Assembly (NCBI RefSeq): GCF_041950555.1
Contig: NZ_CP169531.1
Location: 2,970,560-2,994,559, forward strand
Direction: 5' to 3'
Length of the DNA: 24,000 bases
Origin: Zobellella sp. DQSA1
GTDB lineage: Bacteria; Pseudomonadota; Gammaproteobacteria; Enterobacterales; Aeromonadaceae
Made by a program: the position numbers and the translations under genes. Shown piece after piece: positions 1 through 24,000 of this stretch. The notes beneath the pieces are model-generated. The model did not search any database. It had not been told where the DNA came from and was given only the letters and a program-made list of their open reading frames with translations. Each line of letters begins with the position of its first letter. The stretch's first letter is position 1.

Positions 1-196
1 CGCCCCGCAGCCGCCTGTTCACCAGGGCGGCCAACTGGTCCAGCTCGGACGGGCTCGGCTGGTATTCCGGCCAGGCCAGCAGAAAGCTCTGCGGCTTGCC
101 CAGCACATGGCACAGCAACACGTCCGCATCCAGGGCGGGCGACTCCCCCCCCGCCAGTTGCTCGCGCAGCCGTTGGCGCAGCTCGGCCAGGGTCAT
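1..196 (-). CDS. prmC: Release-factor glutamine methyltransferase PrmC/HemK, N-terminal ~65 codons (partial, runs off the window start)
   Basis: My translation of the minus strand from ATG 196..194 gives [65 protein letters not shown]. This matches the PrmC N-terminal pattern (SPxLDAxxLLxHVLG, RR..GEP region). The start overlaps the prfA stop (TAATG), and the prfA-prmC order is conserved. Confidence 0.8.
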   Translation of the reverse strand, partial: MTLAELRQRLREQLAGGESPALDADVLLCHVLGKPQSFLLAWPEYQPSPSELDQLAALVNRRLRG

Positions 197-1281
197 TACT
201 GCCCCGCCAGGGCGGCCAGCAGGTCGGCCTGGTATTCCTGCAGTATCGGCTGGGTCAGCATGTCGAGCTGGCCTTCCAGCACTTCGCTCAGCCGGTACAG
301 AGTCAGGTTGATGCGATGATCCGACACCCGCCCTTGGGGATAGTTGTAGGTGCGGATGCGATCGGAGCGATCACCGCTACCCAGCAAGTTGCGGCGGGTG
401 CTCTGCTCCTCGGCATGCCGCTTGTCCTGCTCCATCTGCGCCAGGCGCGAGGCCAGCACCGCCATGGCCTTGGCCCGGTTCTTGTGCTGGGAGCGCTCGT
501 CCTGGCACTCCACCACCATGCCGGTAGGCAGGTGAGTAATGCGGATCGCGGAGTCGGTCTTGTTGACGTGCTGGCCGCCGGCGCCGGAGGCGCGGAAAGT
601 ATCCACTTTCAGATCTGCCGAAGTGATCTCCGGGGCCTCGGTCTCGGGAACCTCGGGCAGCACCGCCACCGTGCAGGCGGAAGTATGGATACGCCCCTGG
701 GACTCGGTCTCGGGTACCCGCTGTACCCGGTGACCGCCGGACTCGAACTTGAGCTTGCCGTAGGCGCCGGCTCCCTCGACCCGGGCGATGATTTCCTTGA
801 AGCCGCCATGCTCCCCTTCGCTGGCGCTGACGATCTCGATACGCCAGCGCTGCTGTTCCGCATGGCGACTGTACATGCGAAACAGATCGCCGGCGAAGAT
901 AGCCGCCTCGTCGCCGCCGGCCCCGGCGCGGATCTCCAGGAAGCAGTTGCTGTCGTCCTTCGGATCCTTGGGCAGCAGCAGGATCTGCAGCTCGCGGCCC
1001 AGCTCCTCGATGGTGGCCTTGGCGGTGTCGATTTCTTCCTCGGCCATGGCCCTGAGCTCGGCATCGTCTTCCGCCAGCATCTCGCGCGCGCCGGCCAGAT
1101 CCGCCTCGGCCTGGCAGTAGCGGCGGAAACAGCCCACCACGTCTTCCAACTGGGCGTATTCCCGGGTCAGGGCCCGGTACTGGTCCTGGTTGTTGATCAC
1201 CGTGGCCTCGCCCAGCAGCACCTGCACCTCTTCGTAGCGCTCCTGCAGGCCTTCCAGTTTCTTCTGTATGGATTCGTTCAT
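196..1281 (-). CDS. prfA: Peptide chain release factor 1
   Basis: 361-aa ORF. It carries the GGQ motif ([23 protein letters not shown]) and a PxT tripeptide (PET), and is near-collinear with E. coli RF1. It lies downstream of hemA, as in enterics. Confidence 0.97.
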
Positions 1282-1305
1282 CTGTGTCTCGCCGCTATGG
1301 CCTTG

Positions 1306-2565
1306 TCAGCGCTGGCCAAGGCCCAGGCTCTGGGCCAGCACGGCCAGGATTTCCTGATCGCCGTCTTTGCCCGCCTGGCTCAGCGCCTGGGTAGGAGTAT
1401 GAATCAGTTTGTTGGTCAGGCGCCGGGCCAGTTGCTGAACCACCAGGGCCGGGTCTTCCCCTTGGGCCAGGGCCTGTAGCGCCCGCCCGAGCTCCTGCTC
1501 TCGCACGGCGTCGGCCTGGGTGCGGTAATCGCGAATCAGGTCCACCGACCTGAGCGAGCGGAACCAGCCCATGAACTGATCCCGCTCTTCAAGAATGATC
1601 CGTTCGGCCTGGCCGGCGGCCCGCTTGCGGGCTTCGAGGTTCTGTTCAATGATGCCCTGCAGATCGTCCACCGTATACAGATAGGCATCACTCAATTCGT
1701 CTACCTCCGGCTCGATATCCCGCGGCACGGCGATGTCCACCAGCAGAATGGGCTTATGGCGGCGCGCCTTGAGTGCCCGTTCCACCATCCCCTTGCCGAT
1801 GATCGGCAGGGGACTGGCGGTGGAACTGATGACGATATCGGCTCTGGGCAGATGCTCGGGGATCTGCTCCAGGGTCATCACCTGGGCGTCAAACTCCCGC
1901 GCCAGGTTCTGGGCCCGTTCCAGGGTGCGGTTGGCCACCATCATCTGGGTCACCGACTGTTCCTTCAGATGACGGGCTACCAGTTCCACGGTTTCACCGG
2001 CACCGACCAGCAATACCCGGGTACGGCTTAAATCGGAAAAAATGCGCTTGGCCAGACTGACGGCGGCAAAGGCCACCGACACCGCACTGGCGCCGATCTC
2101 GGTTTCGGTACGCACCCGCTTGGCTACGGAAAACGACTTCTGGAACAGGCGCTCGAGAATGCCCCTGAGGCTACCCACCTGATGGGACTGGTTGTAGGCC
2201 TGCTTGATCTGCCCCAATATCTGCGGCTCGCCCAGCACCAGGGAGTCCAGGCCACAGGCCACCCGCATCAGGTGTCGCACCGCCTCCTCGCCCTGGTGCT
2301 GGTACAGGCAGGAGGTCAGTTCGTCTTCATCCAGATGGTGAAACCGTTGCAGCCAGTGGCGCACCAGATCGCTTTCCCCCTGCTGATCCAGGCAACAGTA
2401 GAGCTCGGTGCGGTTGCAGGTAGAGACAATCACCGCCTCTTCCACCCCTCGGGTGTGCATCAGCTCCTGCAGTGCCTTGGGGGCGATATCCGGCCCGAAT
2501 GCCACCCGCTCGCGCAGGGCGACGGAAGCGGTCTTATGATTGATTCCCAGTACCAGCAGGCTCAT
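1306..2565 (-). CDS. hemA: Glutamyl-tRNA reductase
   Basis: 419-aa ORF starting [23 protein letters not shown], with the catalytic STCNR motif and a VGAGE NADPH-binding motif. The hemA-prfA synteny is present. Confidence 0.96.
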
Positions 2566-2669
2566 GAGGGTATTCTGCGGCTCACAACATCTTTCAAGTA
2601 GCCGGCTATTGTACGAGAAAGGGTAAGGCTTTAAAAGGCGCTGACCTTGCCCTTATACTGACGGCAAAC

Positions 2670-3266
2670 ATGATATCGGAGTTGTCTGTGCGCGCCTTAT
2701 TGATCGCCTTTGCCCTGTTGCTCGTTTCCGGCTGTGCCTACCGGGCCCAGGAAGCCCCTCCCGGCTCCTGGCAGGCCCAGAAAACCGCCCTGGCCCAGTT
2801 GCAGGACTGGCAGCTGTCGGCGCGGCTCGGCATCATCACCCCGGATGAGCGAGGCAGCCTCAGCCTGTTCTGGCGTCAGGACAGTGACGATTACCGGATG
2901 AACCTGACCAATGTGGTGGGCAGCCGGGTGTTCGATCTGAACCGCCGCCAGGGCACCATTCAACTTACCGACAGCGAGGGCCGGCAACATACGGCGCGCA
3001 ACGCCCGGGATCTGGTGTTCCGGCTGACCGGCTGGGATCTGCCGGTGGAACAGCTGGCCTACTGGATAAAGGGGCTGCCCGGCGAGGCGGACCAGGTGGA
3101 ATACGACGCCGATGGCCGGCCGCAAAGCCTGCGCGCTCACGGTTGGCAACTCAGCTACCTGGGCTATACTCGCATCGATGGCCTCTGGCTGCCGAGCCGG
3201 CTGAACCTGACCCACGACACCACCACCCTGCGCCTGGCCATCAATCAATGGGAACTGAAGCCATGA
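2670..3266 (+). CDS. lolB: Outer-membrane lipoprotein receptor LolB
   Basis: 198-aa ORF with a lipobox signal peptide (LLLVSGC). It sits divergent from hemA and upstream of ispE, as in E. coli. The stop overlaps the ispE start (ATGA). Confidence 0.9.
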
Positions 3267-4132
3267 TAGTCCTGCCCGCCCCGGCCAAACTCAACCTGTT
3301 CCTGTACATCACCGGCCGCCGCGACGACGGCTATCATGACCTGCAGACCCTGTTCCAGTTTCTGGACCATGGCGACAGCCTGGGCTTCGCGCCAGCCGCC
3401 GACGGTCATCTCGTCCTCGAACCGGCCCTGCCCGGGGTGGAGCAAGAACACAACCTCATCATCCAGGCCGCCCGCCTGCTGCAGAGCAAGACCGGCTGCA
3501 CCAAGGGCGCCCGTATCCATCTCACCAAGCGGCTGCCCATGGGCGGTGGCCTGGGCGGCGGTTCCAGCGATGCCGCCACCACCCTGGTGGCCCTCAACCG
3601 GTTGTGGCAATTGGGACTCAGCCAGGAACAGCTGGCTCGACTCGGTCGTCGGCTGGGCGCCGACGTGCCGGTGTTCGTACGCGGCCAGGCCGCCTTTGCC
3701 GAAGGGGTGGGCGATATCCTGACTCCCGCCCATCCGCCCGAGCCCTGGTACCTGGTCCTCAATCCCGGTATCGAGGTGGCGACCGCCGCCGTCTTTACCG
3801 ATCCAGAGCTGCCCCGCAGCAGCCCGGCCCTCAGCCTGGAACAACGGCTCAGCCTGCCCTGGGAAAACGATTGCGAACCCCTGGTCAAAAAGCGCCACCC
3901 CGAGGTTGCCAAGCTCCTTGGCTGGTTGCTAGAATATGCGCCGTCAAGAATGACGGGCACCGGAGCCTGTATCTTTGCCACCTTCGACGGTCGGGAAGCG
4001 GCCGAAAATGCGTTGGCCAGGGCACCGGAAGGAAGCACCGGTTTCGTCGCCAAAGGCTGTAATATTTCGCCGCTGTTCAATGTGTTGCAGCAGCTCGACG
4101 AACCGGCCCCGTCATCGAATACGGCAACCTAG
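3263..4132 (+). CDS. ispE: 4-diphosphocytidyl-2-C-methyl-D-erythritol kinase
   Basis: The ORF-track frame opens at 3143, but homology starts at the internal ATG 3263 ([25 protein letters not shown]). The GHMP kinase motif [14 protein letters not shown] is present. The start overlaps the lolB stop (ATGA). Confidence 0.95.
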
Positions 4133-4145
4133 GCAGCGCTTGCAA

Positions 4146-4169
4146 GAAAGTGGGGGTGGGCCCGCTTTC
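4146..4169 (+). terminator. Possible weak hairpin after ispE
   Basis: GAAAGTGGG / CCCGCTTTC forms a 9-bp stem (one G-U pair) with a 6-nt loop, followed by the T-rich tcccttattcc. There is no clean U-run, so this may be only partial termination or a leader structure. Confidence 0.3.
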
Positions 4170-4384
4170 TCCCTTATTCCGAGGGTCAATCCGCTGTTAA
4201 GTGATGTCTGCAGGACGACACGGCCGAGGCCGGCTCGCCGTCCGGGTTGTCTGGCCCGGCTACCTGCAAGACACACCACGTTCAGAATTACAAAAAGGGC
4301 TGGATAGCGGAACTGGTTTCCGTAAACGGGTTCACGGCCCCGTCCAGTCTCGCCACCCATGAAACAACCCCGAGGTTTTCAACC

Positions 4385-5332
4385 GTGCCCGACATGAAGC
4401 TGTTTGCTGGTAATGCAACGCCGGAACTCGCCCAACGTATCGCCGATCGTCTCTTTATCAAACTGAGTGCTGCCGATGTCGGCCGCTTCAGTGACGGCGA
4501 AATCAGCGTACAAATCAACGAAAATGTACGTGGCGGCGATGTCTTCATCATCCAGTCCACCTGCGCACCGACCAACGATAACCTGATGGAACTGATCGTG
4601 ATGGTGGATGCCCTGCGCCGAGCCTCCGCCGGTCGTATTACCGCCGTTATCCCCTACTTTGGCTATGCTCGCCAGGACCGCCGCGTGCGCTCCGCCCGGG
4701 TACCGATTACCGCCAAGGTCGTGGCCGACTTCCTGTCCAGCGTGGGCGTTGACCGGGTACTGACCGTCGACCTGCATGCCGAACAGATCCAGGGTTTCTT
4801 CGATGTACCGGTGGACAACGTGTTCGGCACGCCGGTGCTGCTGGAAGACATGAAAGCCAAGAACCTGCACAACGCCGTGGTGGTCTCCCCCGATATCGGC
4901 GGTGTAGTGCGGGCCCGAGCCGTGGCCAAGTTGCTGGATGAAACCGATATCGCCATCATCGACAAGCGCCGTCCTCGTGCCAACGTGTCCCAGGTGATGC
5001 ATCTGATCGGTGATGTGGAAGGCCGTGACTGCGTGATCGTGGACGATATGATCGACACCGGCGGCACCCTGTGCAAGGCCGCCGAAGCCCTGAAGAACCA
5101 CGGCGCCAAGCGCGTGTTCGCTTACGCCACCCACGCCGTGTTCTCCGGCAATGCCGCCCAGAACATCAAGGACTCGGTGATTGACGAGGTGATCATCACC
5201 GACTCCATCCCGCTGACTCCGGAAATCGAAGCCCTGGCCAAGGTTAAGCAGCTGTCCCTGTCCGGCATGCTGGCCGAAGCCATTCGCCGCATCAGCAACG
5301 AAGAGTCCATCTCCGCCATGTTCGAGCACTAA
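4385..5332 (+). CDS. prs: Ribose-phosphate pyrophosphokinase (PRPP synthetase)
   Basis: Very high identity to E. coli Prs along the whole length (..[30 protein letters not shown]). Alignment with the E. coli N-terminus MPDMKLF puts the start at GTG 4385, with GAGG 9 nt upstream. ATG 4394 is the alternative. The upstream in-frame extension to 4247 has no homology. Confidence 0.95.
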
Positions 5333-5349
5333 GCGCTCGAGCTGGAAGC

Positions 5350-5378
5350 AAAAAGCCCGCGAATCCGCGGGCTTTTTT
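5350..5378. terminator. Bidirectional rho-independent terminator between prs and the TauE-family gene
   Basis: AAAAA-GCCCGCG-aatc-CGCGGGC-TTTTTT. This is a perfect 7-bp GC stem with a 4-nt loop, an A-run on the left and a T-run on the right. Confidence 0.85.
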
Positions 5379-5384
5379 GTGTTT

Positions 5385-5433
5385 GGGATTCGGGATTCGG
5401 GATTCGGGATTCGGGATTCGGGATTCGGGATTC
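5385..5433. repeat. Perfect tandem heptamer array (GGGATTC)x7
   Basis: Units start at 5385, 5392, 5399, 5406, 5413, 5420 and 5427, with no substitutions. Confidence 0.98.
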
Positions 5434-5450
5434 ACAGTGAGTGTATCAGT

Positions 5451-5504
5451 CCCCAGTCCCCAGTCCCCAGTCCCCAGTCCCCAGTCCCCAGTCCCCAGTC
5501 CCCA
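5451..5504. repeat. Perfect tandem heptamer array (CCCCAGT)x7 plus a partial eighth unit CCCCA
   Basis: Units start at 5451, 5458, 5465, 5472, 5479, 5486 and 5493, and the partial unit spans 5500-5504. The array ends 2 nt before the stop codon (5507-5509) of the minus-strand TauE-family gene. Confidence 0.98.
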
Positions 5505-5506
5505 AA

Positions 5507-6244
5507 TTACCAATAGAACCGCACAAAGTAGTAACCGCTCAGGCCGATGCCAAACAGCACTATGGTCCAGGCCAGCAGCCGGGGCTTTATCCATACCAGC
5601 AGCCGGGCACCCAGCTTGCCCCCGACCAGATACCCCAGCGCCAGCACCAGGCAGGCCCGCCAGTGCACCAGTCCGGACAGGGAATACACCAGGATGGTGG
5701 CGCCGCTGGCCAGCATCGACAGATACAGCTTGATGGCGTGCTGCTGCAGGTTGGATCCCATCCTCAGCTGGCCGGTCAACGCCATCAGCAATACCCCCAG
5801 GCCACCACCGAAGAAGCCGCCGTAAAAGGCACCGCCCAGCAACAGTGGCCAAGCCCGGCGTTTCATGTCGAGCGGCCCTTCGAAACCGGAGCGGCTCAGC
5901 AGTTGGCGGGCATAGAGCAGGCTCACCGTCAGCAGCAGCCAGGGTACCAGGTAGTTGAAGCTGTCGGCATGGAACTGCACCAGCGCCAAAGCCCCCAGTC
6001 CGCCACCGGCCAGGCCGATGCCGGTCAGTGCCAACCAGGGGCCGCTGCCGAGCTGGCGACGCATGCCCCAGAAGGCACTGGCATAGCCGGGCCAGGAAGC
6101 CACACTGGCGGTAGCCACCGCACCGGTGCTGGGTACCCCCGTAGCCAGCAGCGCCGGCAGGGTCAAGAAGAGGCCGCCACCGGCCAGGGCATTGAGCACC
6201 CCGGCGAGCAGGGCCCAGCCGAGCAGTTCGTACATAAGAAGCAT
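5507..6244 (-). CDS. TauE/SafE (DUF81) family anion-exporter-type membrane protein
   Basis: A polytopic hydrophobic protein with Gly-rich transmembrane helices (LNALAGGGLFLTLPALL.., GGAFYGGFFGGGLGVLLMA) typical of TauE/SafE. The start is chosen at ATG 6244 (MLLMYELLG); ATG 6235 is also possible. The track start at 6301 adds a non-hydrophobic extension with no support. Confidence 0.7.
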   Translation of the reverse strand: MLLMYELLGWALLAGVLNALAGGGLFLTLPALLATGVPSTGAVATASVASWPGYASAFWGMRRQLGSGPWLALTGIGLAGGGLGALALVQFHADSFNYLVPWLLLTVSLLYARQLLSRSGFEGPLDMKRRAWPLLLGGAFYGGFFGGGLGVLLMALTGQLRMGSNLQQHAIKLYLSMLASGATILVYSLSGLVHWRACLVLALGYLVGGKLGARLLVWIKPRLLAWTIVLFGIGLSGYYFVRFYW

Positions 6245-6369
6245 CCTGTGACAGGCATCCGTGCGGCAATGAAGCGGGCAATGACGTCCCGGAGAGTGCA
6301 AACGATCTTATACCTGATCGTATACAATGCTGGCTATATTACCGATTCCCGCGGATCAAGTCACCGAGG

Positions 6370-6398
6370 TGGCCATTATTGCCGCTCTTCATTAGAAT
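6370..6398 (+). promoter_or_regulatory. Candidate sigma70 promoter for pth-ychF
   Basis: -35 TGGCCA (6370-6375), a 17-nt spacer, then -10 TAGAAT (6393-6398), about 30 nt upstream of the pth ATG. This rests on a sequence match only. Confidence 0.3.
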
Positions 6399-6428
6399 AT
6401 GGCGTCATTTTAACGGCCGACTCAGCAT

Positions 6429-7025
6429 ATGAATCCTATCGAACTGATCGTCGGGCTTGGTAATCCGGGCCCGGAATACGCCCACACCCGCCATAACGCC
6501 GGCGCCTGGTATGTGGCCGAGCTGGCCCGGCGGCATGGCGGCCAACTCAGGGAAGAAGGTAAGTTTTTCGGCTGGACCGGCCGGATACGCATCGGGAACC
6601 ATGAGGTACGGCTGCTGATCCCGGCCACCTTCATGAACCGCTCGGGCAAGTCGGTAGCGGCCATGGCCAACTTCTACCAGATCCCGCCCGAGGCGATACT
6701 GGTGGCCCACGATGAACTGGACCTGCCCCCGGGCAGCGCCCGCTTCAAGCAGGGCGGCGGCCACGGCGGTCATAACGGCCTGAAGGACATCATTAGCAGC
6801 CTCGGCAACAACAAGGATTTTTACCGGCTGCGGCTCGGCATCGGCCATCCGGGGCACAAGTCCCAGGTCGCCGGCTTCGTGCTCACCAAGGCGCCGGCTC
6901 CCGAGCAGAGCCTGCTGGAGGCCACGGTAGACGAGGCCGCCCGCACCACCGATATTTTATTCAACGACGGCATGACCAGGGCGATGAATCGCCTGCATGC
7001 CTTTAACGCCGATTCCACCAAGTAA
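6429..7025 (+). CDS. pth: Peptidyl-tRNA hydrolase
   Basis: 198-aa ORF starting [27 protein letters not shown], with the catalytic His region and a GHNGLKDI motif. The pth-ychF pairing is conserved. Confidence 0.96.
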
Positions 7026-7041
7026 ATTTCAGGACACAGCT

Positions 7042-8133
7042 ATGGGTTTTAAATGCGGTATAGTGGGACTGCCCAATGTGGGCAAATCCACCCTGTTCAA
7101 CGCGCTGACCAAGGCGGGCATCGAAGCCGCCAACTTCCCCTTCTGCACCATAGAGCCGAACACCGGCGTGGTGCCGGTGCCGGACCCGCGTCTCGATGCC
7201 CTGGCCGAGATCGTCAAGCCCCAGCGTATCCTGCCCACCACCATGGAATTCGTAGACATCGCCGGCCTGGTAGCGGGGGCCTCCAAGGGTGAAGGCCTGG
7301 GCAACAAGTTTCTGGCCAACATCCGCGAGACCGACGCCATCGGCCATGTGGTGCGTTGCTTCGACAACGACAACATCGTGCACGTGGCCGGCCAGGTATC
7401 GCCCAAGGACGATATCGAAATCATCAATACCGAACTGGCGCTGGCGGATCTGGACACCTGTGAGCGGGCCATGCAGCGCAACGCCAAGAAGGCCAAGGGC
7501 GGCGACAAGGACGCCAAATTCGAGATGACGGTGCTGGAAAAGCTGCTGCCCGCCCTGGAGCAGGCCCGGGTACTGCGCAGCGTAGAACTCACCAAGGAAG
7601 AGAAAGCGGCCATCGACTACCTGAACTTCCTCACCATCAAGCCGACCATGTACATCGCCAACGTCAATGACGACGGCTTCGAGAACAATCCCTACCTGGC
7701 CCAGGTGGAGGAAATCGCCGCCGCCGAAAACGCCATAGTGGTGCCGGTGTGTGCCGCCATGGAATCGGAAATCGCCGAGCTGGATGCGGAAGAAGCCGCC
7801 GAATTCATGGCCGACATGGGCCTGGAAGAACCGGGCCTGAACCGGGTGATCCGCGGCGGCTACCAGTTGCTGAACCTGCAGACCTACTTCACCGCCGGGG
7901 TGAAGGAAGTCCGCGCCTGGACCATCCCCGTGGGAGCCACCGCGCCCCAGGCCGCAGGCAAGATCCATACCGACTTCGAAAAGGGCTTTATCCGCGCCCA
8001 GACCATCGCCTTTGACGACTTCATCAGCTACAAGGGTGAACAGGGCGCCAAGGAAGCGGGCAAGATGCGCTCCGAGGGCAAGGACTATATCGTCAAGGAC
8101 GGCGACGTGATGAACTTCCTGTTCAACGTCTGA
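7042..8133 (+). CDS. ychF: Ribosome-binding ATPase YchF (Obg-family)
   Basis: Homology begins at the internal ATG 7042 ([23 protein letters not shown], a P-loop). The C-terminus [12 protein letters not shown] is typical of YchF. Confidence 0.96.
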
Positions 8134-8251
8134 TCCCCTTCCTCCGCTCCCCGCCTCACCGGATGCCGAAGCACTGGCGCCTGGCAATTCAAAAAAGGGG
8201 AGCTCGGGAGAACCGGCTTATCGCCCTTGAGGCTTTGTGCCGCCATCAAAG

Positions 8252-8288
8252 AAACGCCCCGCGCAAGCAAGCCTGCGCGGGGCGTTTT
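8252..8288. terminator. Bidirectional terminator hairpin between convergent ychF and the CsgG-like gene
   Basis: AAACGCCCCGCGC (8252-8264) and GCGCGGGGCGTTT (8275-8287) are perfectly complementary over 13 bp, with a 10-nt loop. T-rich sequence follows on both strands. Confidence 0.7.
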
Positions 8289-8306
8289 CGACAATACGGC
8301 AGGGTA

Positions 8307-9143
8307 TCAGTTGACCCTCAAAACCCCACCGGTACCCAGACCACCTTCAACATCCTGAGCCTTGTAGTTCTTCAGGGAGACGATCATCTTGTTCCAGGCG
8401 TCGTTGAACGCCGCCACCGTCGCCTTGCCTTCCGGTGTGCGAGAGAAACCACCCAGGCCACTGGCAACGTTGCCGGTCAGGCCGGCTATCGCCGCGCCGT
8501 AGTTGGTGGCGGTGGCACTGCCTTCGGAAATGGAAATCTGCACGGAGGAACGGATGTCGAACAGTGACAGGGTCACCACCGAGGCTTTCGACTGCATGGC
8601 ACCCGCCAGGCCCGCTACGGTGCTGTTGCCGAACAGGCCGCCGAGGGCCGCACCCAGGCCGCCAACCGAGTCGTTGTCGATGATTATCTTCGGCTCGAGG
8701 AAGTAATCCGCGGCGACGCGCTGCCCCTTGTGCTGGTTGGAGCCGGCCCGGTATTCACCGGAGTTACGCTGCTGATCGGTAATCCGGCTCAGGTTACTAT
8801 CGAGTTGCTGGTTGCCGATAGCGGTGATCACGAAGCAGTTGGACTGCTGCACGGCCAGGCGCAGCAGGGGCTCGATACTGGTAACCTGGGTGGCGCTGCC
8901 GAAGCGGCCATACCAGTCGGCGTTGCGGCCGTCATCCATGGCGATGGTGCCGAGGGAACGATCGCAGCGCTCCAATTCAGGGTTGGCTCCTGCACTGGTG
9001 CTGCCACCAGCCGAGCCGGACATGGCGGTGGACTGGTTTCCGGTGCTAAGCATTCCGCCACCGGCACAGGCCGAGAGGCTGGCGCCCAGCAAGCACAGGC
9101 CGAACAGCCTGCCGGCTTTGGATGGGGTGCGAGTGATGTTCAT
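8307..9143 (-). CDS. CsgG-like (CsgG/HfaB/LpoB-fold) outer-membrane lipoprotein
   Basis: 278 aa with a lipobox LSAC (Cys26) and Ala at +2, which predicts outer-membrane sorting. The mature part shows the pattern I associate with the CsgG family: a short strand motif (LGTIAMDD), a helix (IEPLLRLAVQQSNCFVITA), an ...ADYFLEPKII motif, and a Gly-rich loop followed by VVTLSLFDIRSSVQISISEGSA. The assignment is by recognised pattern, not by a search. Confidence 0.5.
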   Translation of the reverse strand: MNITRTPSKAGRLFGLCLLGASLSACAGGGMLSTGNQSTAMSGSAGGSTSAGANPELERCDRSLGTIAMDDGRNADWYGRFGSATQVTSIEPLLRLAVQQSNCFVITAIGNQQLDSNLSRITDQQRNSGEYRAGSNQHKGQRVAADYFLEPKIIIDNDSVGGLGAALGGLFGNSTVAGLAGAMQSKASVVTLSLFDIRSSVQISISEGSATATNYGAAIAGLTGNVASGLGGFSRTPEGKATVAAFNDAWNKMIVSLKNYKAQDVEGGLGTGGVLRVN

Positions 9144-9258
9144 GAGGTGTATTTCTCCCTGTCTATTTTTTGATATGTTGGACGGTCATTGCTTGGCCAG
9201 GCGGTCAGGGAGTATCCCGACCCTTCCTTGGCTGAGTTTTCTGATTGACAGTCCTGGG

Positions 9259-9867
9259 TCAGTAATACCAGTATCCCTGTCTCCAGTAGCCGAAGTATGA
9301 ATAACCCCGGTACCAGTAGCCGCGATAGTATTCACGCCAGTGCTGGCGCCAGCGATAATCCCCGGCCTCCCGTTGTTTCGCCTCGGCGGCTTCCGCCAAC
9401 AGGGAGGCTGACTCCTGATCTCCCTGGGCAGCCGCCATGGACAGCCATTTCTCCGCTTCTTGCGGATCGCTGCCCATTTCCTCGAGGCCGCTCAGGTAAT
9501 ATCCGCCCAGTGCTTGCTGGGCATGAAGCAGGCCGCTTTCGCCGGCCTTGCGCATCCATTGCAGCGCCTGGTAGCTGTTGCGTTGTATACCGTCACCACG
9601 GAAGTAACGCAGAGCGAGATCATAAGCCGCCCTGGGGTCACTGCTCGCCGCCTCTTCGAGTTTAAGTATTTGTTCGCTTTTGACGACCGGCGGCTCGTCC
9701 AGGTAGTCGGCGGTAGCAGAGGAAGAGGAACGTTCGGAACAGCCGGTGTCGTCGCAGAAACGCAGGGTTTCTTTAGAGGTGCTGGTAGCACAGGCGCTGA
9801 GGGTTACGGCGACGCCGACCAGAATGAGACATTTCTTCAGCGGGTTGCCCCTTGAATTGCTGACCAT
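9259..9867 (-). CDS. Sel1-repeat (SLR/TPR-like) lipoprotein with an aromatic/Arg/Gly-rich C-terminal tail
   Basis: The start is chosen at ATG 9867, which has AAGGAA about 9 nt upstream. The track start at 9894 is a GTG with no better support. The lipobox is LSAC (Cys26, +2 Ala). Sel1-type repeats are present (AAYDLALRYFRGDGIQRNSYQALQWMRKAGESG; HAQQALGGYYLSG...EAEKWLSMAAAQG). The tail reads DYRWRQHWREYYRGYWYRGYSYFGYWRQGYWYY. Confidence 0.75.
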   Translation of the reverse strand: MVSNSRGNPLKKCLILVGVAVTLSACATSTSKETLRFCDDTGCSERSSSSATADYLDEPPVVKSEQILKLEEAASSDPRAAYDLALRYFRGDGIQRNSYQALQWMRKAGESGLLHAQQALGGYYLSGLEEMGSDPQEAEKWLSMAAAQGDQESASLLAEAAEAKQREAGDYRWRQHWREYYRGYWYRGYSYFGYWRQGYWYY

Positions 9868-9950
9868 AGCGAAACATTCCTTGTAAATAGGCACAGGCTA
9901 AATAGAAAAATGCGGGACTCTTATTTTCAACCCAACCGTAAAAGCCAACA

Positions 9951-9970
9951 ACCTGTACTAAAGTACAGGT
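9951..9970 (-). promoter_or_regulatory. lux-box-type palindrome (candidate LuxR-family operator) upstream of the Sel1/CsgG-like operon
   Basis: ACCTGTACTAAAGTACAGGT has 9-bp perfectly complementary arms around a 2-nt centre. It matches the V. fischeri luxI lux box ACCTGTAGGATCGTACAGGT at 16/20 positions, with mismatches only at central positions 8, 9, 11 and 12. A minus-strand GAAAAT -10-like hexamer (9928..9923) lies 35 bp centre-to-centre downstream. Confidence 0.6.
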
Positions 9971-10619
9971 AGCCAGACTGTTATCCTCTGGGTATCTACG
10001 AGATGTCGCGTCAATAGTTTCCAGCGGCAGCGTGGGTTGACCATCCAGTGTCGGGATATTTTTTGAAGTCAGCGATAACGATATATTGGTACCACGGCGA
10101 TAGGTTAAATAGCTGTTCCGAATAGTAGATCACTGCCGACAGCGACCGGGGGCTGCTAAGCAGGCCCTTCGCGCCAGGGATGGCGCGGCGGAGCCCCCAA
10201 GGATGGGGTTACGGCGTGTCTGCGTGCGGTGTCCGCTCGATGTAGCACTATTAGGATCTATTATTTAAACAAGCGCGGCCATGATCTGCTCAAGTCAGCA
10301 CCGATGGTCACGACCTTCATGAATCAATACAGGAAACCAGCTCATGAATTTCAAACCATGTACTGGATAGGCCACAACATCCAGACTCCGGGCTGTCCCC
10401 GAATCTCGCCACGCGGTTGCCGCAGCCGAGCACGCCTGTACCCCACTTCAGTGCCGGGGCTTGGCGTGGTTACCGGCACGACATGAGCGAGACGAACACC
10501 AACACCTTGACAAAAAGTAGCGGGGCGTTTTCACACTTGGCTAAACTCAAGGCATGTCACCTCCGCTCACCCGGGCTATGGAATGGACTGCAAATATGAT
10601 GAACTCAGGGGATTGATGA

Positions 10620-11327
10620 ATGTTAGCCAAGAGTGATCTGCTCTTGACGCTTGATCTTATTTCCAAGTGCCTGGAGATAAGAAGTCAAGAGAACCTCAAG
10701 GAACTAAAGGACACCCTAAGCAAAGAGCTGGGCATCAGTTCCATGGTTGCCGGTCGTGTATGTCGGTACACCAAAGTTGAAACCGGATATTTTTTTGGCA
10801 TAAGTGAAGAATGGAGTAGGTTATATATAGAAAACAATTATTCCATGGTGGATCCTGTATTTAATTTATCTATCAGATCCTCTGTCCCCTTCCTGTGGGC
10901 GACTGCTTACTCCCGCGCTGGCCATAACAGTAACGAGTTTATCCAACGCGCCAGGGATTTCTCTCTGATGGAAGGCATTTGCTATGCACCAAAGGATTAC
11001 TCAATGGTGGCCGATACCACAGTGGTATCGCTTGGAAATGGAAAAACGCCTTTAGATCGTATGCAAGTCGAGATTATCAAGCATCTCATCCCCCATATTG
11101 CTGAAACCCTGATGCGGCCTTCCCTGTGGAACAATCCAAGATTAACGCCAAAAGAGATAGAAGTTATCAAATGGTGTGCTCATGGCAAGTCTTACTGGGA
11201 GATTTCCCTGGTCATGTCCATTTCCGAGCGAACGGTAAAATTTCATATGAATAATATCTTCAAAAAGCTGGATGTCCTGAATAAGGCCCAGGCTGTAGCC
11301 AGATGCATGAGCTTGGGATACGTGTAG
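10620..11327 (+). CDS. LuxR-family transcriptional regulator with an autoinducer-binding domain and no adjacent luxI (LuxR solo)
   Basis: 235 aa. The C-terminus is a GerE/LuxR helix-turn-helix (HTH) domain (LTPKEIEVIKWCAHGKSYWEISLVMSISERTVKFHMNNIFKKLDV). The N-terminal domain carries W65, Y69, D78, P79, W93 and G119, and the first five have exactly the spacing of TraR W57/Y61/D70/P71/W85. AGGGGA lies 7 nt upstream of the ATG. Confidence 0.85.
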   Translation: MLAKSDLLLTLDLISKCLEIRSQENLKELKDTLSKELGISSMVAGRVCRYTKVETGYFFGISEEWSRLYIENNYSMVDPVFNLSIRSSVPFLWATAYSRAGHNSNEFIQRARDFSLMEGICYAPKDYSMVADTTVVSLGNGKTPLDRMQVEIIKHLIPHIAETLMRPSLWNNPRLTPKEIEVIKWCAHGKSYWEISLVMSISERTVKFHMNNIFKKLDVLNKAQAVARCMSLGYV

Positions 11328-11382
11328 GCCCAACTCCACGGGAGCAACTGTCCGTCATCGGTACCGGGCAAGGTAAACAGCC

Positions 11383-12618
11383 ATGAGCGAGCATTCCGGA
11401 GATTCGTTCATCACCATGGCGGCACACGCCCTCGCACAGGGAGATCCCCTGGGAGCGCTCGCTCGGATCGCCCTTCACGATGACGCGCCTTCGCTTGCAC
11501 TGCGCGGCATCGCGATGGCGCAGCTTGGCGACTTCGCTCGTGCCAAGGCGCTCTTGCGCAGGGCGACACATGCCTTCGGGCCGAAGGAAGCCATCGCCCG
11601 GTCGAAGTGTGTCGTGGCCGAGGCCGAAATTGCACTCGCCTCGCGAGACCTGAACTGGCCGGCCAAGAGGCTCGATATGGCGCGGGCGCTATTGGAAAAG
11701 CACGGCGACCGGGCCAACGCCGCCCATGCACGGAACATAGACATCCGGCGCCAGCTTCTGCTCGGTCGCCTCGACGACGTCGAAGCGGCGCTCGCCGGGA
11801 TCGATCCCTCGCCCTATTCCCCCCTATTGAAAACCATTCACGAGCTGATAACGGCGGGAGTCGCCCTCCGCCGCCTTCAAACAAAAAGGGCCCGCTCGGC
11901 CCTCACGCGGGCCGAACGGGCCGCTCGTCAGGCAGGCATTCCCGCACTGCTGGCGGAAGTCGAAAGTGCCGCTCTCGCCCTGAGTACCCCCGCCGCTCGT
12001 TTGATCCGACGAGGCCGGGAACGGCCGCTCCTGCTGGAGGAGGTAGCGGCATTACTGGCGTCAGAGGCGTTCGTCGTGGACGCCTGCCGCCATGCTGTGT
12101 GCGATGCGAACGCAACGGTCTCGCTTGCGGGACGCCCGGTGTTGTTCACCCTCGCCCGCCTGCTGGGCGAGGCCTGGCCCGGCGACGTGCCGAGGAACGT
12201 CCTCATTGCCCGTGCCTTCCGGACCAAGTTTGCCGATGATACCCATCGCGTTCGGCTGCGTGTAGAAATGGGCCGGCTTCGCAAATTGCTGCAGACACTG
12301 GCCGAGGTACGTGCGACGACGCAGGGATTTGCGTTGGTTCCGAGCCGCGCCAGGGAGGTCGTCGTACTGGCGCGACCCATCGAAGAAAAGCATGGGGAAG
12401 TGCTGGCCCTGCTTGCCGACGGTGAAACCTGGTCGAGTTCAGCCCTGGCACTGGCGTTGGGGGCCAGCCAACGCACCGTACAGCGGGCTCTCGAGTCGCT
12501 TGCGCACTCGGGCAAGGTGCAATCATTCGGGCACGGGCGTTCACGCCGTTGGGGACTTCCGCCGCTCCCGGGATTCACGACAACCTTGTTACTCCTGACG
12601 TCGCCCCCGGGGGGCTAG
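11383..12618 (+). CDS. Multidomain transcriptional regulator: helical/TPR-like N-terminus, OmpR/PhoB-like winged helix, C-terminal HTH
   Basis: 411 aa and Ala/Leu/Arg-rich. The central segment VSLAGRPVLFTLARLLGEAWPGDVPRNVLIARAF..DTHRVRLRVEMGRLRKLL resembles a Trans_reg_C winged helix. The C-terminal WSSSALALALGASQRTVQRALESLAHSGKV is an HTH. The function is otherwise unknown. Confidence 0.6.
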   Translation: MSEHSGDSFITMAAHALAQGDPLGALARIALHDDAPSLALRGIAMAQLGDFARAKALLRRATHAFGPKEAIARSKCVVAEAEIALASRDLNWPAKRLDMARALLEKHGDRANAAHARNIDIRRQLLLGRLDDVEAALAGIDPSPYSPLLKTIHELITAGVALRRLQTKRARSALTRAERAARQAGIPALLAEVESAALALSTPAARLIRRGRERPLLLEEVAALLASEAFVVDACRHAVCDANATVSLAGRPVLFTLARLLGEAWPGDVPRNVLIARAFRTKFADDTHRVRLRVEMGRLRKLLQTLAEVRATTQGFALVPSRAREVVVLARPIEEKHGEVLALLADGETWSSSALALALGASQRTVQRALESLAHSGKVQSFGHGRSRRWGLPPLPGFTTTLLLLTSPPGG

Positions 12619-12653
12619 GATAAAAACAAATACCCGGCAACGAGGATAGCGAC

Positions 12654-13289
12654 ATGAAACGAACAACAGCCGACATCATTCATGAATATGGCCCCTTTCC
12701 GGGAGTAGACGCCGTACATGGGGTAACCTACGACGGAAGGCAGGTCTGGTTTGCCAGCGGAGACAGGTTGCACGCCCTGGATCCGGCGAGCGGGAAGACA
12801 CAAGGTGCTATCGATGTCACCGCCAATGCGGGAACGGCTTTCGACGGCCATTACCTGTTCCAGCTCGGCGGGGATTGCATCCAGAAGATAGAGCCGCAAA
12901 GCGGCCGGGTCGTCGCCACACTCCCGGCACCCGGCGGTGATGGCTGCAATGCCGGGCTTACCTGGGCCGAAGGATCGCTCTGGCTGGGACGGTACCAGGA
13001 CCGGAAGATCCTTCAACTCGATCCCCAGACCGGGGAGGTGCTTCGTACCATCGATTCCAACCGCTTCGTCACCGGAGTCACTTGGGTTGATGGCGAGCTG
13101 TGGCACGGCACCTGGGAAGGCGACGAGAGTGAATTGAGGCACATCGATCCACGAACAGGCGAGGTTCTGGCCACGATCGAGATGCCCCCCGGGACAGGAG
13201 TATCGGGGTTGGAGTCTGATGGCCGGGAGCGATTCTATTGCGGAGGAGGTGATAGCGGTAAAGTGAGGGCCGTACTCCGTCCGAAATGA
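12654..13289 (+). CDS. Glutaminyl-cyclase-like (Glu_cyclase_2-type) beta-propeller protein with no signal peptide
   Basis: 211 aa with repeated blades of the form G(L/V)T(W/Y)xDGxLW...(L/I)DPxTG(E/K)V(L), for example GLTWAEGSLWLGRYQDRKILQLDPQTGEVL and GVTWVDGELWHGTW..LRHIDPRTGEVL. The family call is from recognised pattern only. Confidence 0.5.
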   Translation: MKRTTADIIHEYGPFPGVDAVHGVTYDGRQVWFASGDRLHALDPASGKTQGAIDVTANAGTAFDGHYLFQLGGDCIQKIEPQSGRVVATLPAPGGDGCNAGLTWAEGSLWLGRYQDRKILQLDPQTGEVLRTIDSNRFVTGVTWVDGELWHGTWEGDESELRHIDPRTGEVLATIEMPPGTGVSGLESDGRERFYCGGGDSGKVRAVLRPK

Positions 13290-13345
13290 TGCGCCATGAC
13301 ATAAAGGCGGTTTTCTCCTGCCGACACCACCAGCCACACAACAGC

Positions 13346-13363
13346 GTGGCCCTTTGGGGCCAC
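13346..13363 (+). terminator. Possible hairpin downstream of the propeller gene
   Basis: GTGGCCC-tttg-GGGCCAC forms a 7-bp stem. No U-run follows, so terminator function is doubtful. Confidence 0.2.
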
Positions 13364-13602
13364 CTCCGTACCACACCACTCCCGAGCTCTGGCCCTTGGC
13401 CGAGCGCCACGCATTGAATGACTTCGCCCCCCTGGACAACGGGACCGATCAGCCTGATTTAGCCAGGCGGCGACCCAAGTCCCCTCGGCTCGGCTTTCTG
13501 CCTTTTTTTGCACAAATGAACAGCACCTTGACCAGGCTTGCGCCACCATGCCTAGTTTCTGGCCAAACGGTTGAACCAGACCTGTTTTTCGGGAAAAAAC
13601 GG

Positions 13603-13631
13603 TTGACGCTCCGGGGCCGGATACGCATAAT
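13603..13631 (+). promoter_or_regulatory. Stable-RNA-type sigma70 promoter of the tRNA operon
   Basis: -35 TTGACG (13603-13608), a 17-nt spacer, then -10 CATAAT (13626-13631). It is followed by a GC-rich discriminator (GCGCCCCG) and preceded by an A-tract (gggaaaaaacgg) resembling an UP element. It sits 40 nt upstream of the first tRNA. Confidence 0.55.
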
Positions 13632-13670
13632 GCGCCCCGTCCGGTGACGAGGAGTCATCGACAGCGAAGT

Positions 13671-13747
13671 GGCTATGTAGCTCAGTTGGTTAGAGCACAT
13701 CACTCATAATGATGGGGTCGCAGGTTCGAATCCCGCCATAGCCACCA
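13671..13747 (+). tRNA. tRNA-Met (CAU), elongator type
   Basis: GGCTATGTAGCTCAGTTGGTTAGAGCACATCACTCATAATGATGGGGTCGCAGGTTCGAATCCCGCCATAGCCACCA. The cloverleaf is readable, the anticodon loop is CTCATAA, and the CCA end is encoded. It is close to E. coli metT/metU. Confidence 0.95.
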
Positions 13748-13753
13748 CTCTGC

Positions 13754-13828
13754 TGGGGTATCGCCAAGCGGTAAGGCAGCGGGTTTTGATCCCGCCATTC
13801 CCAGGTTCGAATCCTGGTACCCCAGCCA
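13754..13828 (+). tRNA. tRNA-Gln (UUG)
   Basis: TGGGGTATCGCCAAGCGGTAAGGCAGCGGGTTTTGATCCCGCCATTCCCAGGTTCGAATCCTGGTACCCCAGCCA. The anticodon stem is GCGGG/CCCGC with loop TTTTGAT, and the CCA end is encoded. Confidence 0.95.
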
Positions 13829-13831
13829 TAT

Positions 13832-13906
13832 TATCTGTCAAGCTGGATTAACAGCGGGTTTTGCTCCCGGCCTCAGCGCCCAGGTTCGGAACTCGGTAAC
13901 CAGGCT
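13832..13906 (+). pseudogene. Decayed tRNA-Gln copy in the operon spacer
   Basis: It aligns by eye to the intact tRNA-Gln. CAGCGGGTTTTG (anticodon stem and loop) is identical and CCCAGGTTCG of the T-arm is retained. The acceptor stem, D-arm and T-stem complement are broken (..TTCGGAACTCGGTAACCAGGCTA). Confidence 0.5.
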
Positions 13907-13954
13907 ATTTTTTAAATGGCTGGCAATTGTGTTATAACTGCCAACCATCACTGT

Positions 13955-14029
13955 TGGGGTATCGCCAAGCGGTAAGGCAGCGGGTTTTGATCCCGCCATT
14001 CCCAGGTTCGAATCCTGGTACCCCAGCCA
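13955..14029 (+). tRNA. tRNA-Gln (UUG), identical to the copy at 13754
   Basis: 75/75 identical sequence, with the CCA end encoded. Confidence 0.95.
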
Positions 14030-14039
14030 TTTTTCATAA

Positions 14040-14107
14040 ATGGTTGAAGAAAAGCAGAGTTTGGCACCGGCATTTATGACCTGGTTCGTAGCTCGGCACT
14101 ACAGCCA
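14040..14107 (+). pseudogene. Second, more degraded tRNA-Gln-derived spacer
   Basis: AAGCAGAGTTTGGCACCGGCATT...CCTGGTTCGTAGCTCGGCACTACAGCCA parallels AGGCAGCGGGTTTTGATCCCGCCATT...CCAGGTTCGAATCCTGGTACCCCAGCCA. No cloverleaf can be drawn. Confidence 0.4.
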
Positions 14108-14141
14108 TTTAAACACCATTGAGGCGACTCAATGCTTATGT

Positions 14142-14218
14142 GGCTATGTAGCTCAGTTGGTTAGAGCACATCACTCATAATGATGGGGTCGCAGGTTCGA
14201 ATCCCGCCATAGCCACCA
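14142..14218 (+). tRNA. tRNA-Met (CAU), identical to the copy at 13671
   Basis: 77/77 identical sequence. Confidence 0.95.
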
Positions 14219-14225
14219 CTCTTTT

Positions 14226-14310
14226 GCGGGAGTGGCGAAATTGGTAGACGCACCAGATTTAGGTTCTGGCGCCGCAAGGTGTGCGAGTTCAAGTCTCGCC
14301 TCCCGCACCA
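14226..14310 (+). tRNA. leuW: tRNA-Leu (UAG), class II with a long variable arm
   Basis: GCGGGAGTGGCGAAATTGGTAGACGCACCAGATTTAGGTTCTGGCGCCGCAAGGTGTGCGAGTTCAAGTCTCGCCTCCCGCACCA. The anticodon loop is TTTAGGT. It matches my recollection of E. coli leuW. Confidence 0.95.
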
Positions 14311-14318
14311 TTAAAAAT

Positions 14319-14393
14319 TGGGGTATCGCCAAGCGGTAAGGCAGCGGGTTTTGATCCCGCCATTCCCAGGTTCGAATCCTGGTACCCCAGCCA
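14319..14393 (+). tRNA. tRNA-Gln (UUG), third identical copy
   Basis: 75/75 identical to 13754-13828. Confidence 0.95.
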
Positions 14394-14403
14394 TATCGAC
14401 ATC

Positions 14404-14432
14404 AAAAAGCCGGCCTCTGTGCCGGCTTTTTG
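14404..14432 (+). terminator. Rho-independent terminator of the tRNA operon
   Basis: AAAAAGCCGGC-ctctgt-GCCGGCTTTTT: a GC stem with flanking A and T runs, 10 nt after the last tRNA. Confidence 0.85.
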
Positions 14433-14448
14433 GTTTCTGGAATTCGTG

Positions 14449-14495
14449 ATTAGGGATTGGGCAATCCCGAGTCCCTAATCCCCAGTCCCCGCCCC
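14449..14495 (-). repeat. REP-like G-tract plus palindrome element abutting the ubiF stop codon
   Basis: Read on the minus strand (ubiF sense): GGGGCGGGGACTGGGGATTAGGGACTCGGGATTGCCCAATCCCTAAT. It contains GGGACTGGGGA (the reverse complement of the 5451-5504 array unit) and the palindromes GGGATT/AATCCC and ATTAGGGA/TCCCTAAT. It ends 1 nt from the ubiF stop (14496-14498). Confidence 0.8.
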
Positions 14496-15665
14496 TTACA
14501 GCCCCATGGCGTATTTCATTACCTGGTTTTTCAGCGGGCCGCTGTTCTGGGCGGCTTTCAATCCCAGATTGCGCAGCAACTTGAGCGGCAGCAGATCGTT
14601 GCTGAACGCCTGATAGAAGAGATCCATCGCCCCCTGCATCAGCAGGTTGTCGGGTCGGCGCCGGCACTGGTAGCGCTCAAGCAACTCGGCCGAGGCAATA
14701 TCCTGGCCGCCTTCCACCGCCTGGTGCATCAGTTCGCTCAGGCAGGCCACGTCCTTGAACCCCAGGTTTACCCCCTGCCCCGCCAGTGGATTGATGGTAT
14801 GGGCTGCGTCGCCCAACAGCACCACGGCGCCTTTCAGATACTGGTTGGCGTGCCGCCGGCGCAGCGGAAAATGACCCTTTTCCAGCACCCGGAAGGCACC
14901 CAGCCGGGCCGGAAAATGCACGGCGACCTGCTGCGCCAGTGCCATCCGGTCCAACGCGGCCAACTCCCGGATCCGCACCTTCTGGTCGTACCATACCAGG
15001 GAGCCGTGACGCTGGCCCAAGGGCAGAAAGGCCCGGGGGCCACTGGGGCAGAATTGCTGCCAGGTCGTCTCGGCTTCCAGGGCATCGCCCTCGATGCTGA
15101 TCAGCATGCAATGCTGGGCATAGTCCCAGGCGGTGACACCGATGCCCGCAAACTGGCGGGTGCGCGACTCGGCCCCGTCACAGGCCAGCACCAGCCGGGC
15201 CTGCAGCCGCTGGCCATTGTCCAGGGCCAGCTCGGTACCGGTGGGGGTTGGTGCAAGCCCGGCCAGCCCATTGGGGCAGTCGAGCACCACATTGCGCCAC
15301 TGGGCCAGCGCCTGCCACAGCCCGAGCTGGATCACCCGGTTTTCCACCATAAAGCCGAGGTGGTCACAGTCCAGCTCCCGGGCCTCGAAGCGGGTGCCGA
15401 ACCCCTGCCACTCGCTCGCTTCCAGGGCGCGGTAGGGCCAGGCCCGCATGGCGACAATGGCATCCCAGGCCCCGGCCTGCTGCAACAGGCGCACCGAGGC
15501 GGCGCTGATCGCGGACACCCGCAGATCAAATTCCTGCCCGGGTTCGAAGGCGGCGGGCGCCCTGGCTTCGATAACCCGGATACTCAGTCCGCTCGGCGCC
15601 AGCAGCGCCGCCGCCAGGGCACCGACCATACCGCCGCCGATGATGGCGACATCACAGTGTTCCAT
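14496..15665 (-). CDS. ubiF: Ubiquinone biosynthesis flavin monooxygenase UbiF (2-octaprenyl-3-methyl-6-methoxy-1,4-benzoquinol hydroxylase)
   Basis: The start is chosen at ATG 15665 (MEHCDVAIIGGGMVG, a Rossmann FAD motif) with GGAGG 8 nt upstream. It shows strong collinear similarity to E. coli UbiF (DLRVSAISAASV, TWQQFCPSGPRAFLPL, SLVWYD, GDAAHTINPLAGQGVNLG). It sits next to the Met/Leu/Gln tRNA operon and miaB, as in E. coli. Confidence 0.9.
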   Translation of the reverse strand: MEHCDVAIIGGGMVGALAAALLAPSGLSIRVIEARAPAAFEPGQEFDLRVSAISAASVRLLQQAGAWDAIVAMRAWPYRALEASEWQGFGTRFEARELDCDHLGFMVENRVIQLGLWQALAQWRNVVLDCPNGLAGLAPTPTGTELALDNGQRLQARLVLACDGAESRTRQFAGIGVTAWDYAQHCMLISIEGDALEAETTWQQFCPSGPRAFLPLGQRHGSLVWYDQKVRIRELAALDRMALAQQVAVHFPARLGAFRVLEKGHFPLRRRHANQYLKGAVVLLGDAAHTINPLAGQGVNLGFKDVACLSELMHQAVEGGQDIASAELLERYQCRRRPDNLLMQGAMDLFYQAFSNDLLPLKLLRNLGLKAAQNSGPLKNQVMKYAMGL

Positions 15666-15827
15666 TGTCCAACCTCCGGATTTTTCGGCCATTCTACCCC
15701 ATTTAACCGGCGATTTCGGCGAGAATCTGGTCCCCTGTGCACTGGATATTATCTGGCCACTGCCGGGAGAAAAGAGTAGAATCCCCGGTCCTGAACGCAT
15801 GTCCCTTGCCGTAATTCAAAGAGTGCC

Positions 15828-17258
15828 ATGAGCAAAAAACTTCATATCAAAACCTGGGGCTGTCAGATGAACGAATACGATTCATCCAAGATGGCCGATC
15901 TGCTGGACGCCACCCACGGCTACCAGCTCACCGAGGAAGCGGAACACGCCGACGTGCTGCTGCTCAACACCTGCTCCATCCGCGAAAAGGCGCAGGAGAA
16001 GGTGTTCCATCAGTTGGGCCGCTGGCGTCCATTGAAGGAAGCCAACCCCGGGCTGGTGATCGGTGTCGGCGGCTGTGTCGCCTCCCAGGAAGGTGATGCC
16101 ATTCGCGCCCGCGCTCCCTTTGTCGACATCGTGTTCGGCCCCCAGACCCTGCACCGGCTGCCGGCGATGATCAAATCCGTACTCGAAGGCAACGGCGCCC
16201 AGGTGGATGTGGCCTTTCCGGAAATCGAGAAATTCGACAACCTGCCCGAGCCCAGGGCCGAAGGCGCCACCGCCTTCGTGTCCATCATGGAAGGCTGTTC
16301 CAAGTACTGTTCCTTCTGCGTGGTGCCCTACACCCGCGGCGAGGAAGTAAGCCGCCCCCTGGACGATGTGCTCTATGAAATCGCCCAGCTCGCCGAGCAG
16401 GGCGTGCGCGAAGTCAACCTGCTGGGCCAGAACGTCAACGCCTACCGGGGCGGGACCTTTGATGGCGACATCTGCAGCTTCGCCGATCTGCTGCGGCTGG
16501 TGGCGGCCATCGACGGCATCGACCGCATCCGCTACACCACCAGCCACCCCATCGAGTTTACCGACGACATCATCGAGGTATACAAGGATACCCCCGAGGT
16601 GGTCAGCTTCCTGCACCTACCGGTACAGAGCGGCTCGGATCGCATCCTTACCCTGATGAAACGGCCGCACACCGCGCTGGAGTACAAGTCCAAGATCCGC
16701 AGGCTGCGCGCCGCCCGGCCCGACATTACCATCAGCTCCGACTTTATCGTGGGCTTCCCCGGTGAAGACGCCGACGACTTCGAAAAAACCATGAAACTCA
16801 TCGAGGACCTGGGCTTCGACATGAGCTTCAGCTTTATCTTCAGCCCCCGCCCCGGTACCCCGGCCGCCGACCTGCCCGACGATGTGCCGATGGACGAGAA
16901 AAAGGAACGGCTGTACCGGCTGCAGAATGTGATCAACCACCAGGCCCAGCAGATCAGCCGGCAGATGCTGGGCTCGACCCAGCGCATCCTGGTGGAAGGT
17001 CCCTCCAAGCTCAACCCCATGGAGCTGCGCGGTCGCACCGAAAACAACCGGGTGGTCAACTTCGAAGGGCCGCACCACCTTATCGGCGGCTTCGCCGATG
17101 TGGAAATTACCGAAGTAATGCCCCACAGCCTGCGCGGCAAGTTCCTGCGTGACGAGGCCGCAATGGGCCTGCGGGTACAGGTGTCTCCCCGGAGCATCCT
17201 CGCTCGTCGCCCGGACGGCGTGGCCGATGAAGTGGGTGTGGCGACCTTTACCCCTTAA
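15828..17258 (+). CDS. miaB: tRNA-i6A37 methylthiotransferase MiaB (radical SAM)
   Basis: 476 aa starting [19 protein letters not shown], with the radical-SAM motif [15 protein letters not shown] and a C-terminal TRAM domain. Confidence 0.96.
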
Positions 17259-17260
17259 CG

Positions 17261-17332
17261 GCCGGGAGCCGGGACTGGGGATAGGGGATTGGAAGATCCC
17301 GGCCAATCCCCTGCCCCCAATCACCAACCCCC
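17261..17332 (+). repeat. REP-like G-tract plus palindrome element in the miaB-ybeZ spacer (same family as 14449-14495)
   Basis: GCCGGGAGCCGGGACTGGGGATAGGGGATTGGaagatcccggCCAATCCCCTGCCCCCAATCACCAACCCCC. GGGACTGGGGA spans 17271-17281. A perfect 9-bp inverted repeat GGGGATTGG (17284-17292) / CCAATCCCC (17303-17311) has a 10-nt loop. Confidence 0.8.
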
Positions 17333-17349
17333 GATATTCAGGAGTTACC

Positions 17350-18384
17350 TTGACACCCAACGTCACCAATCTGGAACTCGAACTGCAGCCCGCCGACGGC
17401 CAGCGCCTGGCCAGCCTGTGCGGGCCTTTCGACGACAACCTCAAACAACTGGAACGCCGCCTGGGAGTGGAGATCAACTACCACAATCAGCATTTCCAGA
17501 TCCTGGGCCCGACCAACCTGGTCAAGGTGGCCGGCGATCTGCTGCAGCGACTCTATGTGGAGACCCAGCCGGTAAGAGGCCAACCCGTTCCCGATGTCAC
17601 TCCCGAGCAGATTCACCTCGCCATCAAGGAGGCACGGGTACTGGAGCAGGGCCCTGAGCCCGATACCGGCTACCAGTATGGCAAGGAAGTGACCATCAAG
17701 ACCAAACGCGGCCTGGTCAAACCCCGTACTCCCAACCAGGCCCAGTACGTGGCCCATATCCTGAGCCACGATATTACCTTCGGCATTGGCCCGGCCGGCA
17801 CCGGCAAGACCTATCTGGCGGTGGCCGCCGCGGTAGATGCCCTGGAACGCCAGGAAATCCGCCGCATCCTGCTGACCCGGCCGGCGGTGGAAGCGGGCGA
17901 GAAACTCGGCTTCCTGCCCGGGGATCTGAGCCAGAAGGTCGACCCTTATCTGCGCCCCCTGTACGACGCCCTGTTCGAAATGCTGGGCTTCGAGCGGGTG
18001 GAAAAGCTCATCGAACGCAATGTCATCGAAGTGGCCCCCCTGGCCTACATGCGCGGCCGTACCCTGAACGACGCCTTTATCATCCTGGATGAGAGCCAGA
18101 ACACCACGGTGGAACAGATGAAGATGTTCCTGACCCGCATCGGCTTCAACTCCAAGGCGGTGATCACCGGCGACATCACCCAGATCGATCTGCCGCGCAA
18201 TGCCAAGTCCGGCTTGCGCCACGCCATCGAGGTACTGAGCGAGGTCGAAGGGCTGTCGTTCAACTTCTTCCGCGCCGAAGACGTGGTGCGCCACCCGGTG
18301 GTGGCCCGTATCGTGCGCGCCTACGAGGCCTTCGAGTCCCGGCAGAAGCACGCATCCCATCCCGATGAGGACAAGAAAGCATGA
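17350..18384 (+). CDS. ybeZ: PhoH-like ATPase YbeZ
   Basis: Homology to E. coli YbeZ begins around ..[30 protein letters not shown]. The only plausible in-frame start near there is TTG 17350, with AGGAG 5 nt upstream. The track start at 17149 lies inside miaB. The Walker A motif [11 protein letters not shown] is present. Confidence 0.9.
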
Positions 18385-18848
18385 CCCTGTGGCTGGATTT
18401 GCAAGTCGCCTGCGATGAAACACCCGGCCTGCCGGACGAGCAGGAGTTCGAACGCTGGCTGGCTGCCGCACTCGCCGGTGAGCGCACTGATGCCGAAGTC
18501 ACGGTGCGGCTGGTGGACGAAGCGGAAAGCCGGGAGCTCAATCGGGACTACCGGGGCCGCGACTACGCCACCAATGTACTGTCTTTCCCCTTCGAAGCGC
18601 CCCCCGGCATCGAACTGCCCCTGCTGGGCGATCTGGTGATCTGCCGCCAGGTGGTAGAGCGTGAAGCGGCGGAACAGAACAAGCCCTTGAAGTCCCACTG
18701 GGCGCACATGGTGGTACATGGCTGCTTGCATTTACTCGGTTTTGACCATATTAAGGATGACGAAGCCGAGATAATGGAATCCAAAGAGATAGCGATCCTG
18801 GCCGGTTTAGGTATCGACAATCCCTATCAAGACGATGATGAAGGTTAA
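18381..18848 (+). CDS. ybeY: Endoribonuclease YbeY (16S rRNA 3'-end maturation)
   Basis: 155 aa with the zinc motif [11 protein letters not shown]. Its start overlaps the ybeZ stop (ATGA). Confidence 0.95.
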
Positions 18849-18856
18849 TGAGGTCC

Positions 18857-19738
18857 ATGAGCGACGATAATTCGAACTCAGAAAACGGTTCGTCCAGCAA
18901 GAAAAACTGGCTTGAGCGACTCGGCCAACTTTTTCAGGGCGAACCGAAGAGCCGTGAAGAACTGGTAGAAGTTATTATGGATGCGGGTGAGCGCGAGCTT
19001 ATCGATCAGGACACCCAGGACATGATCGAAGGGGTGCTGGAGGTGAGCGAACTCAGGGTACGGGACATCATGATCCCCCGCTCCCAGATGGTCACGGTGG
19101 AGAAATCCCAGCCGGTGTCCAGCTTCCTGCCCATGATCATCGAGTCCACCCACTCCCGCTTCCCCGTGGTCAACGAAGACAAGGACCACATCGAAGGCAT
19201 ACTGCTGGCCAAGGACTTGCTGCAGTACGGCTTTAACCTGACCGACGAGCCCTTTTCCATCGAGAAGGTACTGCGTCCGGCGGTGGTGGTGCCCGAAAGC
19301 AAGCGATTAGACAAGCTGCTCAAGGAATTCCGGGAAGAACGCTACCATATGGCCATCGTGGTCGACGAATTTGGCGGCGTCTCCGGACTGGTCACCATCG
19401 AGGACATCCTCGAGCTCATCGTCGGCGACATCGAAGACGAGTACGACGCCGAAGAAAGCGCCGAAATTCGCCAGATCAGCAAGCGGGTCTATGCGGTGGC
19501 GGCGCTCACCGACATCGAGGACTTCAACGAATTCTTCCATACCCAGTTCAGCGATGAAGAAGCCGATACCGTCGGCGGCATGGTGATGCATGCCTTCGGC
19601 CACCTGCCCGCCAAGGGCGAGCAGGTCGAGATCGACGGCTTCGTATTCAAGGTCGCCCACGCCGATCGTCGACGCCTGCTGCAGTTACAGGTTAAGATAC
19701 CCGACAATCAGGAAACCTCCTCCTCGGAGCCAGCATAA
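18857..19738 (+). CDS. corC: Mg2+/Co2+ efflux-associated CBS-domain protein CorC (YbeX)
   Basis: Alignment with the E. coli CorC N-terminus MSDDNS places the start at ATG 18857; ATG 18848 is the alternative. It has a CBS pair and a CorC_HlyC C-terminal domain (YHMAIVVDEFGGVSGLVTIEDILE). Confidence 0.93.
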   Translation: MSDDNSNSENGSSSKKNWLERLGQLFQGEPKSREELVEVIMDAGERELIDQDTQDMIEGVLEVSELRVRDIMIPRSQMVTVEKSQPVSSFLPMIIESTHSRFPVVNEDKDHIEGILLAKDLLQYGFNLTDEPFSIEKVLRPAVVVPESKRLDKLLKEFREERYHMAIVVDEFGGVSGLVTIEDILELIVGDIEDEYDAEESAEIRQISKRVYAVAALTDIEDFNEFFHTQFSDEEADTVGGMVMHAFGHLPAKGEQVEIDGFVFKVAHADRRRLLQLQVKIPDNQETSSSEPA

Positions 19739-21268
19739 GTGCGCAATTCTCTGCCATATCTCGGGGCCCTGCTTAGCGGGGCCCTCGGCGTTTTAGCCTT
19801 CAGCCCCTTCGACTTATGGCCGATGGCGCTGGTGTCATTGCTCGGGCTCTGCCTGTTGACCCAGCATGCCTCCCCGGGCATCGCCGCCAAACGGGGCTTT
19901 ATCTGGGGGCTGGGCCTGTTCCTGCCCGGGCTGTGGTGGATCCACGTCAGCATGACCATGTTTGGCGGCCTGCCGCTGCCGGCCGCCTTTTTTCTGGTGG
20001 CACTGCTGGCCGCCTACCTCAGTCTCTATACCGCCGCCGCGCTCTGGCTGGGCCAACGGCTGATACCCTCGCCGATATTGCGCGCCCTGCTGGTGCTGCC
20101 GGCCTTGCTGGTGGTGGCCGACTGGCTGCGCGGTTGGGTGCTGACCGGTTTTCCCTGGTTGTGGTTCGGCTACAGCCAGCTGGAAGGCCCCCTGGCTGGC
20201 CTCGCCCCCATACTGGGCGTGCAGGGCATCAGCTGGCTGCTGAGCTTCTCTGCCGGTGCCTTCTGGCTGCTGTTGCGACGCAACAGGGTCTGGTGGCCGG
20301 GCCTTGTCGCCCTGGCGCTGTGGGCCACCGCCTTCGGCACCGGCTTTATCCAGTGGGTCAGCCCCACCCAGAGCAGCCGCTTCGCCCTGGTGCAGGGCAA
20401 TATCGAGCAGTCTCTCAAGTGGATTCCCGGCCAGCTGGAACTCAGCCTGGAGCGTTATCTGGGGCTGACGTTGCCGGAGCAGGATGCCGATGTGGTGATC
20501 TGGCCCGAGTCCGCCCTGCCGGCTTCCGAACAGCAGCTGGCACCCTGGTTGCAACAGGTGGATAAACTGATGCAGGAACGCGGCCAGAGCCTGCTGACCG
20601 GTATCGTCTCCCGGCCTAGTGAGGAAGAGGTGTACAATGCGGTCATTACCCTGGGTCAGAGCCCCGATCCCTACGGACCCGGCCATGGCAATCGCTATTA
20701 CAAGCAGCAGTTGGTGCCCGTCGGTGAATTCGTACCCTTCGGCAGCCTGCTGCGACCACTGGCCCCCTTCTTCGATCTGCCGATGTCGTCCTTTTCCCGG
20801 GGCGAACCGGAGCAACCGGACCTGGACGCCGCCGGCCGCCACTTCAGCGTAGCCATCTGCTACGAAGTGGCCTTCCCGGGGCTGGTGCGGGCCAATATGA
20901 AGCCGGATACCGACTACCTGCTGACGGTGTCCAACGACACCTGGTTCGGCCAGTCCATCGGACCCTGGCAACACCAGCAGATCGCCCGCATGCGCGCCCT
21001 GGAACTGGGCCGGCCCCTGATCCGCGCCACCAACAACGGCGTGACCCTGGTCACCGACGAGAAAGGCCGCATTACCGCCAGTCTTCCCCAATTCGAAGCA
21101 GGGGTGCTGCGCGCCGAGGTCACCGGCATGAGCGGACTCACGCCCTACGCCCGCTTCGGCAGCGGGCCGCTGCTGGCCTGGTTGGGTCTTAGCCTGGTGA
21201 TTGCCGGTATCGGTTGCCGGCAACGGGGCAGGGCCTGGAGCCTGGAGAAGAAAAGCCTGTTTAAATAA
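19739..21268 (+). CDS. lnt: Apolipoprotein N-acyltransferase
   Basis: 509 aa with a GTG start immediately after the corC TAA. It is collinear with E. coli Lnt (GWVLTGFPWLWFGYSQ, LVPVGEFVPF, RPLAPFFDLPMSSFSRG, ICYEVAFP, GPWQHQQIARMRALELGRP). Confidence 0.95.
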   Translation: MRNSLPYLGALLSGALGVLAFSPFDLWPMALVSLLGLCLLTQHASPGIAAKRGFIWGLGLFLPGLWWIHVSMTMFGGLPLPAAFFLVALLAAYLSLYTAAALWLGQRLIPSPILRALLVLPALLVVADWLRGWVLTGFPWLWFGYSQLEGPLAGLAPILGVQGISWLLSFSAGAFWLLLRRNRVWWPGLVALALWATAFGTGFIQWVSPTQSSRFALVQGNIEQSLKWIPGQLELSLERYLGLTLPEQDADVVIWPESALPASEQQLAPWLQQVDKLMQERGQSLLTGIVSRPSEEEVYNAVITLGQSPDPYGPGHGNRYYKQQLVPVGEFVPFGSLLRPLAPFFDLPMSSFSRGEPEQPDLDAAGRHFSVAICYEVAFPGLVRANMKPDTDYLLTVSNDTWFGQSIGPWQHQQIARMRALELGRPLIRATNNGVTLVTDEKGRITASLPQFEAGVLRAEVTGMSGLTPYARFGSGPLLAWLGLSLVIAGIGCRQRGRAWSLEKKSLFK

Positions 21269-21292
21269 GCGCCGGCACGAACGGCTGCTTAT
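21265..21292. terminator. Possible shared hairpin between convergent lnt and ybeL
   Basis: ATAAGCGCCG-gcacgaa-CGGC(T)GCTTAT is an imperfect stem with one bulge. It overlaps the lnt stop and has no clear U-run. Confidence 0.25.
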
Positions 21293-21296
21293 CGGC

Positions 21297-24000
<2,704 letters not shown>

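Follow-up and report, generated by a model that had tools for sequence, protein, structure and literature searches.

Convergent G-rich heptamer arrays between prs and a tauE-family gene of Zobellella sp. DQSA1, a probable slippage product of a known repeat class

In Zobellella sp. DQSA1 (GCF_041950555.1), the ribose-phosphate pyrophosphokinase gene prs and a minus-strand gene for a TauE/SafE-family membrane protein (hereafter tauE) converge on a short intergenic spacer that holds two perfect tandem arrays of different heptamers (Table 1). The window analyzed here is a stretch of 24,000 nucleotides (NZ_CP169531.1:2970560-2994559), and positions are counted from its first letter. The prs stop codon lies at 5330-5332, and array 1 begins 53 nt later, just past the prs terminator; the tauE stop codon (minus strand) lies at 5507-5509, 2 nt from the edge of array 2. 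A first-pass annotation, made from the sequence alone, had set the element between the prs terminator hairpin and the tauE stop codon, and the terminator scan, Pfam, and the coordinates confirm this position. The nearest named relatives by TauE were Zobellella sp. An-6 (91% identity), Oceanimonas sp. GK1 (82%), and Oceanisphaera, and the gene order lolB-ispE-prs / tauE / pth-ychF is identical in An-6 and GK1.

The terminator hairpin between prs and the element is kept in relatives. Because its flanking A and T runs are symmetric, it is plausibly bidirectional and common to prs and tauE, although its use on the minus strand goes beyond the plus-strand call; a terminator that also served tauE would place the arrays inside the tauE 3' untranslated region (3'UTR). 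An Rfam scan of the window returned six tRNAs only and no known RNA family at the element. The tRNA genes are all on the plus strand (13671-14393; Met, Gln, Gln, Met, Leu, Gln), with duplicated Met-Gln units, and the An-6 counterpart of this cluster contains a tandem repeat with a 111-nt period (4.6 copies; L001 6679-7192) whose consensus looks tRNA derived. A small open reading frame across the arrays was considered and rejected, as only repeat-encoded peptides would result.

Read directly from the sequence, every copy in both arrays is exact, which bears out the twin perfect heptamer arrays and the 17-nt spacer of the first-pass annotation. Tandem Repeats Finder gave 7.0 copies (100% identity) for array 1 and 8.3 copies (100% identity) for array 2, the latter in the register CAGTCCC from 5447; the last four spacer bases, CAGT, are already in the register of array 2. 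With 7.0 copies in array 1 and 7.7 to 8.3 in array 2, the copy numbers, taken as assembled in the window sequence, are similar and not strictly equal. The distance from 5385 to 5448 is 63 nt, or 9 × 7, so a single 7-nt phase runs throughout the 119-nt element. By chance, a run of 42 consecutive matches between positions i and i + 7 would be expected about 9e-21 times in 24 kb, and among the periods scanned in the window (4 to 12), none but 7 gave a comparable tract.

Table 1. Features of the prs-tauE intergenic element and of two related elements in the 24,000-nucleotide window
Feature	Position	Strand	Basis and remarks
prs, ribose-phosphate pyrophosphokinase, upstream convergent gene	4385..5332	+	Pfam Pribosyltran_N, Pribosyl_synth, Pribosyltran
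Intrinsic terminator AAAAAGCCCGCGAATCCGCGGGCTTTTTT	about 5350..5378		Plus-strand call by terminator scan; A-run before, T-run after
Array 1, (GGGATTC)x7, fits GGGANTN	5385..5433	+	5' hairpin arm in plus-strand RNA; sequence, fold, G4Hunter 1.14 (plus strand)
Spacer/loop ACAGTGAGTGTATCAGT, 17 nt	5434..5450		Separates the arrays; core CAGTGAGTGTAT common to sister lineage; contains GTGAG
Array 2, C-rich, (CCCCAGT)x7 (5451-5499) then CCCCA (to 5504)	5451..5504	-	Minus strand (tauE sense) = (ACTGGGG)n, equivalent to (GGGACTG)n; G4Hunter 2.24 (minus strand)
tauE/safE-family membrane protein gene, downstream convergent	5507..6235	-	Pfam PF01925
Degenerate element 2	14446..14495		G arm GTGATTAGGGATTGGG, loop CAAT, C arm CCCGAGT CCCTAAT CCCCAGT CCCCGCCCC; predicted fold -22.4 kcal/mol
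Degenerate element 3	17264..17333		GGGAGCC GGGACTG GGGATAG GGGATTG then CCAATCC CCTGCCC CCAATCA CCAACCC; predicted fold -42 kcal/mol, z -2.8

Plus-strand RNA of the element is predicted to form a hairpin of -90.1 kcal/mol (z -9.4 versus shuffles), in which GGGAUUC faces CAGUCCC with 6/7 positions paired per unit, counting one G-U; each unit has three G-C pairs, one A-U, one U-G, one U-A, and a single C-C mismatch, which yields seven 6-bp blocks. The hairpin predicted for minus-strand RNA is weaker (-81.3 kcal/mol, z -5.1; 5/7 positions paired per unit), with an A-C mismatch in place of the plus-strand wobble, and single-stranded DNA of the element has a predicted fold of -33 kcal/mol (z -4.5). 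Pairing of the arms in a 7-nt register, which the first-pass annotation had offered as a possible long imperfect hairpin, is thus predicted on both RNA strands. Elements at orthologous sites in relatives are also predicted to fold as hairpins with a G-rich 5' arm. The twin-array hairpin was considered as an intrinsic terminator and rejected, since no U-run follows it (what follows is AAUUACC in plus-strand RNA and AAACACAAAAAA in minus-strand RNA).

The arrays had also been called quadruplex capable, and G4 prediction, proposed at that stage as a check, agrees: array 1 on the plus strand and array 2 on the minus strand both match G4 motifs (G4Hunter scores in Table 1). In circular dichroism (CD) experiments, (GGGGACT)4 and (GGGACTG)3GGG form G4 in K+ (T1/2 above 74°C, and above 95°C for four-G tracts), and (CCCCAGT)3CCCC and (AGTCCCC)4 form i-motifs up to pH 6.5 (PMC4692102). 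Both strands of array 2 match these oligonucleotides exactly. For array 1, the nearest oligonucleotide in that study is (GGGAATC)4, with GGGATTC itself outside the set.

Those oligonucleotides come from the description of G-rich heptamer repeats by Rehm et al. (2015; PMC4692102), which covers (GGGAATC)n / (GGGANTN)n in Xanthomonas and GGGGA(C/T)T in Nostoc PCC 7120. The class numbers about 90 to 190 dispersed sites per genome, with the G-rich strand being the coding strand 0 to 50 nt downstream of a stop codon (PMC4692102). Xanthomonas has about 185 repeat sites per genome (89 to 93% intergenic) and 70 to 75 convergent pairs per genome, with one array on each strand and the capacity to form a stem-loop, and its commonest array size is four repeat units; in Nostoc PCC 7120, few repeats are paired as inverted repeats (PMC4692102). 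Related species have repeats at shared intergenic sites, variable in length and sequence, and the class was not associated with mobile elements or surface-structure genes, nor was a function found for it (PMC4692102); no functional study of the class later than 2015 was found in the literature searched. As relayed by papers that cite Mrazek et al. (2007), heptanucleotides outnumber every other class of long repeat in many bacterial genomes, and the 7-nt step was proposed to reflect the DNA segment that the polymerase holds.

Judged by its sequence, the element is a member of this (GGGANTN)n / GGGGA(C/T)T class in convergent-pair form, in a new lineage. Its units, GGGATTC (seven copies on the plus strand) and GGGACTG, equal to GGGGACT (7.7 copies on the minus strand), are all exact; both fit GGGANTN, and the minus-strand GGGGACT is exactly one Nostoc unit. 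The arrays are tandem and intergenic, the G-rich strand on the tauE side is the tauE sense strand and begins 2 nt past the stop codon, and plus and minus arrays form a convergent pair across the 17-nt spacer that could adopt a hairpin, predicted on both strands, or G4. As in the species studied by Rehm et al., arrays occur at shared intergenic sites in related species and differ there in length and sequence. Unlike the Xanthomonas members, the two arms have different units and both are perfect, at 7 and about 8 copies (the Xanthomonas mode being 4), and unlike the earlier hosts, the present one belongs to a new lineage, Zobellella-like Aeromonadaceae, in which abundance is seen in 24 kb only.

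STRR sequences are defined as a hallmark of heterocystous cyanobacteria, and the cyanobacterial STRR1 heptamer, CCCCA(A/G)T, was reportedly the subject of work by Mazel et al. in 1990. Array 2 is a perfect run of the STRR1 variant CCCCAGT. This resemblance, pointed out in the first-pass annotation, stands up, since CCCCAGT, once complemented and rotated, matches the Nostoc unit GGGGA(C/T)T (PMC4692102); unlike STRR1 of cyanobacteria, the unit here makes up one arm of a convergent pair in a gammaproteobacterium. Its occurrence in such a host had been called unexpected, a view that finds no support: repeats of this kind are documented in Xanthomonas (PMC4692102), and our scan found matches in Aeromonas, Oceanisphaera, many Lysobacterales, and at least five other phyla.

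That scan, for GGGATTNGGGATTNGGGATT in one genome per species, gave at least 120 loci totaling 872 kb (L006-L125). Among the matches listed are many Lysobacterales (Xanthomonas, Lysobacter, Dokdonella, and Rhodanobacter), Nostocales and other cyanobacteria, Acidobacteriota, Chloroflexota, Planctomycetota, Bacteroidota, Oceanisphaera psychrotolerans, and an Aeromonas metagenome-assembled genome (MAG) with 14.6 copies of GGGATTC. The array of this MAG (L033 3800-3935) opens with a run of about 10 G, passes through GGGGAGT and GGGGAAT units, and ends in (GGGATTC)x14, with no C-rich partner nearby; it is an unpaired, longer version of array 1. The 872 kb of loci listed contain at least 185 perfect period-7 arrays, at least 80 of them without the selection motif, and no other period exceeds 14 arrays. 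Where G-rich and C-rich arrays lie at most 150 nt apart, 31 pairs run G-then-C and 2 run C-then-G (among the matches listed; binomial p 1.3e-7), and these pairs are drawn from Proteobacteria, Cyanobacteria, Acidobacteriota, Chloroflexota, Planctomycetota, and Bacteroidota. Arm complementarity is 5.84 paired positions per unit within loci versus 5.46 across loci (0.2% of shuffles reach it); we discount this excess as a sign of hairpin selection because each lineage prefers its own units.

At the orthologous prs-tauE site, the spacer was seen empty, with a short GTGAGGG/CCTCAC hairpin, or with twin arrays of other copy number. In the relative with the empty site, only 18 nt separate the terminator from the tauE stop codon, and the element is dispensable in that sense. 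The short heptamer hairpin occurs in An-6, in GK1, and on two further contigs; whole units separate GK1 from a near-identical Oceanimonas strain, with one versus three GTGAGGG in the G arm and four versus two units in the C arm. In a sister lineage (nine independent sequencing runs; tauE DNA 84% identical), both units and the spacer core CAGTGAGTGTAT are present, and the C-rich arm has 2 units in three runs, while in six runs the contig breaks after at least 4 units. The comparison of related strains proposed with the first-pass annotation thus found variable copy number and one empty site, and the copy-number instability it had anticipated appears as whole-unit differences among relatives. 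A meaning for the equal copy numbers of the two arrays, also suggested then, is not supported, given the sister lineage, whose two arms have 2 and at least 4 units, and the 31 other twin pairs, in which arm lengths are uncorrelated (rho -0.17, among the matches listed).

A recombination tract that would explain the sharing with the sister lineage was looked for in the pth-tauE identity profile, which has no sharp break. The arrays of both lineages are perfect despite about 15% divergence of the flanking coding sequence, which points to continuing homogenization by slippage. The signature of spacer plus array flanks had no match in the metagenome collection and no second copy in the window. The spacer includes GTGAG, which also forms the core of the GTGAGGG units in the Oceanimonas and An-6 hairpins at this site (L001/L002, about 10740-10800); to judge from these letters it may be left over from an earlier hairpin, the present arrays having replaced the sequence on either side.

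The prs-tauE spacer of Oceanisphaera avium is 410 nt long (L131 3730-4139) and contains several REP-like repeats (GAGATACCGGGGCGAGCCCG.TATGACGGC...) and a second terminator-like hairpin; it holds no heptamer arrays. The short-read tauE contigs of the sister lineage (Logan, L127-L136) all end about 30 nt into a heptamer array. Such arrays systematically break assemblies at k=31 and will be underreported in short-read genomes and MAGs.

Three elements in the 24-kb window are built alike, with a G-rich arm of heptamers joined through a short loop to a C-rich one. Besides the prs-tauE pair, one is bounded by the terminator of the tRNA operon and by the stop codon (14496-14498) of an FAD-binding gene on the minus strand, and another lies between the stop codon of a miaB-like gene (17256-17258) and the phoH start. 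GK1 has elements at both orthologous sites, with a similar one at the miaB-phoH site, including (AATCCCT)x6 after three GGGAATG-type units. An-6 has (GAAGCTA)x9.4 at the miaB-phoH site and, between the prs stop codon and the terminator, a GAAAGCT-type array of about eight imperfect units (GAAAGCT/AGAAGCT/GGAAGCT); the former has neither G-tracts nor a complementary partner array, and the same is true of the latter, so heptamer expansion in this lineage needs neither quadruplex nor hairpin. The period of 7 is the sole one giving tracts in the window, An-6, and GK1. Per roughly 20 kb, two relatives have about two to three heptamer arrays or hairpins each, not all of them G-rich, compared with three per 24 kb in the window. 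The An-6 arrays (L001 3604-3683 and 10831-10888) belong to a different heptamer family, amplified at the same intergenic sites.

REP and BIME sequences of enterobacteria are imperfect palindromes in 3'UTRs or intercistronic regions, often between convergent genes and near terminators. Their hairpins are predicted to protect upstream mRNA, and a REP near a stop codon can interfere with translation termination. Each REP consists of one conserved unit, about 35 nt in length and bearing a GTAG-type head, that RAYT transposases disseminate. The element is REP-like in being an imperfect palindrome with a putative 3'UTR position and a predicted RNA hairpin, but REPs have no 7-nt internal periodicity or whole-unit slippage, and the features that define them are absent from the element; membership was rejected for lack of a conserved 20- to 40-nt unit with a GTAG head and because the heptamer arms differ from locus to locus. 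Contingency loci usually have repeat units of 1 to 5 nt within the reading frames or promoters of surface-structure genes, and the best-known heptanucleotide contingency repeat, neuO, lies inside the coding frame. The arrays share with them perfect short tandem repeats whose copy number changes by slippage, but the element is 3' of both neighboring genes. Another intergenic heptamer, the TAACTGA direct repeat of marine Beggiatoaceae and cyanobacteria (MacGregor 2015, PMC4679880), is likewise tandem, at 2 to many copies, and patchy across phyla; it differs in being A/T-rich and mostly upstream of start codons and in having no convergent complementary pairs (PMC4679880).

The element is probably a convergent heptamer pair of the known G-rich class, born by slippage from a small hairpin at the tauE 3' end and with a function that is at most modulatory. 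The intergenic position, G-rich sense strand, and convergent pairing that mark the class are all present. Judging from relatives, the space between the terminator and the tauE stop codon would at first have held a small, imperfectly paired hairpin whose 5' arm was rich in G and whose 3' arm was rich in C. Replication slippage, moving in 7-nt steps, would then have multiplied one unit of each arm, independently of the other arm, until there were 7 and about 8 perfect copies, and continuing slippage would keep the arrays uniform. A slippage origin is the best supported part of this account, given the whole-unit differences between strains, the polymorphic alleles of the sister lineage, the empty site, and the arrays that arose independently of unit in the same genomes. 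Slippage alone leaves two things unexplained, namely, the G-then-C polarity (31 versus 2, among the matches listed) and the retention of elements at orthologous sites across genera.

As for what the element might do, a tauE transcript would carry, in order, (ACUGGGG)n, the spacer, (GAAUCCC)n, and the terminator. With both arrays in the transcript, the tauE 3'UTR could take the form of an extended, imperfect hairpin with about 50 base pairs; alternatively, a quadruplex could form in the RNA of the first-transcribed array, from 2 nt past the tauE stop codon. Such a structure would most plausibly act as REPs do, as a barrier to 3' exonucleases or to read-through, and its nearness to the stop codon might make translation termination less efficient as well. 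Against a role for the hairpin, the tauE-sense hairpin is, in the predicted folds, the weaker one (5/7) and in competition with a very stable G4 motif. Any effect would be modulatory and dispensable rather than a switch, and it could be nil.

Taken to its limit, that last case makes the element a functionless by-product, in which neutral slippage microsatellites are merely tolerated at this intergenic spot, a reading we find possible but doubtful. It draws on the empty site in one relative, the rapid turnover of units and lengths among relatives, the uncorrelated arm lengths of other twin pairs and the period-7 excess whatever the unit (both among the matches listed), and the lack of any function found for the class (PMC4692102). 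Set against these, a G-then-C polarity of 31 to 2 (among the matches listed) is hard to get by unconstrained drift, and three orthologous intergenic sites keep hairpin-type elements across genera; within-locus arm complementarity is also slightly high (5.84 versus 5.46), although this is confounded by the lineages' preferred units. The polarity bears as well on a dedicated G4/i-motif element, in which a G4 on the nontemplate DNA or the incoming RNA would pause or terminate convergent transcription, since the G-then-C order (31 versus 2, among the matches listed) puts a G-rich nontemplate strand before polymerases from either side. Each gene has canonical G4 motifs on its sense strand, formation of G4 and i-motif in vitro is established for identical units (PMC4692102; this covers the array 2 units), and four units are the commonest Xanthomonas array size (PMC4692102). 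A pure quadruplex reading is nevertheless quite unlikely, weakened by an allele of the sister lineage in which the tauE sense strand has just two GGGG tracts and so falls short of an intramolecular G4, by relatives with GTGAGGG units (1 to 3 tracts per arm) or nothing at the site, by heptamer arrays incapable of G4 that expand equally well in the same lineage, and by the very stable predicted hairpin, which competes strongly with G4 in the paired layout. For prs transcripts, a strong intrinsic terminator precedes the arrays; the first-pass idea that each convergent transcript meets its own G-rich array first thus applies to tauE and fails for prs.

The remaining explanations carry far less weight with us. 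Insertion of a mobile miniature element of the MITE or REP-RAYT kind would fit a site that is empty in one relative and occupied in others and the overall inverted-repeat shape, yet it is very unlikely in view of the absence of terminal inverted repeats or target duplications beyond the arrays, the spacer-flank signature with 0 matches in the metagenome collection and no second copy in the window, the different units at other loci, and the lack of mobile-element association in the class (PMC4692102). False expansion or collapse of the repeats in assembly is an equally slim prospect: the short-read contigs of relatives do break exactly at the arrays, so the copy numbers of such arrays are error-prone, but independent sister-lineage assemblies from nine runs agree on the units and spacer core at the site, and comparable perfect heptamer arrays are present in finished genomes of relatives. 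A phase-variation (contingency) locus, with copy number toggling a neighboring gene, is hardly credible even with arrays that are perfect and polymorphic in copy number among relatives, because their position is 3' of both genes and overlaps no coding frame, promoter, or ribosome-binding site, and their neighbors are housekeeping and transport genes, not surface antigens; Rehm et al. concluded likewise for the class (PMC4692102). A bolder reading, which we consider unlikely, would make convergent pairs a functional module across phyla, either a two-way transcription insulator or a 3'-end RNA structure, with the 7-nt step as a molecular ruler set by a polymerase or binding protein; the conserved polarity (31 versus 2, among the matches listed) and the retention of sites while units turn over may provide a basis for it.

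A slippage-born member of the G-rich class remains our preferred account, and it extends the described repeat class to the Aeromonadaceae (Zobellella, Oceanimonas, Oceanisphaera, and Aeromonas) and corrects the impression that such heptamers are a cyanobacterial peculiarity. The element by itself is of little consequence, and its wider value lies in a clean natural allele series: the prs-tauE site in three states (empty, short hairpin, and long twin arrays) offers ready-made alleles for testing mRNA 3' ends, read-through between convergent genes, and slippage rates. These alleles address the question of why bacteria favor 7-nt tandem repeats and whether G-rich convergent pairs act at all. Should the cross-phylum module prove true, convergent pairs would be more than microsatellite noise.

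Follow-up and report, generated by a model that had tools for sequence, protein, structure and literature searches.

CsgG (Pfam PF03783; PDB 4UV2 and 4UV3) is the channel through which E. coli secretes curli, and its pore fold is of interest to nanopore engineers; curli systems are not known to contain a Sel1 lipoprotein. LpoB is an outer-membrane lipoprotein that activates PBP1B. In PelB–PelC, AlgK–AlgE and Vibrio FlgT–MotX (PDB 9H80, 7ULA and 8Z5N), a helical-repeat protein is joined to an oligomeric envelope partner. V. fischeri LuxR and the solos SdiA and QscR are two-domain receptors. The V. fischeri lux box has the sequence ACCTGTAGGATCGTACAGGT (PMC4444344). The locus that we compare with these systems lies in a 24,000-nucleotide stretch of DNA, the whole of which was analysed (the window), and contains two minus-strand lipoprotein genes, an intact luxR gene that diverges from them and a lux box in between:

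8258..8271, minus strand: terminator-like hairpin and T-run found in a consensus scan, 36 bp past the stop codon of the 278-residue protein
8307..9143, minus strand: gene for a predicted 278-residue lipoprotein of the CsgG superfamily (homologues, alignment A1, profiles, Foldseek)
9144..9258, minus strand: 115-bp intergenic spacer of the pair, with the GC-rich hairpin GGUCGGGAUACUCCCUGACC
9259..9867, minus strand: gene for a 202-residue Sel1-repeat lipoprotein (Pfam Sel1, alignment A3, AF2 model)
9923..9928, minus strand: -10-like hexamer GAAAAT (GAAnAT kept at equal distance from the box in alignments A2 and A4)
9951..9970, no strand assigned: lux box ACCTGTACTAAAGTACAGGT with perfect 8-bp arms (single match in the window; kept beside LuxR orthologues)
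10007..10460, no strand assigned: MITE-like 454-bp insertion between the box and luxR (comparison with loci L106 and L110)
10620..11327, plus strand: gene for a 235-residue LuxR-family regulator of the AHL-receptor type (Pfam Autoind_bind and GerE)

The GC content is 0.61 for the window, 0.59–0.63 for the gene pair, 0.446 for luxR and 0.40 for the 83-bp promoter piece. The interval from ychF to the tRNA is a GC mosaic, and close relatives hold the pair at several different chromosomal contexts; both observations agree with the earlier description of this DNA as non-core. The hairpin and T-run at 8258..8271 are the probable end of the operon, in a scan whose terminator-like matches are no commoner here than in shuffled sequence.

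A lipoprotein gene pair found across bacteria

The Sel1 open reading frame had been listed as 9259–9894 from a GTG codon. The Cys26 numbering needs the ATG at 9867, which is preceded at 9 nt by the ribosome-binding site AAGGAA and gives a protein of 202 residues, the length of public record P0292; this start was preferred and the GTG at 9894 rejected. Both N termini, ...VTLSAC26-ATST in the Sel1 protein and ...GASLSAC26-AGGG in the 278-residue protein, carry the lipobox LSAC with Cys26 and Ala at +2, exactly as first reported. The lipobox Cys is almost invariant among homologues of the 278-residue protein (alignment A1); some Sel1 homologues in alignment A3 lack it.

The 278-residue protein has more than 2000 homologues, with identities of 62–88%, and its family comprises 979 representative clusters. 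A Sel1 homologue lies no more than 1 kb upstream of the homologue of the 278-residue protein at 79 of 80 genome loci; the two genes share a strand at 72 of these and diverge at 7. The co-occurrence on which the original proposal depended is strong. These loci, mostly from Beta- and Gammaproteobacteria, include Klebsiella, Ralstonia, Paraburkholderia, Comamonas, Nitrosomonas and a Desulfobulbaceae MAG; identity to the 278-residue protein is 61–74% over all 80 and 79–89% in Pseudomonas-type relatives. The two-gene pair occurs in hundreds of bacterial species. Across the 80 loci, the Sel1 gene is the only conserved neighbour: no csgE, csgF, csgA, csgB-like or substrate gene is conserved near the pair, and no PBP, pel, polysaccharide or flagellar genes were found there. 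The pair matched none of the PADLOC defence models. Long relatives of the 278-residue family are fusions with DUF900, CHAT or SH3_3; their fusion partners are never Sel1, and a single-protein fusion of the two families was rejected.

Our literature search found no description of a CsgG-like or LpoB-like protein paired with a Sel1 lipoprotein, in line with the earlier remark that no such pairing under lux-box control was known, and there is no curated NCBIfam model; we found neither a name nor a curated family nor a paper for either protein. These results support the view that the two lipoprotein genes form a genuine pair, strongly co-occurring and undescribed. Conservation of this extent suggests that the pair has an important role in the envelope.

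Predicted folds of the two lipoproteins

The 278-residue protein consists of a conserved Gly/Ser-rich linker (residues 27–56), an alpha/beta core with two Gly-rich inserts (about 157–184 and 214–236) that show GxxxG-like spacing (alignment A1), and a conserved C terminus, GGLGxGGxLxV. Of the three Pfam families named for profile searches in the earlier note, Sel1 (PF08238) and the autoinducer-binding domain (PF03472) were matched and CsgG (PF03783) was not: the 278-residue protein gave no CsgG match at E ≤ 0.1 and did not reach the gathering score of 20.8 bits. Among 30 close homologues, seven matched Pfam CsgG weakly (best E 0.0015), and the cut-off was passed by 13 of 20 more distant relatives, whose alignments cover about profile positions 45–208 of 210 and span the insert-bearing region; the LpoB cut-off is not passed by the distant relatives. 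Pfam LpoB (PF13036) is the sole Pfam match of the window protein, at 19.2 bits against a cut-off of 22.3 and over residues 95–158; it also matches 30 of the 30 close homologues, below or near the cut-off. The LpoB-family model TIGR02722 scored 15.4 against a curated 110.55.

Direct comparison of the 278-residue family with E. coli CsgG was not significant (hhalign probability 1.4% with alignment A1 and 5.3%; 1.8 bits in hmmsearch with a broader HMM), and the family profile, run against PDB sequences, returned nothing even at E ≤ 10. A global hhalign alignment with E. coli CsgG is colinear and sets GGLGAALGG opposite CsgG SGGVGARYFG. The AF2 monomer model is poor (pLDDT 52.5), with TM values to CsgG of 0.25–0.48. 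At this low pLDDT, its top Foldseek matches are nonetheless CsgG structures (4uv2, 4uv3, 6l7a, 6si7 and others): ranks 1–7 and 9–12 are chains of the CsgG pre-pore 4uv2, with E values of 3.9e-6 to 4.6e-5, a probability of 1.00 and up to 246 aligned columns against chains of 216–241 residues. FlgT (3w1e, 8z5n_0), PelC and GNA1162 are further matches, and the 50 fold matches listed include no LpoB entry.

The 278-residue protein thus resembles CsgG in its N-terminal lipobox, in the order of its alpha/beta core, in its best and near full-length fold match, in a conserved aromatic-rich loop (W77...F81-G82) at the place of the CsgG constriction loop, and in two Gly-rich inserts, themselves modelled at pLDDT < 50 and partly as short helices, at places equivalent to the two CsgG membrane hairpins. 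It differs from CsgG in lacking significant direct sequence similarity and in falling below the Pfam cut-off, and its oligomer and pore are predictions; in contrast to curli, the pair has no csgE, csgF, csgA or csgB nearby and includes an obligate Sel1 lipoprotein. With LpoB, it shares a lipoprotein anchor, a flexible linker, the core fold class and the steadiest Pfam signal in close homologues, but it is about 100 residues larger, its C-terminal tail is conserved and it has two inserts. Fold matches and transitive profile evidence support placing the 278-residue protein in the CsgG superfamily. The 'CsgG-like features' noted earlier therefore stand at the level of the superfamily, by fold and by the profiles of distant relatives, and fail for the window protein itself at the Pfam CsgG cut-off.

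The Sel1 protein scores 51.6 bits with Pfam Sel1 (PF08238), for which the cut-off is 30.7. It contains a CDxxGC beta-hairpin, three Sel1 repeats and an aromatic C-terminal domain (helix 167–187 and hairpin 194–201). Its AF2 model (pLDDT 85.3), with helix pairs over residues 78–163, matched Sel1 proteins in Foldseek at a probability of 1.00 and has the Sel1 repeat fold. The model also matches AlgK and chain C of 8z5n, which we take to be MotX, a subunit of the flagellar-ring entry that includes the FlgT match; NCBIfam likewise gave weak MotX and AlgK matches. Both proteins of the pair thus have fold matches in complexes of the PelB–PelC, AlgK–AlgE and FlgT–MotX type, which rank below CsgG and generic Sel1 proteins and amount to an architectural resemblance only. 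What had been described as a Y/W/R/G tail is a conserved C-terminal domain and no loose tail: the Sel1 protein has 358 homologues, and W185, Y189, Y191 and W195 are invariant in alignment A3. A disordered or amyloid-like tail was ruled out because these W/Y positions are invariant and the domain is modelled at pLDDT > 90.

The LuxR regulator and its promoter

The regulator has an autoinducer-binding domain (Pfam Autoind_bind, 1.7e-13) and a GerE helix–turn–helix (3e-18), and its best PDB matches are CviR, RhlR, QscR, LasR, SdiA and TraR. No variation was seen among 15 family members at W65, Y69, D78, P79, W93 and G119, which presumably correspond, as mapped by spacing, to TraR W57, Y61, D70, P71, W85 and G113, so that all six hallmark residues of the AHL pocket are kept. 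The protein is in these respects a predicted AHL receptor of the LuxR type, with the two-domain architecture of V. fischeri LuxR, SdiA and QscR. No LuxI-type synthase and no second LuxR-family protein were found among the window ORFs scanned against Pfam, as the first reading had it. A synthase is likewise absent within ±8 kb of an orthologue of 70% identity, and a relative of 47% identity has LuxI two genes away; the regulator is a candidate solo.

The palindrome ACCTGTACTAAAGTACAGGT (perfect 8+8) lies 83 bp upstream of the Sel1 gene and is the sole match in 24 kb at ≤3 mismatches, where shuffles expect 0. It agrees with the lux box of V. fischeri in 16 of 20 positions and, as in the V. fischeri promoter, adjoins a weak promoter at its -35 position: TTGTTG at 9946–9951, a 17-nt spacer and GAAAAT at 9923–9928 form a predicted weak sigma-70-type promoter that faces the Sel1 gene. 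From the position of the conserved GAAnAT hexamer, the box centre is predicted at about -44.5 relative to the start (about 44 bp upstream) rather than at -42.5 as in V. fischeri, and in contrast to the V. fischeri promoter the cargo is an envelope lipoprotein operon.

A box, 13–18 of 20 positions identical, stands beside every LuxR orthologue examined, in all six arrangements, and the -10-like hexamer accompanies it; TTGTTG and GAAnAT keep a fixed spacing on its leftward side (alignments A2 and A4). The box is always 83–111 bp upstream of a divergent, leftward lipoprotein operon, the content of which varies. In compact loci, the distance from the box to the luxR start is constant (107–120 bp), whereas in expanded intergenic regions, those of the window and of locus L101, the box stays by the leftward gene at 650 or 1324 bp from luxR. 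Locus L106, a metagenome contig of another sample, has the same junction of Sel1 start, box and luxR, with 91.8% identity to the window over the promoter piece and 85% over a mostly-luxR stretch; the metagenome scan with LuxR added just one useful locus. The core box pattern was found in 11 LuxR-derived loci and only there, against none of the 88 pair-derived loci. LuxR was absent from all 80 other pair loci by tblastn and from the called genes of L081–L088, and the Sel1 upstream region showed no homology with other pair loci. Remnants of an ancestral LuxR cargo were not found in the window by tblastn.

The near-canonical lux box claimed at the outset is thus supported as genuine by its match to the V. 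fischeri box and by its conservation beside LuxR orthologues at fixed spacing to the leftward operon. The accompanying claim that four parts make up one module does not survive the comparison: as judged from these loci, the four elements are two separate units and not one conserved system, the lux box belongs to the LuxR unit, and the cargo of that unit differs between lineages. The LuxR promoter appears ahead of the pair only in this lineage.

Readings of the locus

We consider it about an even bet (probability roughly 0.5) that the quorum-sensing promoter was imported and now drives expression of a widespread envelope module, so far uncharacterised and predicted to comprise a CsgG-type ring and a Sel1 adaptor. 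A low-GC piece with luxR and its own target promoter (lux box and weak -35 and -10 elements) would have come to lie directly upstream of the two-gene module, and an AHL-bound LuxR dimer would bind the 20-bp box, recruit RNA polymerase and transcribe the sel1–csgG-like bicistron. Both sequences contain signal peptides with lipoboxes, and because of the Ala at +2 the proteins would probably be sorted to the outer membrane, on its inner face. There, the 278-residue protein would most likely form an oligomeric ring reaching into or through the outer membrane, and its Sel1 partner would be an obligate periplasmic adaptor, docking via its repeat groove or aromatic C-terminal domain, in a role loosely analogous to that of CsgE/CsgF serving CsgG. 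More doubtful is the further idea that the pair is a new kind of self-contained outer-membrane channel made of the two proteins, in which a CsgG-like pore has an obligate Sel1 subunit with an aromatic gate or adaptor domain, and which spreads horizontally as a cassette and is quorum-switched here.

It is possible, if on the unlikely side, that the regulation is as proposed and the pair is a periplasm-facing scaffold with no channel, in which a lipoprotein with the CsgG/LpoB/TolB-N fold serves as ring or adaptor beside a TPR-like partner, acting on peptidoglycan synthesis or envelope architecture. LpoB or LpoP with PBP1B, PelC with PelB, and FlgT with MotX in Vibrio flagellar rings are the relevant comparisons. 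The LpoB match of the window protein and all 30 close homologues would fit such a scaffold, as would the FlgT, PelC and GNA1162 fold matches, the 8z5n chain C, MotX and AlgK matches of the Sel1 protein, the absence of hairpins at the Gly-rich inserts of the AF2 model, and a 30–40-residue low-complexity linker behind the lipid anchor in both proteins; LpoB likewise has a linker behind its lipid anchor. However, the best and near full-length fold match is CsgG, the LpoB match is confined to the shared core, it is the CsgG cut-off and not that of LpoB that distant relatives pass, over the insert region, and PBP, pel and flagellar genes are absent nearby. A CsgG-type pore with a new partner, if true, would widen the known uses of the CsgG pore fold; a periplasmic scaffold would make the pair an ordinary uncharacterised family.

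That the box serves luxR autoregulation only, or is a relic, and that the Sel1 operon has its own promoter next to it without regulatory meaning, seems to us improbable. The constant distance between box and luxR in compact loci favours this explanation, as do the pair's occurrence elsewhere without LuxR or box and the fact that a general promoter scan called no promoter at the box region. Against it, the box stays leftward where the intergenic region has expanded, the -10-like hexamer and TTGTTG, both conserved, are oriented leftward, the L106 identity is higher from the promoter piece to the Sel1 start than over the mostly-luxR stretch, and the gap from box to ATG is so short that it leaves little room for another promoter. 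The scan also reports the palindrome as a terminator-like element of the minus strand, in which TGTTGGCTTT follows the 8-bp stem. That it acts as an RNA hairpin or an intrinsic terminator, and not as a protein-binding site, is nevertheless extremely improbable, given that no minus-strand gene lies upstream, that the dyad is conserved in orthologues and the T-run is not, and that the palindrome matches the lux box at 16 of 20 and always has a LuxR gene alongside. With the imported promoter as the preferred reading, the locus would show clearly how a LuxR and its promoter can move as one and acquire new cargo, and the quorum-sensing link would offer an experimental handle on the pair, in this lineage alone.

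Two smaller features complete the layout. The hairpin GGUCGGGAUACUCCCUGACC in the spacer of the pair is not significant (fold z -1.2), and the hairpins that relatives carry at the equivalent place differ in sequence. An Rfam search of the intergenic region gave nothing but a sub-threshold Ysr224 match. The MITE-like insertion of 454 bp contains 30-nt imperfect inverted repeats at 10097–10126 and 10247–10276; locus L106 has 20 bp at that place instead, and L110 shares part of the insertion.

Two lipoprotein genes that travel together

The window carries core genes on both sides of an accessory interval, with prfA, hemA, lolB, ispE, prs, pth and ychF to the left and, to the right, six tRNA genes, a FAD-monooxygenase gene and then miaB, phoH, ybeY, corC and lnt. 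Five genes lie between the end of ychF (8133) and the first tRNA gene (13671).

Features of the accessory interval
8258-8271: terminator-like site after the lipoprotein gene pair
8307-9143, minus strand: ORF of the 278-aa lipoprotein
9144-9258: spacer between the pair genes
9259-9894, minus strand: Sel1-repeat ORF as listed; ATG at 9867 preferred
9951-9970: palindrome ACCTGTACTAAAGTACAGGT
10007-10460: 454-bp insertion
10620-11327, plus strand: LuxR-family gene
within 11383-13289: genes of a 411-aa HTH protein and a 211-aa beta-propeller protein, between luxR and the tRNA cluster
13671-14393: tRNA cluster

One genome per species was scanned with the 278-aa protein, which yielded at least 493 confirmed relatives, the best 80 loci being kept. 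A Sel1 homologue lies no more than 1 kb upstream of the 278-aa homologue in 79 of these 80 loci (tblastn; best 80 of at least 493), the two genes sharing a strand in 72 and diverging in 7; at the sole exception, the contig stops 148 bp short of the gene. The co-occurrence of the two genes, which the earlier note had asked to be checked, is borne out. Clustering of all ORFs at the 80 pair loci found no third conserved gene. Carriers among the 80 include Ralstonia, Paraburkholderia, Burkholderia, Cupriavidus, Comamonas, Variovorax, Nitrosomonas and Methylobacillus, as well as Dechloromonas/Thauera-type Rhodocyclales, Halioxenophilus, Porticoccaceae, Klebsiella/Raoultella and a Desulfobulbaceae MAG; Nitrosococcus is also present among the protein-search matches for the 278-aa protein. 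Over the 80 loci, identity is 61–74% for the 278-aa protein, an unusually high conservation, and 34–59% for the Sel1 partner. In closer relatives (79–89% identical, several of them named Pseudomonas-type), the pair occupies several different chromosomal contexts and thus behaves as a mobile two-gene cassette.

The spacer between the pair genes, which measures about 80–115 bp in the window and in three loci of close relatives (L081, L082 and L084), holds a GC-rich hairpin whose sequence varies among the loci examined. The fold of the window hairpin is not significant by itself (z −1.2). The spacer might determine the ratio in which the two lipoproteins are made.

A probable CsgG-superfamily protein and its Sel1 partner

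Both proteins carry the lipobox LSAC at Cys26 with Ala at +2, as had been read from the sequence: the sequence reads ASLSAC26-A in the 278-aa protein and VTLSAC26-A in the Sel1 ORF. The latter, read from the ATG at 9867 with an AAGGAA site 9 nt upstream, encodes 202 aa, equal to the public record.

The 278-aa protein had been described as CsgG-like, a description that its distant relatives and its fold support at superfamily level, although the window protein itself has no Pfam CsgG match. Its one Pfam match is to LpoB, at 19.2 bits over residues 95–158, under the cut-off of 22.3. Among 30 close homologues, LpoB is matched by all 30 (best 1.9e-5) and CsgG by 7 (best 0.0015). A family profile search of 1.84 billion representatives returned 979 clusters at E ≤ 0.001 and 542 at E ≤ 1e-10, and 13 of 20 distant family members pass the Pfam CsgG gathering score, with alignments covering approximately positions 45–208 of the 210-position profile. 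This transitive evidence places the family in the broad CsgG family. Direct comparison with E. coli CsgG was not significant; global hhalign of a more diverse family alignment against it gave E 0.0022, yet a probability of 5%.

The monomer model from AF2 is weak, at pLDDT 52.5. Even so, in a Foldseek search of the PDB, CsgG pre-pore chains lead its matches (E 3.9e-6, probability 1.00), with alignments of up to 246 columns against chains of 216–241 residues, followed by FlgT, the Vibrio LPHT ring, membrane-bound CsgG, CT253, GNA1162 and PelC; LpoB has no entry among the 50 matches listed. The order of elements, namely a strand, a Gly-rich insert (157–184), two strands, a second Gly-rich insert (214–236) and a long helix, is colinear with that of CsgG, in which the equivalent inserts are the membrane hairpins. 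The Gly-rich inserts have GxxxG-like spacing and are drawn by the model partly as helices, at low confidence. In hhalign, GGLGAALGG of the family stands opposite SGGVGARYFG of CsgG, and a conserved loop, DDGRxxxW77xxxF81G82, falls at the position of the CsgG constriction loop, where a Phe ring is followed by Asn and Tyr rings (PMC4594475). Taken together, we put the probability that the 278-aa protein belongs to the CsgG superfamily at about 0.8; that it is a membrane-spanning pore is close to an even call, leaning slightly against. We regard the pair as an undescribed variant within the CsgG world, marked by its constant Sel1 partner. The low-complexity linker that follows the lipid anchor (27–56) and the extreme C terminus (265–278, GGLGxGGxLxV) contain invariant residues despite being disordered in the model, and may serve as docking peptides, with the groove of Sel1 as one conceivable site.

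The partner matches Pfam Sel1 repeats at 51.6 bits and has 358 homologues, whose names go no further than 'sel1 repeat family' or 'TPR repeat' protein. Aligned, they have in common a conserved CDxxGC motif, three Sel1 repeats and a C-terminal block with invariant W185, Y189, Y191 and W195. In the AF2 model (pLDDT 85.3, good), the CDxxGC region forms a small beta-hairpin (34–47). The C-terminal segment, previously taken for an aromatic Y/W/R/G tail, is indeed aromatic and conserved, but it is a folded domain and not a loose tail: it is modelled at pLDDT > 90 as a helix (167–187) and a short hairpin (194–201). In Foldseek, the model first matches generic Sel1 proteins, and after them AlgK and chain C of the LPHT flagellar-ring entry. 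In several of the aligned homologues, the signal peptide lacks the lipobox cysteine, so not every form of the partner is lipid-anchored.

The LuxR unit and its lux box

The palindrome at 9951-9970 has no second match in the window with three or fewer mismatches, where none is expected by chance, and is identical at 16 of 20 positions to the lux box of V. fischeri (sequence in PMC4444344), in agreement with its earlier description as near-canonical. Both Autoind_bind and GerE were found by Pfam in the LuxR-family protein. Its closest PDB relatives are CviR, RhlR, QscR, LasR, SdiA and TraR, and W65, Y69, D78, P79, W93 and G119 are invariant in its family; by their spacing, these six correspond to the hallmark AHL-receptor pocket residues (W57, Y61, D70, P71, W85 and G113 in TraR). 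Orthologues are rare (21 matches), and six arrangements were recovered.

LuxR arrangements: loci, LuxR identity and facing operon
window and L106 (a contig from another sample)
L089-L094: 70%; L089:6127-7763
L104: 71%; L104:3-335
L103: 63%; L103:3-1267
L100: 55%; L100:4122-4760
L101/L102 (Bacterioplanoides): 47%; L101:2438-3562

In every arrangement, the divergent intergenic region contains a box matching the window's at 13–18 of 20 positions, and 83–111 bp separate this box from the leftward gene's start. Its distance to luxR varies: it is 107–120 bp in compact loci, but the window has 650 bp and L101 has 1324 bp. Leftward, TTGTTG comes straight after the box and a GAAnAT hexamer lies 17 nt beyond, both conserved; the rightward side has no such conservation. 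These elements are predicted from sequence to form a weak −35/−10 promoter, with the box centred at about −44.5 relative to a start at about 9916. The box belongs to LuxR, and the unit faces left. Eleven LuxR-derived loci contain the core pattern of the box, CCTGNACNNNAGTNCAGG; none of the 88 pair-derived loci does, and this LuxR is encoded at none of the 80 pair loci (tblastn; best 80 of at least 493). The earlier note's observation is confirmed and its interpretation partly supported, but its four elements do not make up one conserved system. LuxR and its lux box form a quorum-sensing unit of the ordinary kind, which in one lineage has acquired the pair as its cargo.

The leftward cargo differs by LuxR lineage. 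Three lineages have a three-gene operon headed by the gene of a 123-aa lipoprotein; elsewhere the cargo is a 212-aa lipoprotein or a lipoprotein hydrolase with a PKS behind it, and in the window it is the Sel1 lipoprotein. The operon facing each orthologue begins with a predicted lipoprotein gene, and the clade seems to specialize in envelope lipoprotein cargo. The conserved trio comprises a 123-aa lipoprotein, a 123-aa secreted protein and a 261-aa lipoprotein, with no Pfam match on record; the PKS-type protein of Bacterioplanoides has 2542 aa. A LuxI-type synthase (L101:6295-6960) is encoded two genes downstream of the 47%-identical LuxR of Bacterioplanoides, and none lies within 8 kb of the closer orthologue in L089 (70%), so the solo state may be derived within the clade.

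Proposed joining of the two units

No remnant of the three-gene cargo was found in the window. The GC content is 0.446 for luxR (GC3 0.52), 0.40 for the 83 bp from box to Sel1 ATG, 0.59–0.63 for the pair and 0.61 for the window. L106 (1048 bp, LuxR 87% identical) matches 9849-10006 at 91.8%, a piece that takes in 18 nt from the start of the Sel1 gene as well as its ribosome-binding site, the box and the −10 element, and matches 10461-11327 at 85%. The junction is therefore real and common to a diverged relative. The best account of these observations is a single joining of the LuxR-plus-promoter piece and the pair cassette, which would have occurred in the ancestor of this small lineage and would have placed the pair in the target position of a quorum-sensing promoter. 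AHL-dependent activation from the box could then drive co-transcription of both genes across the 115-bp hairpin spacer; the lipoproteins would probably reside in the outer membrane and might associate physically, with the 278-aa protein possibly forming a ring or pore. The pair lends itself well to functional study, for which the quorum-sensing promoter offers a handle.

The 454 bp between box and luxR (10007-10460) are absent from L106. Their 30-nt imperfect inverted repeats (10097-10126 and 10247-10276) surround a GC-rich core, so the insertion resembles a miniature transposable element. Part of it is shared with L110, a second contig, which starts inside the repeat; this suggests that the element is multi-copy in the sample of L110. 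Rfam Ysr224 scores below threshold at 10165-10267 (25 bits versus 70).

The 411-aa HTH protein and the 211-aa propeller were found at none of the 80 pair loci (tblastn; best 80 of at least 493) and were not seen adjoining LuxR orthologues. The former has weak C-terminal winged-helix matches and nothing else; the latter matches Glu_cyclase_2 (1.8e-11). Elsewhere in the window, a 632-aa ORF (22045-23943, minus strand) and a 340-aa ORF (5441-6463, plus strand) have no Pfam match at E ≤ 1e-5. The six genes of the tRNA cluster (Met, Gln, Gln, Met, Leu, Gln) contain a repeated Met-Gln unit, and the cluster, as the boundary of the accessory interval, is a plausible integration hot spot.

Follow-up and report, generated by a model that had tools for sequence, protein, structure and literature searches.

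Genetic organization of the locus

The 24,000-nucleotide stretch of Zobellella sp. DQSA1 DNA analysed here, hereafter designated as the window, carries the gene of a Sel1-repeat lipoprotein that ends in a tail rich in tyrosine, tryptophan and arginine. It is followed by the gene of a second lipoprotein, designated below as the partner, which appears distantly related to the CsgG/HfaB family. The features of the two genes, all on the minus strand, are as follows.

9259..9894, minus strand: Sel1-repeat lipoprotein gene with aromatic tail (open reading frame list; Pfam Sel1, E 1.1e-13)
9790..9801, minus strand: lipobox L32-S33-A34-C35, pattern [LVI][ASTVI][GAS]C, closing the signal peptide (read from the sequence)
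9739..9762, minus strand: R-x-C-D-x-x-G-C motif with two cysteines, ORF residues 45-52, predicted beta-hairpin
9418..9675, minus strand: Sel1 repeat core of about three helix pairs, ORF residues ~74-159 (Pfam, PDB sequence matches, Foldseek)
9304..9360, minus strand: tail part 1, ORF residues 179-197, DYRWRQHWREYYRGYWYRG, an aromatic/arginine segment predicted to prolong the last Sel1 helix
9289..9303, minus strand: tail part 2, ORF residues 198-202, YSYFG, connecting loop
9262..9288, minus strand: tail part 3, ORF residues 203-211, YWRQGYWYY, predicted short beta-hairpin with a two-residue x-G turn
9259..9261, minus strand: stop codon TGA of the Sel1 lipoprotein gene, from the sequence
9144..9258, minus strand: intergenic spacer of 115 nt, from the sequence, with a GGGAG ribosome-binding site before the partner ATG
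8307..9143, minus strand: partner gene, encoding a 278-aa lipoprotein with lipobox LSAC, a probable divergent member of the CsgG/HfaB family
8258..8271, minus strand: terminator-like hairpin and T-run after the partner gene (consensus scan, pattern match only)

Translation of the Sel1 lipoprotein can begin at a GTG (position 9894), giving 211 aa, or at an ATG (position 9867), giving the 202 aa of the database entry P0001. Residues are numbered here on the longer ORF, a P0001 residue plus 9 being the ORF residue (P0001 151-188 is ORF 160-197). The consensus scan reported no terminator-like site between the two genes, and the one detected at 8258..8271 likely corresponds to the end of a two-gene unit. 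Judging from their lipoboxes, both proteins may be located at the outer membrane.

The assignment of the first gene product to the Sel1 proteins is supported by several lines of evidence, including a match to Pfam PF08238 in two stretches (51.6 bits for a cut-off of 30.7), sequence matches to Sel1 proteins of the PDB (up to E 5.5e-32), and 699 homologues at E<=1e-3. The AlphaFold2 model (mean pLDDT 88.5) contains three helix pairs that form a solenoid, and the top 20 Foldseek matches of this model were all Sel1 structures, with about 95 aligned residues and an rmsd of about 2 Å. The protein is modelled as helical throughout, with the exception of two short hairpins, and has no barrel. One of these hairpins coincides with the R-x-C-D-x-x-G-C motif (strands at 34-39 and 42-47 in P0001 numbering, pLDDT 83-85), whose five specified residues (R, C, D, G and C) show complete or almost complete conservation in the family alignment (A1). 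A lipobox was found in at least 97 of 119 homologues. In about ten members it is replaced by a signal of the signal-peptidase-I type, and although these lack the lipid anchor, no loss of the aromatic tail was observed in the family.

Sequence and conservation of the aromatic tail

The 33 codons of the tail (9262-9360, minus strand) encode DYRWRQHWREYYRGYWYRGYSYFGYWRQGYWYY and are directly followed by the stop codon. The segment singled out by the sequence-only reading is thus the exact end of the minus-strand ORF 9259..9894, and the composition given there was accurate (11 Y, 5 W, 1 F, 6 R and 4 G, with a YY terminus). Aromatic residues account for 17 of the 33 tail positions and for 12 of the 178 residues in the rest of the protein (binomial P ~5e-12). 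The same reading held the tail to be foreign to ordinary Sel1 proteins; this agrees with the Foldseek results, in which PDB Sel1 structures match only the ~95 residues of the core and every match leaves the tail outside.

Across 119 homologues, the alignment runs through the tail without a gap and the length of the tail never varies. Four positions, W194, Y198, Y200 and W204, are invariant (119/119), and W209 is found in 118 of the 119 sequences. Conservation extends to W182, R183, W186, R187, an aromatic residue at position 190, and Y193, while G197, P199 and G207 occur in 81, 68 and 65 of the 119 homologues, respectively. The last residue is Y in 78 members, R in 29, H in nine, and N and P in one each. 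The (R/Q)GYW(Y) and GYSYF units that had been described as quasi-periodic are not conserved as repeats; what is conserved across the family is position-specific and aperiodic. At 49%, the mean pairwise identity of the tail lies between that of the linker (25%) and that of the Sel1 core (75%), and the pooled dN/dS (0.35 for the tail, 0.13 for the core) indicates that the tail is under purifying selection.

Two circumstances could have deprived the tail of its significance, namely its variation or absence in orthologues and a true stop codon lying upstream of a frameshift. Orthologues keep the tail at a constant length, and the stop is genuine, the motif W-x3-Y-x-Y-x3-W-x4-W being in frame up to the stop in 81 of 81 gene copies from other genomes. 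The tail is therefore favoured as a real feature. The sequence and these in-frame copies exclude a frameshift or wrong stop in the window gene. A tandem repeat or repeat expansion was also sought in the DNA beneath the tail and none was found. Two side observations can be mentioned here: the database homologue P0019 provides an example of a frameshifted tail, and BLAST alignments end near residue 174, where the low-complexity filter masks the tail.

A tail restricted to a single protein family

A search of 1.84 billion representative proteins with a tail-only HMM, a profile of 36 positions whose power is limited and which very divergent versions could escape, returned nine matches, all of them members or fragments of the Sel1-tail family. 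This confinement, established by the very search that the sequence-only reading had suggested, points to a dedicated part of the protein rather than a portable sorting tag. Sorting domains of the PEP-CTERM, GlyGly-CTERM, LPXTG or T9SS CTD type recur at the C-terminus of many unrelated proteins and combine a hydrophobic helix with a basic cluster, or form a beta-sandwich. A portable domain of this kind was rejected on the grounds that the tail belongs to a single family and that its sequence contains no hydrophobic stretch; NCBIfam sorting signals likewise gave no match for the Sel1 lipoprotein. In Pfam, no match was obtained at E<=0.1 with cell-wall- or carbohydrate-binding families, including CW_binding_1, or with curlin, and none was obtained with CsgE or CsgF. 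A comparison of the Sel1 family (alignment A1) with E. coli CsgF by hhalign detected no similarity (probability 0.2%).

Predicted fold and physicochemical properties

AlphaFold2 predicts that the tail consists of a long helix and a short hairpin. The helix spans ORF residues 160-197 (151-188 in P0001), with a pLDDT of ~89-97 that can be over-confident for a free helix. It is followed by a loop devoid of regular secondary structure in the model, which together with G197 forms the conserved G-Y-P-Y motif and contains Y198 and Y200. The hairpin has its strands at ORF residues 203-205 and 208-210 (194-196 and 199-201 in P0001), and the pLDDT over helix and hairpin is ~87-97. In a standard hairpin register, W204 would face W209 across the hairpin in a manner reminiscent of tryptophan zippers.

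The tail carries a net charge of about +4 across the family, and its Wimley-White interfacial free energy averages -10.7 kcal/mol over the family tails. Its helical hydrophobic moment lies about 1 SD above that of shuffled sequences, a difference that is not diagnostic.

A probable divergent member of the CsgG/HfaB family

The downstream gene had been described as CsgG-like, and this proved correct in the sense of a distant relation. The partner encoded in the window has no Pfam CsgG match, and its LpoB score (19.2 bits) remains under the cut-off of 22.3. Its close homologues show weak Pfam matches to LpoB (40/40) and, less often, to CsgG (9/40). Two more remote relatives, 38% and 31% identical to the partner (tblastn E 2e-34 and E 2e-8), reach 24.3 and 49.3 bits with Pfam CsgG, for a cut-off of 20.8, and both are named CsgG/HfaB family by PGAP. 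By this transitive homology, the partner can be regarded as a distantly related, divergent protein of the CsgG/HfaB family.

Direct comparisons are less informative. Aligned by hhalign, the partner and E. coli CsgG are collinear along 112 columns at a non-significant probability of 1-3%, and no PDB homologue was found by single-sequence or profile search. The AlphaFold2 model of the partner is poor (pLDDT 50.8). Its top 13 Foldseek matches are almost all CsgG chains of 4uv2 (E 1e-4 to 2e-3), with TM-scores of 0.24-0.35 that are low because of the poor model. Given the non-significant CsgG alignment and the quality of the model, the ring or pore that the partner may form by analogy with CsgG rests on transitive homology.

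Two regions of the partner deserve attention. Residues 157-184 and 214-236, where CsgG has the transmembrane hairpins TM1 and TM2 that build its oligomeric outer-membrane barrel, are glycine-rich and poor in aromatic residues (three in 51 residues versus eight in 56 for the hairpins of E. coli CsgG). Within residues 70-90 lies a cluster of positions whose invariance is specific to the Sel1-linked clade; the non-significant alignment with CsgG places this region across from the CsgG constriction loop.

Genetic coupling of the two genes

The two genes were found together in nearly every locus with enough flanking sequence, which gives strong genomic support to the link between the tailed protein and a CsgG-like gene suggested earlier, and the orthologues standing beside CsgG-like genes have kept their tails. 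When the search was seeded on the Sel1 gene, the partner was adjacent in 75 of 80 genome loci. Among the five others, four are at a contig edge and one (L053) has a masked gap directly after the Sel1 gene. When it was seeded on the partner, the Sel1 gene was present in 73 of 80 metagenome loci, and six of the seven exceptions had too little upstream sequence. Locus L159, which has complete flanks, contains a close partner gene and no Sel1-tail gene within 1.5 kb. In PLSDB, the Sel1-tail gene accompanied the partner in 12/12 records with a partner 68-71% identical and in 0/12 records with a partner relative <=42% identical.

This pair is broadly distributed, with 358 loci in a collection of one genome per species, including the Burkholderia cepacia complex, Ralstonia, Achromobacter, Thauera, Nitrosococcus, Methylobacillus and Desulfobulbus. 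More than 2,000 clusters of the partner are present in the databases. Four arrangements were observed: the Sel1 gene upstream on the same strand, a divergent orientation, the partner first on the same strand, and a convergent orientation. The neighbourhood survey revealed no third conserved gene near the pair, nor any conserved curlin, polysaccharide synthesis or flagellar genes; other shared neighbours, such as a sensor kinase and response regulator in Burkholderia, reflect lineage-specific synteny. In Burkholderia genomes that contain two copies of the pair, the duplication is recent: the tails are identical and the partners 97-100% identical, and this near-identity makes the copies uninformative on tail-partner specificity. 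A literature search found nothing relevant on the CsgG-like/Sel1 pair or the tail motif.

Inter-protein covariation was analysed on 118 unique pairs (N_eff ~29). At this depth, the corrected mutual information with the partner was higher for tail columns than for columns of matched entropy outside the tail (p 4e-8), but the same excess was obtained against the partner signal peptide (p 0.008) and is therefore attributed to phylogeny, not to contact.

A putative two-protein outer-membrane device

The tail is best explained as a folded, family-defining C-terminal module, its fold being that of the AlphaFold2 model. The association of a conserved, single-family tail with a near-constant CsgG-like neighbour suggests that the tail probably marks an undescribed two-protein outer-membrane device. 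We favour, with a rough probability of 0.4, a reading in which the Sel1 subunit is docked or anchored by its tail at the outer membrane, either on the CsgG-like partner or next to it. The Sel1 protein and the divergent CsgG/HfaB-type lipoprotein would be the two halves of an obligate two-gene module of the outer membrane. The tail of the Sel1 protein would comprise a Trp/Tyr-Arg helix extending the last Sel1 helix, the G-Y-P-Y loop and a terminal tryptophan-zipper-like hairpin, and would hold the subunit by its C-terminus against the periplasmic side of the outer membrane, on the oligomeric ring of the partner or immediately beside it. The Sel1 protein would thus be an accessory subunit, comparable with CsgE and CsgF in role and not in sequence.

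Several other explanations have to be weighed against this docking at the partner. The tail might act as a membrane anchor independent of the partner, its aromatic and arginine residues lying in the interfacial zone of the outer-membrane inner leaflet, so that the protein would be held at both ends or, in non-lipidated members, by the tail alone. DD-carboxypeptidases are held in this way by a C-terminal amphipathic helix. The very favourable interfacial partitioning, the positive charge found across the family, the predicted tail helix and the ten or so members that have a tail without a lipobox cysteine all speak for such an anchor. Nonetheless, we consider it rather improbable, since it leaves unexplained the invariant Y-x-Y and W...W positions and the constant length, where simple interfacial anchors usually tolerate change, as well as the strict association with a single clade of partners; the amphipathic moment is also weak. 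An intramolecular role appears somewhat less probable still. The tail would then fold back into a compact aromatic mini-domain, possibly on the N-terminal cysteine hairpin, and would either cap the Sel1 superhelix or bind a glycan (peptidoglycan, LPS core or exopolysaccharide) through CH-pi stacking and arginine contacts. Both hairpins are confidently predicted in the AlphaFold2 monomer, the invariant aromatic positions recall those of carbohydrate- and choline-binding hairpins, and TPR/Sel1 lipoproteins accompany polysaccharide exporters, with AlgK and PelB-PelC among the structure matches. However, this explanation is at odds with the lack of conserved polysaccharide synthesis genes beside the pair and of any match to a Pfam cell-wall- or carbohydrate-binding family.

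An export substrate or surface adhesive, whose C-terminus would be threaded through the CsgG-like pore and displayed as a cation-pi or amyloid-like patch, seems unlikely. Known members of the CsgG/HfaB family export amyloid or anchor proteins, the Y/W/R/G composition resembles that of mussel adhesive proteins, and a charge of about +4 combined with a high aromatic content makes a cation-pi or adhesive patch physically plausible. Yet the tail has a constant length, with no repeat units or expansion and no DNA repeats; a helix and a hairpin are confidently predicted instead of a disordered or beta-rich repeat; each module has a single such protein and lacks a distinct gene for a nucleator; and no curlin repeat was matched. 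The amyloid or steric-zipper role once proposed for the segment is disfavoured on the same evidence; functional amyloid subunits of the CsgA/CsgB type are made of imperfect tandem repeats in variable number. A general envelope signal is very improbable, whether a BAM beta-signal, a DegS/DegP-activating C-terminus like that of outer-membrane proteins, or a tag for a tail-specific protease. A BAM beta-signal consists of an aromatic residue, usually Phe, that closes a beta-barrel protein. Aromatic residues dominate the last positions of the tail, with tyrosine at the very end of most members, but the terminal residue is R, H, N or P in 40 of 119, the lipoprotein is built of helical repeats and has no barrel, and conservation spans 33 residues, far beyond the needs of such signals; the beta-signal envisaged in the sequence-only reading loses its appeal accordingly. 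Neutral low-complexity drift or a frameshift artefact, finally, can be considered negligible. Masking by the BLAST filter speaks for it; the complete lack of indels, the invariant positions, the dN/dS of the tail and the motif shared by all gene copies from other genomes speak against it.

The tail docked at the partner also lends itself to a bolder and rather doubtful extension, according to which the pair would form a new minimal two-component outer-membrane channel, with the aromatic residues of the partner barrel supplied in trans by the tails. The partner would be a barrel of the CsgG type, with membrane hairpins unusually rich in glycine and nearly without aromatics, and multiple Sel1 tails would plug or line its lumen as a second constriction. 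Alternatively, the tails might form the missing aromatic girdle, with Trp and Tyr packed on glycine surfaces. If true, this would represent a gating or assembly principle undescribed for CsgG-family pores.

What is known of CsgG/HfaB lipoproteins concerns mainly the export of curli and holdfast, and a nanopore for sequencing. The present data point to a large uncharacterised branch of this family, tied one-to-one to a Sel1 lipoprotein of which the aromatic tail is the most distinctive feature. With five invariant or near-invariant aromatic residues in a 33-residue module, the tail offers a precise handle on pore function and on the engagement of an accessory subunit. Should it bind in or around the barrel, it would be of interest to the engineering of CsgG-type nanopores, and would bear on aromatic-arginine recognition of membranes or glycine-rich beta-sheets.

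Comparison with known systems

The closest counterpart in role is the curli pore of E. coli, in which a CsgG/HfaB-family lipoprotein also stands beside small dedicated accessory proteins, CsgE and CsgF. CsgF binds inside the CsgG barrel by a short terminal peptide, a role similar to that proposed here for the tail. In contrast to CsgE and CsgF, the accessory protein is a putatively lipidated Sel1-repeat protein (with neither CsgF similarity by hhalign nor a Pfam match), its candidate peptide is C-terminal and aromatic, no curlin genes lie nearby, and the partner is too divergent for a direct Pfam CsgG match. For an adhesive substrate, the closest precedent is the Caulobacter CsgG/HfaB-family lipoprotein HfaB with HfaA and HfaD. 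Proteins whose self-association takes place at the cell surface depend on HfaB, but the locus analysed here has no HfaA/HfaD-like genes and the Sel1 tail is fixed and folded-looking, not amyloid-like.

A helical-repeat protein beside a ring-forming lipoprotein with the basic fold of the CsgG periplasmic domain is also encountered in polysaccharide export, with AlgK-AlgE and PelB-PelC, and in the Vibrio flagellum, with MotX-FlgT (LPHT ring). Both window proteins matched MotX-like and FlgT-like chains of PDB 8z5n and AlgK/PelC entries. These are generic fold matches (TM-scores 0.25-0.44) to proteins without a comparable aromatic tail, and unlike these systems, the pair is not linked to polysaccharide or flagellar genes.

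At the level of the tail itself, peptides of the indolicidin and tritrpticin type and the C-terminal helix of PBP5/6 seem similar in composition, predicted interfacial partitioning and C-terminal periplasmic position, but such interfacial peptides are short and tolerant to substitution, whereas the tail has five invariant or near-invariant aromatic residues and an invariant length. Designed tryptophan zippers and choline-binding CW_binding_1 repeats, the latter being hairpin units of about 20 residues (GW...WYY) that gave no Pfam match here, share with the tail model an x-G turn, an opposed Trp pair and a W-Y-Y ending; the tail differs from them by a single hairpin in place of an array and by a W-W spacing of 5 instead of 7.

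The Conserved Aromatic Tail of a Sel1-Repeat Lipoprotein

The ORF of the Sel1-repeat lipoprotein ends in DYRWRQHWREYYRGYWYRGYSYFGYWRQGYWYY, followed by TGA, and adjoins the gene of a second lipoprotein, hereafter called the partner:

9259..9894, minus strand: Sel1-tail ORF, GTG start, 211 aa (ATG 9867 and 202 aa in its database entry, P0001)
9259-9261, minus strand: TGA stop codon of the Sel1-tail gene, read from the sequence
8307-9143, minus strand: partner gene, directly downstream of the Sel1 gene, 278 aa, lipobox LSAC

Residue counts given for the tail by the sequence-only reading proved exact on recount: aromatics make up 17 of its 33 residues versus 12 of the other 178 (binomial P ~5e-12). 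A lipobox (L32-S-A-C35) is present, Pfam matches Sel1 twice in the protein (E 1.1e-13), and no DNA tandem repeat was found under the tail. A terminator-like hairpin with a T-run (9951-9970, minus strand; a pattern match only) lies ~60 nt upstream of the gene start, within the presumed leader or promoter region.

A protein search returned 699 homologues at E<=1e-3, and a similar tail ends every full-length member among the best 120 of these, which come from, among others, Burkholderia, Ralstonia, Thauera, Methylophilaceae, Thiosocius and Desulfobulbus. That orthologues keep the tail, a point raised by the first inspection, is thus borne out by an alignment of 119 sequences that is gap-free throughout this region. 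W194, Y198, Y200 and W204 are invariant (ORF numbering) and W209 occurs in 118 of the 119, with a strong preference for W182 (106/119), R183, W186, R187 (107/119), an aromatic residue at 190, Y193, Y195 and G197. The consensus reads [YWF]-x-W-R-x-x-W-R-x-x-[FYW]-Y-x-Y-W-Y-x-G-Y-P-Y-x-x-x-W-R-x-x-x-W-Y-[YW]. What had been described as quasi-periodic units is not kept as repeats, conservation being positional. Mean pairwise identity is 75% in the Sel1 core, 49% in the tail and 25% in the linker that follows the signal peptide; pooled Nei-Gojobori dN/dS, from pairs with unsaturated synonymous sites, is 0.13 for the core and 0.35 for the tail. A frameshift artefact or a misplaced stop was ruled out, since W-x3-Y-x-Y-x3-W-x4-W is in frame in all 81 gene copies from genome loci. 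In the database entry of one homologue, P0019, alternative-frame junk of the kind that a real frameshift yields stands in place of the tail.

A tail-only HMM of 36 positions, run against 1.84 billion representative proteins (E<=1e-3), gave nine matches, each a member or fragment of the same Sel1 family. With this confinement, the tail looks less like a general-purpose sorting signal such as PEP-CTERM or the T9SS-CTD than like a component dedicated to a single machine. The tail is a position-specifically conserved, selected and family-exclusive C-terminal module, a real feature that is open to experiment.

The lipobox is replaced by an ordinary signal peptide in ~10 of the 119 members and the tail is lost in none, which makes the tail more indispensable than the lipid anchor. 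Homologues P0054, P0059, P0065, P0079, P0081, P0085, P0112, P0115 and P0117 have an A-x-A type signal peptide without the lipobox Cys; since this subgroup keeps the tail, lipidation is not universal and the tail is. Most of its members end in the variant W-x-W-G/S-P-x-G-W-Y-x-R. A second conserved feature, the N-terminal R-x-C-D-x-x-G-C (9739-9762, minus strand), holds two (nearly) invariant Cys and is predicted to form a beta-hairpin, probably disulfide-bonded.

A Probable Divergent CsgG/HfaB-Type Partner

Pfam assigned the partner to no significant family (LpoB reached 19.2 bits, under its cut-off), and a PDB sequence search found no relative. Weak LpoB matches were present in all 40 close homologues examined and weak CsgG matches in nine. 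The AlphaFold2 model was poor (pLDDT 50.8); its best Foldseek matches were CsgG chains of 4uv2, followed by FlgT, PelC, GNA1162 and LptE, members of one lipoprotein fold class. In a tblastn search of plasmid records, relatives 31-41% identical bore the PGAP name 'CsgG/HfaB family protein', and two of them exceeded the Pfam CsgG gathering score of 20.8 (49.3 and 24.3 bits). An hhalign comparison with E. coli CsgG was collinear across 112 columns, covering the lipobox, first strand, first helix and start of the first membrane hairpin, and was not significant. Because of this transitive homology, the partner was filed as a divergent CsgG/HfaB-family lipoprotein with a putative fold and pore; the sequence-only reading, which had called the downstream gene CsgG-like, holds in that indirect sense, with no direct significant Pfam or hhalign match to CsgG.

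Two nearly invariant Cys (C60, C103) occur in the partner besides that of the lipobox. Its C-terminus (residues 260-278; 8307-8363, minus strand) is a strongly conserved Gly-rich G-G-L-G-x-G-G-x-L-x-V-[ND], resembled by nothing in E. coli CsgG. Four distant CsgG/HfaB relatives without a Sel1 gene (loci L084-L087) lie on plasmids of Burkholderia contaminans, Caballeronia, Variovorax and Sphingomonas, in plasmid-backbone contexts that include a ParB-like protein (by eye), an N-6 DNA methylase, a RES-Xre toxin-antitoxin pair, Ku and ParA. Three of the four keep the Gly-rich C-terminus, which is absent in the Sphingomonas locus, L087.

Coupling of the Two Genes

Searching a collection with one genome per species gave 358 loci with a relative of the Sel1-tail protein, and in 75 of the 80 loci kept the partner adjoins it. 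The other five comprise four cut at contig ends and one, L053, with a masked gap directly after the Sel1 gene. Reverse seeding on the partner in metagenomes gave 80 loci, 73 of them with the Sel1 gene; six of the seven without it had too short an upstream sequence. In PLSDB, the Sel1-tail gene adjoined the partner homologue in 12 of 12 records with 68-71% identity and in none of 12 with <=42%; partner residues whose invariance is confined to the Sel1-linked clade are concentrated at positions 70-90. The pairing with a CsgG/HfaB-type lipoprotein is obligate. One low-G+C metagenome contig with full flanks, L159, has a 63%-identical partner, no Sel1-tail gene within 1.5 kb, and in front of the partner a different protein of 319 aa, CsgG/LpoB-like by eye (genes 408-1367 and 1462-2295).

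Four arrangements were seen across genome and metagenome loci. Usually both genes share a strand and the Sel1 gene comes first; the others are divergent genes (e.g., L015, L052, L076, L080 and Nitrosococcus), a shared strand with the partner leading (L058) and convergent genes (one metagenome locus). No third conserved gene was found beside the pair. In Achromobacter aegrifaciens (L083, 1-3934), the genes for a chaperone-usher type fimbrial usher and for a fimbrial subunit come immediately before the pair on its strand; no other context points to a role in a surface structure, and this one is not conserved elsewhere. Several Burkholderia cepacia complex genomes carry two Sel1-tail copies on different contigs or replicons (L020/L025, L036/L040, L041/L066, L039/L072, L059/L064), with partners 97-100% identical in the four comparable pairs and tails identical or one residue apart; these are recent duplicates.

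Across 118 unique protein pairs (N_eff ~29), corrected mutual information with the partner was higher in tail columns than in other columns of matched entropy. This excess also appeared against the partner's signal peptide, so it was attributed to shared phylogeny.

Predicted Structure and Possible Role of the Tail

AlphaFold2 modelled the Sel1-tail protein with a mean pLDDT of 88.5 (55-sequence alignment; ~87-96 over the last 30 residues), as an N-terminal beta-hairpin around R-x-C-D-x-x-G-C followed by three Sel1 helix pairs. In this model, the last Sel1 helix continues unbroken into the tail (ORF 160-197), and a G-Y-P-Y loop then leads to a short hairpin (203-205/208-210) with a two-residue x-G turn at 206-207 (Gly in 65/119). 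By standard hairpin register, W204 would face W209, as paired Trp do in designed tryptophan zippers. When the helix is drawn as a wheel, W182, W186, Y189/Y190 and Y193 share one side, and the arginines R183, R187 and R191 line up as an i/i+4 stripe; its hydrophobic moment exceeds that of shuffled sequences by only ~1 SD. Foldseek against the PDB found nothing matching the tail, matches of the Sel1 protein spanning only ~95 core residues. Family tails average -10.7 kcal/mol on the Wimley-White interfacial scale and ~+1.4 on the octanol scale, at a net charge of ~+4. The octanol value argues against a transmembrane segment, and these properties fit an interfacial or protein-surface binder.

Judging from the lipoboxes, both proteins would lie on the inner side of the outer membrane, where the partner may form a CsgG-like ring and the tail may dock or anchor the Sel1 subunit on or beside it. 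We give such tail-mediated docking, to the partner or to a membrane assembly, a probability of about 0.4. The interfacial energy would also suit a membrane anchor acting independently of the partner, an unlikely reading given the obligate pairing, and the confidently modelled hairpin could belong to an intramolecular cap or a glycan-binding site, which we hold to be less likely still. An exported adhesive or amyloid-like substrate is improbable; the amyloid idea, one of the speculative roles listed by the sequence-only reading, is weakened by the fixed tail length, the lack of repeats and the predicted helix. That reading's suggestion of a beta-signal fares worse: the last residue is R, H, N or P in 40 of 119 members, and signals of this type have a very small probability. 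Neutral low-complexity drift was ruled out by the gap-free alignment, the invariant positions and the dN/dS of 0.35, and scarcely any weight is left to it.

The Gly-rich partner segments 157-184 and 214-236 sit where CsgG has its membrane hairpins; Gly reaches 30-34% there, and aromatics number 3/51 versus 8/56 in E. coli CsgG. The tails might conceivably contribute aromatic residues in trans, as a plug or girdle, to a CsgG-type barrel unusually rich in glycine, an idea that we consider doubtful.

The closest known counterparts are the CsgG pore of curli, together with CsgE/CsgF, and the HfaB system of the holdfast; TPR/Sel1 lipoproteins that accompany ring or barrel proteins (AlgK-AlgE, PelB-PelC, MotX-FlgT) show a looser likeness. 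None has a comparable tail, and the Sel1-tail protein shows no sequence relation to CsgE by Pfam or to CsgF by Pfam and hhalign. A full-text literature search (CsgG with Sel1, 'CsgG-like', tail motif strings) found no description of the pair, which would make up a CsgG/HfaB-type outer-membrane module whose Sel1 accessory subunit has no earlier description and whose aromatic C-terminal motif is new.

Other Features of the Window

Divergent from the Sel1 gene and ~730 nt upstream of it lies a LuxR-family 'solo' regulator (10620-11327, plus strand) with an autoinducer-binding domain and a GerE HTH; no LuxI gene was noticed beside it. Its G+C content of 44-47%, versus ~60-65% around, suggests horizontal acquisition. 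Further along, six closely packed tRNA genes that include duplicated units (13671-14393, plus strand) read Met(CAT), Gln(TTG), Gln(TTG), Met(CAT), Leu(TAG), Gln(TTG).

Follow-up and report, generated by a model that had tools for sequence, protein, structure and literature searches.

The luxI promoter of Vibrio fischeri (PluxI, BBa_R0062) carries a TATAGT hexamer at +22..+27 after its lux box. In Pseudomonas aeruginosa, QscR and the PA1897 promoter provide the case of a LuxR solo with a lux-type box in the promoter of a neighbouring operon. Lux boxes are defined as elements of about 20 bp with dyad symmetry (PMC10134790, PMC4338825), they share the core motif CT-N12-AG (CTG-N10-CAG) (PMC4338825), and the V. 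fischeri lux operator reads ACCTGTAGGATCGTACAGGT (PMC4444344). The hallmark residues of LuxR proteins are, in TraR numbering, W57, Y61, D70, P71, W85 and G113, together with E178, L182 and G188 (PMC10134790).

Here, we analysed a palindrome located at positions 9951-9970 of a 24-kb stretch of Zobellella DNA (24,000 nucleotides, hereafter the window). Sequence comparisons make it very probable that the palindrome is a true quorum-sensing lux box of the neighbouring LuxR-type regulator. A literature search found no paper tying Zobellella to quorum-sensing genes, and a search for the 20-mer ACCTGTACTAAAGTACAGGT found no paper with this sequence. The features of the locus are collected in Table 1.

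Table 1. Features of the locus around the palindrome, with coordinates in the window
Feature	Coordinates	Strand	Remarks
CsgG/LpoB-like lipoprotein gene, 278 aa	8307..9143	-	weak Pfam LpoB hit; second gene
Sel1-repeat lipoprotein gene, 202 aa	9259..9867	-	Pfam Sel1 E = 9.3e-14; first gene after the promoter
Predicted transcription start zone	9915..9919	-	predicted solely from the position of the -10-like hexamer
-10-like hexamer GAAAAT	9923..9928	-	17 bp downstream of TTGTTG; candidate box-dependent promoter
-35-like hexamer TTGTTG	9946..9951	-	final box T joined to the conserved TGTTG flank; putative -35 role
Lux-type operator ACCTGTACTAAAGTACAGGT	9951..9970	.	20 bp; CTG-N10-CAG core; 9-bp perfect arms
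Probable decayed second box CAACA-CCTTGAC-A5-GTAGCGGGG	10500..10525	.	CTG/CAG cores destroyed
LuxR-family regulator gene, 235 aa	10620..11327	+	Autoind_bind and GerE HTH domains (Pfam); presumed box binder

A single palindrome with the features of a lux box

The palindrome combines the dyad symmetry over about 20 bp with the CTG-N10-CAG core (CTGTACTAAAGTACAG, 9953-9968) that are expected from a lux box, and a gene coding for a protein with both an Autoind_bind and a GerE domain is found nearby. Box and regulator also co-occur in relatives, where the box stands before luxI whenever this gene is present. The preliminary description had read two 9-bp arms of perfect complementarity around a central AA, and the sequence at 9951-9970 agrees with this reading (ACCTGTACT/AGTACAGGT). 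Its alignment with the V. fischeri operator is likewise reproduced, 16/20 positions being identical and the four mismatches falling at positions 8, 9, 11 and 12, all of them central. In the 24-kb window, ACCTGTACTAAAGTACAGGT is present as a single copy at a tolerance of up to 3 mismatches (100 shuffles predict 0.00 such matches), and no further site lies within 6 mismatches of it. A half-site (ACCTGTAC) at 10432-10439, belonging to a CTG-N10-CAG match at 10436, was considered and dropped, as it is not kept in the locus L081.

The distances that had been given for the minus strand are correct as well. The GAAAAT hexamer at 9928..9923 lies 35 bp from the box, centre to centre (9960.5 minus 9925.5), and the ATG at 9867, placed before at about 93 bp from the box, is 93.5 bp away from the box centre. 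The box ends 22 bp before GAAAAT, the hexamer thus occupying +23..+28 after the box, and 4/6 positions of this hexamer match TATAAT. With transcription assumed to start 6-8 nt past the -10-like hexamer, the box centre would be located at about -43 to -45; the predicted start zone of Table 1 corresponds to about -42.5 to -45.5. Lux boxes in an activator position have their centre at about -40 to -45 or about -60 to -65 from the transcription start. A generic sigma-70 scan called no promoter at the box site.

The neighbouring gene codes for an AHL-type regulator

The Pfam hits of the regulator are PF03472 (E = 1.7e-13) and PF00196 (E = 3e-18), and the nearest solved structures are those of CviR, RhlR, QscR, LasR, SdiA and TraR (E = 4.4e-18 for QscR). 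Structure alignments place all six hallmarks of the acyl-homoserine-lactone (AHL) pocket in the protein (W65, Y69, D78, P79, W93 and G119), and the hallmarks of the HTH are represented by E179, I183 (conservative replacement of L by I) and G189. The equivalent of TraR Y53 is I61, and the recognition helix displays the motif TVKFH. With an autoinducer-binding domain, a GerE HTH and a length of 235 aa, the protein has the composition and the size (230-270 aa) of a LuxR solo. A tblastn search with two LuxI proteins detected no luxI homologue in the 24-kb window, and an adjacent synthase is also absent in the close relatives among L001-L015. The term "LuxR solo", as used in the preliminary description, applies on this evidence to the 24-kb window only.

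An NCBI protein entry from Zobellella sp. DQSA1 is 100% identical to the regulator, and the window accordingly derives from this strain. The family of this regulator is small (20 members with E ≤ 1e-10), and its relatives with 63-87% identity come only from a few marine or environmental metagenome contigs. The GC content reaches 44.6% in the regulator gene and 41.5% in the box-promoter segment, compared with 61% for the window, which suggests horizontal acquisition.

The box accompanies the regulator in related loci

Every usable locus of the regulator family was compared, the relatives being 44-87% identical to the Zobellella protein. Wherever a relative locus extends into the upstream region, its closest match to the box adjoins the regulator gene. 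The box reads ACCTGCACTAAAGTACAGGT in L080 (regulator identity of 87%), ACCTGCACTTAAGTACAGGC in L015 (71%), ACCTGCACTAAAGTACAGGG in L001-L006 and L010-L012 (70%), and ACCTGTACGAAAGTGCAGGT in L013 (63%). An adjacent luxI gene has been retained in two more loci, L007 from Bacterioplanoides (47%) and L014 (44%), in which the box is found 70-75 bp before the luxI ATG. This classical LuxR-LuxI layout indicates that the regulator lineage uses such boxes. In L007, a second box precedes a hydrolase-polyketide synthase operon.

A footprint alignment was made from five orthologous intergenic regions (window, L001, L010, L013 and L015), read on the strand of the divergent gene. Mean pairwise identity amounts to 87% in the box, with 15/20 invariant columns in the five-way alignment. 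The five bases that abut it, TGT(T/G)G, are 92% identical (4/5 columns invariant), and a GAAnAT hexamer is 85% identical (5/6 columns invariant). The remaining intergenic segments show 31-38% identity and few invariant columns, with 33-38% in the spacer around the hexamer. The position of the GAAnAT hexamer after the box is +23..+28 in the window, L010, L013 and L015, and +24..+29 in L001. On the luxR-facing strand, no conserved -10 is present at the corresponding offset. The box of the L001-type loci occupies the middle of the interval that separates the divergent genes. Towards luxR, a GATAAT/CATAAT -10 follows at +40..+45, and the regulator gene is about 116 bp from the box in these relatives, compared with 650 bp in the window.

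Distribution of the 20-mer among bacterial genomes

The pattern ACCTGYACTWAAGTRCAGG, which allows 32 variants, was searched in 185,579 species genomes other than that of strain DQSA1 (596 Gb). The scan returned 60 stretches (61 sites), for an estimated chance expectation of a few tens. The preliminary description had named recurrence at many unrelated loci as the sign of a generic repeat; the palindrome does not behave in this way, as it is unique in the window and found in at most 2 stretches per genome among the 185,579 genomes. The exact 20-mer accounts for 18 of the 61 sites, whereas about 2 would be expected if the 32 variants were equiprobable, and this excess indicates that the perfect site is favoured in nature.

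At least 21 of the 61 sites are located within 1 kb of a gene for a GerE-type HTH protein, to be compared with a background rate of nearby GerE genes that is only an estimate. Six of these GerE-linked loci are canonical LuxR/LuxI pairs from Pantoea, Sodalis and Acerihabitans. The exact 20-mer stands upstream of luxI in Acerihabitans (L026). Taking the luxI promoters of Sodalis (L018, L073) and Acerihabitans (L026) together, the box is identical or one base off, TGTTAG comes after it, and TACCAT or TACTAT occupies +23..+28.

The scan also brought up boxes beside regulators with other sensor domains. In four Bacteroidota, among them Flagellimonas spongiicola (L065), the box accompanies a GAF-GerE protein and is located 85 bp before a glyoxalase-family gene that follows the regulator. 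In five Anaerolineae, among them Leptolinea sp. HRD-7 (L036), a receiver-GerE protein is present and the box lies 120-134 bp before an operon for a ferredoxin and an aldehyde ferredoxin oxidoreductase. Receiver-GerE proteins are also found beside the box in one Thermodesulfobacteriota and one Desulfosporosinus genome. Box-linked GerE proteins of 474-883 aa, whose N-termini have no assigned domain, occur in Clostridiales, Synergistaceae and Thiohalomonadaceae. Nearly all box-linked HTHs exhibit the TVKFH recognition helix, with TIKFH and TVKYH in two of them.

The association between box and GerE proteins across phyla ties the 20-mer to GerE-type DNA-binding domains in an independent manner. 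It also suggests that the box operator may not be limited to AHL receptors.

Downstream genes and history of the locus

The ATG at 9867 is a credible start for the Sel1-repeat gene, since an AAGGAA ribosome-binding site lies 9 nt upstream. The encoded lipoprotein has its lipobox Cys at residue 26, a signal peptide as long as that of its homologues, and a C-terminal tail rich in aromatic residues and Arg. Relatives of the second gene have a PF03783 CsgG or a PF13036 LpoB domain, and their source records name them curli CsgG-like or LpoB. This gene is probably co-transcribed with the Sel1 gene.

The pair formed by the Sel1 and CsgG/LpoB-like genes is a conserved two-gene unit with a gap of about 100 bp (L076-L079). 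Zestomonas thermotolerans has it, as do three metagenome contigs, at 84-88% identity. No luxR gene is found near the pair there, and no box within 7 mismatches precedes it. As the pair exists elsewhere without luxR or box, a regulatory cassette appears to have been fused to new cargo. In the L001-type loci, the box faces a conserved family of 123-aa lipoproteins. A tblastn search revealed no trace of this family in the window, and by blastp the downstream genes have no homology to those of the relatives other than L080. With different genes after the box in most relatives, conservation of the target is unusable as an argument beyond L080. This environmental assembly has the same Sel1 start, promoter and box at about 90% DNA identity, with one change in the box. 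It does not contain about 430-450 bp of the window spacer (roughly 10004-10453), an insert that is also present in L081.

A second box-like sequence may tell part of this history. At 10500-10525, about 108 bp before the luxR ATG, which is the site of the single box of the L001-type loci, the window shares a degenerate sequence with L080 and L081 (Table 1). It is better preserved in L080 as ACCTTTAC-A6-GTACAAGG with a CAACA flank (CAACA-CCTTTAC-A6-GTACAAGG). A forced MAFFT alignment gave the first hint of the relic. Outside the intact box, the L080 version is the best match to the L001 box and its flank, and it was equalled by 0/500 shuffles in a test that is liberal (one unrelated hit was also "significant"). 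On the window alone, a local alignment against shuffles was negative. We regard 10500-10525 as a probable decayed second copy of the box, with modest support. In the simplest reading, the cassette made of luxR, box and promoter would have been partially duplicated, the copy facing the Sel1 gene would then have been kept perfect under selection, and the copy close to luxR would have decayed.

Proposed mechanism

The preliminary description had interpreted the palindrome as a lux box, at the distance of a class-II activator, to which the LuxR-family protein encoded next to it would bind. The comparative evidence supports this interpretation, on account of the domains and pocket of the regulator, the occurrence of the box in its relatives, the footprint, the luxI promoters with matching spacing, and the behaviour of the palindrome, which is not that of a generic repeat. 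The kind of element is ordinary and already known, and its assignment is well supported.

We consider it likely that the palindrome is a lux-type operator bound by a dimer of the 10620-11327 protein and that this predicted binding leads to class-II activation of the lipoprotein genes on the minus strand. On the basis of the predicted transcription start, the dimer would be bound with its centre at about -43 to -45, where class-II activators sit at luxI-type promoters, and would recruit RNA polymerase to the Sel1-repeat gene (9867-9259). Its predicted activating effect would probably extend to 9143-8307, given the predicted co-transcription of the two genes. Activation is most likely AHL-dependent, because the regulator retains an acyl-homoserine-lactone pocket. 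The predicted ligand would be supplied by other bacteria or made by an unlinked synthase.

A wider joint reading is possible and is proposed here tentatively. It holds that luxR, box and promoter form a portable cassette and that the operator is older and broader than AHL quorum sensing. As to the first part, luxR, the box and the core promoter would behave as one unit, which would drive the 123-aa lipoprotein genes in the L001-type relatives. The window and L080 represent the Zobellella lineage, in which the core made of the box, TGTTG and GAAnAT would have been fused to the Sel1/CsgG-like pair while the box copy near luxR decayed. As to the second part, the exact 20-mer would be the operator of a subclass of GerE HTHs with a TVKFH helix. 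In Bacteroidota, Anaerolineae, Bacillota, Thermodesulfobacteriota and Synergistota, the sensor domains joined to these HTHs would be of the GAF, receiver or other types. The lux box would then predate AHL quorum sensing and extend well beyond it.

Alternative explanations

The alternative that survives best, unlikely as we judge it, inverts the sign of the regulation or redirects it towards luxR. The ligand-free regulator would sit on the box and repress, as EsaR does, and AHL would release it; or the box would mainly serve the autoregulation of luxR. Such a role is brought to mind by the Pantoea loci, in which a near-identical box (ACCTGTACTAAAGTGCAGGT) is found just 49 bp before the start of the luxR homologue. 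A box 49 bp before the regulator start is in a position typical for EsaR-type autorepression. An effect on luxR transcription is also plausible from the L001-type loci, given the midway location of their box and the GATAAT/CATAAT -10 at +40..+45 on the luxR side. In the window, however, the box precedes the -10 and adjoins the -35-like element without covering it, as in the luxI promoters of L018, L026 and L073. Moreover, luxR is 650 bp away, beyond an insertion of about 430 bp, and the box copy proximal to luxR has decayed, which argues that selection acts on the function facing the Sel1 gene.

Quite improbable is that the palindrome is a genuine GerE-family operator whose user is some other, unlinked GerE-HTH regulator, the adjacency of luxR being merely historical. 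Since the box also adjoins GAF and receiver GerE regulators, the identical 20-mer being found beside such proteins and other GerE proteins in several phyla, another GerE protein of the genome could use the site. Against this stands the fact that the box accompanies the regulator lineage in every locus fetched and that it is intact in both the window and L080 despite the reshuffling of the neighbouring DNA. The TVKFH recognition helix of the regulator is, in addition, common to the box-associated HTHs.

Still less credit goes to an RNA hairpin, acting as a terminator or a stabiliser in a minus-strand transcript coming from the 9971-10619 spacer. The preliminary description had set hairpins aside on the ground that a 2-nt centre is too short for a loop. 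This argument fails: if the innermost pair is opened, an 8-bp stem with a 4-nt loop is obtained, and the predicted fold energy is negative (-11.3 kcal/mol for the plus strand; -16.4 kcal/mol for the minus-strand RNA with its flanks, z = -2.9). A terminator scan likewise flags the minus strand, where it reads a TTTA loop on an 8-bp stem, followed by the tail TGTTGGCTTT. What speaks against the hairpin is the situation in relatives. In L001, L010, L013 and L015, genes start on both sides of the box and run away from it, which leaves no transcript to be terminated there. The tails of the relatives are not U-rich (TGTTGCCTGTGGGGG, TGTGGCTGCTCGG), and their fold z-scores are insignificant (-0.7 and -1.9). 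Owing to a T/C asymmetry at positions 6/15, a G-U pair would fall on the minus strand for L001 but on the plus strand for L013, so that neither strand is favoured throughout. The arms show conservation of sequence and no covariation. On the minus strand, no ORF of at least 50 aa is found upstream, and no Rfam family reaches the threshold at this place. At the gathering threshold, Rfam reported only tRNAs located elsewhere, and its E-value mode yielded a sub-threshold Ysr224 (25 bits vs 70). A Rho-independent terminator was thus rejected as a candidate in view of the lack of an upstream minus-strand gene, the lack of a U tract in the relatives and the divergent context.

Finally, a chance palindrome or a dispersed repeat without regulatory role, for which only the general abundance of intergenic palindromes can be invoked, has a negligible probability in view of the 0 matches expected from window shuffles, the conservation of the box across loci with 63-87% identical regulators and randomised flanks, and the outcome of the scan (60 stretches in 596 Gb, at most 2 per genome, and 18/61 exact sites vs about 2 expected).

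Significance and comparison with known systems

The activator reading of the lux box provides a first quorum-sensing hypothesis for Zobellella, in which an AHL-type receptor, horizontally acquired to judge by its GC content, would use one near-perfect operator to control a pair of lipoproteins related to the envelope or to secretion. The locus would also be an example of rewiring, with the operator and the core promoter conserved and the cargo genes swapped. Besides, the near-perfect operator could serve as a probe for binding assays and is a candidate reporter part. If the 20-mer truly works with GerE regulators that are not AHL receptors, lux-box weight matrices alone would be no evidence of AHL signalling.

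The V. fischeri luxI promoter resembles the present one in its 20-bp dyad with identical outer arms (ACCTGTA...TACAGGT; 16/20 overall) and in an operator that abuts a poor -35. The start of the -10 after the box, at 22-23 bp, is alike in PluxI and here. The central 5 bp differ from those of V. fischeri, the box stands here before envelope lipoprotein genes and not before luxI or lux genes, no synthase is linked to it, and its binding and transcription start are predicted ones.

Closer in the box itself are the promoters of Sodalis and Acerihabitans (L018, L073 and L026), which share with Zobellella the box ACCTGTACTAAAGTACAGGT or its variant ending in GGC, a -10 at +23..+28 and an Autoind_bind-GerE regulator nearby. 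Their flank is TGTTAG, compared with TGTTGG here. Their box, however, precedes a luxI-type synthase as part of a full pair, and their regulators are about 26-28% identical to that of Zobellella. The likeness to the EsaR/esa box system of Pantoea (L033, L047 and L072) lies in a near-identical box, ACCTGTACTAAAGTGCAGGT or ACCTGCACTAAAGTACAGGC. It is located there 49 bp from the regulator start, whereas it is found here upstream of a -35-like element, in front of a divergent operon.

In the same vein, QscR differs by its lineage and its cargo genes. It offers a parallel for the overall arrangement of the Zobellella locus, namely, an AHL-type LuxR protein without linked synthase (over 24 kb in the present case), with its pocket residues kept and a box before a neighbouring operon.

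Composition and history of the luxR cassette

The luxR cassette looks horizontally acquired. GC content is 61% over the window and 59-63% in the flanking genes; it drops to 44.6% in the regulator gene (10620-11327) and to 41.5% in the box-promoter segment. The nearest relatives of the regulator are found on metagenome contigs of marine and environmental origin. The low-GC luxR gene is followed, ~2.3 kb further on, by six clustered tRNA genes at 13671-14393 (Met, Gln, Gln, Met, Leu, Gln), among which Met-Gln units are duplicated.

The spacer between box and luxR varies between relatives. Its segment 10004-10453 (~430-450 bp) is missing in the close relative L080, from an environmental assembly; a further relative, L081, has kept the right part of it at least. 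The segment contains imperfect inverted repeats flanking a GC-rich core (see the table) and a sub-threshold match to Ysr224 of Rfam (25 bits vs 70), and could represent a small insertion element. Closer to luxR, the window and both relatives carry what, with modest statistical support, would be a degenerate copy of the box. This copy precedes the luxR start by ~108 bp, at the position of the sole box in L001-type relatives (regulators 70% identical). Its CTG/CAG cores are gone and its central spacing is altered; in L080 it reads CAACA-CCTTTAC-A6-GTACAAGG.

The Sel1 lipoprotein always has a CsgG/LpoB-like lipoprotein as its partner, both in the window and in four loci devoid of luxR and box (L076-L079). 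The C-terminal end of the Sel1 protein is a conserved Tyr/Trp/Arg/Gly-rich tail, DYRWRQHWREYYRGYWYRGYSYFGYWRQGYWYY, and the two-gene unit may form a small envelope or secretion module.

Features discussed, with their positions
Feature	Locus	Position
Sel1 lipoprotein (counterparts in L076-L079)	window	9259-9867
CsgG/LpoB-like lipoprotein (counterparts in L076-L079)	window	8307-9143
Imperfect inverted repeats, 30-nt	window	10097-10126; 10247-10276
Putative decayed box copy	window	10500-10525
	L080	217-248
	L081	about 265-292
Paralogous regulators of the window protein's family	L009	565-1263; 5001-5699
Box in Acidobacteriota	L016	3584
	L031	4723
	L053	5325
	L057	5371
20-mer beside GAF/receiver GerE regulators (examples)	L065	3330-3349
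	L054	4615-4634
	L028	3902-3921
	L036	7151-7170
	L067	2808-2827
	L061	4384-4403

The box in other contexts

In four Acidobacteriota loci, the box is the inner part of a longer palindrome, ATGGCTAAT-box-ATTAGCCAT. Some 80-105 bp downstream of it begins a pair of ATPase genes, PilB-like and PilT-like, with a HAMP-PAS histidine kinase gene in divergent orientation, and there is no GerE gene within 3 kb.

On a single metagenome contig (L009), two paralogous regulators share 53% and 50% identity with the window protein. Three AGCTG-type variants of the box on this contig (AGCTGTACTAGCGTACAGCT, AGCTGTCCGATAGTACAGCT and AGCTGAACTTCCGTACAGTA) show that the dialect is shifted there, AGCTG replacing ACCTG.

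Finally, in Bacteroidota, Anaerolineae, Bacillota and Thermodesulfobacteriota, the genome scan (L016-L075) revealed an identical or near-identical 20-mer adjoining GerE-HTH regulators that carry a GAF or a receiver domain, with glyoxalase-like or aldehyde ferredoxin oxidoreductase genes downstream. Nearly all HTHs of these regulators share a TVKFH motif, and several of the associated 20-mers have an additional GTACAG half-site ~15 bp off.
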